From an uncultured Gemmatimonadota bacterium (lineage in GTDB: Bacteria; SM23-81; DAOVCL01), in contig CAZVGK010000006.1 of assembly GCA_964626665.1 (NCBI GenBank), positions 32,001 through 96,000 on the forward strand: a stretch of DNA of 64,000 bases, read 5' to 3'. Shown here piece after piece: positions 1 through 64,000 of the stretch. The position numbers were made by a program, and so were the translations under genes. A model generated the notes under the pieces. That model saw only the letters and a program-made list of their open reading frames with translations. It was not told the origin of the DNA and did no database searches. The first letter of the stretch is position 1, and every line of letters starts with the position of its first letter.

Positions 1-245
1 TTTTCAATCCCGACGATAGGTTCTAAGTAGCAGAGCCCTACACACCCCACTTCAATCAGATGGGCATCTATCTTCTTGGCTTCCAGCTCACCCCTAAAGG
101 CCTGCAGCACCTCCAGCGCTCCGGCTGCCCGCCCACAGGTTGCTGCTCCCACCAGCACTCGGGGTCTTCTGCTGTGATCTGCCTTCCATTGGGAGTTGAT
201 CTGTTCCCTTATCTTTCCCAGATTTTTTTCATTGGTTAGCGGCAT
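1..245 (-). CDS. NuoF/HydB-like flavoprotein subunit, N-terminal part (runs off window start)
   Basis: Not in ORF track. Manual translation from ATG at 245 gives MPLTNEKNLGKIREQ...VLVGAATCGRAAGALEV...EVGCVGLCYLEPIVGIE, the thioredoxin-like 2Fe-2S N-terminus also seen in the 5484..8651 protein; starts 3 nt after a NuoE-like gene. Confidence 0.8.
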   Translation of the reverse strand, partial: MPLTNEKNLGKIREQINSQWKADHSRRPRVLVGAATCGRAAGALEVLQAFRGELEAKKIDAHLIEVGCVGLCYLEPIVGIE

Positions 246-248
246 AGG

Positions 249-731
249 TCAATCGTATTTGTTAAGTATCTTCATTGCCTTGAAAGGGGTCATCTTTCCA
301 TAGACCTTGTCATCGACCACCACGACCGGGGCTAAGGCGCAACAGCCAAAGCAAGCAATCCTTTCCAGGCTGAACCTGCCATCTTCTGTAGTTCCTCCTG
401 GTTTTACCTGCAGTTCGTCCTGCACAAAATCGAGGATCCTGGCTCCCCCCCGCACATGGCAGGCCGTTCCCAGGCAGACCTTGATTGTGTGCCTTCCCGG
501 TTTGGTGAAGCGAAATTGGGAGAAGAAGGTGGCTACACCAAAGACCTCGCTTGCTGATAGCTTAAGATGGTCCGCTACCTGACCCACGGCCTCCTGGGAT
601 ATGTAGCCAAGCCTCTCTTGCACCTCCTGGAGAAGGGGGATTAATTCACTGTTTTCTCTCTTGTGCTTTGAGAGGATGTTCTTAAACCCCTCCTGCGGAG
701 ACTTTCCCTGTTTTATTGGGTGTTTAATCAT
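249..731 (-). CDS. nuoE: NuoE/HydC-family 2Fe-2S subunit
   Basis: LIPLLQEVQ...GVATFFSQF, CLGTACHVRG and ACFGCCALAP motifs. Symbol is family-level; context suggests a soluble HydABC-type complex rather than complex I. Confidence 0.9.
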   Translation of the reverse strand: MIKHPIKQGKSPQEGFKNILSKHKRENSELIPLLQEVQERLGYISQEAVGQVADHLKLSASEVFGVATFFSQFRFTKPGRHTIKVCLGTACHVRGGARILDFVQDELQVKPGGTTEDGRFSLERIACFGCCALAPVVVVDDKVYGKMTPFKAMKILNKYD

Positions 732-740
732 AGGTTGCTG

Positions 741-1193
741 TCAATCATAGGATAGGCGAGTCTTCTCATCCGCCAGTAGTGGCCCAATAATTTTCTGCCA
801 TTCTGGGGAGTCCCATGTCCCCAATTTTGTATGCACAGTGAAGTATTTCTGGGGAATTGGGTGCGTCCCCACAACCACCTCTATCCCATATTTTGCCTTA
901 ATGAATTCTTGAAAATAGGTTGTGTAGGGACAGGGGGGGTATCCGACAACCAGGCCGGTGGCCAGGTGAATCACCTGCACCCCATTTTTGGCCATCTCCT
1001 CGGGGGCATATTCAATGTTCCCCCCCGGGCAGCCGCCACAGGTTGTATATCCAACCAATTCCAACTCCTTGGCCTCTTTATAGATGCTAAATGCCCCTTC
1101 CCTATTCTGTAGAGATCTAAAACACTTGCCCCCAGCGCACATCCGGTAACGGTCACAGATGATAATCCCGATTTTAATTTTGTTTTTCATCAT
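741..1193 (-). CDS. CGGC domain-containing protein
   Basis: IGIIIC...CAGGKC, TCGGCPG, HLATG, CP and VVGTH motifs. Confidence 0.88.
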   Translation of the reverse strand: MMKNKIKIGIIICDRYRMCAGGKCFRSLQNREGAFSIYKEAKELELVGYTTCGGCPGGNIEYAPEEMAKNGVQVIHLATGLVVGYPPCPYTTYFQEFIKAKYGIEVVVGTHPIPQKYFTVHTKLGTWDSPEWQKIIGPLLADEKTRLSYD

Positions 1194-1328
1194 TGTCTCT
1201 TTCTATATAAAAATTGCGAAACGAAAAAATGCAAAGGGGAAAAGTAAAAATCATTATTGCTTCCTCTGTAAGGTAACATCTCGTCTGTCACTTTGCCTTT
1301 TTTCCCGATCTATCGGGACAATTTACCA

Positions 1329-1386
1329 TTGCTGGCTGCAAAACTTGACACAAAATTTAAGAAGTTGCCTTATGAAGCCAGCTAGT
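1329..1386. repeat. 58-bp MITE-like element, copy 1 (copy 2 at 48250..48307)
   Basis: TTGCTGGCTGCAAA...AAGAAGTTGCCTTATGAAGCCAGCTAGT with imperfect terminal IR (GCTGGCT/AGCCAGC); same length and ends at 48250. Confidence 0.7.
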
Positions 1387-1454
1387 ATGATTAGACCGAG
1401 CCAAAAGGCGAGACTATCTGTGTCAAAGGCACTTCTGCGACCCGTTTTTGTTTC

Positions 1455-1544
1455 ACTTAGCGTCTTGCGGGTATGAGAAGTCCAAGCGAAGCGAGGATTT
1501 GGGCGGAGTGCCGAAGGCACGAAGCCAGATAAGCCCTGTTATAA
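1455..1544 (-). mobile_element. attC-like integron cassette recombination site (degenerate)
   Basis: Minus strand just after the protease stop: TTATAAC-AGGGCTTAT...GTGCCTTCGGCAC...CCCAAATCC...ATACCCGCAAGAC-GCTAAGT. A near-complementary core GTTATAC lies upstream of the gene pair at 2209..2215. Confidence 0.6.
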
Positions 1545-1556
1545 GCCATTCCGCCG

Positions 1557-1955
1557 TCATTCCTCAAAATCAATCCACCCATTTCTTTCATCGAAGATTA
1601 TCCGAAATCTCTCAAATATGCCCATTCTTCCCATAAGCATCGGCACTTCTTCTACTAATGCCCACGCTATCCTTATTTTCAACCTTTTGCCATTCAACAG
1701 CAAAGTAACCCCTTTGAGAATATAGGGAACCCCTGCTCCTGAAACACCTTTAACCTCTTGAACGGCATCTTCTTTCTCCTGCTTAAAGCCAAGAGCTCTG
1801 CCAAAACGAAAGGGTATCATTGAAACATCAGCACCTGAATCTACGTACATTGGTATTTCCACAGCAAAACTATCCTTTTCCAAAATCACCTCTGCTACAG
1901 GGCGAAGAACAACCCCTAAAGTACTTCTTTCTTCTCTGAACCTTTGACGTATCAT
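1557..1955 (-). CDS. Retropepsin-like (clan AA) aspartyl protease family protein
   Basis: YVDSGADVS catalytic motif and C-terminal LMGRMGIF. Confidence 0.8.
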   Translation of the reverse strand: MIRQRFREERSTLGVVLRPVAEVILEKDSFAVEIPMYVDSGADVSMIPFRFGRALGFKQEKEDAVQEVKGVSGAGVPYILKGVTLLLNGKRLKIRIAWALVEEVPMLMGRMGIFERFRIIFDERNGWIDFEE

Positions 1956-2146
1956 AATACCAACATCCTTTCCTCAGGCACCTTTGCCACAAAGGGTCTT
2001 TCATGAGGATATTCTTGCCGTACTCTATCGAGCATTTGCTCAATATTCTCACCCTTTGCCACCACTTTGCCATTTACAATGATCACATACTTGTTCTCTA
2101 AACCTGTTTTATCGAGTGTTACATACACATCGAAATTCTTGCTCAT
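1952..2146 (-). CDS. DUF5678-like small protein
   Basis: KYVIIVNGKVVAKGEN motif; AAGGAGG RBS; ATGA overlap with the protease gene. Confidence 0.75.
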   Translation of the reverse strand: MSKNFDVYVTLDKTGLENKYVIIVNGKVVAKGENIEQMLDRVRQEYPHERPFVAKVPEERMLVL

Positions 2147-2221
2147 GGCTCTACCTCCTTTACATTAAGAATTGGCATCAAGCTTTTTAATACCAACGGT
2201 GGAATTGCGTATAACATCCTA

Positions 2222-2369
2222 TTACCATTTCCCATCCCTCAAATATTGATCAATTGCTACCTTCGCCACCTTGCCTACGCCTATAGTCAGGATCAGGGTT
2301 GCCGCCCCGGTGACGATGTCCCCTCGCAAATACCCTCCTCTTGCTGGTCTTCCCTCCCTTTTCGTTAGC
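2222..2369 (-). pseudogene. Frameshifted C-terminal remnant of a GltD/NfnB-type oxidoreductase
   Basis: Manual translation GKTSKRRVFA/(frameshift)/GDIVTGAATLILTIGVGKVAKVAIDQYLRDGKW* parallels TSILGVFSGGDVATGPATVIRAVAAGERGAVAIDQYLR in the 5484..8651 protein; no start codon. Confidence 0.75.
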
Positions 2370-2965
2370 TACCCTTCAATTTTGACCACAGGGAGATCCT
2401 CTTTCGATTTGACCTTAATCGTCTCTCTGTGGTCTCATTCTTGGGGGAAACCCAGGAGAGGAAATAAACCCAAAATATGCAGGAACCACAGATGAACACA
2501 GCGCGGCAAAGCCGCAATAAAACAATTCACCGCAAAGTCGCAAAGAACGCAGAGTTTAAAGAAAAAGACTCACCACGGATAAACACGGAGTAACACGGAA
2601 AGAAAATAGAGATTACCGTCAACTAATCGTTTTATTTCATTTCCCTTTTGCTTTTTATTTCCTCTGCGATCTTAGAGGCTTTGCGGTTGACACAAAAAAC
2701 TTTGCCAAAAAAACAAGATCTTGCAAGATTGTATTACAGATTTTCACAGATTATATAAGTATCTTCAAGAATATAGGCTTTCACCTTTTAAGTGGAAAAG
2801 GGGGTCAAACTCAATTTTTAAGAGCTCTTCGTTTAGAATATCTCGTGGTTTCCTAACGCATAATCTGGGATAAACTCTTCAGAACATCCCTCAACCCAAT
2901 ATTTCTCAGGCAGAATGTAAAACTTAAGGAGCTAAATATCAAGGGAAAATTTTCATAATCCCCCA

Positions 2966-2998
2966 TAAAAGCGAATGGCCTGAGGATTCAGGCCATTC
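2966..2998 (-). terminator. Probable intrinsic terminator after the glutamate synthase-family gene
   Basis: GAATGGCCTGA/TCAGGCCATTC stem followed on the minus strand by GCTTTTA. Confidence 0.55.
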
Positions 2999-3033
2999 TG
3001 GGAAATGGGATGGGCATTTGCGGGATTCAGTAG

Positions 3034-4614
3034 TTAGTCGTTGAGTATCTCCTCTGCCTCCCTTTTGTCTACATCCATAATATAGTGGATTCCGCTGATC
3101 TCTGCTGCTTCCTTAGTGAGGGCGGCGATGTCGTCCCGGGTGATATACTCCAGGGTAAACTTTCTCTCCCCAGCCATGATCTGCCGTAGGCCCTGGGATA
3201 ACCTTTGCATATAGGTGTAGAGCCCCAATGCCCCCGTAGGGATATCGTAGAACCTATCTCCCAATTGCTCCTTTAACTCTGGAGCAGAGATAAAGATCTC
3301 CTCGGCCTTTGTCCCGAACCTTTCGATATAAACCGGGACCTGACCTTCATCGATCCTCTTACCAATGGTCTTACCGACCATGGCAGCAGTGAGGGGCGCT
3401 CTGGCCATACCAATGAGCTTGAAGTAGGGAGCCCCTAAGGCCAGACCTTTAAAGATCTGATCTTCAAAGGCAAAGCCTCCGGCGATGGCGATGTCCGGCA
3501 CATACTTACCCTTCTTGGCAAGTTTGTCGACATACTGGTAGAGTAGCGAATGGAGTTCGATTCCTGGAACCCCCCATTCGTTCATCATCCGCCAGGGGCT
3601 CATCCCTGTTCCTCCACCGGCAGCATCTACGGTGAGAAGGTCGATCTTTCCCTCAGAGGCGAACTTCACTGCTCTGGCTAAATCCACAGGACGATAGGCT
3701 CCCGTTTTCAGGAAGACATACTTGGCCCCTCCCTCTCTAAGTTCCTGAACCCTCTTCAAGAAGCTCTCCTTCTCCACCATCCCTACCCGGGAATGCCTCT
3801 CAAACTCTTTGAAGCTTCCACTTTCAAAGGCCTTGATCACATTGGGATCCTCTGGATCGGGGAGAACGATATATCCCCTCTTCTTGAGCAACTGGGCCTT
3901 CTTGAGGTCCTTGATCTTGACCTCACCGCCGATGTCCTTGGCCCCCTGGCCCCATTTGAGCTCCACAGCCTCCACTCCGAGCTTTGAGATGGCATACTCT
4001 TGAACGCCGAGCTTGGTGTCTTCGATATTGGCCTGGACGATGATGGCCCCGTATCCGTCCTGCTGCCATTGCCTGTAGAGGTTGATCCTCCATTCAAGAT
4101 CGGGAGAGTGGACGATCTTACCGTTCTTTATTTCACTATCCACATCCATTCCGCAGACATTTTCCCCAATGGTCAAGGGAATCCCAGCAAGGGCCGCGCC
4201 AATGGCCAGCCCTTCCCAGTTGATTTTGGCGATGTTGGTAGAGCCCAATCCGGGAATAATTAAGGGAAGTTTCACTTTGATTCCCTTATCATGGCCAATG
4301 GCTGTTTCAATTTTGACATTTCGGAAAAGAGCCTTGTTGCTGTCGGCTTCGATACCATAAGCACCAGCGGCAGTGCCCAGGATGGTGAAATGGGAAAGAT
4401 CAACGGGGTATTCCTTTTCGCTAGCCGTGGTGATAATACCAAAGGGTTGAGGATAGATAACCTCTGTGCCCCTGTAGGCAGACTTGCCCACCTCACACAT
4501 CCCGATGCATCCGTCGACACAGGTTGTACAGAGACCGCTGAGCTTATTGATTGACTCATCCGTGCGATTCTTCGTCAGGGTGGCAGCGCTGGTGTTGATT
4601 CTTGAGTATGACAT
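3034..4614 (-). CDS. FMN-binding glutamate synthase family protein (stand-alone synthase domain)
   Basis: N-terminal CxxCxxxCxxxC, ELKWGQGAK and DAAGGGTGMSP motifs; no amidotransferase domain; GGAGG RBS. Confidence 0.9.
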   Translation of the reverse strand: MSYSRINTSAATLTKNRTDESINKLSGLCTTCVDGCIGMCEVGKSAYRGTEVIYPQPFGIITTASEKEYPVDLSHFTILGTAAGAYGIEADSNKALFRNVKIETAIGHDKGIKVKLPLIIPGLGSTNIAKINWEGLAIGAALAGIPLTIGENVCGMDVDSEIKNGKIVHSPDLEWRINLYRQWQQDGYGAIIVQANIEDTKLGVQEYAISKLGVEAVELKWGQGAKDIGGEVKIKDLKKAQLLKKRGYIVLPDPEDPNVIKAFESGSFKEFERHSRVGMVEKESFLKRVQELREGGAKYVFLKTGAYRPVDLARAVKFASEGKIDLLTVDAAGGGTGMSPWRMMNEWGVPGIELHSLLYQYVDKLAKKGKYVPDIAIAGGFAFEDQIFKGLALGAPYFKLIGMARAPLTAAMVGKTIGKRIDEGQVPVYIERFGTKAEEIFISAPELKEQLGDRFYDIPTGALGLYTYMQRLSQGLRQIMAGERKFTLEYITRDDIAALTKEAAEISGIHYIMDVDKREAEEILND

Positions 4615-4797
4615 CTCTCCTCCTTCTTCAAAGTAATGAGAATTGAGAATTGAGAAAAAATTAAAAGATTTTTGAATTTTTGCTACTCACTTCTGCTTCT
4701 TATTTTTCCCATATATGCTGTAAGCTATGTGTCTTTTTCCATATCTCTAAAACCTCAAAACTTTTTGTTTTCATTCTCGGTTTTTACTACTCAATTC

Positions 4798-5490
4798 TCA
4801 CTTCTGTTTCTTCTCTTCTGCCTCTTTTAGAAGACAGGCTGCACAGGGGTCCATAGAGCATTGAGCGTCCTCATATATATCAAGGCACGGGTAGCTCAAA
4901 TTTTGACAACCGCCGCAAAGGGTTGTGGGTGGTTGGGACCCCTGACACCTAAGCTGAACGACCGGACAGATGTACATACAGGCGCCACAGGTTCGGCAAA
5001 CATCCGACTTAATATCGAAAGGAGTGGCAATCTTCCTATCTTTCCCCCTGTTCACAAATCCTATTGCTTTTGCTCCCATCTGCTCCTCGCACATCCGAGT
5101 GCAAAGGCCGCAGAGGATACAGTCGTCATTTCTGGGTTTGAATCGAACCTTAGTTACCCCAAGTTTGGAGGCAAGATCCTGAATTGTCTTTGAGTTCGGA
5201 GAGGCGGCAACGAGAAGTTCTACCAGCATCTTCCGTGCCTTGATCACCCGCTTCGAATGGGTCCGCACCTCCAATCCTTCCTCTACCGGGTAGGTACACG
5301 AGGTTACCAATCGGCTTTTTTGAGGATCTGAGCCAATTTCTACCACGCAGAGCCTACAGGCTCCATAAGGGGAGAGTCCCTCGTGGTAACAGAGAGTGGG
5401 GATGGGAATTCCATAGAAGCGGCAAACCTCTAACAGAGTTTGCCCCTCTTCTGCCTGAACATCTATACCGTTCAATCTCAAATTTACCAT
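4798..5490 (-). CDS. NuoG/HydA N-terminal-like Fe-S subunit with Cys-rich tail
   Basis: IPTLC...GACRLCVVE...TSC, CILCGLCTRMC, CRTCGACMYICP. Start placed at ATG 5490 (MVNLRLNG), overlapping the upstream stop. Confidence 0.85.
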   Translation of the reverse strand: MVNLRLNGIDVQAEEGQTLLEVCRFYGIPIPTLCYHEGLSPYGACRLCVVEIGSDPQKSRLVTSCTYPVEEGLEVRTHSKRVIKARKMLVELLVAASPNSKTIQDLASKLGVTKVRFKPRNDDCILCGLCTRMCEEQMGAKAIGFVNRGKDRKIATPFDIKSDVCRTCGACMYICPVVQLRCQGSQPPTTLCGGCQNLSYPCLDIYEDAQCSMDPCAACLLKEAEEKKQK

Positions 5491-8400
5491 GTTTTTACTT
5501 CCTCGATGGCTTTCAGTGACTTCTCCCACTGATGAAATTTCTCCAAATCTACCTCCAGATCACACCGGAGACATCGTTTTGCCTCCTTCATAGCCATCTG
5601 TGCTGTGTATCCCAGATCCACTTCCTTGAAGTTGTCCTTCCTGGCGTCCACTGAAAGGGTAGGACCCTGGACCTGACCATAGGGCACGGGTTCGGCCTCC
5701 AGATCGTAGTAGGTATCTACATGTTTGGTGACCCTCCAAGGATACACTCGGGTCCTATCAGGTCTCAAGTACTGGTCAATGGCTACGGCTCCTCGCTCTC
5801 CTGCTGCCACAGCCCGGATGACCGTTGCTGGGCCCGTGGCCACATCCCCACCGGAGAAGACCCCAAGAATCGATGTCATCCCCCATTTATCAGTCTTGAT
5901 AGTGCCGTCCTTGTTCGTTACCACCTCCAGGCCGGTGAAAAGCTCCCTTATGTCCGCAAATTCCCCAATGGCAGGGATGACGGTGTCTACCTCCATCCGA
6001 TAGGTTTTGTCGGGTTGAGGGATCGGTCTCCTTCGACCACTGCTGTCAAACTCACCCAACCGCATGCGGACCACCTCAACCCCATTGACCCGATTTTCCC
6101 TCTCAATGATCTTCGTAGGAGCTACCAAGAACTCAAGCCTAACGCCTTCCTGAAGAGCCTGTTCAATCTCCTCTTCGAAGGCTGGCATTTCCTGTCGAGT
6201 TCGTCGGTAGAGAATCGTCACCTCCTCGGCGCCCAGTCGGAGTGCAGTCCGTGCTGCATCAATGGCCGTATTGCCTCCACCCACCACAACAATCCGCTTG
6301 CCCATCTTCACCCGCCGCTTCAAGTTTACATCCCGCAAGAAATCTACACCCTGTACTACCCCCCGAAGCTCCTCTCCGGGAATTCCCATTCTCCTATCCC
6401 CGTACATTCCCACAGCCACATAGAAGGCCTGGTATCCTTCATCGAAAAGCTCCAAGAGCTTCACATCCTTGCCGACCTGGGTGTATAAGTTGATCTCTAC
6501 CCCCATAGCCTCGATACGTTCAATCTCCTGTTGCACCACCCTCTTGGGGAGCCTATTTTCCGGGATAGCTATGGCCAGCATCCCGCCCGCCACAGGCAAT
6601 GCCTCAAAAACAGTCGGTTGGTAACCCAAACGGGCCAGAAAGTAGGCGCACGAGAGGCCAGCGGGACCTGCACCGACGATTCCCACTTTGTGGGGAAGCT
6701 TCTCCTTTGGGGTACCTCCCGGAGGAAGGATCAAATTCTCCTGTTCGTAGTCTCCGATGAACCGTTTCAACATCCGGATAGCCACAGGCTCATCAATCTG
6801 ATTCCGCCTGCACTTGGACATACAGGGATGGTCGCACACCCGACCACAGATTGAGGGAAAGGGATTGGTGTCCAGAGCCAGCTCGAGGGCCTCCTGGAAT
6901 CGCCCTTCCCCAATGAGTGATACATATCCAGGGACATTCATCCCAGCAGGACAGGCATTCTGGCAAGGAGAGATGAAGAGCTCCCGGCAGACACCAGCGG
7001 GACATTTCCGCTGCTTGATGTGGGCCTCATACTCGTCCCGGAAGTAACGCAAGGTAGAAAGCACAGGGTTTGAAGCTGTCTGCCCAAGGCCACACTGGGA
7101 GGTATCCTTGACCACCTGGGCCAGCTCTTCCAGAAGTTCCAGATCTCCTATCTTTCCCCTTCCCTCCGTGATGTCGGTGACGATCTCCAGCATCCGGCGA
7201 ATTCCCTCTCGACAAGAAAAACACTTGCCGCAGGATTCATCCTGGAGGAAATTCAGGAAGTACTTGGCCACATCCACCATACAGGTATCCTCATCCATGA
7301 CAACCATGCCACCAGATCCCATGATGGAGCCTGCCTCGGCCAGCTTCTCATAGTCTACCGGGAGATTCAGAAGATCCTTCGGGATACATCCACCAGAGGG
7401 TCCCCCTGTCTGAACTGCTTTGAATTGTTTGCCCTCGGGAATGCCACCGCCAATGTCGAAGATGATCTCCCCCAAACTCATCCCCATAGGTACTTCCACC
7501 AGACCGGTGTTGTTTATCTTGCCCACCAAGGAAAATATCTTTGTCCCCTTGCTCTTCTCCGTTCCAATGCTGGAGTACCAATCTGCCCCTTTAGTTATGA
7601 TCAGCGGCACATTGGCCCAGGTCTCTACATTATTGATGTTGGTTGGCTTGCCCCAAAGGCCCTTTATAGCCGGGAATGGTGGTCGCTGCCTCGGTTCTCC
7701 CCTTTTCCCCTCGATGGAGGCAATGAGGGCGGTTTCCTCACCACAGACAAAGGCACCTGCTCCCCTGCTTATCCGAATGTCAAAGTCAAAACCTGAGCCA
7801 AGGATATTTTTTCCTAACAGCCCGCATTCTCTGGCCTGTTCCAGAGCAATAGTCACATTCTTAACAGCCAGGGGATACTCATTCCGAACATAGATTATTC
7901 CCTCATTTGCACCAATGGCATAGGCTCCAATGACCATTCCCTCTAAGATGCTGTGCGGGTTTCCCTCCAAGAGGCTCCTGTCCATATAGGCGCCTGGATC
8001 TCCCTCATCTGCATTACAGATGATATATCTTTTGTCCCCTTTGGCCCTGCGGCAGAAGTCCCATTTGTATCCTGTGGGAAACCCAGCCCCTCCTCTTCCT
8101 CTTAGTCCGGATTTCTTCACCTCTTCTATGATTCCCTCTGGATTCATCTTACTAAGGGCCTTAGCCAACGCCTCATATCCTCCGACGGCTATATAATCTG
8201 TGATCTTAGTGGGGTCAACAAGGGGATTGTTACCAAGGATAAAACGCTGTTGTTTTCTATAAAAGGGTATCTCCTTCTCGTGGACAAACTTCTCTCCCGT
8301 GTTGGGGTCAGTGTAGAGCAGCCGTTCGATCACCTTTTTTCCCAGGACAGTCTTTGTTATAATCTCCCCTGCATCCTCTGGTTTTAAATGCACATAGAAG

Positions 8401-8651
8401 ATTCCCTCTGGCTGGAGGATCATATTGGGTTCAACTTGGCAAAAGCCGTGACAGCCCGTTACCTTGATGACGACCTTGTCCTCTAAATTGCGTCTTTTGA
8501 TCTCTTCCTTAAATGCCTGCACAACCTTGTCAGATCCTCGTGCCAGGCCACAGGTGCCTGAGGATATGGTAATGCAAGGGATTTGAGGAATCCCCTTGAT
8601 AATGGCTTCCCTTAGTTCCTCAAGTTGTTCGGGAGACGCTATCCTCTTCAT
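5484..8651 (-). CDS. NuoF/HydB-like FMN/NADH subunit fused to a GltD/NfnB-like FAD/NAD(P)H domain
   Basis: SGLRGRGGAGFPTG, CNADEGDPG, GAGAFVCGEETAL, ESCGKCFSCREG; then PCQNACP, CGRVCDHPC, GAGPAGL, GGGNTAID, EAKRCLRC. Confidence 0.93.
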   Translation of the reverse strand: MKRIASPEQLEELREAIIKGIPQIPCITISSGTCGLARGSDKVVQAFKEEIKRRNLEDKVVIKVTGCHGFCQVEPNMILQPEGIFYVHLKPEDAGEIITKTVLGKKVIERLLYTDPNTGEKFVHEKEIPFYRKQQRFILGNNPLVDPTKITDYIAVGGYEALAKALSKMNPEGIIEEVKKSGLRGRGGAGFPTGYKWDFCRRAKGDKRYIICNADEGDPGAYMDRSLLEGNPHSILEGMVIGAYAIGANEGIIYVRNEYPLAVKNVTIALEQARECGLLGKNILGSGFDFDIRISRGAGAFVCGEETALIASIEGKRGEPRQRPPFPAIKGLWGKPTNINNVETWANVPLIITKGADWYSSIGTEKSKGTKIFSLVGKINNTGLVEVPMGMSLGEIIFDIGGGIPEGKQFKAVQTGGPSGGCIPKDLLNLPVDYEKLAEAGSIMGSGGMVVMDEDTCMVDVAKYFLNFLQDESCGKCFSCREGIRRMLEIVTDITEGRGKIGDLELLEELAQVVKDTSQCGLGQTASNPVLSTLRYFRDEYEAHIKQRKCPAGVCRELFISPCQNACPAGMNVPGYVSLIGEGRFQEALELALDTNPFPSICGRVCDHPCMSKCRRNQIDEPVAIRMLKRFIGDYEQENLILPPGGTPKEKLPHKVGIVGAGPAGLSCAYFLARLGYQPTVFEALPVAGGMLAIAIPENRLPKRVVQQEIERIEAMGVEINLYTQVGKDVKLLELFDEGYQAFYVAVGMYGDRRMGIPGEELRGVVQGVDFLRDVNLKRRVKMGKRIVVVGGGNTAIDAARTALRLGAEEVTILYRRTRQEMPAFEEEIEQALQEGVRLEFLVAPTKIIERENRVNGVEVVRMRLGEFDSSGRRRPIPQPDKTYRMEVDTVIPAIGEFADIRELFTGLEVVTNKDGTIKTDKWGMTSILGVFSGGDVATGPATVIRAVAAGERGAVAIDQYLRPDRTRVYPWRVTKHVDTYYDLEAEPVPYGQVQGPTLSVDARKDNFKEVDLGYTAQMAMKEAKRCLRCDLEVDLEKFHQWEKSLKAIEEVKTW

Positions 8652-8654
8652 TTT

Positions 8655-9131
8655 TTACTCTCTTCCTAAGAGTGAAACGACCTTTTGGGTGCTCATTTGC
8701 CCATAATAGGTGCCGTCTTTGACCACAATTGGCCCAATGGCACAACATCCCAGGCAGTTGACGGTCTCCAGGGTATATTCTCTGTCTTGGGTTGTCTCTC
8801 CCGGTTTAATTTTCAGCTTTCTCTGCAGTTCATCCACGATCCGAGGACTACCTCTCACATGACAGGCAGTGCCAAGGCAGACGGTTATTAGGTGTTTCCC
8901 CCTCGGTTTGAGACTGAAGGACTTATAAAAAGTGACTACCCCATAAACATCAATCAGAGGAAGTTCCAACCCTTCGGCAACCCTACGGATAACCTCCCGG
9001 GGAAGCCAGTTATACAAGGCTTGAACATCTTGCAGAATGGGAATGAGAAATTCCTTTCTCCTGCCGTAGGAACTCAATACCGCATCAACTTGCTTGAGAT
9101 CAATTTCCATAGTAGGTTCTTTCTGAAGCAT
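8655..9131 (-). CDS. nuoE: NuoE/HydC-family 2Fe-2S subunit
   Basis: LIPILQDVQ, CLGTACHVRG, NCLGCCAIGP; family-level symbol; start could be the ATG at 9110. Confidence 0.9.
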   Translation of the reverse strand: MLQKEPTMEIDLKQVDAVLSSYGRRKEFLIPILQDVQALYNWLPREVIRRVAEGLELPLIDVYGVVTFYKSFSLKPRGKHLITVCLGTACHVRGSPRIVDELQRKLKIKPGETTQDREYTLETVNCLGCCAIGPIVVKDGTYYGQMSTQKVVSLLGRE

Positions 9132-9133
9132 TT

Positions 9134-9541
9134 TTATCTCCCCCGAAAGAATACAGAGTAAGTGTTGTAAAACTCCTTTAGAGCCGTCTCGATCTTCTCA
9201 AACTCAATTAGGTGCTTTTTGCAGCCCCGACGGGTGCAAATTTCCACAACTCCGCCCCTGGCAAGCCACATAGGGGCCATAGGTGCGCCGCATTGCTCGC
9301 AGGTCCTGGTGGACTTAAGCTCGGCTTCACAGAAGGGGCAGAAAAACCTAACTACCGTCCCTTGAGAGATGGGATACTCTGTCTCAACCTCGTAGCTTCC
9401 ATAAAGGGCACTTAATCGAACCCATCCCCGCTTCCCATCAAACTCCGCGACAATTCCGACACTGGGGTGGCCATCTATCTTGTGTTCGTTATCCATCAAT
9501 GACTGTTTACAATGTGGACAAATAACTTTCAAAGGGATCAT
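9134..9541 (-). CDS. Cys-rich hypothetical protein (probable metal-binding accessory subunit)
   Basis: CPHC, CPFC, CEQC, CTRRGCKKH; GAGGAG RBS; 2-nt gap to the NuoE-like gene. Confidence 0.75.
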   Translation of the reverse strand: MIPLKVICPHCKQSLMDNEHKIDGHPSVGIVAEFDGKRGWVRLSALYGSYEVETEYPISQGTVVRFFCPFCEAELKSTRTCEQCGAPMAPMWLARGGVVEICTRRGCKKHLIEFEKIETALKEFYNTYSVFFRGR

Positions 9542-9783
9542 AAGTTATCTCCTCAAGATTTTGTGCTACTTTAACATTTCGGAATTTTTAAGAAATTCTG
9601 AAATGTCGGGGGTTATTTGAAGTCCTGCACTTATGCATAAGTGCAGGATTCAATCATGACAGCGGAGCACCAGAGGGTCGGTGCTCCGCCAGCTCACACC
9701 GAAATTAAGTTAGCGACCGACGGAGCTACTATTGGGGACATTAAATAGCGCTTGTCCGAAAAGTACGTAGCTTCGTCTTTTGA

Positions 9784-9886
9784 TGTCATTGCGAGCGACT
9801 GTAAGGAGCGAAGCAATCTGTTTAATATCAGGAGATTGCTTCGGCCAGTTCCCTCACTTGCGCTCGGAACAAGCCTCGCAATGACA
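9784..9886. repeat. TGTCATTGCGAG...GCAATCT palindromic element family
   Basis: Two arms in inverted orientation; the right arm is the near-exact reverse complement of 31532..31586. Further arms at about 35522 and 36891. Confidence 0.75.
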
Positions 9887-9924
9887 CTATGCTGAAAGAA
9901 TAGACGCTTGTAGCTAAAGATGAA

Positions 9925-11205
9925 CTAAGCGTAAAGCCCTCGGCTCTCGGCAGCCTGGGTCACCCTTTGGATGCCGACGATGAATGCCGCCGTCCGCATT
10001 TTCACCTTATATTCTTTAGCGGTTGCCATAACGGCGTTGAAGGCATTGACCATCACTCTTTCCAAATCCTCGTTCACCCGCTCCTCCGTCCAGTAGTACC
10101 CCATCCGATTCTGTACCCACTCGAGATAGGAGACCGTCACCCCTCCTGCGTTGCAAAGAATATCCGGGATAATGTGAACTCCCTTCTTGTAGAGAATAGC
10201 ATCGGCCTCAGGAGTTGTGGGACCGTTGGCCCCTTCAGCAAGCGCTTTTGCCTTGATTCGATCTGCATTTTCCTCTGTAATCTGCTCCTCAAGGGCTGCA
10301 GGAATGAGAATATCCACATCCTCTTCCAAAAGCTTCATAGGGTTATCGTACTTCTTGACCTTACCCATTTTCTCGAAGCCTTTTAGCGTCTTGGTCAACG
10401 TTTTGTGGGTATACTCGATGGCTTCTTTCATCGGGATTCCTTCTTTACTGTAAAAACCACCGTCGATATCGGAAATGGCCACAATCCTGGCTCCCATTTC
10501 CTCCAGGATCTCTCCTGCGAAAGAACCGACGTTCCCAAAGCCCTGAATGGCAACCGTCGCTTCGCTTAAATCTATTCCTATATGTTTGGCCATCTCCCGC
10601 ACGCAAATTGCCAGCCCTCTTGAAGTGGCCTTCTTCCTTCCTTCAGACCCGCACATCTCCAGAGGCTTGCCAGTAATCACCGCTGGAAGGAACCTCTTGT
10701 GGTGCATCGAATAGGTGTCCATCATCCAGCCCATGATCTGGGAGGTCGTGTTCACATCCGGGGCGGGTATGTCCTGATCCGGCCCGAAGAGATCCGACAT
10801 CTCCGCCATATATCTCCGGGAGACACGCTCCAGCTCATGATTGGAAAGATTCCTCGGATCTACTATCACGCCTCCCTTCCCACCACCAAAAGGCACGCCT
10901 ACTACCGCACATTTGTAGGTCATCCAGAAGGCAAGTGCCTTCACTTCATCCACCGTTACATTCTGGTGAAATCGAATCCCACCCTTTGCCGGTCCACGGA
11001 TGACCGAGTGTTGAACTCGGTAGCCCTTGAAAATTTGGATAGAACCGTCGTCCATCCGAATCGGCAGATTTACCTCTGTCACCCTGCGGGGTTCCTTGAT
11101 CAAGGCAATCTGGTTCTCCGTGAGATGGAGTATTTTAGCTGCCTGATCAAACTGCAGCATTGCCATCTGGAAAGGGGTGAGCTTTTTGGTGATCTTCTCA
11201 GCCAT
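9925..11205 (-). CDS. gdhA: Glu/Leu/Phe/Val dehydrogenase (glutamate dehydrogenase)
   Basis: GPAKGGIRF, GGGKGG, DIPAPDV, QGFGNVG, EGANGP, NAGGVTVSY; start at ATG 11205 after GAGGAGG. Confidence 0.92.
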   Translation of the reverse strand: MAEKITKKLTPFQMAMLQFDQAAKILHLTENQIALIKEPRRVTEVNLPIRMDDGSIQIFKGYRVQHSVIRGPAKGGIRFHQNVTVDEVKALAFWMTYKCAVVGVPFGGGKGGVIVDPRNLSNHELERVSRRYMAEMSDLFGPDQDIPAPDVNTTSQIMGWMMDTYSMHHKRFLPAVITGKPLEMCGSEGRKKATSRGLAICVREMAKHIGIDLSEATVAIQGFGNVGSFAGEILEEMGARIVAISDIDGGFYSKEGIPMKEAIEYTHKTLTKTLKGFEKMGKVKKYDNPMKLLEEDVDILIPAALEEQITEENADRIKAKALAEGANGPTTPEADAILYKKGVHIIPDILCNAGGVTVSYLEWVQNRMGYYWTEERVNEDLERVMVNAFNAVMATAKEYKVKMRTAAFIVGIQRVTQAAESRGLYA

Positions 11206-11252
11206 TTCGGCTACCTCCTCCGAAATTGAAGTTTGGCTAAAACTATAAAGCA

Positions 11253-11281
11253 AAAATAATATAGTGACTCATCACTGTCAA
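11253..11281 (-). promoter_or_regulatory. sigma70-type promoter of gdhA
   Basis: TTGACA-17 nt-TATTTT on the minus strand. Confidence 0.6.
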
Positions 11282-11515
11282 GATTTATTTTTTTCGATTT
11301 GGGAAAAATTTCACAAGAACCCTGTCTTTTGTGGCTTGACAGAGGGGGAAAAGATTTGTAATTTCTTAGAGGCAATTCCAGATCCAAAGGGACCTTTTCC
11401 ATGTTCTTTGTGGATGTTATCATCCACAAAAAGACTTTCTCCGTCAGGGCAGGAGCCCTGGCAGCACAGAGAGGAGATAATGAGTAGCCCACTTTATAAA
11501 AGATCTACCCCCTAA

Positions 11516-12862
11516 GTGACCAGGGCAAAAAGGGATTTGACCCAGGGGAGCATTCCCCGGAATCTCATAACCCTGGCCCTGCCTCTGATCGCCGCCAACC
11601 TCTTGCAGACCACCTTTAACATAGTGGATATGCTCTTCGTAGGAAGGTTAGGGCCCCAGGCCATTGCTGCCATCTCCTTAGCTGGGGTGCTGTTGATGTT
11701 CTTGATGACCATTGCCATTGGCCTGGCTACTGGAACTCAGGCGATGATCTCCCGTTTCATCGGTGCCCAAAGGCCAAAGGAGGCGGAGGCGGTAGCCATC
11801 CAATCCCTCCTTCTGGGCCTCTTCTCCTCATTTCTGCTCTCCATCGTTGGTTTTTTTCTCTCACCTCTTCTCCTTGAACTGGTAGGGGCTAAGGGTGAGG
11901 TTTTCGTTTTAGGTAATGGTTATCTGCGGATTATGTTCTCTGGCATCTACACGGTTTTCCTCCTTTTCCTGGTCAGTGCCATCTTCCAGGGGGTGGGGAA
12001 TACGGTTACCCCAATGAAGATTCTCATCTTTTCTACCATCTCCAATATAGTCTTGGATCCTCTCCTTATTTTTGGCCTATGGTATTTCCCCCGCTGGGGG
12101 GTGAATGGGGCCGCTATTGCTACCGTCACGGCCAGAGGCCTGGGTATGATTGTAGGCATATACCTCCTCTTTAAGGGTAGATTGGGTATTCACCTCCATC
12201 TGAGGAAGATTCAGATGGATCTGGGGATGATGTGGCGGATCATCCGGATTGGGCTGTTTGCCTCCATCCAGGCTATCTTAAGGAATATCTCTCTGATAGT
12301 TATTGCTCGCATTGTTGCTTCCTTTGGCACCTTTGCCATCGCTGCCTATGGTATAGGAATGAGAGTGAGGATGGTGGTGATGATGCCCGGTTTCGGTTTG
12401 GCGGCAGCCACCGCGGTTTTGGTGGGCCAGAACCTGGGGGCAAAGAATCCGCGGAGGGCAGAGAAGAGCGGACTTTTCTCCTGCCTCTATTATGGTCTCT
12501 TTATGATCCTTGCCGGTGGTCTCTTCTTCGGCTTCGCCCATCCCATTGTCTCTGCCTTCAATTCACAGCCCGATGTGGTCAGGATAGGCGGTAACTATTT
12601 GCATATCCTCACTTTGAGTTTTGTCTTTTTAGGGACTTCTATTGTCTTGAGCAGGGCGATGAATGGAGCGGGGGATACCATCTCACCGATGGTCATCACT
12701 GGCTTTACCCTTCTTATCCTGCGTATTCCCCTTTGTCTTCTTCTCTCCTATAGTCTGGAAACAACCGGCATCTGGGCAGGGCTGGCCCTCTCCGATCTGG
12801 CCAATGGACTGATCACCTTTGGCTGGTTTCAACAGGGCAGATGGAAGAGGAGGAAGGTGTAG
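11516..12862 (+). CDS. MATE family efflux transporter
   Basis: DLTQGSI...LALP, NIVLDPLLIFG, GAAIAT, GQNLGAK; about 12 hydrophobic segments. Confidence 0.93.
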   Translation: MTRAKRDLTQGSIPRNLITLALPLIAANLLQTTFNIVDMLFVGRLGPQAIAAISLAGVLLMFLMTIAIGLATGTQAMISRFIGAQRPKEAEAVAIQSLLLGLFSSFLLSIVGFFLSPLLLELVGAKGEVFVLGNGYLRIMFSGIYTVFLLFLVSAIFQGVGNTVTPMKILIFSTISNIVLDPLLIFGLWYFPRWGVNGAAIATVTARGLGMIVGIYLLFKGRLGIHLHLRKIQMDLGMMWRIIRIGLFASIQAILRNISLIVIARIVASFGTFAIAAYGIGMRVRMVVMMPGFGLAAATAVLVGQNLGAKNPRRAEKSGLFSCLYYGLFMILAGGLFFGFAHPIVSAFNSQPDVVRIGGNYLHILTLSFVFLGTSIVLSRAMNGAGDTISPMVITGFTLLILRIPLCLLLSYSLETTGIWAGLALSDLANGLITFGWFQQGRWKRRKV

Positions 12863-13082
12863 TTGCCACCTTAGAGGTTATGGCAACTTTTGCAGTATGG
12901 GGCTTAGTTCTTTCCCTTGGATGAAAAAGGTTTGGTTCTGGGGATCGATAGAATATTCACCCTCTCCTTAGTCCTCTCCCGTCAAGGGGGAGGAGGCTAT
13001 TTAGGATGTCCCGCTCTGTGCTACAAAAATCTTGCCAGATTGTGTTTCGGACAAGGTTTTTTAGGTTGTTTGCGCTTCCAAT

Positions 13083-13399
13083 TTCTACCGCACTTTAGTG
13101 CGGGTTAAGGGCCTTTAGGCCCCCGTGGGTTAAATCCAGAGAACGGGCTAAAGCCCTAAAGACGCCGACTAAAGTCGGGTAGAAAACTCTGTGTTGCTCC
13201 GTGTAAGTCCGTGGTAAGTTTTCTTCTTTTCTACCGCACTTTAGTGCGGGTTAAGGGCCTTTAGGCCCCCGTGGGTTAAATCCAGAGAACGGGCTAAAGC
13301 CCTAAAGACGCCGACTAAAGTCGGGTAGAAAACTCTGTGTTGCTCCGTGTAAGTCCGTGGTAAGTTTTCTTCTGTTCTACCGCACTTTAGTGCAGGTTA
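13083..13399. repeat. Tandem duplication of a 146-bp REP-rich unit (2 copies plus a partial third)
   Basis: CTACCGCACTTTAGTGC starts at 13085, 13231 and 13377; the unit carries hairpins CCGCACTTTAGTGCGG, GGGCTAAAGCCC and CCGACTAAAGTCGG. Confidence 0.9.
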
Positions 13400-13754
13400 C
13401 TATGGAGTGTGGTAACTACTGTTGACGTATGCTGTGACAGGAGTCACAGCACTCCAAACGGGCTAAAGCCGGGTAGAACAGCCTCATATATCCCTTTGGC
13501 TGCCTCTTTTCCGTAAACATCTCCTCAAGCGATGGCTTCGCAGCACACCTCTCTTTTCTCATAATACAGCAAAAAGGGTGGCTTGCCCCTCTTGGTTTTG
13601 CATTCCGAGAGCCTTAGGGTAAATTGCAATTCCCAAACCCCTGGTCGAACCCAACTCTGCTACATATTTTAAGAAAAATCATTCTCTTTAATCCCTTGAT
13701 AAGGAACGAATTATGATTTAAAGGGGGGAGTATTCCCTTTTAGGTATGATTGTA

Positions 13755-13770
13755 TGGCAAGGGGATTGCT
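13755..13770 (+). promoter_or_regulatory. sigma54 (-24/-12) promoter heading the signalling cluster
   Basis: TGGCAAGGGGATTGCT, GG-N10-GC spacing, about 60 nt before the HTH gene. Confidence 0.7.
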
Positions 13771-13831
13771 ATGTAACTTCTGCAGACAAATGGGAACAGT
13801 TAAGCAGAAAAGAGCAAAAGGAGGGCTACCG

Positions 13832-14002
13832 ATGCATGAGGTGATGAAGGCTGCCGAGGCAGCAGAATATCTCCGGTTTCATGTGAAAACCCTCTGCAGG
13901 CTAGCCAGGATGGGAAAGGTGCCCGCCTGCAAGGTGGGTAACGAATGGAGATTTGTCAAGGAAACCCTGGATCGTTGGCTACGAACCTGGGGCGACAGAT
14001 AA
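13832..14002 (+). CDS. Small excisionase/MerR-like HTH DNA-binding protein
   Basis: MHEVMKAAEAAEYLRFHVKTLCRLARMGKVPACKVGNEWRF; AAGGAGG RBS before ATG 13832. Confidence 0.88.
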   Translation: MHEVMKAAEAAEYLRFHVKTLCRLARMGKVPACKVGNEWRFVKETLDRWLRTWGDR

Positions 14003-14024
14003 CCATAAAAACACCCGGAGGACA

Positions 14025-15674
14025 ATGGAAGATCTGGGCTCTCAGATAGAACAGTTGAGTAAGAGGGTGGAGAATATGGAGAGGATGGTGGAGGGGATTC
14101 ACCGGGTAAGCCTGGAGATGGTGGGGAGCTACAAGGTGAAGCTCACTATGGAGCTTGTTTTTGGTCTCTTGAGCGAGTTCTATGGTTGTGGGAAGGGGGT
14201 TCTTCTCTGGAGGAAAGGGGCTAATTTCGTTCCGGCAGGTGCTTGGGGGATGAGGGGGATGGATGATGAATGGCGGATAGAGGCAAAGAGATTTTTCCCT
14301 TACTTAAAGGGTGAGAGGGAGCCATTCCCCCTTTCCCGTCTACCTGCAGCCCTTTTGCCTCCTTCCTTGGATGGTTTGCATATCCTTCTTCCCCTGCGTG
14401 GGAAGAGGGGGCTTATGGGGATACTCCTTTTAGGCCCGGAGGGTGAAATAGCCTGGGAACCGACGGAGGAAAGGATTCTACAGGTATTAGCTAATTTCCT
14501 GGTTCTTTCCCTGCAGAAGGAGAGGCTCTACCTGAAGGCCACTAACCTCTCTAAGAGGTTCAAGGCGCAATTGGAGTTGGCCACCAGGGAGTTGCGGGCG
14601 CTCAACAAAGAGTTGAAGAAGAAGATATACAACCTCCACAACCTATTCCAGGTGAGCACTAACGTTTATGCCATATTTGACATTAATCATCTCTTCAATT
14701 CGCTACTTCTCACCATATTGGGTCAATTGGGGGCCAAAAGTGCCACCATTTTTCTGACGGCTGGGGATGGAGAAGGGAGGTTAATCCCCAAATTTTATAA
14801 GGGGATGAGAAGCGAGGAGATTTCCAACCTGGTTTTGAAAAGGAAGGGAGGGTTCCCTCGTTTCATCGCCGGGAAGGGGATACCTGTTCTGGCCTCCCAG
14901 ATCGATGAGTCCCTATCTAAGGAAAGGGAGTTTGCCCAGCTAAGAGAACTTGAACTTGAGCTCTTCGCCCCTCTCTTGGTATCGGGGGAACTGATGGGCA
15001 TACTGGCCTTAGGGGGAAGGATGAACGGAGAGCCCTATCACCCAGAGGATCTGGAGATGCTGGCCATTCTCACCAATATGGCGGGGGTGGCCATTGGAAA
15101 TGTGAAGGAGTATAAGAAGGTGGAGAAGCTTTCCTATACCGATGGGATGACCGATCTCCACAACTACCGGTATTTTTCTAACCGCTTAGAGGAGGAGATA
15201 ATTAGGGCAAAGAGGTATGATCGCCCTCTCTCCCTGATAATCTTGGATGTCGACTACTTTAAGAACTACAACGATAACTTAGGGCATCAACAGGGCGATC
15301 TGGCCCTGCGTGAGCTCTCCGAGATATTGAGGAAATCTGTGCGCAAGATCGATGTTGTCTCCAGATATGGGGGGGAGGAATTCTGTGTGATCATGCCTGA
15401 GGTGAAGAGTGCGGGCTGTAAGAAGTTTATGGAGAGGCTGCGGAAGAAGGTGGAAGATCATCATTTCCCGGGGGAGGAGGTGCAACCGCAGGGGCAAATC
15501 ACCATAAGTCTGGGCGGGGCAACTTTCCCCCAGGATGCAGCCGCTATGGACGAACTCATCTACAAGGCGGATTTCTCCCTCTATGAAGCTAAGAGGAAAG
15601 GCCGGAACTGCTCGGTTAGCTATGGGGGGTCACCCCCAACTCGGAAGATTATGCCAGCAATCCTGCGAGGTTGA
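14025..15674 (+). CDS. GAF-GAF-GGDEF diguanylate cyclase
   Basis: DVDYFKNYND, RKID I-site, RYGGEEF; start reassigned to ATG 14025 after GGAGGA. Confidence 0.9.
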   Translation: MEDLGSQIEQLSKRVENMERMVEGIHRVSLEMVGSYKVKLTMELVFGLLSEFYGCGKGVLLWRKGANFVPAGAWGMRGMDDEWRIEAKRFFPYLKGEREPFPLSRLPAALLPPSLDGLHILLPLRGKRGLMGILLLGPEGEIAWEPTEERILQVLANFLVLSLQKERLYLKATNLSKRFKAQLELATRELRALNKELKKKIYNLHNLFQVSTNVYAIFDINHLFNSLLLTILGQLGAKSATIFLTAGDGEGRLIPKFYKGMRSEEISNLVLKRKGGFPRFIAGKGIPVLASQIDESLSKEREFAQLRELELELFAPLLVSGELMGILALGGRMNGEPYHPEDLEMLAILTNMAGVAIGNVKEYKKVEKLSYTDGMTDLHNYRYFSNRLEEEIIRAKRYDRPLSLIILDVDYFKNYNDNLGHQQGDLALRELSEILRKSVRKIDVVSRYGGEEFCVIMPEVKSAGCKKFMERLRKKVEDHHFPGEEVQPQGQITISLGGATFPQDAAAMDELIYKADFSLYEAKRKGRNCSVSYGGSPPTRKIMPAILRG

Positions 15675-15693
15675 GATGGAAGGAGTTAAGCAA

Positions 15694-16890
15694 ATGGGGA
15701 TTTCCCCGGGGAGTGAAGATTGGTCGGATCTCAACCGGGAGTTGAAGAGGAAGATCTTTGACTTGAGTAGCATCTATGACCTCTCCAGTCAGTTACAGAA
15801 GGAAGAGGACATGGAGAGGTTGGTCAACATCTTCCTCCTTAGCTTGGTGGGCAAGCTGGGATGTGTATCAGCCTCCCTCCTCTTACCCGATGAGAAGGGG
15901 ACCTTCAGGGTTAAGTACGGTAAGGGAGTTAATTGGGAGAGGGCAGCCCAGCTAAGGGTTACGGGGGAGTCTCCCCTTTGGGAGGAGTTAAGGAGAGAGG
16001 GTTATTTTTTCAGCGAGAGCGTAGCTCAGAGGGCGGAGAGGGATGTGCGCAGGATAATCCAGGCTACCGGAGCCAAGCTCCTCTTCTTTATCCCCTTCCG
16101 GGATGGGCAAAAGGCCTGCTTGACCTTGGGGGATAAGGTATCGCGAAGCCCGATCCGGGAGGAGGACCTGCAGATAATCTCTATCCTCTCCCATCAGATG
16201 TCTGCTGCCCTGGAGAGCCTGGTCCTCTTCAAGGAACTGAAGGATATGTATACCAGCGCGGTGATGGCCCTGATCGCCGCCGTGGAGGCGCGGGACCCAT
16301 ATACCAAGGGGCATGCGGAGCGCACCAGTCGTTGGGCAGTGAAGATCGCGCGGGAGATGGGAATGGGGGGCGAGGAGTTAAAGAGGTTTGGCTTCAATGT
16401 CCTTCTCCACGACATCGGGAAAATCGGCCTGAAAGAGAGCATAATCTGGAACCATCCGGGCAATCCCCTCACCCCCCTGCAGTGGGAGGAGGTGAGGTTA
16501 CATCCCCAGGTGGGGGCCAAAATCCTGCGGGAGGCTAAGTTCTTAGATGAGGCGGTGGAACTGGCCCTCCGTCATCACGAGAGGTTTGATGGGAAGGGTT
16601 ACCCGGATGGGCTCAAAAGGGAGGAGATTCCCCTCAAGGTGAGGATATTGAGTGTGGCCGATTCTTATGATGCGATGATCATCGATCGGCCTTACCGCAA
16701 GGCCCTCTCCCCCCAGGAGGCAATGGGGGAGTTGATCGGGGGCCAGGGGACCCAGTTTGACCCTCAGGTGGTGGATGCTTTTCTGCGGGTTTTGCAGAAG
16801 GATCAGCTTTCGCAGGTTATCGCGGATCTCGCCCAGGGAGCAACCCTCCCCAAGGGGAGTTCTGGGGACGTTTCCCCAATGGTTAATTAG
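15694..16890 (+). CDS. GAF + HD-GYP phosphodiesterase
   Basis: ARDPYTKGH, HDIGK, HHERFDGKGYP, DRPYR; start at 15694 (AAGGAG RBS) or 15676. Confidence 0.9.
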   Translation: MGISPGSEDWSDLNRELKRKIFDLSSIYDLSSQLQKEEDMERLVNIFLLSLVGKLGCVSASLLLPDEKGTFRVKYGKGVNWERAAQLRVTGESPLWEELRREGYFFSESVAQRAERDVRRIIQATGAKLLFFIPFRDGQKACLTLGDKVSRSPIREEDLQIISILSHQMSAALESLVLFKELKDMYTSAVMALIAAVEARDPYTKGHAERTSRWAVKIAREMGMGGEELKRFGFNVLLHDIGKIGLKESIIWNHPGNPLTPLQWEEVRLHPQVGAKILREAKFLDEAVELALRHHERFDGKGYPDGLKREEIPLKVRILSVADSYDAMIIDRPYRKALSPQEAMGELIGGQGTQFDPQVVDAFLRVLQKDQLSQVIADLAQGATLPKGSSGDVSPMVN

Positions 16891-16924
16891 GTTGTTGATG
16901 CCAGACGATAGGAGGAGATAAAAG

Positions 16925-19900
16925 GTGAGAACGGTTGACGGAAGGTATGAGCTGGTAAAAAAGTTGGGAGAGGGGGGGATGGGGGAGGTCTGGCTGGTCA
17001 AGGACAGGGAGAATGAAGGCAAGGAGATGGCCCTGAAGGCTATCTCCCCCCAGGTGATCGGGGGGAAGGGAAGCGGATGCTTCCAGCACGAATTTGAGTT
17101 GCTCAGCAAATTGCGGCATCCCAATCTGGTGGAGGTGTATGATTTTGGCCAGGCCGAGGTGGGTTGTTTCTTTACCATGGAGTATGTGATCGGGGAGGAT
17201 CTCTTCTCCTATGCCCAAAAGAACCCGCCCTCCCAGCTTATGGAGGTGGTGGTGGGGGTGCTGCGGGCTTTGGAGTATATCCATTCTCGGGGGCTCATCC
17301 ATTATGATGTGAAGCCGGAGAATGTTAGAATAGGGAAGAAGGGGCAGGTGGTCAAGCTGATGGACTTGGGTTTAGCCGGGGAGGGGGGGATGACCGCTGC
17401 GGGGAGGGTAAAGGGAACATTGGCCTACATCGCCCCGGAGATAGCCCGGGGGATAGAGGTGGATAAGAGGGCAGACCTCTACTCTTTAGGTGTTACCCTC
17501 TGGTATATACTCAGCGGTGAGCTTCCCTATGGGGGGAAAACCCCCTGGGAGGTGATGAGAAGTCAGGTGGGTAAAGGGGGCCTTGCGGTTCCCGCCAACT
17601 TTGCCCCGCCCTGGAAGGATGTTCTCCTCAAACTGCTCTCCCCAGAGCCCTCCGAGAGATATTCCAGCGCTAACGAAGTGATCAGGGCGATCAGCAAGCT
17701 TACTGGGAAGAAGTTTCCTACTGAAACCCAGGAAACGAAGATAAGCTACATATTGAGTGGGAAGTTTGTGGGCCGAGCCAAGGAGCTAAAGCGGCTTACG
17801 CAGATTATGAAGGGAAGGTTTACTGGTGATGGGGGAGGGGAACCGGCCCTGGTTCTCTTAAAGGGGGAAAGGGGGGTGGGGAAGAAGAGGCTCTTGCGGG
17901 AGTTGAAGTATAGGGCCCAATTGGAGGGGTTTAGCTTCTACTCGGGCAGGTGCTATGAGGAGGGGGGAGACCCCTACGGGCCCTGGGCGGAGATACTCCG
18001 TCGGCTGGTGGTGACCTTGAATATGGAAGATCCGACGCTGCAGCCATATTCGCCGGAGTTAGTGAAGCTCCTTCCCTCCCTCATCGCTGCCCAACCCGCA
18101 CCGGAGCTGGAGCCAGGCCAGGAGAAGCTGCGGCTCCACGAGACGCTCACCAACTTCTTCGGCCAGATCTCCTCGGCCAAGCCCCTTTTGTTGAACCTCA
18201 CCGATATGCAGTGGGCGGATGAGGGAACCCTGGAATTCCTCTCCTATCTGGCCAGGAATAGCAGGCAGGAGAAGATATTCATCTGTTGCGCCCTGCAGGA
18301 TGGTGAAGGGCAACCGGCCCTCATAAAGGGGATGGAGGGCGAGGACTATTGCCAGACCATTTCCCTGGACAGGTTGAGGACAGCCGAGATGGAGGAGCTG
18401 ATTGCCTCTATGTTAGGGATCAAGCAGGTTCCCCCAGGGTTGGAGGGGAAGGTGATTAAGCGGACTGGCGGCAACTCCCTGTTGTTGGAGGAGACGATGA
18501 AATCCCTCAGCGAGGAGGGGATCATCTACCGCCAGGACGGTAGGTGGAGATGTAACTCAGATCGGCTAACCGCATTTGAGGTCCCTGGTTCGGTAAGTGG
18601 GGCGGTGGAGAAGAGGTTAGAGAGACTCTCCCCTGAGGAGTTAAAGGTTTTACGGGCACTTGCGGTGATCAACCATCCGGTTGAATTGCAACTCCTCTGG
18701 AAGATCCTCTCCTTGCCCCCCGAGGGCCTGCATGTAGTGGTTGCCGATTTGGAGGCCAAAAGGTTGGTGAGGAAGAGCTGGCACTCCGGGAGACCTATCG
18801 GGGAGATCTCCCAACAGACCACCTCCAACCTGGTCTATTCCCGCATCCCTGCCCAGGAGAGGAAAACCTTACATCAGAAGGTGGGGTCAGTGCTGGAAAA
18901 GGGGAAGGTGGGAGCAGAGGAGCTTGCCTACCACTTCCAGAGGGGTTTAGGAGGGGCCAAGGTGGCCACCTATTGCTGGAAGGCGGGGCTGAGGGCCAAG
19001 AAGCTTTATAGCAATGAGAGCACCATCTCCTACTTCCAGTCTGCCTTGGAAAATTTGGGGGAGGAGAAGAGAGGGCTCAGGGCCAAAATCCTTGGTGAAT
19101 TGGGGGAAGTCTTTAGGCATACCGGTGAGTTGGAAAAGGCTATCCAGGTCTATGAACAGGTTTTAAGGGATTATGGCGCGGAGTTGAACCAGCGACCAAA
19201 GGTGCAGCTTCATATCAAGTTGGCCACTGCCTGGGAGAACAGGTCGCAGTATGAAAAGGCCCTGGCTGTGCTCCAGGAGGGAAGGGAGTTTTTGGGGGAG
19301 GGGGCGCAGGGGAGGCTTCCTGCCGAAATCATGGCGGATATGGCTATGGTGGAGCTGAGGAAAGGTGATTTTGACTCCTGCTTGCGGCTCGGCCAGCAGG
19401 GTTTGCAGGTTTTAGGCTCCCGAAAGACCTGCCGGGAGGGTGGGCTGCTCTATAATGTGCTGGGAAATGCTTACTTCTACCGAGGAGAGCCCAAGAAGGC
19501 GGAGAAGTTCTACCAGAAGAGCCTGGGGATAAGGGAGAAATTGGGGAATCAGAGAGCCGTCTCTTCATCGCTGAACAACTTGGGGAACATCTACTTCATG
19601 CAGGGGGAACACAGCAAGGCTGTGGACTACCATACCCGCAGTATGGAGATATCCGAGAGGATCGGAAACATTATGGGTGTCTCCGGTTCCCACATCAACC
19701 TGGGCAATATCTACCAGGTAGGGGGGCAACCCTCTAAGGCATTAAGCTACTTTCAGAAATCCTTGGAGATTAACCAGCGGGTGGGGGATAAAAATGGGCA
19801 GGCCTCCTGTATGAACAATATCGCTGGCATCCGCATAGACAAAGGTGACCTCCAGGGGGCAGCCGACCTCTTCCAGTCCAGTCAAGAGATCTTTCGCCAG

Positions 19901-20734
19901 ATAGGGAATAAGTTCGGTGAGGCAATGTGTTACGCTAACTTAGGGATAACCTTCTTTGCTCGAGGGAAGTATTCCCAGGCCTTAAGCTTCTATCGGAAGG
20001 GTCTGAAGATGGCTCGGTTGCTGAGTAACTCCTCACTGCAGGCTACGTCTCACAACAACTTGGGAGAGGCCTACCTCGCCTTAGGGGAGGTGAAGGGAGC
20101 GAGGAAGGAGATAGAGGAGGTTATCTCTATAACGGAGAAAAGTGGAGAGAAGCGGCTCTTGGCGGAGGCTTACAATCTTTTGGGCAAGGCCGAGCTGACC
20201 ACGGGAGAAATCTCGCGGGCGGAGGCTGCCCAGAGGAAGGCCTTGGAATACTCCACCCTGTTGGGGGATGAGCGGTTCCGGGGGCGGGCCTTTGTCGATT
20301 TGGGTCACATCGCCCTGAGGCAGGAAAAGGACGAGGAGGCCCTGGGTTATTGTGAGGAGGCCCTTTCCATTGCGGAAAGGCAGGGAGCCAAGGAGCTTTT
20401 GGCCGAGGCTTTCCTGCTCAGGGGCCAGGTGGAGGGGCGGCGCAGTTGGGGCAATAGATCGAGGGCCCTGAAATTCTTGGAGAGGACGATCAATCTCGCC
20501 CAGGAGATGGGGGTCCCTGAGCCGAACTGGAGAGGCCACTACCAGATGGGCAAGCTTTATCAGGAAGGCAAGTTCCTCCAAAAGGCGCTGCGCCACTATG
20601 CAGAGTGTGTGTCCATATTCAAGTCCTCCTGCTCTCAGATCAAAGTGGAGAGGCTTAAGTGGAGCTATCTTGAGGAGAAGGGGAGGCGGGAGGTCTTCGA
20701 GGCGATAAAAAAGCTAAAGAAAATCGCTCCATAG
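16925..20734 (+). CDS. Ser/Thr protein kinase + AAA/STAND ATPase + TPR repeats
   Basis: LGEGGMGEVW, HYDVKPEN, GTLAYIAPE; FVGRAKEL, GERGVGKKR, DMQWAD, TGGNSLLLEE; many NNLGNIY-type TPRs. Confidence 0.92.
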   Translation: MRTVDGRYELVKKLGEGGMGEVWLVKDRENEGKEMALKAISPQVIGGKGSGCFQHEFELLSKLRHPNLVEVYDFGQAEVGCFFTMEYVIGEDLFSYAQKNPPSQLMEVVVGVLRALEYIHSRGLIHYDVKPENVRIGKKGQVVKLMDLGLAGEGGMTAAGRVKGTLAYIAPEIARGIEVDKRADLYSLGVTLWYILSGELPYGGKTPWEVMRSQVGKGGLAVPANFAPPWKDVLLKLLSPEPSERYSSANEVIRAISKLTGKKFPTETQETKISYILSGKFVGRAKELKRLTQIMKGRFTGDGGGEPALVLLKGERGVGKKRLLRELKYRAQLEGFSFYSGRCYEEGGDPYGPWAEILRRLVVTLNMEDPTLQPYSPELVKLLPSLIAAQPAPELEPGQEKLRLHETLTNFFGQISSAKPLLLNLTDMQWADEGTLEFLSYLARNSRQEKIFICCALQDGEGQPALIKGMEGEDYCQTISLDRLRTAEMEELIASMLGIKQVPPGLEGKVIKRTGGNSLLLEETMKSLSEEGIIYRQDGRWRCNSDRLTAFEVPGSVSGAVEKRLERLSPEELKVLRALAVINHPVELQLLWKILSLPPEGLHVVVADLEAKRLVRKSWHSGRPIGEISQQTTSNLVYSRIPAQERKTLHQKVGSVLEKGKVGAEELAYHFQRGLGGAKVATYCWKAGLRAKKLYSNESTISYFQSALENLGEEKRGLRAKILGELGEVFRHTGELEKAIQVYEQVLRDYGAELNQRPKVQLHIKLATAWENRSQYEKALAVLQEGREFLGEGAQGRLPAEIMADMAMVELRKGDFDSCLRLGQQGLQVLGSRKTCREGGLLYNVLGNAYFYRGEPKKAEKFYQKSLGIREKLGNQRAVSSSLNNLGNIYFMQGEHSKAVDYHTRSMEISERIGNIMGVSGSHINLGNIYQVGGQPSKALSYFQKSLEINQRVGDKNGQASCMNNIAGIRIDKGDLQGAADLFQSSQEIFRQIGNKFGEAMCYANLGITFFARGKYSQALSFYRKGLKMARLLSNSSLQATSHNNLGEAYLALGEVKGARKEIEEVISITEKSGEKRLLAEAYNLLGKAELTTGEISRAEAAQRKALEYSTLLGDERFRGRAFVDLGHIALRQEKDEEALGYCEEALSIAERQGAKELLAEAFLLRGQVEGRRSWGNRSRALKFLERTINLAQEMGVPEPNWRGHYQMGKLYQEGKFLQKALRHYAECVSIFKSSCSQIKVERLKWSYLEEKGRREVFEAIKKLKKIAP

Positions 20735-20759
20735 CCGAATATTATTAGAGGAGCTAATT

Positions 20760-23700
20760 ATGGGTAGAAGGAAGAGTAGAACCATAGAGGGGTTTTTCCG
20801 GGAGGTGGATGGGCAGATAAAGGAGCTGGAGGGCAGATTGGGCCCATTTCAGGGAGAGCCATTAGGGGAAGGGGGGGTGAACTTAAAGAAGATGTTGGAA
20901 ATCTCCCGGGCGATGAATTCCACATTAGAGCTCGCCCACCTCTTAAGCTATGTGATGGACAAGGTGGTAGAGATCACCAGGGCGGAGAGGGGTTTCCTTA
21001 TCTTAGTGGGGAAGGGGGGCAACCTGGAGTTTAAGGTGGCTCGCAACCTGAGCCGGGAGGAGATAGCCAGCGCCGAGTTCGAGATCAGCCATTCGATAAT
21101 CGGGGAGGTAGTGAAGACCGTCCAGCCTATGCTTATAGAGAACGCATTTGAGGATGGGAGATTTGCCCAACAGGTCAGCGTGAGGGATTTGGAGCTGCGC
21201 TCCATTATGTGTGTTCCTCTGCAGGTCAAGGGCAAATTAACTGGCGTGGTCTATGTTGACAACCGTTCCGTAGTCGGCCAGTTTGATCAGGATGACCTCG
21301 ACCTCCTCATCCTCTTTGCCAGCCAGGCGGCCATTGCCATAGAGAACGCCCGGCTCTATGAGGATCTCCACCGCTCCCAGGAGGAGATTAAGAGGTGGAA
21401 CAGGGAGCTGGAGAGGAAGGTGGAGGAGAAGACCAGGGAGATCAGAACCTCGGAGGAGAAATATAGAGCCTTAGTGATGAATGCCTTGGCTGGCCTTTAT
21501 ATATTTCAAGACAGCAAGTTCAAGTTTGTGAATCCAGAGATAGAGTCGATCACTGGATATAGTCGAGAGGAGATAATAGGAAAGAGCTTCTGGGAGGTAG
21601 TTGCTCCCCATGATAGGAAGCTGGTTAAGGAGAGGGGACTGAGAAGGGAGGGGGGAGAGAAGGTTGAAAGCCATTATGGTTTTAAGATTGTGAGGAAGGA
21701 TGGTGAGTTGCGGGATGTGGAGGCTCTGGCCTCCCGCATAAAGTATGAGGGGAAACCAGCAGTGCAGGGCTGGATTAGGGACATTACCGAGGAGAAATGG
21801 GCACGGGAACAGACAAAACGGGGGTATAATCGGGTTAAGGAGTTAACCAGCATTGCCGGCAGCATCTTACGGGAGAGAGACCTAAAGAAGATATTGGATC
21901 AAATTGCCACCGCGGTAAAGGGGTTTGCCGGTTTCGGGAGGGTATTGATCTCCCTTATGGATAGGGACTTCAACGGCCGTCTAGTCTCCTTCGTGGGCCT
22001 GACCAAGAGAGAGGTGGAGGAGGTAAGGGGGAAGAGTATGACCCCTGAGGAGAGGAGGATGGTCTTCAGTGACCGTTGGCTGTTGGGCGGTTCATATTAC
22101 ATTCCCCACGATCAGATGCCCTTCCAGGATAGGGGCATACCCAGCCGGGCACCGCAGGGGGGCTTCCTGGGTTGGCACCCCAATGACCTGCTTCTCATAC
22201 CCCTGCGGGGGACCAAGGGGAGGTTTATCGGTTACATCTCGGTGGATGAGCCAGATGATGGACGAGTCCCTACGGCGGAATCCTTGGTTCCCGTGGAGCT
22301 TTTTGCCAAGTTAGCCTCCGTGGCCATCGAGAACGCCAACCTCTTTAGCGAACTCCAGCGCCGGCTCCAGGAACTAAATACCCTCAACCGCATTGGTGAA
22401 GTTCTTAGTTCCACCTTGGAGCTGGATGAGCTGCTGCCGGAGGTATATAAGCAGGCCAGCAGGGTAATGGATACCACCAACTTTTACATTGCCCTCTACG
22501 ATGAGGGTTTAGATGAGATTGAGTTCGTCTTCACGGTGGAGGGGGAGAGACAGCTCACGGATCCTCCGGTGAAAAGGTGGGGCGGAAAGGGGATGACCGA
22601 ATATATCATTCGAAACAGGGCGCCGCTCCTCGTGAAGAGGGATGTTGACAGGTGGCAAAAGGAGCAGGGGATCGAAATGATTGGGAAGCCCGCCTCCTCC
22701 TGGCTGGGTGTGCCGATCATTGCCGGGGAGAAGGTGTTAGGGGTCATTGGCGTGCAGAGCCACACCCAGGAAAACAGCTATGATGAGGGTCATCTCGAGC
22801 TGCTCTCCACCATTGCCTCCCAGGCCGCGGTAGCTATGGAGAACGCCAGACTCTTCGATAGATATGAGATGAAAGTAAACCAGCTCTCCACCATCTTAGA
22901 GGTGAGCAGGAGCCTCTCCCTCACCCTTTCCTTTGATGAGGTCCTCTCCGAGATCGCCTCTGATGTGCAGGGGCTTCTCAAGGGTGACCTCTCCGTTCTC
23001 TACGTCTTGGAGGAGGGGGATATATTAAGGCCAAAGGCGGTGATGGGCAATTATGCCCAAGAGATAATCGCCCATTCCCTGCAGGTAGGGGTTGGCCTGG
23101 CCGGATCCGTGGCCAAGAAGGGGAGCGCGCAGATACTAAATGATCTCCAAAGGGCCAAGAGGGATAGGCTTCCCATTAAGTCCCCGCTGACCCAATCCCT
23201 CCTCTCGGTTCCCCTTCTCTCCAAGGGAAAGATACTGGGCGCACTTACCGTGGCTCGGTTGGGGGAGGGAAGGAAATTTGCCCGGGAGGAGCTGGAACTC
23301 TGTGAGATCTTTGCCTCCCAAGCTGCGGGGGTATTGGAGGATGCCCAGCTCTTCGATGAGATAAACCGCGCCTATGAGCAGTTGAAGCTTACCCAACAGC
23401 AGCTTGTGCAGGCCGGGAAGCTGGCCGCGGTCGGGGAGCTGGCCGCGGGGGTGGCCCATGAGCTGAATAACCCTATTGGGGGGATCTTAGGCTATGCCCA
23501 ATATGCGCTGGAGAAGCTGAATAGGAGGACTACCCTTACCGACCAGGAGCTGGAGAGCTTGCACAAATACTTAGACTACATCCAGCAAGGTTCCCAGAGG
23601 GTTAAAGGTATTGTGGAGAATCTCCTCCGTTTCTCCCGGGCGGACTCCTCCGGATTCGGAAGCCTGGACATAAACAAGGTGTTAGAGAACTCCTTTGCCT

Positions 23701-24140
23701 TTACCCAGCACCAACTGAAGCTTAGTAAGGTTGAGGTGGTTAAGGAGCTAAATCTGGAAGTCCCTGCACTGAAAGGGAATGCCAACCAACTGGAGCAGGT
23801 CTTCACCAACCTGATTATTAATGCTGGTAAGGCAATGCCCCAGGGGGGAAAGCTCCAGATTAAATCGGGTTATGATGTAAAGAGTTCAACGGTCAAAGTT
23901 GAATTTGCCGATACCGGATGTGGCATCCCCCAGGAGAACCTGAATAAGATATTTGACCCCTTCTTTACTACGAGGAAGACTGGAGAGGGAACAGGACTGG
24001 GCCTCTCGGTGAGCTATGGCATTGTGAAGAACCATCAGGGGAAAATAGAGGTGAAGAGTAAGGAGGGGGAGGGGACCAGGTTTGTTATCAGCCTGCCGGC
24101 TGGCGAAGCCTCGCCTCAAAGTGAAGGACCCACTGGGTGA
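20760..24140 (+). CDS. Multi-GAF/PAS sensor histidine kinase
   Basis: GAF-PAS-GAF-GAF-GAF then AHELNNP, QVFTNLIINA, DTGCGI, FDPFFTT, GTGLGL. Confidence 0.93.
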   Translation: MGRRKSRTIEGFFREVDGQIKELEGRLGPFQGEPLGEGGVNLKKMLEISRAMNSTLELAHLLSYVMDKVVEITRAERGFLILVGKGGNLEFKVARNLSREEIASAEFEISHSIIGEVVKTVQPMLIENAFEDGRFAQQVSVRDLELRSIMCVPLQVKGKLTGVVYVDNRSVVGQFDQDDLDLLILFASQAAIAIENARLYEDLHRSQEEIKRWNRELERKVEEKTREIRTSEEKYRALVMNALAGLYIFQDSKFKFVNPEIESITGYSREEIIGKSFWEVVAPHDRKLVKERGLRREGGEKVESHYGFKIVRKDGELRDVEALASRIKYEGKPAVQGWIRDITEEKWAREQTKRGYNRVKELTSIAGSILRERDLKKILDQIATAVKGFAGFGRVLISLMDRDFNGRLVSFVGLTKREVEEVRGKSMTPEERRMVFSDRWLLGGSYYIPHDQMPFQDRGIPSRAPQGGFLGWHPNDLLLIPLRGTKGRFIGYISVDEPDDGRVPTAESLVPVELFAKLASVAIENANLFSELQRRLQELNTLNRIGEVLSSTLELDELLPEVYKQASRVMDTTNFYIALYDEGLDEIEFVFTVEGERQLTDPPVKRWGGKGMTEYIIRNRAPLLVKRDVDRWQKEQGIEMIGKPASSWLGVPIIAGEKVLGVIGVQSHTQENSYDEGHLELLSTIASQAAVAMENARLFDRYEMKVNQLSTILEVSRSLSLTLSFDEVLSEIASDVQGLLKGDLSVLYVLEEGDILRPKAVMGNYAQEIIAHSLQVGVGLAGSVAKKGSAQILNDLQRAKRDRLPIKSPLTQSLLSVPLLSKGKILGALTVARLGEGRKFAREELELCEIFASQAAGVLEDAQLFDEINRAYEQLKLTQQQLVQAGKLAAVGELAAGVAHELNNPIGGILGYAQYALEKLNRRTTLTDQELESLHKYLDYIQQGSQRVKGIVENLLRFSRADSSGFGSLDINKVLENSFAFTQHQLKLSKVEVVKELNLEVPALKGNANQLEQVFTNLIINAGKAMPQGGKLQIKSGYDVKSSTVKVEFADTGCGIPQENLNKIFDPFFTTRKTGEGTGLGLSVSYGIVKNHQGKIEVKSKEGEGTRFVISLPAGEASPQSEGPTG

Positions 24141-24466
24141 GACCTCGAGTGTAAGAAGAATGTAGAATGAAAGAGCTATGGGCCCAGACAATAATCGGCA
24201 TCAGGAGATGCCTCCCACAACTTCTTGAAGATGGGACACGAATGCCTCGAATAAACGAATCTACACGAATGGGAGCCCCGTGTGTCGCAGATCGTTGCTC
24301 GTAAGATCGGGGAACGAACCGCAAAAACCGAATACCGAGAACCGATAGCAAAAAGCTGAGTCAATTAGGATTTGTGCTATTCGTCCATTCGTGGGATTTG
24401 TGTTCAAGGCCTTATCAACAACCCGTCAGGGCGGGGATCCTGACGTCACAGGAAAGGGGGTGAAAG

Positions 24467-24778
24467 ATGAGAGTTGACTTACAGAAGATAAAATCTGGGA
24501 TGAAACTTAGCGAGCCGGTCTTAAACCAACAAGGAGGCCTTTTACTCAAGGAAGGAGAGGTAATTACCCCTCAGCATCTTATGCTCTTTAAAACCTGGGG
24601 AGTTGGACAGTTTGAGGTCGAGGGTGAGTCTAAAAAGGAGGAGGGGACAAAGAAAGGAGAGGAGATAGAGAAGGAGGTTGAGGCCATATTCTCGGCCTCT
24701 GGTGGGGGAGAGATTATGGAGGAGATCAAGAGGGTAGCTAAAAAGATGAGGGCAGCTAAGGAGAGGAGTAGCCAATGA
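24467..24778 (+). CDS. Small hypothetical protein resembling N-terminal modules of HD-GYP/HDOD proteins
   Basis: IKSGMKLSEPVLNQQGGLLLKEGEVIT; ATGA overlap with the HDOD gene. Confidence 0.7.
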   Translation: MRVDLQKIKSGMKLSEPVLNQQGGLLLKEGEVITPQHLMLFKTWGVGQFEVEGESKKEEGTKKGEEIEKEVEAIFSASGGGEIMEEIKRVAKKMRAAKERSSQ

Positions 24779-25623
24779 ATGTAGGCCAATTGCATGGAAG
24801 GATAGAAAGAACCAGTGACCTTCCCACCCTCCCGGTCATCTACCAGAAGGTTAAGGATCTAGTGGATAACCCGCAGACTTCCGCATCAGATCTGGGCAAG
24901 GTGATTACCCAAGATCAGGTTCTTACCACGAAGCTCTTGAGGTTGGTCAACTCTTCATTTTATGGATCCCCCCAGAGGATAACCACGGTAAACCGGGCCA
25001 TCACTATAATAGGATTTAGGGCCTTAAAGGCTATGGTTCTGGCTACCTCTATCCTGAGGGCCTTCTCGCTGGATGGGAATGACGGCTTTCAGGGCGAGGG
25101 GTTTTGGCAGCACTCTATCGGGTGTGCGGTCGGGGCTAAGATAATTGGGAAGTATATAAAGTATGAGGAGCCTGATGAGCTCTTTGTGGCTGGTCTCATC
25201 CATGATATTGGGAAAGTGGTGGAGTATGTTGCCTTTGGTGCAGAACTAAAGGAGATACTGAGGATTACAGAAAAGGAGGGCATTTTCATCCGGGAGGCCG
25301 AGAACAGGGTTTTGGGGGCGGATCACGCCCAGATAGGGAGCATATTTATCCGCAAATGGAAGTTACCTCCCCAATTAATCGAGCCAATTACCTACCATCA
25401 TACCCCCCAGGAGGCCAAGGAATTCTCCCGGGAGGTGGGAGTGGTTCACCTCTCTGATATACTTATCAAGGCCTTGGGGTTGGGATGGGCGGGTGATTAC
25501 AAAGTCCCTCCCTTGGATTTAGGAGTGTGGGATAACTTGGGTTTGGCAATATCGGCCATAGAGCCTATTATGGAGGAGATGGAAGAGGGGTTCTGGGATG
25601 GGATCTCCATCTTAAAGGAATAG
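24775..25623 (+). CDS. HDOD domain protein
   Basis: LPTLP, DQVLTTKLLRLVNSSFYG, FWQHS, GLIHDIGK, WKLP, YHH. Confidence 0.92.
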   Translation: MNVGQLHGRIERTSDLPTLPVIYQKVKDLVDNPQTSASDLGKVITQDQVLTTKLLRLVNSSFYGSPQRITTVNRAITIIGFRALKAMVLATSILRAFSLDGNDGFQGEGFWQHSIGCAVGAKIIGKYIKYEEPDELFVAGLIHDIGKVVEYVAFGAELKEILRITEKEGIFIREAENRVLGADHAQIGSIFIRKWKLPPQLIEPITYHHTPQEAKEFSREVGVVHLSDILIKALGLGWAGDYKVPPLDLGVWDNLGLAISAIEPIMEEMEEGFWDGISILKE

Positions 25624-25670
25624 GCAAGGATCGGAGGATCAGGGGATCAGGGGAAAATGGAAATTATGGA

Positions 25671-25990
25671 GCCGTCAGATCCCCTGATCTGACAGCAGCT
25701 CCTTTCCCCGAGCGATCAGATGCCCTCATCTGACCGCAAAGGGTGGGTGACAGAATTGGGGTTCTGCCACCTCGATATGATCTTTCTATTCGTGCAGATT
25801 CGTCTATTTGTGTCATTCGTGTTCGAGTCCAGTGAACGGGCTAAAGCCCTATCAACCCCGGCTAAAGCCGGGTAGAAAAAAGCTCATCCTGAGCTGTCAA
25901 ATCCTCGAGTCTGACGGCAAAGGGAGATGGTGGCAGAATTGGGGTTCTGCCACCTCGATATGAGCGGTTAGATGCCCTCTTCTGACCGTC
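25671..25990. repeat. Cluster of REP-like palindromes inside the signalling cluster
   Basis: GGTGRCAGAATTGGGGTTCTGCCACC at 25746 and 25929, CCGTCAGA...CTGAC hairpins, and GGGCTAAAGCCC/CCGGCTAAAGCCGG. Confidence 0.8.
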
Positions 25991-26080
25991 TCTCCGACGA
26001 GCAAGAGTATAACCGACAATTAGCTGATTACTGATCACCGATCACTGTATTACTGGGTGAGCCGTTATAAGGAGTAGAAT

Positions 26081-27442
26081 ATGTCGATCAACCAGAAAGA
26101 AGGGTTGGAAGGAGAGCTAAATAGGGCTCAAAAGAGGATAACTCAGCTTGAGTTCACCAATCAATCCTTTCTTCAATCCCTTAGTCGATTGGAGTCCGCA
26201 GGGGAGTTCCAGGAGAGGGTCGAGTTATCCATAGGCCTGGATCAACTGGCAGAGATACTCCTGGAGGAGGCCGGAGAACTGATCAAGCTAGAGGTCTCTG
26301 CCCTGTTCCTGGTTGAGCCTCATTCTCAGGCCTTCAAACTGAAGTTATCCCGGCCTACGGATTCCGCCCCTCTCTCTCAGGAGGAGATCAAACAACAGAT
26401 AGAGACCGGTGTATTCTCCTGGGTGTTAAATCAGAGAAGATTGGCCGTAATCCCTTCCTTAGCCTTGGATGAGAGGAAGGGAGAGCTGATTATGGTCCCC
26501 CTCACCACAGCCAAGCGAACCATTGGGATGTTACTCGCCCTTGTCGGGGTGGCCGTTGATTTCATCCCCCAGGGGTCGCTTAAGCTCCTCTCAGTTATGG
26601 TCAAACAGGCATCCTTTGCCATTGAGAACAGTCAGTTGTATCAGGGCCTGAAGGATTATAGCCTTAATTTGGAGAAGATGGTGGAGGAGAGGACGCAAAA
26701 GCTAAAGGAGACCCAATCCCAGCTCTTCCGGTCCTCCAAACTGGCTGCGGTGGGACAGTCGGCGGCAGGAGTGGCTCATGAGCTGAACAATCCCTTAGGA
26801 GGTATTTTGGGGTATACCCAGTGGCTTCTGGAAAAACTGGAGGATGTCAACCTTCAAGGAGAGAATACTCACCAGATTGGGGAATGGTTGCAATTTATCG
26901 AAAAGGAGACCAAGAGGTGCAAGAAGATAGTAGGGGGGCTGCTCGGATTCTCCCGTAGCGCGGAGATGGATTTTAAACCCTTAGATATCAATCAGATTCT
27001 TCAGGAGACCCTTCTTTTCTCCGAGCCAAGCCTGAAGCAAAAGAGGATTAAACTGGTAAAAGGGCTTGACCTCTCTCTTCCTCAGATTAACGGGAATGCC
27101 GAACAACTTCAACAGGTTTTTACCAACCTGATACTTAATGCCCAAAAGGCGATGCCCCAAAGGGGAGTTCTTAAGATAAACTCTGAATTTGATCCCCAGA
27201 AAAGGGAGATACGGATAAGTTTTCGGGACACTGGGTGTGGCATACCGAATGAAATCCAAAGTAGGATATTTGAACCCTTCTTCACCACCAGCAAACCGGG
27301 TGAGGGAACGGGTTTAGGCCTCTCGGTGAGCTATGGAATAGTAAAGGGTCATGGTGGACATATAAAGGTGAAAAGCAAGGTGGGAAAGGGTTCAACATTT
27401 ACTGTCTTCTTGCCAGGGGGGGGGAACAATGTCCATGATTGA
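26081..27442 (+). CDS. GAF sensor histidine kinase
   Basis: AHELNNP, QQVFTNLILNA, DTGCGI, FEPFFTT, GTGLGL; AAGGAG RBS. Confidence 0.93.
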   Translation: MSINQKEGLEGELNRAQKRITQLEFTNQSFLQSLSRLESAGEFQERVELSIGLDQLAEILLEEAGELIKLEVSALFLVEPHSQAFKLKLSRPTDSAPLSQEEIKQQIETGVFSWVLNQRRLAVIPSLALDERKGELIMVPLTTAKRTIGMLLALVGVAVDFIPQGSLKLLSVMVKQASFAIENSQLYQGLKDYSLNLEKMVEERTQKLKETQSQLFRSSKLAAVGQSAAGVAHELNNPLGGILGYTQWLLEKLEDVNLQGENTHQIGEWLQFIEKETKRCKKIVGGLLGFSRSAEMDFKPLDINQILQETLLFSEPSLKQKRIKLVKGLDLSLPQINGNAEQLQQVFTNLILNAQKAMPQRGVLKINSEFDPQKREIRISFRDTGCGIPNEIQSRIFEPFFTTSKPGEGTGLGLSVSYGIVKGHGGHIKVKSKVGKGSTFTVFLPGGGNNVHD

Positions 27443-28418
27443 AGGGAACGCCAAGCTACAGGCCGAGACATTGGTCGAAAGTATGAAGGATGAGGAGATA
27501 AACTCCATCTTAGTGGTTGATGATGAGGAGATAATGAGGAGTTTCCTGCAGGATGTCCTTACTGGCGAAGGTTACCAGGTGGATATTGTTCCCACTGGGG
27601 AGGAGGCAGTGGATAAAGTTGGCGAGAAGAGATACGATTTGGTGATCACCGATATAAAGATGTCGGGGATTGATGGAATTCAGGTCTTGAGCCAGGTGAA
27701 GGAGATCAACCCGGCCACTGAGGTAGTGGTGATGACCGGATACGCCTCCTTAGAGTCTGCAGTGGAGTCTATGAAGATGGGGGCTGCCGATTATATTACT
27801 AAACCCTTCAACATTGATCAGATAAGGATTGTGGTGGCCAAGACCTTAGAGAGGAAGAAGTTGCGGCAGAAGGCCGAAGATGAGGAGTTCTACAAGCATC
27901 TTTCGCGCACAGACGGGCTGACAAACCTCTATAACCAACGTTTTATGCATCAACTGTTGCAGTCTGAGATCTCGCGGGCCAAGAGGTTTCGCCAATCCCT
28001 TTGCCTTCTTATGCTTGATATAGACAACTTCAAGGTATACAACGATACAAACGGTCACCTGGCTGGCGATCAGGCCCTCAAGCAATTGGCCTGGATATTG
28101 AACAAATCCGTGCGCAGTTGTGATATGGTAGCCAGATATGGAGGTGAGGAATTTGTGGTTATTGCTCCCCAGACCGACCTGGAGGGGGGGGAGATACTGG
28201 CTACGAGGTTGAATCGGTTGGTGAGGGAGACCAAATTCGCCAAGGAGGAGGTCTTCCCCCAGGGGAGATTGACGGTAAGCATTGGTGTGGCCTGTTTCCC
28301 TGAGCAAGCTACAGACGAACGGAGCCTCATAGAGAGATCAGACCAAGCCCTTTATCAGGCCAAATCCAAGGGTAGGGACCAGGTTTGTCTCTATGGAGGG
28401 GCTAATGAAAAGGGCTAA
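27429..28418 (+). CDS. Response regulator-GGDEF diguanylate cyclase (PleD/WspR-like)
   Basis: LVVDDE...TDIKM...KPF receiver; RSCD I-site, RYGGEEF; exact start uncertain. Confidence 0.92.
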   Translation: MSMIEGNAKLQAETLVESMKDEEINSILVVDDEEIMRSFLQDVLTGEGYQVDIVPTGEEAVDKVGEKRYDLVITDIKMSGIDGIQVLSQVKEINPATEVVVMTGYASLESAVESMKMGAADYITKPFNIDQIRIVVAKTLERKKLRQKAEDEEFYKHLSRTDGLTNLYNQRFMHQLLQSEISRAKRFRQSLCLLMLDIDNFKVYNDTNGHLAGDQALKQLAWILNKSVRSCDMVARYGGEEFVVIAPQTDLEGGEILATRLNRLVRETKFAKEEVFPQGRLTVSIGVACFPEQATDERSLIERSDQALYQAKSKGRDQVCLYGGANEKG

Positions 28419-28764
28419 GGTTCTCGTAGTTGACGATGAGCCGGTGATCAGGAGCCTCCTCTCCGATGTCCTCCGCGAGGAAGGCCTGGATGTGGTGGTG
28501 GCCAAGGGGGGAGAGGAAGGGATAAGTAGGGCGAGAAAAGACAATTTTGATTTAATCTTTACCGATATTCATATGCCCGATGTAGATGGGATAGAGGTGC
28601 TTAAGGTGGTCAAGGGGATGAACAGATCGACTGAAGTTATCCTTATGAACAGCTATCCGGATGGCCTGGAAGAAAAGGGTTTAAACTTAGGGGCCTATGG
28701 CTGTCTGCACAAACCCTTCGAGCTAAGGGGGTTGCGGTCTATCTTAGAGGATCTGTTGCCATGA
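28405..28764 (+). CDS. Single-domain response regulator
   Basis: VLVVDDE, TDIHMP, HKPF; ATG 28405 after GGAGG. Confidence 0.9.
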   Translation: MKRAKVLVVDDEPVIRSLLSDVLREEGLDVVVAKGGEEGISRARKDNFDLIFTDIHMPDVDGIEVLKVVKGMNRSTEVILMNSYPDGLEEKGLNLGAYGCLHKPFELRGLRSILEDLLP

Positions 28765-30119
28765 GCAAGGTTCTGGTAGTAGACGACGAGGATGTGATTA
28801 GGGAGATGGTCAGGGAGGTCCTGGTGGGTGAGGGCTATGAGACTGTCACGGCGGAGGATGGTCGATCTGCCCTCAACAGGATCAAAGATGGGGGGATTAA
28901 CCTGCTGTTGACCGACATTAAGATGCCAGAGATGGGCGGAATGAAGTTGATCAAGGAGGCCAGGAAGTTGGACCCCGATCTGCTCTCCATAATAATGACT
29001 GGATATGGCACCTTGGAAACGGCAAGGAAGGCGATGAGGGAAGGGGCTTATGATTACCTTCTCAAGCCATTTGATCTGGTCGATTTGCGGATGGCCGTCT
29101 CCAGAGCCTTTGAGAGAAAGAGGCTAGATGAGGAGAATGCGCGCTTAAAACAGCTAACTGGCCTTTTTGAGGTTAGCCAGAAGTTAAGCGAAACCATAGA
29201 GAGGAATACACTCTCGGAGCTTCTCCTCCGCTCCGCCCTGGCCCAGACCCAGGCGGAACGGGGGGAAATATGGCTGGTGGATAGGGAGGGGAGGATGCAG
29301 GAGGTGGCCACCCACGGTGATGGTCTGGATCTAAAGGGGGTGGTGGGTGAGGTGGTCCAGGGGGGTGAACCCCTCTTCATGGCCGCAGATGAGGGGGAGC
29401 TAATCCTTCTCCCCTTAAAGGCCAGCAGGAAGGTGTTGGGGGTGATCGGTCTCCAGAAGGGCAGTGGCGGAAAGGGTTTTAGCCCGGGAGATCGAGAGCT
29501 ACTCAACCTTTTGGCCAACCAGGGAGCTATATCCTTAGAGAACAGCCACCTCTTCTCCAATCTTCAGGATGCCTATTTTTCCATTATAAAGTCCTTAAGC
29601 CTTCTCCTCGAGGTCAATGACCCCTATACAAAGGGGCACTCCCAGCGGGTAACCGAGCTCTGTCTGAAGTTGAGCAGAAAGCTTGGTTTGAAGGAGGGCG
29701 ATGTGCAGCTTTTAAAGCAGGCTGCCCCCCTGCACGATATAGGGAAGATAGCGATTAGTAATGGCATACTCCACAAGAAAGGGAAACTGAGCCCCAATGA
29801 TTGGAAGGCCATCAGATCACATCCCATTGTGGGGGATGAGGTCCTAGCCCCCATAGGTTTTTTGCAACAAGCCAGGAAGATCGTCCGTCATCATCACGAG
29901 AGGATGGATGGAAAAGGTTATCCAGATGGGTTAACTGGAGAGAAGCTTGACCTGCCCACCAGGATAATCATCGTTGCCGATGCCTACGATGCAATGGCCT
30001 CAGATCGTCCTTATCGGAACAGGCTCTCCCGGAAGAGGATCATCCAGGAATTTAGGGAAGGCGAGGGAATCCAGTTTGACCCCCAGATCGTCCATAGCCT
30101 TTTGGAGCTGTTAAATTGA
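28761..30119 (+). CDS. Response regulator-GAF-HD-GYP phosphodiesterase
   Basis: Receiver, GAF, then DPYTKGHS, HDIGK, HHERMDGKGYP. Confidence 0.92.
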   Translation: MSKVLVVDDEDVIREMVREVLVGEGYETVTAEDGRSALNRIKDGGINLLLTDIKMPEMGGMKLIKEARKLDPDLLSIIMTGYGTLETARKAMREGAYDYLLKPFDLVDLRMAVSRAFERKRLDEENARLKQLTGLFEVSQKLSETIERNTLSELLLRSALAQTQAERGEIWLVDREGRMQEVATHGDGLDLKGVVGEVVQGGEPLFMAADEGELILLPLKASRKVLGVIGLQKGSGGKGFSPGDRELLNLLANQGAISLENSHLFSNLQDAYFSIIKSLSLLLEVNDPYTKGHSQRVTELCLKLSRKLGLKEGDVQLLKQAAPLHDIGKIAISNGILHKKGKLSPNDWKAIRSHPIVGDEVLAPIGFLQQARKIVRHHHERMDGKGYPDGLTGEKLDLPTRIIIVADAYDAMASDRPYRNRLSRKRIIQEFREGEGIQFDPQIVHSLLELLN

Positions 30120-31468
30120 GTTTCCTTCTGATTGCCGGGGAGAGGGAGAACCCCACCATGAAGGTGGTGCGGAAGATGGTTTCCCAGAGGGGGGGAGGAG
30201 AGGTCTGGGCTCAAACCCCACAGGAGGCCCTGCAGCTAGCCGATCAGAACTCTCCTCAACTTGCCTTGGTGGATCTCGATTATTTGGGGGAGAAGTCCTT
30301 TGAGCTGATCAGAAGGCTTAAGTCCAAGAACCAGAGACTAAGGGTGGCACTAACCTCATTCCAGTCCTCCTTAGAGGATGCCATGCGGGCTGTTCGGGCG
30401 GGGGCTGAGGATTTTATCCCCCTTCCTCAGAAGATGGATAAGCTGGAGTCATTTTTGGAGAAACGTCTCAATGTAGAGGTAAACCCTTATAGCTTGGAGG
30501 GAAAGGGATTTGAATGGATAATCGGGGAGAGCTCAAAGCTAAAGAAGGTTCTGGAAATAGCCAGGAAGGTCAGCAGAAGTTCAGCTCGCACAGTCCTCAT
30601 CAGGGGGGAGACGGGGACAGGAAAGGGACTTTTGTGCCGGGCGATTCACTACTCTAGCCCAAGGGCCGATAAGCCCTTTATAGAGGTGAACTGCACGGCC
30701 ATCCCAGAGACGCTTTTGGAGGCAGAGCTCTTTGGCCACGAGAAGGGGGCCTATACCGATGCCAAGGAGAAAAAGCTGGGCCTCTTAGAGTTGGCTAACC
30801 TTGGGACTATCTTTCTCGATGAGGTGGGGAATATGAGCCTCAACACCCAGGTTAAGCTCCTCAATGCCATAGAGGAGAGAAAGTTTAAGAGATTGGGGGG
30901 AACAGAGGATATTAGGGTTGATATGAGGGTAATTACTGCCACCAATAAGGATTTGGAATCTGCGGTGAAAGATGGGAACTTCCGTGAAGATCTCTACTAC
31001 AGGCTCAATGTGGTCTCCCTCCTGCTTCCTCCCTTAAGGGAGAGGGAAGAGGATGTGATCCTCTTGGCCCATCACTTCATTCAAAAATACAACCGGGAGT
31101 TTAACCGTCGGGTCAGGGGGCTTACCCCAGAGGGGGAGAGGTTCTTGCTGGGTTACAACTGGCCAGGCAATGTGAGGGAATTGAAGAACTTCATCGAGAG
31201 GGCAGTCCTCCTGGGGGAGGGGGACTTCATTGGCCCAGGGACAGGGAGCATACCCGATGGTCACTACTCCCTTAAGAGGGCCGATGCGGGAGAAGATGAC
31301 CTTGCCGGCCTAGTGATAGGCCTGCCCGAGATGGAAAAGGGGCTTATCCAGAGGGCACTTAGGTTGACTAAGGGGAACAAGAGCCAGACGGCCCGTCTCC
31401 TGGATATATCTCGCCCTCGCCTGCTGCGTAAGATAGAGAAATACTCCCTCCAGGAAGATCACCTGTAA
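30116..31468 (+). CDS. sigma54-dependent transcriptional activator (atypical receiver, AAA+, Fis HTH)
   Basis: GETGTGK, ELFGHEKGAYTDA, FLDEVG, FREDLYYRL, WPGNVREL, GNKSQTARLLDISR. Confidence 0.92.
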   Translation: MSFLLIAGERENPTMKVVRKMVSQRGGGEVWAQTPQEALQLADQNSPQLALVDLDYLGEKSFELIRRLKSKNQRLRVALTSFQSSLEDAMRAVRAGAEDFIPLPQKMDKLESFLEKRLNVEVNPYSLEGKGFEWIIGESSKLKKVLEIARKVSRSSARTVLIRGETGTGKGLLCRAIHYSSPRADKPFIEVNCTAIPETLLEAELFGHEKGAYTDAKEKKLGLLELANLGTIFLDEVGNMSLNTQVKLLNAIEERKFKRLGGTEDIRVDMRVITATNKDLESAVKDGNFREDLYYRLNVVSLLLPPLREREEDVILLAHHFIQKYNREFNRRVRGLTPEGERFLLGYNWPGNVRELKNFIERAVLLGEGDFIGPGTGSIPDGHYSLKRADAGEDDLAGLVIGLPEMEKGLIQRALRLTKGNKSQTARLLDISRPRLLRKIEKYSLQEDHL

Positions 31469-31732
31469 CAAAATAGTTCACCACTGATACTACTCAGATC
31501 ACATTATAGTTTGCACATTGGTATTTTAAGTGTCATTGCGAGGCTTGTCCCGAGCGCAAGCGAGGGAACTGGCCGAAGCAATCTCATAGTCTAAACCTCC
31601 ATTAGGCGTTTTGGATTGCTTCGCTGCGTTCCCAATAAAAGTGTGCTGTCAGGAGTTACCTCCTGACAGCTCCTGAAAATTTCGATGAGCCGTCAGAACC
31701 CCGATTCTGACGGCAAAAGGTGGTTAGCGATC

Positions 31733-31800
31733 TGTAACAAAATAGACCATTAATTCGGCTATTTGGCAGTCTGATCATTTTGGTATACCAAAATGTTACA
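31733..31800. promoter_or_regulatory. Candidate upstream activator sequences for the downstream sigma54 promoter
   Basis: TGTAACAAAATAG (also at 31464) and perfect palindrome CATTTTGGTATACCAAAATG (31776..31795), about 80-150 nt upstream of the -24 box. Confidence 0.5.
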
Positions 31801-31881
31801 GTTTACTCTTTCAAAAAAATCATAGGTATAAAAACCCGTTGCTAAACAATGAGTTGGGGCATTAGACTCCAGTCCTCTTCC

Positions 31882-31897
31882 TGGCACGCCACTTGCA
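31882..31897 (+). promoter_or_regulatory. sigma54 promoter
   Basis: TGGCACGCCACTTGCA, exact match to TGGCACG-N4-TTGCW. Confidence 0.88.
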
Positions 31898-31938
31898 AGT
31901 AGTAAAGATGGAAAAGGAAAATTCACAGGAGGTGCCCC

Positions 31939-32499
31939 ATGCTTAAAGATCACAAATGGGAATTGGCCCTTATGGGTGGGTTCCTGCTTCTCACCCTTCT
32001 CTTCTACACCGGTTGTGGGCAGAAGGGAAGCCCTACTGCCCCTGAGGTCCCCAGGCTCCCTCAATCTGGTATTCGAATTCTAAGGTTGGGAGGTGCTGAT
32101 TCTGTGGGCGTAGTTTGTAAAGGGGAGCCACTCTATGCGGAGGAATTCATTGAGGCGGATGTAGGGGGTGAGGTTGAACTCGAGGGAGAATATGTGGATC
32201 ACGAGGTGGAGGTTCCTGCCGGTGCCCTGAGCGAAGATACCCTTATTTCTGTCGCCTGTCCGGATGCTCAATTGGCCGTGGTTAACTTTGGCCCTTGTGG
32301 TATCTCCTTCAATGTGCCAGTAAGTGTCTCGCTTTACTGGAGGGATGTGGAGGATGTAGGTGGCGACTTAGGGATTTATTGGTATGATGAGGAGCAGGGA
32401 AAGTGGGTAGAAATCCTGGCCAGGATCGAAGTTATCGGAAATGATGTCGATGCCGAGTTTGAACTTAATCACTTCTCCCGCTATGCACTGGCGGATTAG
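31939..32499 (+). CDS. Predicted lipoprotein with ZU5-like beta domain
   Basis: Signal peptide with YTGC lipobox; VPAGALSEDT, FGPCGISFNVPV, LNHFSRYA; AGGAGG RBS. Confidence 0.75.
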   Translation: MLKDHKWELALMGGFLLLTLLFYTGCGQKGSPTAPEVPRLPQSGIRILRLGGADSVGVVCKGEPLYAEEFIEADVGGEVELEGEYVDHEVEVPAGALSEDTLISVACPDAQLAVVNFGPCGISFNVPVSVSLYWRDVEDVGGDLGIYWYDEEQGKWVEILARIEVIGNDVDAEFELNHFSRYALAD

Positions 32500-32527
32500 T
32501 GATTAAAGGGCTTGGCCATTTCCCGAA

Positions 32528-32566
32528 AAGAAGAGAAGCCACGGGTCAACCGTGGCTTCTCTTCTT
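32528..32566 (+). terminator. Strong hairpin (terminator/attenuator) after the lipoprotein gene
   Basis: AAGAAGAGAAGCCACGG-GTCAA-CCGTGGCTTCTCTTCTT, perfect 17-bp stem. Confidence 0.7.
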
Positions 32567-32592
32567 GGGTTCTACCGTTAAATCATCAGAAA

Positions 32593-34374
32593 GTGAAGGA
32601 AATAAATACGGCAAGTTTAAAAGATGGCCTTCTCCGCCTCAAGGAGAAGGGGGATAAAGCCCAGGGAATCTCAGACTATAGGAAGGCTTCTGAATATTAT
32701 ACCTCTGCCCTCAAGGCTCTAAAGAGGGTGGAGGGAGTGAACTTGAGGGAGTTGGAGTTTGACCTTTTGCTCAAGCTGGGAAAGGTCAACGACCTTTTGG
32801 GGGATGCCCATAAGGCAATGGAAAATTTCCAGCTCTCCCTCGGGTTGGGGGAATTCGTCTATGGTCAACCTCTCTATCCTGAGCTTTTGCGGCAGATGGG
32901 GCGACTCTATGCTCGCAAGGGGGAGAGAGAAAAGGCGATCAGGTTCCTCTCCCGGAGCATTAGGGCGTTTAAACAGAGAGGAAACCTGAAGGGAATGGCT
33001 GACGGCTATCTCTCTCTGGGGAACATATCCTTTGAGCGCGGAGATTGGAAGGAGGTTGTGGAGTTTTTCAATCTTGCCCTCCAGATAGGGGAGAGGATGG
33101 ATGATTTCAAACTTATGGCCCATATATATAACAACTTTGGTGCTATGTTCAACATCCAAGGGGATTGGGAGGGAGCCATAACCTATTATCGGAAAAGCGG
33201 TGGATTATACCGGAGAATTAAGGATGATTTCGGTTTAGCCCGCACTTTCCACAATATAGGTATGACCTTCGTTGACCAGACGGACTACAGGAAGGCGGAC
33301 TACTATTTCAATCAGAGTCTGAGGATATCTGAGGCCAAAGGGATAGCCAGTTTAATGGCCACCACCTATCTGAGTAAGGCAGAGGTCTTTGTCAAATTCT
33401 CTCGTTTGAAGGAGGCCAGAAAGTTCTGCGATAAGGCAACAAAGCACTTTGAGAAACTGGAGGATGAGTTAGGGGTAGCTGAGGCAGAAAAATTGAAAGG
33501 GGCAATATATAGAGAGGGGAAGAAATGGAGTCTGGCTGAAGAACATCTGAGGAGGAGTGCGGAGATAAATCGTCGGGCCCAATGCCCTTTGGGTCTGGCC
33601 GAGGCCTATCGGGAGTTAGCCCTTATTTACAGGCGAAAAGGAGAAAACCGAAAGGCCTTAAGCCTTTTGGGGGAGACTATAGAACTCTTCAGGGCTCTGG
33701 GGGCAGAAAAGGATTTAGAAGAGGTCAGTAAAACGGTCTCTCAGATAGAGGAGCTCTATCTGAGGATAGTCCAGTCTATGGGTGCTCGGGTGGAGCAAAA
33801 AGATCCCTATACCCTTGGCCATTCCGCCAGGGTGGCTCAATACTCCCTGCGGATAGCCCAAAAACTTGGCCTCTCCTGGGAGAAGGTGAAGGGTATTCTC
33901 ACCGCTGCCTACTTGCATGACCTGGGGAAAATACATATAAAGGCCAGCATACTGAAGAAACCAGCAAAGTTAACCCCGGAAGAGTATGAGGAGATAAAGC
34001 TTCATCCGGCCAAGGCCTTGGAGGTTTTGCAGGGAGTTAAGTTCCCCTGGGGGGTAGAGGAGATTATCCTCCACCATCATGAAAGGTGGGATGGAAGAGG
34101 CTATCCCGAGGGACTCAAAGGTGAAGAGATTCCCTTAGGGGGAAGGATAATAGCTGTAGCCGACTCCTTTGATGCGATGACCACCACCCGCCCTTACAGG
34201 CCTGCCTTTAGTAAGAGGGAGGCCTTAGATGAGATAGAGGAAAAGATGGGGATAATGTATGATCCTAAGGTAGCCAAAGCTTTTTTGGAGGCGATGGAGG
34301 AAGAAGGGGAGGGAAAGGTAGACTATACATTTGATTCCGTTTGGGGGGACTCCCGTCAACGGCTTTCCCCATAG
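32593..34374 (+). CDS. TPR repeat + HD-GYP phosphodiesterase
   Basis: N-terminal TPR array; KDPYTLGHS, HDLGK, HHERWDGRGYP. Start placed at GTG 32593 because the track start (32512) runs through the hairpin. Confidence 0.85.
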   Translation: MKEINTASLKDGLLRLKEKGDKAQGISDYRKASEYYTSALKALKRVEGVNLRELEFDLLLKLGKVNDLLGDAHKAMENFQLSLGLGEFVYGQPLYPELLRQMGRLYARKGEREKAIRFLSRSIRAFKQRGNLKGMADGYLSLGNISFERGDWKEVVEFFNLALQIGERMDDFKLMAHIYNNFGAMFNIQGDWEGAITYYRKSGGLYRRIKDDFGLARTFHNIGMTFVDQTDYRKADYYFNQSLRISEAKGIASLMATTYLSKAEVFVKFSRLKEARKFCDKATKHFEKLEDELGVAEAEKLKGAIYREGKKWSLAEEHLRRSAEINRRAQCPLGLAEAYRELALIYRRKGENRKALSLLGETIELFRALGAEKDLEEVSKTVSQIEELYLRIVQSMGARVEQKDPYTLGHSARVAQYSLRIAQKLGLSWEKVKGILTAAYLHDLGKIHIKASILKKPAKLTPEEYEEIKLHPAKALEVLQGVKFPWGVEEIILHHHERWDGRGYPEGLKGEEIPLGGRIIAVADSFDAMTTTRPYRPAFSKREALDEIEEKMGIMYDPKVAKAFLEAMEEEGEGKVDYTFDSVWGDSRQRLSP

Positions 34375-34768
34375 ATTTTGGGAATGTTTTTCTCTGTGCC
34401 GTCAGGGCTCTGCCTTGACGGAATAAATCGAGGTGGCAGAACCCCGATTCTGCCACCGTCAGATTAGGGCATCTGAGGGCTCTGAATTTCCATTTTCTAT
34501 TTTCCCATTTATAATTCCCAATTCATAATTGCTTTTTTCCGTGAGATTCCGAGGTGAACTGTTACGACTTGGTGCAGACCGAGAGAAATCTTGTCCTGCC
34601 ATTTTATACTGATTTTTCCCTTGATATTAGATGGTTGTTTGCTTAAATTGTTTTTATAGGTAAAGAAAGTTCAAAGTCATCCAGAGGAATATATCTATGA
34701 ATAGGCCAGGTATAAGTAGTTGGGCGAAATGCTGAATTGAGAGGCAATAAACACTTGGGAGGCACAGT

Positions 34769-34987
34769 ATGATCCGTATGGTTGAAGTCATATATGAAGA
34801 TGAGGTATTAAAACCTCTTACGCCCATAGGGGGGCTTAGGAAACATGAGAGAACCTGGGTAATTCTCTGTCCTCGGACTAAGAAGAAAGCTTTACATGAA
34901 CTGGTTGGAACGCTAACTCATGAAGAAGCCGAGGCAATGCAGAAACTCATTGAGGAGGAGTTTGAGAAAATTGAGGGCGAATGGTAG
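34769..34987 (+). CDS. Antitoxin, DUF104/AF2212-like
   Basis: VEVIYEDEVLKPL motif; FEKIEGEW tail overlapping a PIN gene; GGAGG RBS. Confidence 0.75.
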   Translation: MIRMVEVIYEDEVLKPLTPIGGLRKHERTWVILCPRTKKKALHELVGTLTHEEAEAMQKLIEEEFEKIEGEW

Positions 34988-35381
34988 ATTAGCTGTTGAT
35001 ACCAATGCTGTGATCGCATATCGAGAAGGCATTCCTGAAGTCTGCAGTTTAATAGAAAGAGCAGATACGATCCTTTTGCCTGTTATTGTCTTGGGCGAGT
35101 TGCTCTATGGTGCAGCCAATAGTGCTCGCCCCCAAGAAAATGAACAAGCCGTTCGTAAATTTTTGGATCAATCCGTTCTTACACCTATAGATGAGAGTAT
35201 AGCTGCTCACTATGCTGCTGTTCGTTCAAAACTCAAAAAGATAGGTCGCCCTATCCCAGAGAACGATATTTGGGTTGCTGCGACATGCTTGGAACTTGGT
35301 GTGACTCTCCTTAGCCGAGATACTCATTTTAATTATATTGATGATTTGCCAGTGATTAATTGGATGTCTCGGAAATTCTAA
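34971..35381 (+). CDS. vapC: PIN-domain VapC toxin
   Basis: DTNAVI, LGELLYGA, PIPENDIWVAA, SRDTHF; TTG start inferred. Confidence 0.9.
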   Translation: MRANGRLAVDTNAVIAYREGIPEVCSLIERADTILLPVIVLGELLYGAANSARPQENEQAVRKFLDQSVLTPIDESIAAHYAAVRSKLKKIGRPIPENDIWVAATCLELGVTLLSRDTHFNYIDDLPVINWMSRKF

Positions 35382-35489
35382 AATTTCCGAGACAGTCATC
35401 AGGGAGTTGCGCTGAGTTGAACCATAAGGGTACATTCCACTGTGGGGGCGCTGTGCCGTCAGGGCTCTACCCTGACGAATAACCAAGAA

Positions 35490-35667
35490 GGCAGAACTGA
35501 GTTCTGCTCCCTTTTCATATTCCGTCATTGCGAGAAGCGTAGCGACCTGTCTGCGTGCCTGCCTGAGCGAGAACGCTCGCAGTCAGGCAACGCACAGGCA
35601 GGTGAGGCAATCTGGTGGCCTCAACCCCCATTCAGTTGTGCCGTCAGGGCTCTGCTTTGACGGAGTA
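35490..35667 (+). repeat. Direct repeat left of the thermonuclease/OB-fold pair, with 57-bp nested insertion
   Basis: Matches 36859..36977 (GGCAGAAC..GTTCTGC..TATTCCGTCATTGCGAG..GCAATCTGGTGGCCTCA..CATTCAGTTGTGCCGTCAGGGCTCTGC) except for the insert at 35547..35603. Confidence 0.85.
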
Positions 35668-35681
35668 AAAAGGAGGATCTT

Positions 35682-36311
35682 ATGATGAATAAATCAATTC
35701 GCGGTCACTGGATTTTGTTTTTGACCGGCATCATTCTTCTTGGAAGTTCTTTCATTCAAGCCCAGCAATCCACTCAGGATGTCCAACTTAAAAAAGAGCT
35801 AGAAAAGGCCAGAGTCAAGAAGGTGATTGATGGGGATACAGTGGTTTTGACTGATGGAAGAAAAGTGAGACTCATCGGAATAGATACTCCTGAGCTGAGC
35901 AATCCAAGCAAACCGGTGGAATTCTACGCTGAGGAGGCAAAGAAGTTTACGGAAGAGCAATGTGAGAACAAGCTGGTGACTCTTGAGTATGGGAATTCCA
36001 GAAAAGACAGATACAATCGGACCCTGGCCTACATTTATCTGCCAAGTGGGGAGATGTTGAATGAGAAGCTGCTTTCTGAGGGGTATGCTGTAGTTTATAC
36101 CCGTTTCCCTTTCAAATACATAGACCATTTTAGGGAGCTTGAGCAGAAAGCCCGCGAGGAGGAGAGGGGGTTCTGGGGGACATATTTGGGCAATTCCGAT
36201 GTCCGAAATCTTGTCCACGATTATATGCTGCTGGATGGAAAGGGTAGAGTGTTACTGCGTCGCTACTTAGCCAATTTACTGGGCTCACATGCTCGCAAAC
36301 TGGAGGATTAA
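35682..36311 (+). CDS. Secreted thermonuclease (SNase) family protein
   Basis: Signal peptide; VIDGDT, VRLIGIDTPE, DRYNRTLAY, AREEERGFW. Confidence 0.92.
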   Translation: MMNKSIRGHWILFLTGIILLGSSFIQAQQSTQDVQLKKELEKARVKKVIDGDTVVLTDGRKVRLIGIDTPELSNPSKPVEFYAEEAKKFTEEQCENKLVTLEYGNSRKDRYNRTLAYIYLPSGEMLNEKLLSEGYAVVYTRFPFKYIDHFRELEQKAREEERGFWGTYLGNSDVRNLVHDYMLLDGKGRVLLRRYLANLLGSHARKLED

Positions 36312-36314
36312 GCT

Positions 36315-36827
36315 ATGGCTGAAAAACACGGGATTAGCGATATTTATCTGAAACTAATGTTGGGTCTAATCGTCGTGCTGCTTTGTGGTATCCTGGTCAC
36401 CCTTGTGATTGGATTGACACGAACAGCCAGGCCGTCAGGCCCGGTACCTGGGATTTTCCACTCAAGGGCACAGGAGGCCAGGAAGTCCCTATCAACCAAG
36501 CCTGCTGTTGCCATACCTGAATCGGAAGAAGAGGGTACCGTTATATCCTGGGAAGATGCCGCGAAGCACTACGGTGAATACCTGACAGTGGAGGGAACTA
36601 TTGTGCTCACCTACAATTCTGGCAAAGCATGTTTCTTAAACTTTCATCCCGATTGGAAGGAGCACTTTTCAGTGGTGATCTTTGCCTCGGACTTCCCCAA
36701 GTTTCCTTCCCCCCCTGAGGAATACTACAGAGGCAAAAAGATCCAGGTGACAGGACGGATTAAGAGCTACCATGGTCGCCCCGAGATCATCGTGGAGGAT
36801 CCGAGCCAGATAGAGGTGTTGCGCTGA
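36315..36827 (+). CDS. Membrane-anchored OB-fold nucleic-acid-binding protein
   Basis: N-terminal TM; ISWEDAAKHYG...TVEG...FLNF...YRGKKIQVTGRIKSYHGRPEI. Confidence 0.75.
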   Translation: MAEKHGISDIYLKLMLGLIVVLLCGILVTLVIGLTRTARPSGPVPGIFHSRAQEARKSLSTKPAVAIPESEEEGTVISWEDAAKHYGEYLTVEGTIVLTYNSGKACFLNFHPDWKEHFSVVIFASDFPKFPSPPEEYYRGKKIQVTGRIKSYHGRPEIIVEDPSQIEVLR

Positions 36828-36858
36828 GCTTGAATCATAAGGTCACTTCCCCCGAGAT

Positions 36859-36977
36859 GGCAGAACTCTGTTCTGCCATCTTTCCGTATTCCGTCATTGC
36901 GAGGAGCGCAGTGACGAAGCAATCTGGTGGCCTCAGCCCCATTCAGTTGTGCCGTCAGGGCTCTGCCGCGATGGAGT
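36859..36977 (+). repeat. Direct repeat right of the thermonuclease/OB-fold pair
   Basis: Copy of 35490..35667 lacking the nested insert. Confidence 0.85.
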
Positions 36978-37220
36978 GAACCTCCCCTTACCCACAGGTG
37001 GGTATCCAAAACATTCTCTTACCCCTTGGTGGGGGAGGACTAAGGAAAGGGTGAAAACCATATCCGTTTTCCCCCTCCCCTTTTCTCACCAGGCGAGAGG
37101 GAACTATAAGGATGTCATTCCTTCCCCTTCACCGAAGAGGGGATTCTAAATGGTTTTTATAGAGTGAGGTGGCAGAACCTCAGTTCTGCCACTTTTTTGT
37201 TCCAGATGGCAGCCCTACCC

Positions 37221-37292
37221 GCACAATGGCGGAAATAGTTGTTGACTCCCCCCTTTTGATTTGGTATTTTCCCTGCAGATGAAACTGCTAAA
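37221..37292 (+). promoter_or_regulatory. Duplicated copy of the SpoIVB-gene promoter and first codons
   Basis: Near-identical to 42088..42160; TTGACT-17-TATTTT then CCCTGCAGATGAAA. Confidence 0.85.
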
Positions 37293-37325
37293 CAATAACG
37301 AGATAATATGTAGGCAAAGGTAGAT

Positions 37326-37556
37326 GTGATGAAAGTAAAATTCTCACGCCATGCAAAGAGAAGAGCCAAACTTTATAAAATTCCAGAATCAACAATTTTA
37401 GACATTTTGGAGAGCATAAAACTGCCCCAAGGTAAACATGAAATCACAAAAAGTGTTGAAGGATTTAAGTATCCGCTAAAAATTGTTATCTCTGTTGGCG
37501 GCGATATAATATCAATAATAACAACTTATCCTTTAAAGAAAGGGAGAAAGGTATGA
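37326..37556 (+). CDS. DUF4258-like putative toxin
   Basis: KFSRHAKRR...IITTYP pattern; ATGA overlap with the DUF2283 gene. Confidence 0.75.
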   Translation: MMKVKFSRHAKRRAKLYKIPESTILDILESIKLPQGKHEITKSVEGFKYPLKIVISVGGDIISIITTYPLKKGRKV

Positions 37557-37780
37557 AAGTATATTATGATAAAGAAGTAGATGCTCTGTATATAAAATTT
37601 GGGGACAATGTACCTGAAGGAGTTATTGAAATTTCGGAAGGGGTTAATTTAGACACGACTTCTGAAGACAAAATAGTCGGCATAGAGATTCTTGATGCCT
37701 CTAAAAAGATGGATATTGAAACAATACTTTCTTATACACTTGAATTAGACCAAAAATTATTAACTCAGAAGATAGCTTAA
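37553..37780 (+). CDS. DUF2283 family putative antitoxin
   Basis: MKVYYDKEVDALYI...IVGIEILDAS. Confidence 0.88.
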   Translation: MKVYYDKEVDALYIKFGDNVPEGVIEISEGVNLDTTSEDKIVGIEILDASKKMDIETILSYTLELDQKLLTQKIA

Positions 37781-37831
37781 CAACTCAGTCCAGCGGGCAT
37801 CTGAGGGTACCGCTGAATCCAATTGTTAAGA
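37775..37831 (+). mobile_element. attC integron cassette site (57 bp)
   Basis: GCTTAAC-AACTC-AGTCCAGC-(17 nt)-GCTGAAT-CCAATT-GTTAAGA: R''(7)/5/L''(8)/L'(7)/6/R'(7) geometry, overlapping the stop codon. Confidence 0.8.
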
Positions 37832-38178
37832 TTATAAGTGGGGGGGGGGAAACCAGGAAGGCATGGTGGGGACGTCCATAAGGTTATGAAAATTGCTGTT
37901 TCACAGGGTTGACCCCTTTCCCTCCTAAGGCGGATATACCCCCTTTTTTTTCGAGCTGGCAGAATCCCAGTTCTGCCAGCTTTTTTTTAGACTTCCGCAA
38001 TCCATTAAGCATTCGCCAAATCTCCGCTGTTTTATCCAAAACCTGCTTATTGGCTGAGCCGTCAGATCTCCTGATCTGGCGACCTCAAAATTTCCAATTT
38101 CAATTTCCACCTGATCACCTGATTTCCTGATCCTCTAATCCCTATTCCCTGTCCCCCGGGAACTGCTACAAAAATTCC

Positions 38179-38205
38179 TAAAGTTTTCGCTAAAAATGCC
38201 GATAA
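38179..38205 (+). promoter_or_regulatory. sigma28 (FliA/WhiG-type) promoter, copy 1
   Basis: TAAA-GTTTTCGCTAAAAAT(15)-GCCGATAA, exact consensus. Confidence 0.75.
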
Positions 38206-38213
38206 GATATTTA

Positions 38214-38360
38214 GTGAGTGAAATTGCCTTTCATTCTGTGATAGCCTGAAGAGAAAACTTGATTTCCCTGGATGGATAGAGAAAGCGAAGCGATCATAAG
38301 CATTTGCACAAAGCCTATTAGAGTTATATCACTGAGGCGGTACTAAGGAAGCCAGATCTT
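38214..38360 (+). ncRNA. Candidate structured leader/ncRNA, copy 1
   Basis: Blocks TTGCCTTYCATTCTGTGATAGCCTGA, CTTGATTTCC.TGGATGG and TATCACTGAGGYGGYACTAAGGAA shared with copy 2; GTGATA/TATCAC can pair. Confidence 0.35.
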
Positions 38361-38541
38361 ATGAGGGACGGAAACAGTCTTTTTAATTTTATGGATTCCC
38401 CCTCTTTACCCTTTGGCTGTAAACTCCGTTTGGTTGGGGCATCCCTGCAGAGATGTTCCCCTACGGGGTCTCAACTTAAAAAGCAAGACCTGACCTCATT
38501 AACTGGACATTTACCTTTGATTCTTAAGAAAGGAGGAAACA

Positions 38542-39243
38542 GTAGCTAAGAAACGAAACAAAAAAATTTGGCTTGGGATTGTAGGAGGTCTTTTTGGCCT
38601 TCCGATTTTCCTATTTGTTATACTGGTTATAGTGGCTATTTTCGGTGGATTGGATGAATCTACCCGACCTGCCAGTAAAGTTGTGGAGGCTCAAAAGAAT
38701 GCTCCGAAAAAAGTTGTAAAGACTCAGCCGGATACCATTTTTGTAGATCCACCCCAAAAACTCTATGTTATACCTGCTAAATTGAATATGCGGGTTGGCC
38801 CCGGCACGAATCATAAAGTGACCAAGACCATATCGGGTGGGCCTGAGTTTTATGTGAAGGGTATAGCAGTTTATGGAGATTGGGCTAAGCTCAAACGGAC
38901 TTGGTGGCATCTGGGTGGTTGGGTTTGTCGGAAATATCTCGGCTCTAAGGAAGTGGCCGCAGCTGCAGAGCAGAAGAGAAATGCTGCAGAGCAAAGACAC
39001 AGACAGACCCAGGATGAATGGCTTTCGGCCGGTATGAGAATATACCCTGGTGTTAAAATCTATTATGGAGATGGGCCTCAGAAGCGATATGTGGGTACAG
39101 TAATCGAAACCGGCCAAATTGACGGCAAGCGGGCGGTGCTTTTAGAGCCAGGAGGATGGAAATATCGAAATAGTTTGATTCAGTGGGGTTGGGTTCTAAG
39201 AAGCCAGTATGAAGAAGCGAAACGCAGATATCTCGGAGAATAG
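38542..39243 (+). CDS. Membrane-anchored SH3b domain protein with variable C-terminus
   Basis: LNMRVGPGTNHKV...DWAKL...GWVCRKYL. Frame is open upstream to GTA at 38542 behind AAAGGAGG and encodes a basic N-terminus plus TM helix. Confidence 0.75.
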   Translation, partial: VAKKRNKKIWLGIVGGLFGLPIFLFVILVIVAIFGGLDESTRPASKVVEAQKNAPKKVVKTQPDTIFVDPPQKLYVIPAKLNMRVGPGTNHKVTKTISGGPEFYVKGIAVYGDWAKLKRTWWHLGGWVCRKYLGSKEVAAAAEQKRNAAEQRHRQTQDEWLSAGMRIYPGVKIYYGDGPQKRYVGTVIETGQIDGKRAVLLEPGGWKYRNSLIQWGWVLRSQYEEAKRRYLGE

Positions 39244-39287
39244 TTGAGCAAAGACTGTCTCTCTGGGGGTTGAATAAAAGGGAGGAA

Positions 39288-39386
39288 GGGAATCGTATCT
39301 TTACTCTTGACTTTCCGATATCTTAAGCTATAATAATCATCAAGCAGCCTTTCTCATTCAAAAATCAAGAATAAAGATGTGACCCC
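39288..39386. repeat. About 100-bp element with GGG(G)-capped terminal inverted repeats, containing a promoter
   Basis: GGGAATCGTATCTTTACTCTTGA ... TCAAGAATAAAGATGTGACCCC; internal TTGACT-16-TATAAT. Confidence 0.65.
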
Positions 39387-39419
39387 TTTTACCCTTCTTT
39401 TAAGGAGATTTAGCTTTCT

Positions 39420-40265
39420 ATGAACAAAACAATCATAAGAAGATATTTCTCTGTGGATACCTATGAAGCCATAAGAAATGACTTCCGATTCCTGATTAAG
39501 AAAATCAAACAGTCAGGATTTGAATATGACTTACAGATAAGGAATAACTATTTTAATCTTTACTACAAAGGCAACAGTTTGGGAAAGATCTCATACAATA
39601 AAAAGCTAAAACAATATAGAATTGGAATTCATACTAAATTCATCAATGACAAAATAAAGAAAAGGAAGGGATTTAAGCCAGAACGATCCGGGAATTATTT
39701 GATATTTAAACTATCACCGAGTCAGCTTCATCCTCTTTTTAGCTCACGAAACCTTGCTTCCATGAGCCAAAAGGTTAAAGAAGTGAATTTTAAAGAGGAA
39801 ATTTCATTTGAACAAATGTTGATGACAGACAACCTGAACAGAGAAGATTTAATCATCATAGATAGGCAAATTGTAGACACTACAGATAGGTCCAAAATGG
39901 ATTTATTGGCCTTGAGACAGAAGAAAAATCATGATTATAGCTTCTGCATCATTGAAGTTAAACTTGGAAACAACTCGGAACTAAAGGGATATGTTATTGG
40001 ACAGTTGGATAGCTATATCCAAAAGATTTCAAGGAGTTTTGAGCAGTATAAGAAGTGTTATGAGTTGAACCTCAGACAAAAGCAAGGATTGGGGTTGATT
40101 GACCGAAATCTTGAAATCAATATAGTTCCTGGTGTTATAGGAATAGTTGTGGTAGGTGGTTATTCAGGGATAGCTGAAAAGAGTATCAGGGAGCTTAAAT
40201 CCAAATCTCCCAGTATAAAGATCATTCATCTAAAAAATGTGATTGATTTCTCGAAAATTGTTTAG
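39420..40265 (+). CDS. Hypothetical protein with PD-(D/E)xK nuclease-like motif
   Basis: KMDLLAL...IIEVKLG...QLDSY; AT-rich; AAGGAG RBS. Confidence 0.7.
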   Translation: MNKTIIRRYFSVDTYEAIRNDFRFLIKKIKQSGFEYDLQIRNNYFNLYYKGNSLGKISYNKKLKQYRIGIHTKFINDKIKKRKGFKPERSGNYLIFKLSPSQLHPLFSSRNLASMSQKVKEVNFKEEISFEQMLMTDNLNREDLIIIDRQIVDTTDRSKMDLLALRQKKNHDYSFCIIEVKLGNNSELKGYVIGQLDSYIQKISRSFEQYKKCYELNLRQKQGLGLIDRNLEINIVPGVIGIVVVGGYSGIAEKSIRELKSKSPSIKIIHLKNVIDFSKIV

Positions 40266-40464
40266 GATTGATCTGTGAGACTGACTATTGACGGAATAAA
40301 ACAAGCTGGCAGAACTTCTGTTCTGCCAGCTTTTCTTTTGCCCCCAGAAGAGGGAATCTGAGGGGTCAGTAGAACAAGTCTTAAATTGACTTTTCCCCCT
40401 AATAGTTGAGGACTTCAAGAGTTCCTCTATTTTCTCCATTCGGATAGCAAGCCTCAAAAATTCC

Positions 40465-40492
40465 TAAAGTTTTCGCTAAAAAATGCCGAAAA
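40465..40492 (+). promoter_or_regulatory. sigma28-type promoter, copy 2 (slightly degenerate)
   Basis: TAAA-N16-GCCGAAAA within a duplicate of the 38170 block. Confidence 0.55.
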
Positions 40493-40499
40493 GATATTT

Positions 40500-40615
40500 A
40501 GTGAAGTAAGGTTGCCTTCCATTCTGTGATAGCCTGATGGGAAAGCTTGATTTCCGTGGATGGGGGAGCTAACAGCGGGAAGGAAAGGTTATCACTGAGG
40601 TGGCACTAAGGAAAT
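40500..40615 (+). ncRNA. Candidate structured leader/ncRNA, copy 2
   Basis: GTGATAGCCT/AGGTTATCAC 10-bp helix and TGCC/GGCA closing pairs; same blocks as copy 1. Confidence 0.35.
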
Positions 40616-40637
40616 GCGATTTGATCTGTGGGAGGGC

Positions 40638-40665
40638 AGTTTTTTATAATTTTATGGACGTCCCC
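40638..40665. repeat. 28-bp inverted repeat, left of the 40704..41599 cargo
   Basis: AGTTTTTTATAATTTTATGGACGTCCCC; reverse complement with 1 mismatch at 41669..41696. Confidence 0.85.
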
Positions 40666-40703
40666 TTTCCTTGAAAATTAAATAAGAAAGGAGATGAAAT
40701 AAA

Positions 40704-40967
40704 GTGAAATATGCAGATTTAGTTGGATTTGTTGATGAGGTCATTATAGGTTTTACGGATTCGATTACAGATCAAGTTTTCTTGATGATTGAACGTGATA
40801 AGGAGGTAAGGAGAAAATATGATAAATTGGTCGAAAAATATGGAGGGGGAGCTATGAATCGTCAAATTGGGAAGATTGTGAAACTGCATCTGAATCTTAA
40901 GAATACTCATCGGACCTGGAAACCTCAGAGTAATTTGATTGATAGTTATACCAATCACGTGGTTTAA
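40704..40967 (+). CDS. Hypothetical protein (87 aa)
   Basis: AAGGAG RBS, GTG start, plausible protein (SITDQVFLMIE...MNRQIGKIVK). Confidence 0.7.
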   Translation: MKYADLVGFVDEVIIGFTDSITDQVFLMIERDKEVRRKYDKLVEKYGGGAMNRQIGKIVKLHLNLKNTHRTWKPQSNLIDSYTNHVV

Positions 40968-41005
40968 GTTTTGTATAATTGATAAAAAAAGGAGGTGAGG
41001 TTTTA

Positions 41006-41599
41006 ATGAAAAGGTTAATCTTTTTTTTAATTCCATTATTGCTTCTTTCAATTACTTCAGCTATTGCTAGTAATGTCTGGATTCTAATTGTCCCAAAACT
41101 GAATGTTCGTGATGGTCCTTCAACTACTTATCCGGTTATTGGATCAATTGGCTACCTTGATGGTATCACAATCCTTGATGAAGAATCCGATCGGGATTGG
41201 GCAAGAATTAGCTATTCAAAAGATGATGCTGAAATCTCTGGTTGGGTTTGTACAAAATACTTACAGAAAATGTCAGAAGCAAAATACGAAGCACTCTGGC
41301 TTTTTACATTAGCGATGGAAACAATTCATAAGAAATCGGAAGATGAAGCAATAAGACTATGGAATCGAGATGTAGATGATTTGTCTTCTGATGAAGAATG
41401 GCTAAATTTTGCTCAACAATACGCAGAGGCTATAGATCAATATTCACGGAGTGAAAAACAAGCTTACGAATGGACACATTCTAATCTTGATCCGAAAACT
41501 AACAAAGAATATTTTCATCTCCTCGGACAAAGATATATGGCGGTTATGTTGCTCCTGCGTATTGAAAGTGACCGGAAAAAGTTGAAAGGAGAACAATAG
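41006..41599 (+). CDS. Secreted SH3b domain protein with helical C-terminus
   Basis: Signal peptide MKRLIFF...AIA; LNVRDGPSTTYPV...DWARI...GWVCTKYL; GGAGGTGAGG RBS. Confidence 0.82.
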   Translation: MKRLIFFLIPLLLLSITSAIASNVWILIVPKLNVRDGPSTTYPVIGSIGYLDGITILDEESDRDWARISYSKDDAEISGWVCTKYLQKMSEAKYEALWLFTLAMETIHKKSEDEAIRLWNRDVDDLSSDEEWLNFAQQYAEAIDQYSRSEKQAYEWTHSNLDPKTNKEYFHLLGQRYMAVMLLLRIESDRKKLKGEQ

Positions 41600-41668
41600 G
41601 ATTAAGGCAATCCGAGAATAGATAGGATAAAAGGCAGAACTTTATGTTCTGGTCTTTTTTTATCGGGT

Positions 41669-41696
41669 GGGGACGTCCATAAAATCATAAAAAACT
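41669..41696. repeat. 28-bp inverted repeat, right of the cargo
   Basis: GGGGACGTCCATAAAATCATAAAAAACT; related copies at 37868 and (reverse) about 38376..38402. Confidence 0.85.
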
Positions 41697-42108
41697 ATTT
41701 TCGCACAGTTCAAACCTCTTTTCTTTGCTTATCTTCTTCCTCCATTCACTGTGATGCTTATGGCGGGTTGGTTTGAAATATGGGGAGACTTCCCTCAGGT
41801 GGCAGAACTTCAGTTCTGCCACCTTTTTTGCCTCTCAATGTCAGCCCTGATAGCCTGATCTATTTAAAATTCCTAATCGTTGCTGCAAGGTTCGGGTCGC
41901 ATAAATGCGACCCCTACATACTCTACCGGTCAGGTCAAGGTTGCTTCTACCCGACTTTAGTCGAGGGTTAAAAAGCCAAGATGGCATCCCGATAAATCGG
42001 GATGCCACGGTCAGATGAGGGCATCTGGCCGCTCGATTGTAGGTCGATCGAAGCATCTGAATGTAATCTTGTGAATAATGCGGGCTAGCACAATGATAGA
42101 AATAGTTG

Positions 42109-42137
42109 TTGACTACCCCCTTTTGATTTGGTATTTT
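42109..42137 (+). promoter_or_regulatory. sigma70-type promoter, probably giving a leaderless transcript
   Basis: TTGACT-17-TATTTT; ATG 8 nt downstream, no RBS. Confidence 0.6.
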
Positions 42138-42145
42138 CCCTGCAG

Positions 42146-43894
42146 ATGAAATGGCTAAACCATAACATTTGGAGGGGGTTTTCTTTATCCCTTCTGGTTC
42201 TCCTTCTCTCCGGCTTGGCCCGAGGGGAAGATTTTATGGCTCCCGACGAGCTTAAGCCAGGAATGAAGGGGGTGGGGAAGACCGTGTTCCAGGGGATGAA
42301 GGTGGAGGAATTTGGGGTGGAGATCCTGGGGGTCTTGAAGAAATGGCGGCCCAATGGGGACCTTATCTTAGCTAAGCTTAGCGGCGGTCCCTTAGAGGGG
42401 ACGGGGGTTATTGCCGGAATGAGCGGCAGTCCAGTCTATATTCAGGGAAAGCTCATCGGGGCCATTGCCTATGCCTGGCCCTTCTCCACCCAACCCATAG
42501 CGGGCATTACCCCGATAAGGGAGATGTTGAGACCATCCCTGGGAGGAGGGGGTGAGGCCTTCCCTCAGAAGTCGCGGGGGCCCTCTAATTTTTCCCCTCT
42601 GGCCACGCCTGTAATGCTTTCCGGATTCCCCCCCCAGGTCTTGGAGGAGATGATCCCCTTTCTCAAGGGCCTTAGTTGTTTTCCTCTGCAGGCAGAGGGC
42701 CAGGGGATGGAGGGTGGGGATGTTAAACCTCAACCCGGATCGGCCATTGGGGTGCAACTGGTGCGGGGGGATGCTGAGGCTATTGCCGTGGGTACTCTCA
42801 CCTATATGGATGGCGATCGGATCTATGCCTTTGGCCACTCCTTCCTAAACGCCGGAGGGGTTGATTTTCCCTTTACGGGTATCTATGTCCATTCCATACT
42901 CCCCAGCCAGGTGGTTTCCTTCCGCTTTACCTCCTCAGCTGCCCTTTGGGGCAAGATAAACCTGGATACCGAGACAGGCATCTCCGGGCAGATTAAGGGG
43001 AAGGCTAAGCTTATCCCCTTGAAGATCAGTCTTACTTTACCAGATGCTACCAGGGATTACCATTTTGAGATCGTGGATCATAAGTTCCTTTCCTCCCAGT
43101 TCTTTCGCTGGGCATCCCTCAATGCCCTCCTCTCCTCTTTGGGAAGTAGAGAGGCTACCCTCAGGGTATTCTCCCAGATCTCCCTTAAAGGCTATCCCCC
43201 ACTGGAAAGGGAGGACCTCTTCACTGGCTCGGCCCCCTCCTTTCCCTTGGCCGCGAAACTGGCTGATCTGATTAAGCGGCTTCAGGAAAATAAGTTTAAG
43301 AAGGCCCAAATAAAAGGGGTATCCCTCAGGATTAAGTTGGGGGAGGGGAGGAGGTCGGCGATTCTCCAGGGTCTATGGCTTGACCGTAATGTAGTCAGGC
43401 CTGGGGATAAAGTAGTGGTCACCCTCTTTTTTCAACCCTATTCAGGTTTTTCTTTTGCCAAAAAAGTAGAGATCCCCATTCCTACTACTGCTCCGGAGGG
43501 ACAACTTTGGGTTAAAGCCGGGGCAGTCCAATGTGTGCACAATTGGGAGAAGGAGAGGAACCCTTATTACAACCTTCCCCGTAACTTTCCTCAGCTCTTA
43601 GAGACTATGCGTCAGGAAAAGGGGAACGATATTGTTAAAGTAGAGCTGGTGAGTTCAGTTTCAGGCTACTCAGTAGAGGGGAGGGAGCTTCCCTCTCTTC
43701 CCCCCTCGGCCCTGGAGGTAATGAGTTCTACTCCAGGCAAGGGAGGGAGAGGCTTAGTAAAGAGGGGGAGGATCTTTGAGAGTTGGTTGCAGCTTGACTA
43801 TGTGGTCTCCGGTTGTCAGACGGTCCCCCTTGAGGTGAAGCCAAAGGTCCCCGGGAGTGAGGGGACAGAGACTGGAGTTAGAATTAAGAATTAA
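42146..43894 (+). CDS. SpoIVB peptidase S55 domain protein (secreted)
   Basis: Signal peptide; GMKGVGKTVF, GVIAGMSGSPVY, AFGHSF; start at ATG 42146. Confidence 0.88.
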   Translation: MKWLNHNIWRGFSLSLLVLLLSGLARGEDFMAPDELKPGMKGVGKTVFQGMKVEEFGVEILGVLKKWRPNGDLILAKLSGGPLEGTGVIAGMSGSPVYIQGKLIGAIAYAWPFSTQPIAGITPIREMLRPSLGGGGEAFPQKSRGPSNFSPLATPVMLSGFPPQVLEEMIPFLKGLSCFPLQAEGQGMEGGDVKPQPGSAIGVQLVRGDAEAIAVGTLTYMDGDRIYAFGHSFLNAGGVDFPFTGIYVHSILPSQVVSFRFTSSAALWGKINLDTETGISGQIKGKAKLIPLKISLTLPDATRDYHFEIVDHKFLSSQFFRWASLNALLSSLGSREATLRVFSQISLKGYPPLEREDLFTGSAPSFPLAAKLADLIKRLQENKFKKAQIKGVSLRIKLGEGRRSAILQGLWLDRNVVRPGDKVVVTLFFQPYSGFSFAKKVEIPIPTTAPEGQLWVKAGAVQCVHNWEKERNPYYNLPRNFPQLLETMRQEKGNDIVKVELVSSVSGYSVEGRELPSLPPSALEVMSSTPGKGGRGLVKRGRIFESWLQLDYVVSGCQTVPLEVKPKVPGSEGTETGVRIKN

Positions 43895-44212
43895 GAATAA
43901 GGATTGAAAATAGAAATTGGAAAATGGAAATTGAGAGACCACTGATAACCACGGAATCGCACAGAGCTACCGGATAACTTCAAGGATTTAAGGTCAAGCA
44001 AACCTCCAGAATAAATCTTTTCCCAGTTCATTCCGTGGTGATCAATGGTGAAGATCCTTTGGCTAAGGATGGGTAGAAAAGTATGTATGAGGCACATTTA
44101 TGCGCCCCGAACCTTACCACAAGGGACAAAGGCATTTACCTGATCTGACTGTGTCAGAATTCAAAATATTCCGTGAGCTGATCGAGGTGAAAAAAAATTT
44201 TAGGAGTAGCAG

Positions 44213-46270
44213 ATGAAAAGGACCTCCTTTTTCTTAATAATTTTCCCCCTTATTTTCCTTTGGCTAAATTATTCCCTTTCTACCACTACCTCTTTCTGGA
44301 GGGTGGAGCTTAAGGAGGATTTTGAGAAGGGAGAACCAGAGGGTATTTCCATATCCAGCCAAGGAGAGTTGATGATCTCCCCTAAGATTGAACTCCTGGC
44401 TGACACCGGGGAACCCTATGTCTGGGCTCTGGCCAAAGATGCCCAGGGAAACCTGTATGCAGGAACGGGAGATGGAGGGAAGATATTCAAGATTGACCGG
44501 AAGGGTAAACTCTCCCTTTTCTTTGACTCCCCCGAACTGGAGATCTTGAGCCTGATTACGGACTCAAGGGGAAACTTATATGCGGGAACCTCCCCAGATG
44601 GCCTTGTCTATAGTCTTAATCCTCAGGGCGAGGCTTCCACCTTCTTTAAAACCCAGGAGAGCTATGTCTGGTCTCTGGCGATTGATCCCTCAGGCAATCT
44701 TTATGCGGGAACAGGTGCCCAGGGGAGGATCTATCGGATTGACTCTAAGGGGAGGGGAAATCTTTTCTATTCAACCGGGGAGAAGCATATTATGTGCCTT
44801 CTCTGGACCAAAGGGGGGCTTTTAGCCGGAAGTCAGGGAGAAGGGTTGGCCTACAGGATTTCTCCTCAGGGGAAGGGTTTTGTCCTCTATGATCCTCCGC
44901 AAAAAGAGGTGAGGTCCCTGATTCAGGATGGGAAGGGGAATGTCTACTTAGGGACCATAGAGGCTGTAGGGCTGGAAGGGGAGGGAAAGAAGGGGGAGCA
45001 AGGAGGGAAGGGGGCAGTCTATAGGGTTTCCCCGAATGGTCCAGTTAGTAGGCTCTGTGAGCTTTCCTCAAAGCCCATCTATTCCCTCCTTTTGCGAGAT
45101 GAGGCTGTCCTTCTCTTAGGGTCGGAGGGGGAGCTCCTCTCCTTGGACTCCTGGGGAAGGGTAGGTGATTTAGCCCAATTGGAGGGTCTGCGCATCCTTT
45201 GCCTTTTGCGGGGTAATGGGGGGGAGGCCTTTTTGGGGACTGCAGATGGAGGCAAGGTCTATAAGATCTCCCCGGGTTTTGGCCGCCAGGGGAGATATGA
45301 ATCCCAGGTATTCGATGCCCAAACCATCTCCCGCTGGGGGAGGATAGATTGGAGGGGTGCGGTTCCCCATTGGACTGAGCTTACAATCAAGACCAGGACT
45401 GGCAACACCCAGAGGCCAGATTCTACCTGGAGCGATTGGTCCCCCCCGTATAAGCAGGGGGAAAGGATAAAAAGCCCTGCGGCCAGGTTTCTGCAATTTC
45501 GGGTTGTCCTCTCCACCAGGGATGGCCAGATTTCCCCCTCTCTTAGCCAGTTAACCATATCCTATCTCCCCCGGAATCTGAGGCCGCAGGTTACCTTCCT
45601 TAAGGTCTATCCTCCAGCCAAGGGCTTGGAGCTCCTTCCCTCGCCCCTGATGGGCCAAGCACCATCTTCAAGCTTTGCGGGAGAGGGCTCTCCCTTAGGG
45701 GGGAAGGGGAGGTGGATCCCCCAGGGGTTGCGGGTGACTAAATGGGAGGTAGAAGACCCCAATGATGATCAACTCAGTTACTCTCTCTATTATCGCGGAT
45801 GGGAGGAGGAAGGTTGGAAGCCCCTGAAGCGAGGGTTAAAAGATAAGGTATTTTCCTGGGATTCCCGTTCCCTCCCAGATGGAACATATTTGCTTAAGCT
45901 TGTGGCCACCGATTCTTCCTCCAATCCCCCCGGGATGGCGCTTGCAGGGGAGAGAGGGAGCCGTCCCTTCTTGGTGGATAATACTCCACCAGAGGTAGAG
46001 ATTGGCTCGGTTACGTCTATGGGGAAAAGGAAATATAGGATTGCAGGAAGGATAAGGGATAAGACCAGTTTGGTAAAGGAGCTCTCCTATTCCTTAGATG
46101 GAGGTAGTTGGATGGGTTTATCCCCTCTTGATGGGATATTAGACAGCCCTCAGGAGGATTTCTCCTTTTCCTTGGGCCCTTTGAATAAGGGGGAACATAC
46201 AATAGTGGTAAGGGCCAGGGACTTCTCCCTAAACATAGGAACGGTCAAAAGGGTGATTAAGGTCAGATAG
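44213..46270 (+). CDS. Secreted beta-propeller protein with C-terminal Ig/FN3-like domains
   Basis: Repeated D.xGNLYAGTG.xG.IY blades; RTGNT..PD.TWSDWS; VDNTPP. Confidence 0.8.
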   Translation: MKRTSFFLIIFPLIFLWLNYSLSTTTSFWRVELKEDFEKGEPEGISISSQGELMISPKIELLADTGEPYVWALAKDAQGNLYAGTGDGGKIFKIDRKGKLSLFFDSPELEILSLITDSRGNLYAGTSPDGLVYSLNPQGEASTFFKTQESYVWSLAIDPSGNLYAGTGAQGRIYRIDSKGRGNLFYSTGEKHIMCLLWTKGGLLAGSQGEGLAYRISPQGKGFVLYDPPQKEVRSLIQDGKGNVYLGTIEAVGLEGEGKKGEQGGKGAVYRVSPNGPVSRLCELSSKPIYSLLLRDEAVLLLGSEGELLSLDSWGRVGDLAQLEGLRILCLLRGNGGEAFLGTADGGKVYKISPGFGRQGRYESQVFDAQTISRWGRIDWRGAVPHWTELTIKTRTGNTQRPDSTWSDWSPPYKQGERIKSPAARFLQFRVVLSTRDGQISPSLSQLTISYLPRNLRPQVTFLKVYPPAKGLELLPSPLMGQAPSSSFAGEGSPLGGKGRWIPQGLRVTKWEVEDPNDDQLSYSLYYRGWEEEGWKPLKRGLKDKVFSWDSRSLPDGTYLLKLVATDSSSNPPGMALAGERGSRPFLVDNTPPEVEIGSVTSMGKRKYRIAGRIRDKTSLVKELSYSLDGGSWMGLSPLDGILDSPQEDFSFSLGPLNKGEHTIVVRARDFSLNIGTVKRVIKVR

Positions 46271-47864
46271 AGAAGGCCTCCCTGTATTCCTCCCAGAGCC
46301 TCTCCTTTCCTTCCCCTCCTTCCACTATCTCCCAGGGGAAAGTTTCCTCCTTGCCCTTCTGCCGATAGATATAAGGGTATGGATCAATGCCGCCCCTCTC
46401 CCAGGCCTGGTTCCAACTGATGTTCTCCTCTATGCGGTGGTAGAGAGCCATCCCCACCTTTCTGTTCCCCAAGGAGATGATGGCCTGAAGGGTGGCCTGG
46501 TGAGGGCTTTTTTGCACCCACCTTACCCCCATCCTTCTTATTCCCAATTCCAACCTCTTCAGTTTCCCCTTCATTTCCCTTTTCGCCTCTAAGGGGAGCC
46601 ATTGAAAGGGGGTGTGTGGTTTGGGGATGAGGGGGTTTATGCTCACCGTTATCGCCTGGGTCCGGGGGGAGAAAGCTTTGGTAATTTTTTGGGTCAAATC
46701 TAATATCCCCTCAATCTCCTCTTCCTCCTCCTGGGGAGTTCCTATTAGATAATAGATTTTCATTCTCGTAAAACCAATTTGGGAGGCCAGCCTAACCCCG
46801 GCGAGGATGATCTCTTCCTCTACTTTCTTTCCCAAGATGACTCTTGTCCTCTCCGTCCCCCCTTCAGGGGCGATGGTGAGCCCTCTGGCCCCGGAGCCGA
46901 AGATGGCCTCTAAGAGCTTGGGGCGGAAGGAGTCAATGCGCAAGGAGGAGAGGCTGAGGAGATAGCCCTCCGCTGCCAGATGGATGCATACCTCCTGCAG
47001 GCTGGGCAAATCGGAGAGGGAGGAACCGATGAGCCCAATTCTTTTGGTTATCCCCTTAGCCCCATCTGCCTCTCTGTAAATTCTCTCCGTGGTCTTGAAT
47101 CTTAGGGGGTAATAAATCTGTCGGGCAGCACAGAAACGGCACCTCCTGCCGCATCCCCTGGCCACCTCAATGAGATACATATTCGCAAAATAGGCCAGAG
47201 GGGTGACCACTTGAGAGAGAAGGGGGAGCTCGTTTAAGTTCCTCACCTGCCTCCTCTTTATCCTCTCCGGTAATCCTTCCTCCTTGGGGAGTGGGGGACC
47301 GGGATGGTCATCCCTGTAGAGGCTGGGGACATAGATTCCCTCTATCTGAGCAAATTGCCTGAGAAGTTCCCCTTTGCTGTGGTTTCTATCTTCTAACATT
47401 AGGCGACAGATCTTTGCCACTGCCCCCTCCGCCTCTCCAATGAGGATAAGATCAAAGAAGGGAGCCAGGGGTTCTGGGTTAATGGTGGGGGCTGCCCCCC
47501 CGCAGAGGAGCAGTGGCCTTCCCCTTTGGGAGGAGAGGAGAGGGATCTTCGCCTCCTTTAGAATTCGTAGGGAGTTAGGGTAGTCGAGCTCGTAAGGTAG
47601 GGAGAAACAGACCAAGTCAAAATTCCTCAAGGGGGTTTGGCTCTTCAGTGTCCTGCCTAATGGTTGTTCCAGGAAGAACCTCTCGCAACTTACGCCATCC
47701 TGCAGGTTGAAGAGCATCCACACGGTCTGAAAGCCGAGGTTGGAGATTCCCACCTGATAGCGGTTAGCATAACCCAGGGCTACCCTTAACCTCCCTCCCC
47801 TTTTGGGGAGCTCTACCCCTTTTTCCTCGTGGAGTATTCTGTTAACTATTGGAGTCATATTCAT
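46263..47864 (-). CDS. Radical SAM protein with N-terminal B12-binding-like domain
   Basis: YQVGISNLG, GGAAPTINPEP, IGEAE, RGCGRRCRFC, APEGGTER, PKPHTPFQW. Confidence 0.88.
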   Translation of the reverse strand: MNMTPIVNRILHEEKGVELPKRGGRLRVALGYANRYQVGISNLGFQTVWMLFNLQDGVSCERFFLEQPLGRTLKSQTPLRNFDLVCFSLPYELDYPNSLRILKEAKIPLLSSQRGRPLLLCGGAAPTINPEPLAPFFDLILIGEAEGAVAKICRLMLEDRNHSKGELLRQFAQIEGIYVPSLYRDDHPGPPLPKEEGLPERIKRRQVRNLNELPLLSQVVTPLAYFANMYLIEVARGCGRRCRFCAARQIYYPLRFKTTERIYREADGAKGITKRIGLIGSSLSDLPSLQEVCIHLAAEGYLLSLSSLRIDSFRPKLLEAIFGSGARGLTIAPEGGTERTRVILGKKVEEEIILAGVRLASQIGFTRMKIYYLIGTPQEEEEEIEGILDLTQKITKAFSPRTQAITVSINPLIPKPHTPFQWLPLEAKREMKGKLKRLELGIRRMGVRWVQKSPHQATLQAIISLGNRKVGMALYHRIEENISWNQAWERGGIDPYPYIYRQKGKEETFPWEIVEGGEGKERLWEEYREAFSI

Positions 47865-48249
47865 TGCTCAGACCTTCAAGGGATTCCCCGCTGAATTGTT
47901 ATGATTTTCTTATTTGTTTGTGTAGATTTGTCTATTCGTGTTATTCGTGTTCTATCAGTGAAATCCGTGTAATCTGTGGCTCTTTTCCCAAAGGCGAGGT
48001 GGCAGAACCCTGATTCTGCCACCTTCCCCCTGCCGTGGGGTAAAGGCACTTGATGGCTGGCGAAGCTTCGCCTTCCCGGCCAGGGACGGACAAACCGTCA
48101 AGCCCTGATAACCCAAACTGGGCGAAGCTCCGAATTTCAAATTGAAAATTGCAAAGTGTAAAAGTAAAAATCGTTATTGTCTCCAACCTGTTAAGCCCAT
48201 AGCTTAGCTTTAATTTTGATATTTTCAATTTACAATCTGCAATTTACAA

Positions 48250-48307
48250 TTGCTGGCTGCAAACCATACCATAAATTTCAAGAAGTTGCCTTATGAAGCC
48301 AGCTAGT
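48250..48307. repeat. 58-bp MITE-like element, copy 2
   Basis: Same ends and length as 1329..1386. Confidence 0.7.
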
Positions 48308-48324
48308 GGTGAACTGTTAACCAT

Positions 48325-48360
48325 AAAAAAGCAAAAAGCCGAGCTCCTCAACACTCGGCT
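48325..48360 (-). terminator. Intrinsic terminator
   Basis: Minus strand AGCCGAG-loop-CTCGGCT followed by TTTTGCTTTTTT. Confidence 0.7.
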
Positions 48361-48387
48361 GGATGGGGCAAGCTGTAATAGGCAGTT

Positions 48388-49047
48388 TCAGATCTCCTCC
48401 TCCTCCAAAAGGGAACCAATGGCCCGGTTGAGCGCATCCAGGGTGGCAAATATGACCGCTCTACCCAGGTCTCCCTTTACAAAGGCACAGCCAATGAGTT
48501 TCATCTCCTCCCGGGTAGAGAGGGAAGTAATTGAGGCCAAGATTACCTCATGGCTAGCCAAGGAAACGGAGACGACATCCTCTAAGACCAGAGAGTAGTT
48601 TGGTTTGAGAAATTTCTCCACTGCCTTCAAGGTTGCCTGGCTAATTAATCTTAGTTGGTTTTTCCTTGAGTTTGGCCCGGAGGCAACCCCTGAGGAGACT
48701 ACACTGTCCCTGACCAGTTCCACCTGGACTTCTGTCTGGAGCCCAGAAACGGAGAGGTCAAGGCCAGAGAACTTTATGCGAGGGGATAAAGCTGGATGGG
48801 TCTCCTCACCCTTTACCTGAGCAACGGATACCTTCTTATGATCGATCCTTATCCCAAACCTGGTGACTAAGGCAGACTCGATGTCCCTGACTATCTGCTT
48901 TGGGGAGCGGTCAAAATTGGCCAGGACATGAATCTCCTCGATGTTTTGGCTTCCGTTAAAGGCGATGTGGGAGGAGATTATCCCTTGAAGTTCGTTAATT
49001 GCCCCTTCTAACTCCCTTTCTAACTTGTGTATATCCTCTAATGCCAA
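48388..49047 (-). CDS. Conserved hypothetical protein
   Basis: EEIHVLA...PKQIVRDIESAL...IDHKKVSVAQ...ATLDALNR; TTG start with GGGGGTGG RBS; own promoter and terminator. Confidence 0.75.
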   Translation of the reverse strand: MALEDIHKLERELEGAINELQGIISSHIAFNGSQNIEEIHVLANFDRSPKQIVRDIESALVTRFGIRIDHKKVSVAQVKGEETHPALSPRIKFSGLDLSVSGLQTEVQVELVRDSVVSSGVASGPNSRKNQLRLISQATLKAVEKFLKPNYSLVLEDVVSVSLASHEVILASITSLSTREEMKLIGCAFVKGDLGRAVIFATLDALNRAIGSLLEEEEI

Positions 49048-49929
49048 TTACCACCCCCGGTTAACAGGGATAAAGTTTTTGAGGGTTTTTGATGAGCGAT
49101 GCAGGCTTTAGCTTGTGAAAATGAGCCTTCTGAATCAGCCGAATACGCAACCTGAAGGTTGCGGCTAATTTTCGACATTTTTGCAGTACATTTATTAACT
49201 AAAAGATAATAAAAAATCGGGGTATAGTCAAGCCATTTTTCTCAATGGGCAATGGAGCATCTATCCCGAATGATTCATATGCCACAAAGGAGCCAAGGCA
49301 CAAGGTCTTGATTATATGTAGGTTAAACAGGTGTTTAAGGAGTAACACGGGGGAAATCAATTTGATACACGGGTGTTTTATGTTTAACCTTCTTAGAGGC
49401 TTCGTGGCCAAATTCACTACCGAGGGGTTAGATCTCCTAATCTGACTGTGGCAACTTGATTAAAAATATGGGAAGTGTCCCTAATTTTCTGATCTGCCTG
49501 ACGGAATTATCCACAAAATGTGAAGTTCTAAGAACTTAGCCGTCAGGGGACTTTTCTGAGGGGATGGACAGGATTTTCAAAAAAAATATGCCAGGAAACC
49601 CGTTCATATGAGGCGGGGGTGAATAGCATCCTTTTCCAAGAAGCCATCAAGGGATGATAGGCACTAAGGGCGAGCAATAGATCAATCAGAAAATCGCCGG
49701 TTTTCGTGAGGCCGAAAAGCCCCACCGCTTGTGATGGGGATAGGTCTCACGAGGCGATTTTCTTTGGTTTATGTAGCCGACGCGGCGGTAAGCCGCATCC
49801 GGCTTTAGTGGCTGGCTAAGCTTCAAAGATAACTTGTTACATATCAAGCCTCGTTTTCGCCCGCCAGACCGGGTCAAATTGTCACGAGTAAAGATTTGAC
49901 CCCTGTTTAATATTAGATGGTGGCGATTC

Positions 49930-50556
49930 CTATAGTTGGGCCCCAAGGCTGAGCTGTCCTGATGTGACCTTGAGGTCCTTGCCACCATCAACCTTTAACG
50001 AGAAGGTCGTTCTGCCCTTGCGAACGGATATGTCGCTTTTCCATCCCTGCGGGGACAGCTCGACTGAGGTTTTGTGATGCTTTCCCTTGTGAGTGAACTT
50101 GCCTGAGACCTTCCCTTCTGACAACCGCAGGTTCACGGAGCCTTGGCGCGTCAAGCGTGACCTAAAAGACCCGGAGGGGCGCCCGGATTCATCCAGCTTC
50201 AGATTGAAGTTGTGGTGATCGCTATTGATCTTGATCAAACCCTTAAGCTTCTTCTTACCTCCCCGGACGCGCGCCACGCCAGCTCGGATGTCTAACTCCA
50301 GCCCGTCGTCTTGCAGCTCCCTGTAGGATCCGCTAACAGAACCGTCTCGTTCGAGGTCGAGAGTCAGTAAATGCGTGTCGCCCGAGTGGATCAGTGAACC
50401 GGAGAGCTTGCCCCGCGCCGAATTCAACCTTATAGCCGCGTGGTCTGAGAAATTGTAAACTGCACCCCCGCGGATCTTGCCGGTACCAGTATCGGCAGTA
50501 AGTTCAAGGGAGTGATGATCACCGTGGTGTTTCACAGTCGCCTTCGGATTACTCAT
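49930..50556 (-). CDS. Hypothetical beta-strand-rich, internally repetitive protein
   Basis: Repeats HxGDxHxLxL...GxxSG; AAGGAGG RBS; no signal peptide. Confidence 0.7.
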   Translation of the reverse strand: MSNPKATVKHHGDHHSLELTADTGTGKIRGGAVYNFSDHAAIRLNSARGKLSGSLIHSGDTHLLTLDLERDGSVSGSYRELQDDGLELDIRAGVARVRGGKKKLKGLIKINSDHHNFNLKLDESGRPSGSFRSRLTRQGSVNLRLSEGKVSGKFTHKGKHHKTSVELSPQGWKSDISVRKGRTTFSLKVDGGKDLKVTSGQLSLGAQL

Positions 50557-50582
50557 CTGCTGCCTCCTTCCCGCCCCTTCAG

Positions 50583-50954
50583 TTAAAACTCTACAATTGA
50601 TTTGGCAATAACAGCAAAGAGTACCGCTACGCTCAAATTGACGAGTGTCCCAAGAAGGTAGTAGGAGGGATTCTGCTCCAGTTTTTCCTTACGAACGAAC
50701 TCCTTGGCCGCAATGACGATGGCCAGTGCGCTGAACTCTCCCTTGCACACAAGAATGAAGATCAGCAGAGTTTCGCAGAATCCAATCCAGAATCCAGTCG
50801 ACTTGGGATCAAATGGGCGAGAGGAATTGCTCTCCGGCAAGATCTTTTTCTGGATGCCGTTGGCCTTTAGTTTCGGTATGGCCAAACGGATGAGCAACGT
50901 CGAGACTATAAAGGAAAACAGAAACAGTCCGACCAAATAAAGATAATCAATCAT
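50583..50954 (-). CDS. Small membrane protein like the C-terminal part of SatE/DUF3307-associated proteins
   Basis: WIGFCETLLIFI...AAKEFVR...YYLLGTL; 3-4 TM segments; adjacent to SatD. Confidence 0.7.
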   Translation of the reverse strand: MIDYLYLVGLFLFSFIVSTLLIRLAIPKLKANGIQKKILPESNSSRPFDPKSTGFWIGFCETLLIFILVCKGEFSALAIVIAAKEFVRKEKLEQNPSYYLLGTLVNLSVAVLFAVIAKSIVEF

Positions 50955-50985
50955 TTCCTATGGATTTCGAGAAGTAAATGACTTT

Positions 50986-51627
50986 TCATTGTTTCAGCCT
51001 GAGCAGTAGGTCTCTGATGGTTCGCTGGACATCTAATATTAGTGCCGCCTTGCTCCTCTTTACGGCATCGGAAACTGACTGAGGATGTTTCCTCAGTTTG
51101 CGCGCCACATTCTTTTGCGTAAAACCTTGCTCAAGGAGAATAAACACCTCTCTCTGGTACTTTGTCATATCCTCAAAAAAAGCATTGCTCATTTCCGTCA
51201 AACAGGTGAGGACTGAATCAAAAATGGGCTCACCAAGGAGCCAGCAGCAGAACCTGTTTCTCTTCTTGATACGCTGCATGGCTTCGTTGGCTTTCTTGAA
51301 TACCTCACCCCCAACTTTGCGGATATCCTTTGAAGACACAGCAATCTTCCCTCGGGTCACCACGAATCGGAGGCCGACATCAGGATAGAGCACATTCCGC
51401 ACATCCATCACCACATCAAACAGTCGGGCAGGCGTGGTGAAAAGGCCGGCTACCTCGTCCCCATAGCTCATGCTTAGACCGAGGACAGGTTTCGGTTTGA
51501 GGGTGCGGTTGATTCGTTGGAGCTCCACTTCCAGCTTCTCCATAAACTGGCGTGCCTTTGGCGTAGCCAGCCGAGTGGATCCCCTAATGTCAATCAGAAG
51601 CAAGTAGTAATCAGCGCGCGCATCCAT
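50986..51627 (-). CDS. SatD family protein (nucleotide-cyclase-like domain + HTH)
   Basis: IDIRGST, YGDEV, GEVFKKA, TQKNVARKL...QSVS; ATG 51627 lies 8 nt after TTGATT-17-TATCAT. Confidence 0.8.
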   Translation of the reverse strand: MDARADYYLLLIDIRGSTRLATPKARQFMEKLEVELQRINRTLKPKPVLGLSMSYGDEVAGLFTTPARLFDVVMDVRNVLYPDVGLRFVVTRGKIAVSSKDIRKVGGEVFKKANEAMQRIKKRNRFCCWLLGEPIFDSVLTCLTEMSNAFFEDMTKYQREVFILLEQGFTQKNVARKLRKHPQSVSDAVKRSKAALILDVQRTIRDLLLRLKQ

Positions 51628-52042
51628 CAGAAACAATGATATAGCATTGATTATTTAAAATCAACTTTTTTCCATTTAGTCAGGTGGTACCCTATTGAAG
51701 TCTCGCCTTCTCGGCTGGGGACGGGCAAACCGTCCAGTTATGGCAACATAAACAAGGCAAAGCTTCGAATATAGAATTCGTCCAGTTAAATATTTGAGGG
51801 TAAATCCTTCTTCTCATAATTCCGTTTCGGCCTCTCTAATTTTTGGTGGGACTTGCCATTTAGAGGGGGTGAAGAATGTAGAATTAAGATCGAGCACAAG
51901 AACATTTTCATAACCACCGCCTACATGTGCATTACTCACTCGTCTCGTCTGCGGATGGTGGGTACGTCTTGGACGAAATGATTATGGGTTCAGATTGATT
52001 GAAGAACAGGATTATCAATTCTTGTTGGGCCGTCTTCCTCTC

Positions 52043-52528
52043 TTACGCTTCCGACTTCCTACCGCTGTGCAGCATCCTCACAGCTTTCTCCAATTCGGCA
52101 ACGCGATGGAGAAGCTCTTGGTACGTGGGGATCTCGACGCTGCCAGATGGGGGTTTGGAGAACACCGCTTCCACCTGACGGGCGAAATCCTCACGGTCCG
52201 CAATGAACTCCACAGGTGCTGAGACCTTCTGACGACTACGCAGCACTGGGTCGAGAATTCGAAATGCAACTACTTCTGCTTCCGCCATATACTGCTCAAA
52301 GAGCGGGTGGAGCCACCACCGGACTTCAGTAACCCTATCTGGATCGAGAGAAACTGCTGAAGCGCCCGTAACTATGCTGCTGTCCTTGCGGACAAGGTGC
52401 TGAAGCAGACGCTGTCGGATGTTCTTGGTCACACCCACATAGGCGATGTACCGGTGTCGCCCGTGGCCCGCGCACAGCGCGTATATGCCTGCGCTCTTTG
52501 GTGCCGCAGAAAGTAGTGAGACAATCAT
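52043..52528 (-). CDS. GIY-YIG nuclease family protein
   Basis: AGIYALC...AYVGVTKNIRQRLLQHL...AE. Confidence 0.75.
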   Translation of the reverse strand: MIVSLLSAAPKSAGIYALCAGHGRHRYIAYVGVTKNIRQRLLQHLVRKDSSIVTGASAVSLDPDRVTEVRWWLHPLFEQYMAEAEVVAFRILDPVLRSRQKVSAPVEFIADREDFARQVEAVFSKPPSGSVEIPTYQELLHRVAELEKAVRMLHSGRKSEA

Positions 52529-52740
52529 CTATGTTTCTTTACTGCTCAACATAATACCGTCAGGACTATGGTTTTTCTTATTTCCAATATTGGGAATAGA
52601 TTTCCTTCGGCATCAATATACTAACTCCCAAGAAAAAGTCAACCTCGGTTTGTTTTTTGTGCGTGGAAATCATATTGGCCGAAGATGGACAAATACAGGA
52701 TTAACAGTTGAGTGATCTAAAAAAGGGGTATAATACACAT

Positions 52741-52864
52741 ATTGTCTGTTCGGAGATACCTATATTTCTTGTCATTCCGGCAATTTTTAAGCCGGAATCT
52801 ACTTAAAATCAGTAATGGATTCCCGCTAACGGCGTGCGGGAATGACAAATTCGGACAGACACTA
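52741..52864. mobile_element. MITE-like element with internal REP hairpins
   Basis: Ends ATTGTCTGTTCGGA / TTCGGACAGACACT; internal GTCATTCCGGC..GCCGGAAT and ATTCCCGC..GCGGGAATGAC. Confidence 0.55.
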
Positions 52865-52889
52865 TTTAGGTGGAATCCCTGATATAGGC

Positions 52890-53714
52890 TTAAAATTTTT
52901 CCCTCACATAATCCACTGCATTTCTGAATATCTTAATCCCATCCCCCTCCTCATCAGCCAGGAATTTACCGGCTCGCTTGAGTTCCTCCTTTCTCCCTGT
53001 CCAGTCCGGATGATTGGTGAAGTGATTGTAAGCCTCGGGGTGAGGCATTAAGCCAAAGATTCGCCCTGTGGGGTCGCAGATGCCAGCGATGTCCTCCAAA
53101 GAGCCATTCGGATTTAAAGGAAACTTCCCTCTGGCAGGTTCACCCTCAGAAGTGGCATACTGGAAAACAACCTGATCCTTCTCAAAGAGCCTTTGGATCA
53201 CCTCTGGTGGGGCATAGAATTTTCCCTCCCCATGTCTTATCGGTAATTCCAGCATATCAATTCCCCGGGTGAAACCGCACGGTGACTCCCTGGTCTTTAA
53301 GTGGACCCATTGATCCCTGAAATTTCCACAATCATTAAAGGTTAAAGCCACATTCCGTTCATCATAATTATTATCAAATCCTGGCAAAAGCCCCAGGTTA
53401 ACAAGCGCCTGAAATCCATTACAGATGCCGATAATTAGCTTGCCATCCTCGATAAATTCTCTCAGTTGTTGGCCGATGTTATACTTCAACCTGGTGGAGA
53501 GAATCACCCCTGCCCCATGATCATCTGCCCACGAGAAACCACCATCGAAGGCAAGGATGTGATAGTCATCCAGATCTTCTATTTGACCCAGCCCTTCCCC
53601 CTTTATCAGCTCATTGATGTGCACCCTTTTTGAGTCTGCTCCGGCTAACTTCAGGGCATAGTGGGTCTCATAGTCGCAATTTAACCCATATCCGGTAAGA
53701 ACAAGGGCCTTCAT
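52890..53714 (-). CDS. purQ: Phosphoribosylformylglycinamidine synthase subunit PurQ
   Basis: GYGLNCDYET, GGFSWADD, GICNGFQ, HGEGK, NPNGS, GLMPHPE. Confidence 0.93.
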   Translation of the reverse strand: MKALVLTGYGLNCDYETHYALKLAGADSKRVHINELIKGEGLGQIEDLDDYHILAFDGGFSWADDHGAGVILSTRLKYNIGQQLREFIEDGKLIIGICNGFQALVNLGLLPGFDNNYDERNVALTFNDCGNFRDQWVHLKTRESPCGFTRGIDMLELPIRHGEGKFYAPPEVIQRLFEKDQVVFQYATSEGEPARGKFPLNPNGSLEDIAGICDPTGRIFGLMPHPEAYNHFTNHPDWTGRKEELKRAGKFLADEEGDGIKIFRNAVDYVREKF

Positions 53715-56707
53715 ATTAGATCTCCAAATGGTTTTTGCCAGGCTTCCTTCAATTCACGAACAGACTTTTGAATGATTTTCTCCCTTTTGAGGCCATTTAT
53801 GACCAATTTTCCCGCCTGAGTAATTCTTCCCACACAGGCGTGAGGGAAGCCATTGAAAATTTTCTCAAATCTTCCCCTATTCTCGGACGCTATAGTCAGG
53901 ATAAATCTTCCCGCTGACTCTGAATAGAGAATTTTGTCATCCCTTGCCAACTTCTCGAGGGGTATTTTGCTCAAGTCAATATCCATTCCCAGTCCACCCC
54001 CCATACCAACCAGGGCAAGATGAACCCCCAGGCCACCTCGATATATCCCGTGGGCAGAAGCTACAATACCTTCATTGATTGCCCTATGCAGTAGCTTGTA
54101 TAAGCTAAGAACTTCCTCTGGCTTTACCTGGGGGACGTTCAGGCCCGTGTATCCGAACCTATCGTAGTATTCTGAGCCGCCAAGCTCGTCTTTAGTTATC
54201 CCCAATATGTAAACCAGGTCGCCGGGGATCTTTGCCTCCATTGTCAGGCATTTTCTCACATCCTCGATCACGCTGGTGGCCGTGAATTGGATTGTGGGTA
54301 ATCCGGATACCTTATGTCTCTCCCCGTATCTCCCTTCCAACTCTCCGTCAATGTACATGCTGTCCTTTCCAGAAAGCAGGGGAATTCCAAATGCTAGGCA
54401 GCACTGCTTTAGTGCCAGGCCTGCTCTAACCAGTTGAGCGGCCTTAAACTTTCCGTCAGGATTTCTCTGGGCATCATATTGGATATTGGGCCAGCAGAAG
54501 TTGTCCAACCCTCCAATGTGATCGGGGTCTCCGCCAACGGCAATTAACCTCCTTACTGCCTCATCAATGGTGGAGGCGGTCATATGATAGGTATCGATCT
54601 TGCTGTAAGTGGGATTAAGTGCCTGGGTAATGGCGATTCCCCTCACCGATTCTAGCACTGGCCTGATGACCACAGCGTCGCTATCAATGTCCCTATCCCT
54701 TCCCACAAGGGGTTTTATTACACTGCCCCCCTGAACCTCGTGGTCATACTGGCGCACAATCCACTCCTTGGAGCAGATGTTCGGTCTGGAGAGCATATCC
54801 AGCAGGAGTCGATCATGGTCGACCACCTCCTTGAGCACCGGTTCCTGGAGGCCGCGCAACTGGGGTGGTATCCACTCCGCATCAAACTCCCATTGGGGGA
54901 ATTCCGATTGCAAAAGATCCATATGCACATAGGCACAGGTCTTGCCTTTGTATTTAAGGTGCAGCTTCCCAGTATCCGTATATTTGCCGATGACAGTGCT
55001 TTCCACATCGTGCTTTCTGGAGAGCTTAAGGAACCTGGTTCGGTTTTCGGGCTTAATGGCTACTGTCATTCTCTCCTGAGATTCCGAAACCCATATCTCC
55101 CACTGGTCAAGCCCTTCGTACTTCAGGGGTACCTTCTCTAAGTGGACTTCACAGCCATTACTGAACCTTGCGGTCTCCCCAATGGATGAGGAGAGACCTC
55201 CCCCCCCATTGTCGGTTATAAACTCAATTAAGCCCTTATCCCGTGCCTCAAGTAGGAAGTCGTGCATCTTTTTCTGAGTATAGGGGTCTCCAATTTGCAC
55301 ATGCCCAGCAGGAGTATGCTCGGTATAAGCCTCCGAAGCTGCGGTAACCCCGTGGATGCCGTCCTTGCCCACCCTGCCTCCGGTCATTATGAGCAGATCA
55401 CCAGCGTGAGTGGTCTTTTTATCCGCTGGCATCCCATTGATCACGGAAGGCATAATGCCCATGGAAGTGACAAATACCAGGCATTTACCCATAAAGCTCT
55501 CATCAAAGAAGACCTTTCCAAAGGCAGTGGGGATACCGCTTTTGTTTCCACCGTCCTTTACCCCCTCAATGACCCCGTCGAGAAGCCGTCTGGGATGCAG
55601 ATGGGGTTTTAGATCTCCACTATAATCCCGCGGCCCAATACAGTATCCATAGGTCCCCAGGATGAGCTTCGAGCCTTTGCCCGTGCCCATAGGGTCCCTA
55701 TATACCCCTACAATCCCGGTAATGGCCCCACCGTAGGCCTCCACATTGGAAGGGCTGTTGTGGGTCTCTCCGGTGATGGTGTAGAAATGATGCTCATCGA
55801 ACCTTCCCACGCCGGCATTATCCCAGAGCACGGATATAACCCACGGCTTTTTCTTTTTAATCTCCAAAGTCGGTTCCTCAATACATCTCTTGAACAGGTT
55901 GTCGATGAGCTTCTCCTCGCCAGTTGCCAGGTCCCTGTATCTGAAAAGGCCCCTGAAGGTGTTATGATTGCAGTGGTCACTGCGTGCTTGAGCGATGTAT
56001 TCCAGCTCCACATCAGTAGGCAGGCTAAGCCCGACCCTTCTCCGCTCTTTCTGGACATTTTTCCTTAAGAAATACTCCCTGATGGTTGGTATATCTCGAG
56101 GATTGAGGGCCAGGTTGCGCTCATCGCTTATTCTCCTCAACTCCTCATCGCTTACCATTGGAATGGGGGTGACTGCGGGCTCGTGCTCCAGAATGACCCT
56201 GGGAATATTAAGTCCGATGCCCTCTTTCTTGTCCCACTCAGTGAGGCTGAATATCTTCCACTGCTGGATTAAGTCATTGGCCAGAAGCTCACGAGCTATG
56301 CGATTAACATCACTGCGGCTCAAATTTCCACCCTTAAGGAAGTAGAGTTTTGATGTGTAGGCTGCCTCTTCCTTTTTGAATTTTACCTTCAATAGATCTT
56401 CAATGGCCTCCACGGCCGTGCTTCCTGCTGGATCCCTTACGCCGGGCAGGTAGCCCACCCATATAGCCCAGTCGAAATCAAAAGCCAAGGGCTCAAAGGA
56501 GGAGAGCTGGGTTACCGGATTGGTGAATATCTTTATCCGGGCCTCTTCAAGCTGCTCTGGGGAGAGGGAAGAGTCAATGGTTATCACGTGGACCGTTCGG
56601 ATGGAATCCAATTCAAATCCGAAGTAATCCCTGGCCTTTCTTTTAATACTCTCGCCCTCGGCATCGAACAGTTGTGGCTTGAGCGATATTTCCAGTCTTG
56701 CAGGCAT
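53711..56707 (-). CDS. purL: Phosphoribosylformylglycinamidine synthase PurL with N-terminal PurS-like domains
   Basis: SDHCNH, ETHNSPS, GKDGIHG, DNGGGGLSS, SESQERM, QYDHEVQ, DNFCWP. Confidence 0.93.
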   Translation of the reverse strand: MPARLEISLKPQLFDAEGESIKRKARDYFGFELDSIRTVHVITIDSSLSPEQLEEARIKIFTNPVTQLSSFEPLAFDFDWAIWVGYLPGVRDPAGSTAVEAIEDLLKVKFKKEEAAYTSKLYFLKGGNLSRSDVNRIARELLANDLIQQWKIFSLTEWDKKEGIGLNIPRVILEHEPAVTPIPMVSDEELRRISDERNLALNPRDIPTIREYFLRKNVQKERRRVGLSLPTDVELEYIAQARSDHCNHNTFRGLFRYRDLATGEEKLIDNLFKRCIEEPTLEIKKKKPWVISVLWDNAGVGRFDEHHFYTITGETHNSPSNVEAYGGAITGIVGVYRDPMGTGKGSKLILGTYGYCIGPRDYSGDLKPHLHPRRLLDGVIEGVKDGGNKSGIPTAFGKVFFDESFMGKCLVFVTSMGIMPSVINGMPADKKTTHAGDLLIMTGGRVGKDGIHGVTAASEAYTEHTPAGHVQIGDPYTQKKMHDFLLEARDKGLIEFITDNGGGGLSSSIGETARFSNGCEVHLEKVPLKYEGLDQWEIWVSESQERMTVAIKPENRTRFLKLSRKHDVESTVIGKYTDTGKLHLKYKGKTCAYVHMDLLQSEFPQWEFDAEWIPPQLRGLQEPVLKEVVDHDRLLLDMLSRPNICSKEWIVRQYDHEVQGGSVIKPLVGRDRDIDSDAVVIRPVLESVRGIAITQALNPTYSKIDTYHMTASTIDEAVRRLIAVGGDPDHIGGLDNFCWPNIQYDAQRNPDGKFKAAQLVRAGLALKQCCLAFGIPLLSGKDSMYIDGELEGRYGERHKVSGLPTIQFTATSVIEDVRKCLTMEAKIPGDLVYILGITKDELGGSEYYDRFGYTGLNVPQVKPEEVLSLYKLLHRAINEGIVASAHGIYRGGLGVHLALVGMGGGLGMDIDLSKIPLEKLARDDKILYSESAGRFILTIASENRGRFEKIFNGFPHACVGRITQAGKLVINGLKREKIIQKSVRELKEAWQKPFGDLI

Positions 56708-57331
56708 GAGGTTACCTCATTGAAGAATTTCGAATTTCCATCTTTAGACAGGATTGACAGGATGATCAGGACAAACAACCTCATTCATTAAACACCGAAA
56801 ATCACTAAAATAACAAGAAATCCTAAAGAAGAATGTGCGTTATAAATAACTATTCGGTAGTTTCGGTGTCATTCAGCGTTCTCTTGTATAATAAAAGTGT
56901 GCTGTCAGGAGTTACCTCCTGACAGCCCTTACGGGATGAATAAAGATCCTGTTAATCCCGTTATCCTGTCAAAGAAAGTTCCGCCAATTACGGCTAAGTT
57001 CAATTTCCCAGAATTTCCGCTGGGTCGGGGGCTGTTTGAAGCCCCGAGGTAGGTCGGAATTCAATTATGACAGCTCTGCAATCCGAGTCTTGACGCAGGT
57101 CGGGAAGGATCGGTGAGCCCCGATGGAGAAGTTAGCGACCAAAGGGAGCTAAGTTCTGCAGGGTGGTTTGCCAGTCCTGGGCCGGGGAGGCGGAGCTTCG
57201 CTAAAAGTTTGCCCATCAACCAATCCATTTTGGAGCCGAAAAGTTAGTCACTCTTTAGAAGGGAGAAATTTTTCGCCTGGCCTTTGCCTTTTAATGGGGT
57301 GTCATCTGTTGTGATGGACTCATCATCAAAT

Positions 57332-57724
57332 CTATGACTCCCAGGGCATACTATACCAATTTGCAAATTCTTGAACAGCAGATTCTGCAATGCTATACCC
57401 AATTCCCCTTGCACTATTCCGTCTTGAATTAACCTGTGAATCCTCAAATAGTTTTTCCACAATTGGCAAAAGCAAATCGAGGGCTTCATCGTAATCGGTT
57501 CCCTGTGATGTAATGTATAACGAATATGCAACTGATCTCTCTTCCGGATCGCTACCATATTTTTCATAAGCAACTCCCGAGGCGTATTGAAGCATAGATG
57601 CGATCATAGGGGCTAAACGATGTGTTCGTCCCTTAGGAACTAATTGGTGCAGCATATCAATCCAGACCGAATAGACTTTATCTCCAACAATTTCTTTGAG
57701 ACTACCTTGATTTCCCTTTGCCAT
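57332..57724 (-). CDS. Hypothetical protein (130 aa)
   Basis: AAGGGG RBS, ATG; plausible protein ending FANWYSMPWES. Confidence 0.65.
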   Translation of the reverse strand: MAKGNQGSLKEIVGDKVYSVWIDMLHQLVPKGRTHRLAPMIASMLQYASGVAYEKYGSDPEERSVAYSLYITSQGTDYDEALDLLLPIVEKLFEDSQVNSRRNSARGIGYSIAESAVQEFANWYSMPWES

Positions 57725-57761
57725 AGTATTCGACCCCTTTCTTTGTATTGCCCACCATTTC

Positions 57762-57850
57762 GGATAACAGGACAGCGGGTAGGTGAAGCCCGAACTTGTC
57801 GGGATTTGGGGACAGCGAGAGCAAAGCTGCTTACCTTCCTTAAGTTAAAT
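57762..57850 (-). mobile_element. Degenerate attC-like site upstream of the hypothetical gene
   Basis: Minus strand ATTTAAC...CCCAAATCC...CTTCACCTACCCGC...GTTATCC-GAAAT; similar length and internal motifs to 1455..1544. Confidence 0.4.
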
Positions 57851-57950
57851 GGCATAGACCTACTTCACAAAACCTAAAGTCTATATAGGCCACCAGCTTG
57901 AATAGGTTATTGGATCTGCAAAAAATTCGATGACTCCTTTTGCTGCCAAG

Positions 57951-60900
57951 CTACTTTTCAAACTCTATGGTCCCCTTCTCCACTTCTGGATAAATACCAT
58001 CAATTTCCCTCTGGATTTCAATTGTCATTTGCAGGGTGGTAACGACCTTGCAGTAATGTTTTATCTCATCAAGGGATAATCTTTTTCCTTTTCTATCTTT
58101 CAACCATTTGTGACAAACCTGATAGCCCCCGATCTGATATTGCCAGACCTCTTTTGGAATTCCCTCAAAATACTGGCTCGGATTTACATAGACATGCCTT
58201 TCTTTTTCATCATACCTCAATTTTTCAACTTTTTCATCTCCTTTACCCCGGAATTTAGCGAGGGTTGGGTCAAGTTCTGCTGATTTTAAAAGATGCAGCG
58301 AAACAAGCTTTTTCCCATATTCTGCCATTTCGCTGAACAGTTTGTAATCTTTGGTAAAAGGAATCCTTGGGAAATCCATCTTTAGGAACTCAGCGTATTT
58401 TGTGCGATAGATATTGGAATAGAGGACAGCGTAGATGTAACAGAAAATTTGTTCGGGTATTGGTGTTTTCTCAAAAACTTTTTCTAATTGATCAACTATT
58501 GTAGGAGACAAATTCGGTCTTTTTGCCTTATAGTCAGTCTTTGGCTCAAAGAGCATCATGGCACTTCCTGAGGGCCGTTTTGGGGGTTCGTCTTTCAGGT
58601 GATGGATATAGAGAGGGAAAACATTAGAAATTGAAACAGCGGAAGTTATCGAATGAGCATCTATTATTAAATCGGTTACAAAAACAGGCTGTATTCCTGA
58701 CTTGTCCATCTGCCTTGCTGTGATCAACCCCAAATTCTCCTGCAACATATGATGCATAACTTCAGGGCGGGGCATACAATGAAATCCACGAGATTTACCT
58801 GTGTAATAGGTATATCTTATGTCAAATGGTCTGTATAGGATTGGCACTACTTTCTTCTTGTCCAAACCACTATCCGACAAATCCTTTTGGGCCAATTCAA
58901 CCTTCCAATCCCTCGCATCTTTGCCCAAATTATAGGCTAACCGTGCTAATTCGATGTCCATTTTAGAAAAGTTTAGCACAGTGCGCCAAATCTCCTCAGG
59001 TGACCACCTTATCGTCAATTTATCCCTTGCTGTGACTATTCCCACGCTATTTAATGGGAAAATATCGGTTATCTTTGGATACTTTCCATAACTTTCCATA
59101 AGCCGTTCATCTCTGGGAATAAAAAGGTAAAATCCAGATTTGGGAGACAATTTTTTCCAGTCGGTTGTTTTTAGATCATGCTCCAAAAGCCAATCATACT
59201 TATGTTGTCGCAAACCCCACGCATCAGCGTGGTAGGTGTTGCATTTATGCCTCTTTGGCTTTTCTTTGGTTTCCGTTTTCTCAAAAAGGCTCTTTTGAGG
59301 TGAAGGACGAAACATAGGATATAACGGTTCCTCTTTCTTTTCTTGTCTTTTTATGAAGAGAACAATAGCCACTCCTTGGCGGATGTCAAAGACATTCTCG
59401 TCTTTAGATCCGTCAGGGCATTTCTCTTTCTTCAGGCTGTTACCATGCAAATCTAGGATATAAATCTCGTTGAAACTGCTCATCAGGGATTGCCGCATCC
59501 CCCTGAAGGTGGGATTATCCAGATAGCTGTGATTGGTGATAAACCCTAAAACTCCTTCACCCGCCTGGTCTATCTTCCATTGCGCGAAACGGATGAATTT
59601 GACATAATCATCTTGCAGCCATTTGGGATTCTTTTCCCCGAGGGCTTTGCCATCAACAAATTTGTAATCCTCAATGAGGTTACCTATCCAGGTTCTTATC
59701 TTCTTTCTTTTTTCCTGCCCATTCTTTGCCTTTATAGTGATGTATTTTACACTTACATTTGCGGAGTGTCCAGAATAAGGAGGATTACCAAGTATCACCA
59801 GAATAGGCTGTTCTTTCTTGACTTCGCCTGCCAAATGGGATTCTTTGGAAAGCGAAGCCATACCAGGAAGCTCGGTTTGGGCGAGTTCCTCCATCTCCAG
59901 GGTATTGGTGAGATAGAGCTTGAACCTATCGTCCGCTTGGAGTTTGTAGCCCAATTCTTCCAGGAGAAAAGACATCTTCAAATGACCAACTGCGTAAGGT
60001 GCCATCATCAGTTCAAAGGCATAGAAGTTTCTCAATATGTGCTCTTTAATCAAACTCTGCCTTCCGCCTTCCCCGTATTTGAAGACGAATTCCTCCATTG
60101 CCAACTTGGCTGCTTCAGCCAAGAAGGTAAGAGTGCCTGCCGCAGGGTCTAAAACCGTAACAGATTCACTGGCGAATCCGTCCGTTCGATTAAAATGTTT
60201 CTTCAGAATATGATGCAAGGAACGGACGATATAGGAAACCACGGGCTCTGGAGTATAATAAACTCCTCTCTTTTCCCTCGTTCGTGGATCGTATTCAGCC
60301 AAGAAGGTCTCATAAAAATGGACGATAGGGTCTTTGCCCTTGCCCTCGTGAAAATACTGGTGAAGGATATTTCTCACATCAGTAACCGCTAAAACTTCCG
60401 AAATATCATCAATAATCCATTCCATCTGCTGGGGTAAGTCTCCAAGTGAAATGAAATTGAAAACATCTCTTAAAATTCCGATAGTATGTGGAATATTATC
60501 GTAGGCAAGTTTTCTGTTAAAGCTGTTCTCTGATCGGGTGCGGGCAGCAAAAAGGCCGTAGGTGATGGTTTGGGAGTAAAGATCGGCAAATTCCTCTTTG
60601 GAGAGGCCGCTGATGAGGAATTTCCTGAATGCCTCATAAAACCCTATGATAAATCCCTTTCCCGTTTTTTCCTCTTCTTTTAACTCCTCAGCAACAACCT
60701 CATCCTTTAAGAAGCGTGTCCGCTTTGCTAATTCCACCGCCAGGGTTTTAGCATCGTAGACTCTCGGCAAAGAGAAAGAGAAGAATTTCTCCAGCAGGTT
60801 TAGAAAAGCTGATTCTTTTTCTACCGGCGGAATGGTTTTGAGTTTATGCACAATAAAAGGTCTGGCGATAAGGACCTTATCTATCAAATTGCCATTGCGA

Positions 60901-61235
60901 TAGAGTCTGAATTCAAAGAAGTTGGTCAATATCAAATTCGGGAATGTATGCAGATAGCGTTCTAACTGCTCTGATGTCTCTACCTGGTCTAAATACTCAA
61001 CTGTTGGTGCTTTGGCCTCAATATACCCTACAATATGCTGTGATCCATCCCAGATTCTAAAATCGGGATTGCCGGCTTCCGTCTTCTTTGGTAGCGTGGT
61101 TATGTGGATATTCCTTCTGTCCACTGATTCTGTATATTCCTTAAACAATCCATCAAGAACAGAGTAGTAACTCTCCTCCCTGGCATCTCCACGCTTAGCA
61201 ATCTCATATATTTTCTTCAAATACGATTTGAGCAT
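57951..61235 (-). CDS. Single-chain restriction-modification enzyme (Type IIG-like, Type ISP-like C-terminal specificity region)
   Basis: PDFRIW...YIEAK nuclease; RGVYYTP, LDPAAGT, GNPPY N6A-MTase motifs; YRPFD, IGGYQVCHKWLKDRK C-terminus. Confidence 0.9.
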   Translation of the reverse strand: MLKSYLKKIYEIAKRGDAREESYYSVLDGLFKEYTESVDRRNIHITTLPKKTEAGNPDFRIWDGSQHIVGYIEAKAPTVEYLDQVETSEQLERYLHTFPNLILTNFFEFRLYRNGNLIDKVLIARPFIVHKLKTIPPVEKESAFLNLLEKFFSFSLPRVYDAKTLAVELAKRTRFLKDEVVAEELKEEEKTGKGFIIGFYEAFRKFLISGLSKEEFADLYSQTITYGLFAARTRSENSFNRKLAYDNIPHTIGILRDVFNFISLGDLPQQMEWIIDDISEVLAVTDVRNILHQYFHEGKGKDPIVHFYETFLAEYDPRTREKRGVYYTPEPVVSYIVRSLHHILKKHFNRTDGFASESVTVLDPAAGTLTFLAEAAKLAMEEFVFKYGEGGRQSLIKEHILRNFYAFELMMAPYAVGHLKMSFLLEELGYKLQADDRFKLYLTNTLEMEELAQTELPGMASLSKESHLAGEVKKEQPILVILGNPPYSGHSANVSVKYITIKAKNGQEKRKKIRTWIGNLIEDYKFVDGKALGEKNPKWLQDDYVKFIRFAQWKIDQAGEGVLGFITNHSYLDNPTFRGMRQSLMSSFNEIYILDLHGNSLKKEKCPDGSKDENVFDIRQGVAIVLFIKRQEKKEEPLYPMFRPSPQKSLFEKTETKEKPKRHKCNTYHADAWGLRQHKYDWLLEHDLKTTDWKKLSPKSGFYLFIPRDERLMESYGKYPKITDIFPLNSVGIVTARDKLTIRWSPEEIWRTVLNFSKMDIELARLAYNLGKDARDWKVELAQKDLSDSGLDKKKVVPILYRPFDIRYTYYTGKSRGFHCMPRPEVMHHMLQENLGLITARQMDKSGIQPVFVTDLIIDAHSITSAVSISNVFPLYIHHLKDEPPKRPSGSAMMLFEPKTDYKAKRPNLSPTIVDQLEKVFEKTPIPEQIFCYIYAVLYSNIYRTKYAEFLKMDFPRIPFTKDYKLFSEMAEYGKKLVSLHLLKSAELDPTLAKFRGKGDEKVEKLRYDEKERHVYVNPSQYFEGIPKEVWQYQIGGYQVCHKWLKDRKGKRLSLDEIKHYCKVVTTLQMTIEIQREIDGIYPEVEKGTIEFEK

Positions 61236-61561
61236 TTTACCTTTCTTAATAATTTGGGATTCTTAGGCACAGTATCCAAATCCATTTTCTCCTTGATAGG
61301 GGATCGAAATGAATATAAGCAGGTTGTCACCCAAAATCAAGCTAAATGAGGGACTCCAATGACAGAGAACCTCACAAGGTTACCATTCACCAAAGCAGAG
61401 CTGTCAGGAGGTAACTCCTGACAGCACACTTTTTAGGACCCTCATTTTGTATATCTTGTGATAATCTTGTGGAATCTCGTGGTTTCTTACTGCATAATCT
61501 GGGGTTATTTATTCTGGTCATCCTGTCTAGTAAAAAGGAATTTCCATCGAATTGGAGAGGC

Positions 61562-61590
61562 TTGACAATTAACTCCCGGGGGTGTATTTT
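61562..61590 (+). promoter_or_regulatory. sigma70-type promoter
   Basis: TTGACA-17-TATTTT, 7 nt before ATG 61598. Confidence 0.65.
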
Positions 61591-61597
61591 AAAGGAG

Positions 61598-63661
61598 ATG
61601 AAAGCAAACCATATTATCCTTCTCTTTCTCCTCCTTCTCTCCTGTTCCCATCCCCCGCGTCCCACCAGTGATGAGGTGGCAAAGCGTTATTCGGCTGCTG
61701 TAGAGCTCTATAAAGAGGGGAGGGTGGAGGAGGCGACAGGGGAGCTGGAGGAAGTCGTCAGGCTCTATCCTAATTTTGCTCCTGCCCATAATCTCTTAGG
61801 TGAGATCTACCGCAGGAGGGAAGACCTCTTGAGCAGGTTCAAATCTGAAAAGGAGCTGAGAAAGGCAACAAGGCTTGAACCTCTAAATCCTGAGTATCAT
61901 CTCAACTTGGGTCTTACCCTGATCAAGAGGGGATTCCAGCACTCAGCCCTTAAGGAGTTTAAGAGGGCATTTGAGCTTGACTCCCTCTGCTTTGATGCAC
62001 TCTATCAGATAGGTCTCATCTGGGAAGAAGAAGGGCTAAAAGTGTTTGACCGGGGGGATTTCCGCAAAGCACAAAAGGCATTTGAATCTGCCTTGAAGGT
62101 TGATCCCACATCTCCTAAGGCCCATTACCATCTCGGCCTCTGTTATTTAGAGCTGGGGCAGTATAGGGAGGCTGAGGCCAGGCTTCGTCGGGCAACCGAG
62201 CTTGACTCCACATTTTATCAGACCCATCTGCTTTTAGGCTATCTCTACCACAAAACCAAAAGGGAGGAGGAGGCAGCAAGGGAGTTTGAGGAGGCCTTCC
62301 GCTGGATGATGACCGCCGAGGAGGTGGTCCCCTATTTGAGCATTAGGCTTATAGCCTCCAAAATGGAATGGGAGAAATACCAAAAAATCCCTTGGAGCCA
62401 GAGGAAGGAATTCCTCCACCGTTTCTGGAAGGAGAGGGATCCTATCCCGACCACAGCTATAAACGAAAGGCAGATCGAACATTATTGTCGAGTGACCTAT
62501 GCCAATCTTCACTTCTCCGTTCCCCCAAAGGGCTTGCCTGGATGGAGGACAAAGAGGGGAGAGGTCTGCATCAGATATGGCGAACCCACCTTCCAGAGAT
62601 GGGTGATGCCAGATGTGCTTCCCAAATTTGGTCTCATCCCCCCCAAATGGGTCTGGTTCTACTCCGATCTCCCCCACCCAGTGGCGCTAACCTTTGCGGA
62701 TAATGGGCTTAATGGAAACTATGATCTCCCTTATCCTGAAAAGAACTGGAGCCCAAAGGATTATCGGGAGAGCACGGGGGCTGTCCTGGCCTCCCTCACC
62801 AACACCTTACCCCAATACTACAGCTATGACTATGGGGGGGAACTGCTCAAATACATTTGTCGTGTCTACCAATTCAGGGGAGAAGGGAGAAAGACCGATG
62901 TGGAGATCTACCTGAGTATTCCCCACCCGGAGCTGGACTTTGTAAGGGGTAAAGGTCTCCCCGCGGCCAGGGTGAAGAAGAGGATAGCGGTATTTGATAA
63001 CCTCTGGAAGAATTTGAAAAGTACGGCCGAGGAGGTTAAGTTTCGGGTTCCTCCTACACAAACATCCAACCCAAACCTGATGGTAGTGGACAGGTCCACC
63101 CTCTCCCTACCCCCTGGAGACTGCACCCTGGCCCTAAACATCAAAGATCTCAATTCAGAGAATTTGGGGATAAGGAAACTTCCTCTAAAGGTGAGGGATT
63201 TCCGGGGAGAGGGGCTTCTCTTAAGCGACCTCGCTTTGGTGGAGAAGGCCCGTCCACGAGAAAGGGGAGATAAATTCGGTAGGGGCGAGCTTCACCTCGT
63301 TCCTCGGTTTTCCTCCCGATACCATAGGAACCAATCCCCCTATCTCTACTATGAGATCTACAACCTGAAAAGAGCCCCCTTCACCAACTACAGGCTAAGC
63401 TATGCCATCATCTTAATCTCCCCGCAGCGGAGCGGGCTCTCCACAGTCTGGAATCGCTTGCTGTCGGTTATCCAGGGGGGACGCTGGGAGTCCATTGTCC
63501 AATCTACACTTAATCAGGGGAGGGCAGAGAATGAGGTGGGCTATTTGGAGGTCGATATGAGCAAAGCAAGGAAGGGAAATTACAGGCTCAGCTTAAAGGT
63601 GGAGGATCTGCATAGCGGCCAGACCGCCGAAGGGTGGGTGGACTTCACCATTGTTGATTAG
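61598..63661 (+). CDS. TPR-containing GWxTD domain lipoprotein
   Basis: LLSC lipobox; TPRs; FWKERDPIPTTAINE, GWRTKRGEVCIRYGEP; C-terminal Ig-like domains. Confidence 0.87.
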   Translation: MKANHIILLFLLLLSCSHPPRPTSDEVAKRYSAAVELYKEGRVEEATGELEEVVRLYPNFAPAHNLLGEIYRRREDLLSRFKSEKELRKATRLEPLNPEYHLNLGLTLIKRGFQHSALKEFKRAFELDSLCFDALYQIGLIWEEEGLKVFDRGDFRKAQKAFESALKVDPTSPKAHYHLGLCYLELGQYREAEARLRRATELDSTFYQTHLLLGYLYHKTKREEEAAREFEEAFRWMMTAEEVVPYLSIRLIASKMEWEKYQKIPWSQRKEFLHRFWKERDPIPTTAINERQIEHYCRVTYANLHFSVPPKGLPGWRTKRGEVCIRYGEPTFQRWVMPDVLPKFGLIPPKWVWFYSDLPHPVALTFADNGLNGNYDLPYPEKNWSPKDYRESTGAVLASLTNTLPQYYSYDYGGELLKYICRVYQFRGEGRKTDVEIYLSIPHPELDFVRGKGLPAARVKKRIAVFDNLWKNLKSTAEEVKFRVPPTQTSNPNLMVVDRSTLSLPPGDCTLALNIKDLNSENLGIRKLPLKVRDFRGEGLLLSDLALVEKARPRERGDKFGRGELHLVPRFSSRYHRNQSPYLYYEIYNLKRAPFTNYRLSYAIILISPQRSGLSTVWNRLLSVIQGGRWESIVQSTLNQGRAENEVGYLEVDMSKARKGNYRLSLKVEDLHSGQTAEGWVDFTIVD

Positions 63662-63700
63662 ATAAGCTTTTAGAACTTAGCTCGCTTCAGCGACACCTTT

Positions 63701-63924
63701 TTGACAGGATGAACAGGATTTACAGGATTTTTATGACAAGATGTCAGAATACATCGTTCTGTGAACGGGGATGAATGACATCCTTATAGTTCCCTCTCCC
63801 CTGGTGGGAGAAGGTTCACCCCCTCCTTAGTCCTCCCCCATCAAGGGGGAGGAGACTGTTTTGGATGCTTCGTCCTGTGAGTAGGGAGGTTCACTTATCC
63901 TGATCATCCTGTCAATCCTGTCTA
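63701..63924. repeat. Inverted 9-mer arrays (ACAGGATKR) enclosing CCCTCTCCC..GGGAGA hairpins
   Basis: GACAGGATGAACAGGATTTACAGGAT ... ATCCTGATCATCCTGTCAATCCTGTC; same family at 56744..56972. Confidence 0.7.
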
Positions 63925-64000
63925 AAAATGGGATTTTCTATGCTATAGACTTAACGCCCTTCGGTCGAATTCTATGGGATGCAGATTAGCGCAGGTTTAC

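Follow-up and report, generated by a model that had tools for sequence, protein, structure and literature searches.

Which enzyme is encoded where a glutamate dehydrogenase gene, subunits resembling those of bifurcating hydrogenases and a glutamate-synthase-family flavoprotein stand side by side? Such a group of genes occurs in the window, the 64,000-nt stretch of DNA from an uncultured Gemmatimonadota bacterium that was analysed here. An earlier note had read it as an electron-bifurcating system that links NADH, NADPH and ferredoxin to the interconversion of 2-oxoglutarate/ammonium and glutamate, and this interpretation is partly supported. Five of the genes encode a redox enzyme that is uncharacterised, and full-text literature searches returned no description of an FMN526-Bfu module. 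The same five genes recur in anaerobes, both bacterial and archaeal, that number in the hundreds. Their product probably couples the metabolism of glutamate or ammonium to the cellular pools of NADH, NADPH and ferredoxin.

Layout of the locus

The six co-oriented genes are all present as described earlier, on the minus strand and in the order gdhA, double zinc-ribbon, NuoE-like, NuoF::GltD fusion, Fe-S and FMN526 (Table 1). The zinc-ribbon stop lies 2 nt from the NuoE start, NuoE lies 3 nt from NuoF, and the Fe-S gene starts with an ATG that overlaps the closing TGG-TAA of the fusion. The terminator-like hairpin is found 36 nt past the FMN526 stop.

The gdhA product also matches NCBIfam GdhA_Arch (3.5e-165, under that model's cut-off). 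It is the sole ELFV-family gene found in the genome, with one PF00208 match in a whole-genome search. Its start is the ATG at 11205, the end coordinate in the earlier note, and the open reading frame list runs on to a TTG at 11253. The candidate promoter is the top-scoring match within 1000-11600. gdhA is set 383 nt apart from the operon, with inverted repeats in the gap, where a minus-strand terminator-like site and a sigma-54 consensus were both looked for and neither was found. We read gdhA as functionally linked to the operon, with its enzyme probably made separately.

Table 1. Coordinates of genes, motifs and candidate signals in the window
Feature	Position	Strand	Evidence
Sigma-70-like candidate promoter, 5' of gdhA	11253..11281	-	TTGACA-17-TATTTT, 10/12 positions; consensus match only
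gdhA, hexameric-type glutamate dehydrogenase	9925..11205	-	Pfam ELFV_dehydrog 2.4e-82, ELFV_dehydrog_N 2.9e-60
gdhA-operon intergenic stretch, several inverted repeats	9542..9924	.	Read directly; 383 nt
Double zinc-ribbon protein, 135 aa, eight Cys	9134..9541	-	Weak Pfam DZR and Zn_ribbon_6 matches, below cut-off
NuoE/HydC/BfuC-like [2Fe-2S] subunit	8655..9131	-	Pfam 2Fe-2S_thioredx 9.8e-50
NuoF::GltD fusion, 1055 aa	5484..8651	-	Complex1_51K 5.3e-47, NADH_4Fe-4S 2.4e-33, Fer4_20 1.5e-26, Pyr_redox_2 5.4e-36; also NCBIfam
B2-site motif His-x5-Cys-x4-Cys, aa 544-555 of fusion	6987..7022	-	Alignment to A. mobile NiFe-HydB
Short BfuA-like / NuoG-N-terminal-like Fe-S subunit (FeS243), 231 residues	4798..5490	-	Pfam Fer2_4 1.2e-19 and two 4Fe-4S motifs
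FMN526, glutamate-synthase-family FMN (beta/alpha)8-barrel protein, 526 aa	3034..4614	-	PF01645 1.2e-12, 48.1 bits
Intrinsic-terminator-like hairpin closing the operon	2973..2998	-	11-bp stem with 6 G-C pairs, then T-rich tail

The core subunits and the end of the B subunit

For each of the three core subunits, the closest solved relatives are bifurcating enzymes (NiFe-HydB, WorA/B/C and HydC), which supports the earlier assignment of the NuoE, NuoF and short NuoG proteins to the HydABC/Bfu type. The NuoE-like protein is closest to HydC (7p5h_C, 4.5e-40) and WorC (9mqx_C, 3.3e-39). Residues 1-555 of the fusion form a BfuB-like NuoF (FMN, NADH, 4Fe-4S), matching 7t2r_B at 1.4e-234 and WorB at 1.3e-211, and residues 556-1055 are GltD/NfnL-like (two 4Fe-4S, FAD, NADPH), matching NfnA (9bov_A, 2.4e-125; 9n5u_A, 1.1e-116) and NfnL (5jca_L, 3e-95). 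A gap-free alignment with A. mobile NiFe-HydB pairs H544, C550 and C555 of the fusion with H525, C531 and C536, C457 with C438, and T495 with C476; the Ala/Met pair that is specific to Bfu enzymes at the NADH site is also kept (A221/M223 for A202/M204). PMC9304861 describes roles for the B2-site and Ala/Met residues in bifurcating BfuB, and reports non-bifurcating homologues to be without them.

The B2 motif sits immediately ahead of the GltD domain, which stands in place of the usual ferredoxin-like end of BfuB, and Pfam detects no ferredoxin-like B3/B4 domain in the window's B subunit. With that domain replaced, the ferredoxin role proposed earlier is only a possibility for the window's version. 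Orthologues without the fusion have the canonical H-x5-C-x4-C motif and end in 2[4Fe-4S]. A quick tree built on 63 NuoF cores interleaves 39 fused (GltD) and 23 ferredoxin-type forms, and its starred branches require at least 6 exchanges between the two kinds of end. Domain swapping at the B end is shown by these sequence comparisons, the ends appearing to be interchangeable.

In FeS243, a [2Fe-2S] motif and a pair of 4Fe-4S motifs are joined by a Cys-rich C-terminal stretch; across 25 orthologues, seven Cys of this stretch are invariant and an eighth is nearly so. The top solved relative of FeS243 is WorA (9mqx_A, 5.7e-37, residues 13-197), which belongs to WorABCSL, a tungsten aldehyde oxidoreductase-Bfu enzyme from Acetomicrobium mobile (PDB 9mqx; PMC12318220). 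As described there, WorABCSL likewise joins a BfuBC core to a short BfuA (about 245 residues) without the A3 cluster, whose C-terminal end recruits a separate catalytic module. That module comprises tungstopterin WorL and polyferredoxin WorS, whereas here it is a GltB-family FMN barrel. The Cys-rich C-terminal 45 residues of FeS243 are without counterpart in the WorA alignment, and, unlike in WorABCSL, the window's B subunit ends in GltD rather than in a ferredoxin-like domain.

The set is conserved as a unit far beyond the source genome. A relative is encoded at 595 loci, of which the best 80 were examined; the gene order recurs in these 80, and the loci bear many bacterial and archaeal phylum names. 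Among the 80, the Fe-S gene is the immediate upstream neighbour of FMN526 at all 76 loci whose flank reaches 800 nt, and NuoF lies upstream at 68 of the 71 whose flank reaches 2.7 kb. In the 57 loci that have 5 kb of flank or more, NuoF is present in 56 cases, NuoE in 54, the fused GltD in 35 and the zinc ribbon in 27. Fused GltD is missing from 22 of the 57, and BfuA adjoins FMN526 at every locus with enough flank. FMN526 is better conserved than any other member of the set, at 70-80% identity across phyla, and homologues under many phylum names are 74-90% identical to it. At 26 loci among the best 80 of 595, the zinc ribbon is fused to NuoE/BfuC as a C-terminal domain, in single open reading frames mostly of about 280-340 aa (for example L047:4196-5050; one is incomplete at its locus). 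We propose from these Rosetta-stone fusions that the zinc ribbon is a detachable domain of BfuC.

FMN526 and its substrate

PF01645 (Glu_synthase) is the sole Pfam family matched by FMN526, over profile positions 185-303 only, and FMN_dh is not matched at E <= 0.001. Amidotransferase, central and GXGXG domains are all missing from the protein. Near its N-terminus lies a four-Cys motif (C29, C32, C36 and C40, invariant among orthologues), and profile alignments place no GltS 3Fe-4S Cys motif in the protein. The FMN-binding half significantly resembles E. coli GltB (score 64 against 28.4 +/- 4.7 for shuffled sequences, none of 300 reaching 64), whereas the half expected to hold the substrate site does not (32 against 31.7 +/- 5.2, reached by 146 of 300). 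Profile-profile alignments reach no further than residues about 317-496, with probabilities of 28-62%. FMN526 and GltB share a K-x-x-Q-G-A-K stretch that follows a barrel strand and is invariant in 25 orthologues, and the FMN526 strand D-A-A-G-G-G-T-G-M-S-P aligns with G-G-T-G-A-S-P of GltB. In alpha-hydroxy-acid oxidases, this strand bears the catalytic His/Arg. In the AlphaFold model (pLDDT 84.6), flavocytochrome b2, glycolate, lactate and mandelate oxidases and type-2 IPP isomerase tie as fold matches at Z 25-26, and GltS 1ofd gives TM 0.51; the predicted fold does not discriminate.

Genes of nitrogen metabolism recur beside the module. Among the best 80 of 595 loci, a GDH of at least 38% identity lies on the same strand at 10 and ELFV genes occur at 13, with glutamine synthetase at 9, NtrC-type sigma-54 regulators at 17 and histidine kinases at 15. 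An ELFV/GDH neighbour is present at 9 of the 50 loci with searched genomes, against about 0.5 expected (derived arithmetically from 86 ELFV matches in 168.7 Mb), a roughly twenty-fold enrichment with GDH adjacency limited to a minority of loci. The link between FMN526 and glutamate is circumstantial. The earlier claim stands as regards enrichment of GDH-family genes, but turnover of 2-oxoglutarate/ammonium and glutamate by FMN526 goes beyond a protein of which only the FMN-binding half is GltB-like.

A Bfu-type complex in which FMN526 acts on a different 2-oxo, 2-hydroxy or 2-imino acid (e.g. 2-hydroxyglutarate, lactate, glycolate or another amino acid), or on an isoprenoid-type substrate, is rather unlikely, and the nitrogen-gene neighbours would then reflect only pathway proximity. 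The top fold matches and the N-terminal half, without significant GltB similarity, point that way, as does the distance from every solved GltS (no phmmer match at E <= 1; E = 0.11 at best with the family profile). They are countered by the exclusive PF01645 match, by the GltB-like residues on the strand of the oxidase His/Arg, and by the enriched neighbours, which are GDH, glutamine synthetase and NtrC-type regulators and not genes of 2-hydroxy-acid or isoprenoid metabolism.

The source genome (99.65% complete) lacks canonical GOGAT, with no match to PF04898, PF01493 or PF00310. This was rejected as an argument for the role of FMN526 because none of 121 control-class genomes has PF04898 at E <= 1e-20 and only 55 of the 121 carry FMN526; the class is without GOGAT whether or not FMN526 is present. 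A same-genus genome, 97% complete, is without FMN526.

Proposed enzyme and alternatives

We give an about even chance to a reading in which a single soluble, BfuABC (HydABC-like) multi-subunit flavo-iron-sulfur enzyme is built from the products of the five genes spanning 9541 to 3034, with 2-oxoglutarate/NH4+-glutamate chemistry at FMN526. Its subunits would be a BfuC-like NuoE with its detachable zinc ribbon, a BfuB-like NuoF-GltD, a short WorA-like BfuA and catalytic FMN526, docked on BfuA. The FMN of the B subunit would handle NADH, and electrons would pass by way of B1 and the clusters of BfuA into FMN526, reaching its four-Cys cluster and its FMN. At this second FMN a 2-oxo or 2-imino acid may be reduced, the likeliest case being the formation of glutamate from 2-oxoglutarate plus ammonium; the reaction may also run in reverse. 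A second branch would run from C1 to the B2 site and two 4Fe-4S clusters, and on to NADP(H) in the window's fused form or ferredoxin in the unfused forms of other genomes. The likely net reaction would be 2 NADH + 2-oxoglutarate + NH4+ + NADP+ (or oxidised ferredoxin) <-> 2 NAD+ + glutamate + NADPH (or reduced ferredoxin). Complex formation, substrate, direction and bifurcation are what we infer from the observed gene content, set conservation, Bfu signature residues and B-end swapping.

Parts of this arrangement have precedents. NfnABC/StnABC (PDB 9bov, 9n5u, 8oh5), as described in PMC12018979, also combine a NuoE/NuoF bifurcating core with a GltD/NfnL-like NADPH/FAD domain holding two 4Fe-4S clusters. 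There the domain is inserted in the A subunit as mid-potential entry and B keeps B3/B4, whereas in the window GltD comes after the B2 motif of B, in the B3/B4 position, and an FMN subunit is added. Another precedent, with the same type of fusion, is the archaeal HydB with a GltA (GltD-type) domain, a NuoF-like diaphorase fused to a glutamate-synthase small-subunit domain in predicted hybrid [FeFe]/[NiFe] hydrogenase complexes, which are models, not purified enzymes (PMC11216029). Its GltA-type domain is proposed in that source as low-potential acceptor site or exit; the partner is a hydrogenase, unlike the FMN526-type flavoprotein here.

The same subunits could also work without bifurcation, as a linear NAD(P)H- and ammonia-dependent glutamate synthase or dehydrogenase in which GltD (NADPH) and NuoF (NADH) are alternative entries feeding FMN526 via the Fe-S chain, like GltD to GltB in NADPH-GOGAT. 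We regard this as unlikely. Reduction of 2-oxoglutarate plus ammonium by NAD(P)H needs no energetic help, and the missing ferredoxin-like domain of the window's B subunit would suit such an enzyme; the plain GDH encoded next door, however, already catalyses the linear reaction, 23 of 62 tree orthologues have a ferredoxin-like end in place of GltD, and the B2-site ligands and Ala/Met are kept. A GltD domain with a GltB-family FMN subunit does recall the GltBD protomer (PDB 1ea0, 2vdc, 6s6s, 7mfm; PMC8097209), which shares the FMN barrel with G-G-T-G-x-S-P and Q-G-A-K stretches, a GltD-type NADPH/FAD/2x[4Fe-4S] donor within the same enzyme, and GDH as functional neighbour (the B. subtilis GltAB-GudB 'counter-enzyme complex' in the title of 7mfm). 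FMN526 differs from it in the domains, Cys motifs and substrate-side half noted above, and in the NuoE/NuoF/BfuA module placed between pyridine nucleotides and the FMN subunit.

It is highly improbable that the complex works mainly as an NfnABC/Stn-type NADH/NADPH(/ferredoxin) transhydrogenase in which FMN526 is accessory or regulatory, despite the GltD part being closest to the NADPH domain of Bfu-type NfnA, given the different placement of that domain, the loci that dispense with fused GltD and keep BfuA beside FMN526, the exceptional conservation of FMN526, and an NfnA/NfnB-like pair about 20 kb from the module in the same genome.

That pair belongs to the cluster at 731, where a second NuoE/NuoF pair had been noted. 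The NuoE/NuoF pair is present and extends beyond the window into a NuoF of 621 aa that carries a ferredoxin domain, a molybdopterin (FdhA-like) subunit of 852 aa, and the NfnA/NfnB-like genes; it is therefore part of a formate-dehydrogenase-type cluster separate from the FMN526 module.

The operon and its distribution

Six co-oriented minus-strand ORFs lie within positions 3034-11253 of the window and were named from Pfam and NCBIfam matches (see table). The last five genes are close-packed, with gaps of 2 and 3 nt and with the ATG of the Fe-S gene overlapping the TGG-TAA end of the fusion gene. The 183 nt ahead of the gene for FMN526, the FMN protein that closes the operon, are A+T-rich and carry a strong ribosome-binding site at their end. 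The region's best sigma-70-like match is found on the upstream side of gdhA. The spacer between gdhA and the zinc-ribbon gene contains several inverted repeats, which may serve as attenuators or as sites for a regulator, or may form a small repeat element. A search of window positions 1-12000 against Rfam gave no match at gathering scores. No sigma-54 consensus is present in the gap between gdhA and the operon; the whole window holds 22 matches with at most 2 mismatches versus 24.4 expected, and a strict motif was found 5' of NuoE in only 3 of 56 other loci.

Features of the operon region, its flanks and the adjoining upstream stretch L082
Feature	Position	Strand	Match or remark
gdhA, glutamate dehydrogenase	9925-11205	-	ATG chosen to agree with the end coordinate in the earlier note
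135-aa protein with eight Cys (zinc-ribbon protein)	9134-9541	-	weak double-zinc-ribbon matches
NuoE/HoxE-like [2Fe-2S] protein	8655-9131	-	Pfam 2Fe-2S_thioredx 9.8e-50, full length
NuoF-type FMN/NADH/4Fe-4S plus GltD-type module, one 1055-aa fusion	5484-8651	-	Complex1_51K 5.3e-47, NADH_4Fe-4S 2.4e-33, Fer4_20, Pyr_redox_2
HoxU/NuoG-N-terminal-like Fe-S protein, 231 aa	4798-5490	-	Pfam/NCBIfam
FMN526, 526 aa	3034-4614	-	sole Pfam match PF01645 (Glu_synthase)
Hairpin after the FMN526 gene	2998-2973		11-bp stem, T-rich tail
Spacer between gdhA and operon, 383 nt	9542-9924		G+C-rich hairpin, perfect palindrome, long-range inverted repeat
Stretch of ~1 kb without ORF of at least 80 aa	1956-3033		lower G+C (0.41-0.44); no Rfam family at gathering score; bounded by the operon terminator and the aspartyl-protease-like ORF
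Aspartyl-protease-like ORF, 132 aa	1557-1955		
CGGC-domain protein, 150 aa	741-1193	-	PF08821, 2.3e-29
MatE-family efflux gene	11516-12862	+	divergent from gdhA; looks ordinary
Second cluster: NuoE, NuoF, molybdopterin subunit, NfnA-like, NfnB-like	window 3-731 and L082:11605-18731		L082 lies upstream of the window on the same contig (G000:C6)

The operon is real and strongly conserved. One genome per species was scanned, which yielded 595 places encoding a relative of FMN526, and the best 80 of the 595 were examined by tblastn with the window's proteins. Among these best 80, the Fe-S gene stands directly 5' of FMN526 in every one of the 76 loci flanked by 800 nt or more, and NuoF lies 5' of it in 68 of the 71 with at least 2.7 kb. 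In the 57 loci with at least 5 kb of flank, NuoF was found 56 times, NuoE 54 times, a fused GltD 35 times and the zinc ribbon 27 times; the apparent misses are L026, L048 and L049, and a coverage filter had dropped the combined NuoE-zinc-ribbon ORF of L049. The co-conservation of these genes, on which the earlier note had staked its proposal, clearly holds.

Homologues of FMN526 are 74-90% identical to it, and nearly all measure 524-530 residues; their source labels are Aminicenantes, Aerophobetes, WOR-3, Bacteroidota, Thermoplasmata, Theionarchaea and Halobacteriota. By name, the carriers include Aminicenantes, Zixibacteria, Planctomycetota (among them the anammox genus Scalindua), ANME archaea, Thermoplasmata and syntrophs. 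Identity stays at 70-80% across bacterial and archaeal phyla, which implies strong constraint together with frequent gene transfer. The family is compact, since a library clustered at 50% identity holds only 190 proteins at E <= 1e-30, many of them fragments, and the nearest full-length representatives there are 40-56% identical. On a 5.3-kb Zixibacteria contig (L005:700-4486), the Fe-S gene and FMN526 are immediately preceded by a GDH gene, no NuoF intervening; this arrangement may represent a reduced or rearranged module.

The zinc-ribbon protein is a separate gene in the window and in a few other loci. In 26 loci its sequence forms the C-terminal part of the NuoE ORF, mostly ~280-340 aa long and shortened in one locus; one such ORF has its 2Fe-2S_thioredx match at residues 14-147. 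The protein has two Cys4 sites, which are putative metal sites for zinc or iron. In the structure of T. sibiricus NfnABC, the domain compared with the zinc-ribbon protein is described as mobile, and ferredoxin docks beside it (PMC12018979).

The Bfu core and the end of its B subunit

Our verdict is that the operon most probably encodes a variant of Bfu, the NADH-handling core of electron-bifurcating enzymes (BfuA, BfuB and BfuC, corresponding to the NuoG N-terminus, NuoF and NuoE), with a GltB-like flavoprotein as its presumed catalytic subunit. The best solved relative of the NuoF part is the NiFe-HydB chain 7t2r_B (1.4e-234, and 4.4e-234 in the alignment over 525 residues), and WorB, NfnB and HydB were matched as well; NuoE is closest to HydC and WorC, and the Fe-S subunit to WorA (9mqx_A, 5.7e-37, residues 13-197). 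The NuoF part aligns with A. mobile HydB (7t2r_B) gap-free over 525 residues, so individual residues are directly comparable. C457, T495, H544, C550 and C555 fall at the B2-site positions C438, C476, H525, C531 and C536 of A. mobile HydB. According to PMC9304861, the B2-site His is missing from non-bifurcating homologues, and about two-thirds of BfuB sequences have Thr instead of C476. For the NADH/FMN site, that paper also names F182, A202 and M204 as specific to Bfu. The last two correspond to A221 and M223 here; the paper's F182 could not be placed, since index 182 of the solved chain is a Lys.

The N-terminal domain of the B subunit aligns with HydB from residue 29 and is covered by NCBIfam 2Fe-2S ferredoxin models over residues 32-112. 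Its Cys residues are C26, C34, C67 and C71, and the first pair is spaced C-x7-C versus C-x4-C in 7t2r_B. The invariant Cys of the Fe-S subunit make up one 2Fe-2S motif and two C-x2-C-x2-C-x3-C motifs, that is, one [2Fe-2S] and two [4Fe-4S] clusters, and thereby include the A1 and A2 sites by which BfuA is recognised. Beyond the WorA alignment, its C-terminal stretch carries seven invariant Cys and one that is nearly so. WorA is described as recruiting its catalytic partner by its C-terminal end (PMC12318220), and by analogy this Cys-rich stretch is a candidate docking and cluster site for FMN526. An interface prediction for the BfuA-like subunit with FMN526 scored 0.01, which gives no verdict and counts as evidence in neither direction.

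The definition of BfuB in PMC9304861 includes a C-terminal 2[4Fe-4S] ferredoxin-like domain (B3 and B4; IPR017896). In the window's B subunit the B2 motif leads directly into GltD (Fer4_20 and Pyr_redox_2), and we file this form as a Bfu variant and not as a canonical member because the B3/B4 domain is missing. Unfused orthologues have the canonical BfuB end, with H-x5-C-x4-C and then two C-x2-C-x2-C-x3-C motifs. The ferredoxin-like end was found in 23 of the 62 orthologous B subunits, and also in the genome's other NuoF. The window's module differs in layout from NfnABC and StnABC, where a GltD/NfnL-like domain sits on the A subunit and B keeps its ferredoxin-like domain; here GltD is on B, and the BfuA-like subunit is short. 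A fusion of the NuoF-GltD type as such has a precedent in print: in predicted archaeal hybrid hydrogenases, HydB is NuoF-like and carries a GltA-type domain, the proposed site for a low-potential acceptor (PMC11216029).

How often the two ends have been exchanged was assessed on a quick tree, rooted at its midpoint and supported by SH-aLRT values only, for which the NuoF cores were trimmed after the B2 motif. Of its 63 rows, 61 are single ORFs from as many loci; the other two are the window's protein and, as outgroup, the second NuoF of the genome. ORFs were drawn from a cluster of 74 and retained if they had the motif and a length of at least 590 aa. Fused (39) and ferredoxin-type (23) forms are interleaved on this tree. 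Parsimony counts 13-14 changes of end type, starred branches force at least 6, and none of 500 shuffles of the 'fused' label gave as few changes. We read the ferredoxin-like and GltD ends as probably interchangeable in function, at the same point of the electron path, so that in the window's enzyme NADP(H) would take the place that ferredoxin has in its relatives. A Bfu core with a natural choice of low-potential exit, ferredoxin-like or GltD, bears on how Bfu enzymes bifurcate.

The flavoprotein FMN526

The AlphaFold model of FMN526 (pLDDT 84.6, pTM 0.88) is an FMN-type (beta/alpha)8 barrel with low confidence at residues 1-27 and 55-68. Foldseek returned glycolate oxidase, lactate monooxygenase, GltS, mandelate oxidase, flavocytochrome b2 and type-2 IPP isomerase at similar E-values, and GltS (1ofd) had the highest TM on the query, 0.51. 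With VIA-align, alpha-hydroxy-acid enzymes and type-2 IPP isomerase were tied at Z 25-26 over ~300 aligned residues. The fold shared with alpha-hydroxy-acid enzymes is non-discriminating because type-2 IPP isomerase scores equally, and on the model the fold comparison does not discriminate among families for FMN526. A phmmer search against solved structures gave nothing at E <= 1, and the ESM Atlas held nothing beyond the protein's own family clusters. When the family profile was compared with solved structures, the top matches were de novo TIM barrels, and GltS appeared only at E = 0.11.

Pfam gave no FMN_dh match at E <= 0.001. In alpha-hydroxy-acid oxidases, one barrel strand carries the catalytic His and Arg; judged by eye, the presumed equivalent in FMN526, on the strand aligned with GltB, reads as GltB-like. 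Its PF01645 match scores 48.1 bits versus a cut-off of 20.4 and covers profile positions 185-303 of 369 only. Comparison by hhalign with E. coli GltB or with four GltB FMN domains aligned only residues ~317-496, at a probability of 28-62%. The FMN-binding half scored 64 against E. coli GltB, versus 28.4 +/- 4.7 for shuffled sequences, none of 300 of which reached it. Three stretches are common to FMN526 and GltB, collinear and family-invariant: K-x-x-Q-G-A-K after a barrel strand, G-G-T-G-x-S-P, and the G-G...L-G-A phosphate-binding strands. From these observations we place FMN526, as a distant member, in the GltB FMN-domain superfamily.

Significant likeness is confined to the FMN-binding half. 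The substrate-side half (residues 101-300) scored 32 against residues 801-1010 of E. coli GltB, versus 31.7 +/- 5.2 for shuffles, 146 of 300 of which reached that score; this half of the GltB barrel holds the 2-oxoglutarate site. At the positions aligned with the [3Fe-4S] Cys motif of GltB, which follows the FMN-binding strands, FMN526 has residues other than Cys, and four invariant Cys are found at its residues 29-40. Pfam detected no amidotransferase, central or GXGXG domain in the protein. The substrate of FMN526 cannot be read from its sequence.

A second FMN526 paralogue, 44-51% identical, occurs outside the NuoEF context at L034:1997-3643, L038:4015-5604 and in genomes G085, G092 and G104 (L091-L093). 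The L034 copy has a GATase_6/7 protein (61-1440) ~560 nt downstream and a GAF-ANTAR regulator nearby; the L038 copy adjoins riboflavin kinase and DHBP synthase, and the three other loci have regulators and peptidases as neighbours. Across these five contexts there is no consistent functional lead.

Genomic links to glutamate and a possible electron path

The genomic neighbourhood provides a circumstantial link to glutamate and nitrogen. In the best 80 of the 595 loci, a GDH of at least 38% identity is present in 10, always on the module's strand, and the ELFV-family cluster in 13. A search of 50 module-bearing genomes gave 86 ELFV matches in 168.7 Mb; by our own arithmetic, with loci of up to 19.6 kb, 9 of 50 loci with a GDH of at least 38% identity were observed versus ~0.5 expected by chance. 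Recurrent neighbours include NtrC-type sigma-54 response regulators (17 loci), histidine kinases (15), glutamine synthetase (9) and a small protein without family (10); the rest of the recurrent neighbours are lineage-specific synteny. The small protein (~90-150 aa, no Pfam match) lies between the NtrC-type regulator and NuoE, for example at L066:3627-3971, and was seen in L043, L046, L047, L050, L063, L066, L070, L073, L076 and L077. ELFV-domain ORFs of ~910-1045 aa, of the large-GDH type, occur in 11 of the 50 genomes, several of them named Aminicenantes, and one large-GDH-type match (G020:C3:560022-560810) is encoded on the strand opposite to FMN526, ~330 nt from its end.

The window's genome, 99.65% complete, has one glutamine synthetase and one GDH, the gene next to the operon. 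It gave no match to PF04898, PF01493 or PF00310, for which 14, 14 and 13 of 14 control genomes matched, and a strong GltB central domain was found in only 4 of the 50 module-bearing genomes. The idea that the module replaces GOGAT was rejected: none of 121 sampled genomes of one control class carries PF04898 at E <= 1e-20, though 55 of them carry FMN526. In the window's small phylum, 3 of 6 genomes have FMN526, and no PF04898 match exceeds the cut-off in any of the 5 genomes besides the window's own; a 97% complete genome of the same genus is without FMN526. GOGAT is thus absent from these lineages as such, where the module is itself dispensable: at the thresholds given, PF04898 is missing from the control class and the phylum with or without FMN526.

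The earlier note had proposed a bifurcating complex that ties NADH, NADPH and ferredoxin to interconversion of 2-oxoglutarate plus ammonium and glutamate. Of the readings available, turnover of glutamate is the best, and we judge its chances to be roughly even. An electron path can be modelled on solved Bfu enzymes (PMC12018979, PMC12318220). NAD(H) would bind at the FMN of the B subunit. A first branch would run from B1 through the BfuA clusters to the partner subunit, here FMN526, and a second from C1 by way of the B2 site to the clusters with which the B subunit terminates, here GltD with FAD and NADP(H). The couple of 2-oxoglutarate plus ammonium lies at ~-120 mV. NAD is placed at ~-280 mV and ferredoxin at ~-500 mV (PMC12318220). 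If the substrate is 2-oxoglutarate plus ammonium, its potential is well above that of NAD, and NADH would therefore be the donor that is split. Glutamate would then be formed on the downhill branch, with ferredoxin or NADP+ reduced on the uphill one; in reverse, glutamate oxidation would be pulled by co-oxidation of ferredoxin or NADPH. Such a scheme, which we infer, differs from characterised Bfu enzymes, in which the third substrate donates electrons and NAD serves as high-potential acceptor.

It is possible, if on balance doubtful, that the module constitutes a new flavin-based bifurcating class in which NADH is split and a minimal GltB-like subunit reductively aminates 2-oxoglutarate with free ammonium, the uphill product being reduced ferredoxin in unfused forms and NADPH in GltD-fused forms such as the window's. 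Were this so, peptide-fermenting and syntrophic anaerobes could run it in reverse and oxidise glutamate with NAD+ while co-oxidising ferredoxin or NADPH, and the repeated exchange between ferredoxin-like ends and GltD would amount to a natural experiment in rewiring the low-potential exit of Bfu. If glutamate is turned over, the module would connect nitrogen assimilation or amino-acid breakdown to the NADH, NADPH and ferredoxin pools in a way not so far recognised, and metabolic reconstructions of the energy-limited anaerobes that dominate sediments would change. Full-text literature searches did not turn up any account of a NuoEF/Bfu module that has a GltB-like subunit, and the word 'glutamate' does not occur in the main text of PMC9304861; the supplement of that paper, which distinguishes 57 clades, could list this one among its 18 uncharacterised ones. 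The fused forms would escape its survey because the method, as described in the main text, required a ferredoxin-type domain in BfuB.

The NuoE/NuoF pair starting at position 731, which the earlier note had listed with the system, belongs instead to a separate cluster that runs beyond the window and is outside the present finding. Its NuoE has 160 aa; its NuoF, of 621 aa, ends in the canonical 2[4Fe-4S] domain, and its FdhA-like molybdopterin subunit, of 852 aa, has a NuoG-like N-terminus. Genes for a PyrK/NfnA-like protein of 270 aa and a GltD/NfnB-like protein of 465 aa follow. The cluster looks like a formate-dehydrogenase-type Bfu enzyme beside an NfnAB-type transhydrogenase. The gene for the CGGC-domain protein lies directly upstream of this second NuoE.
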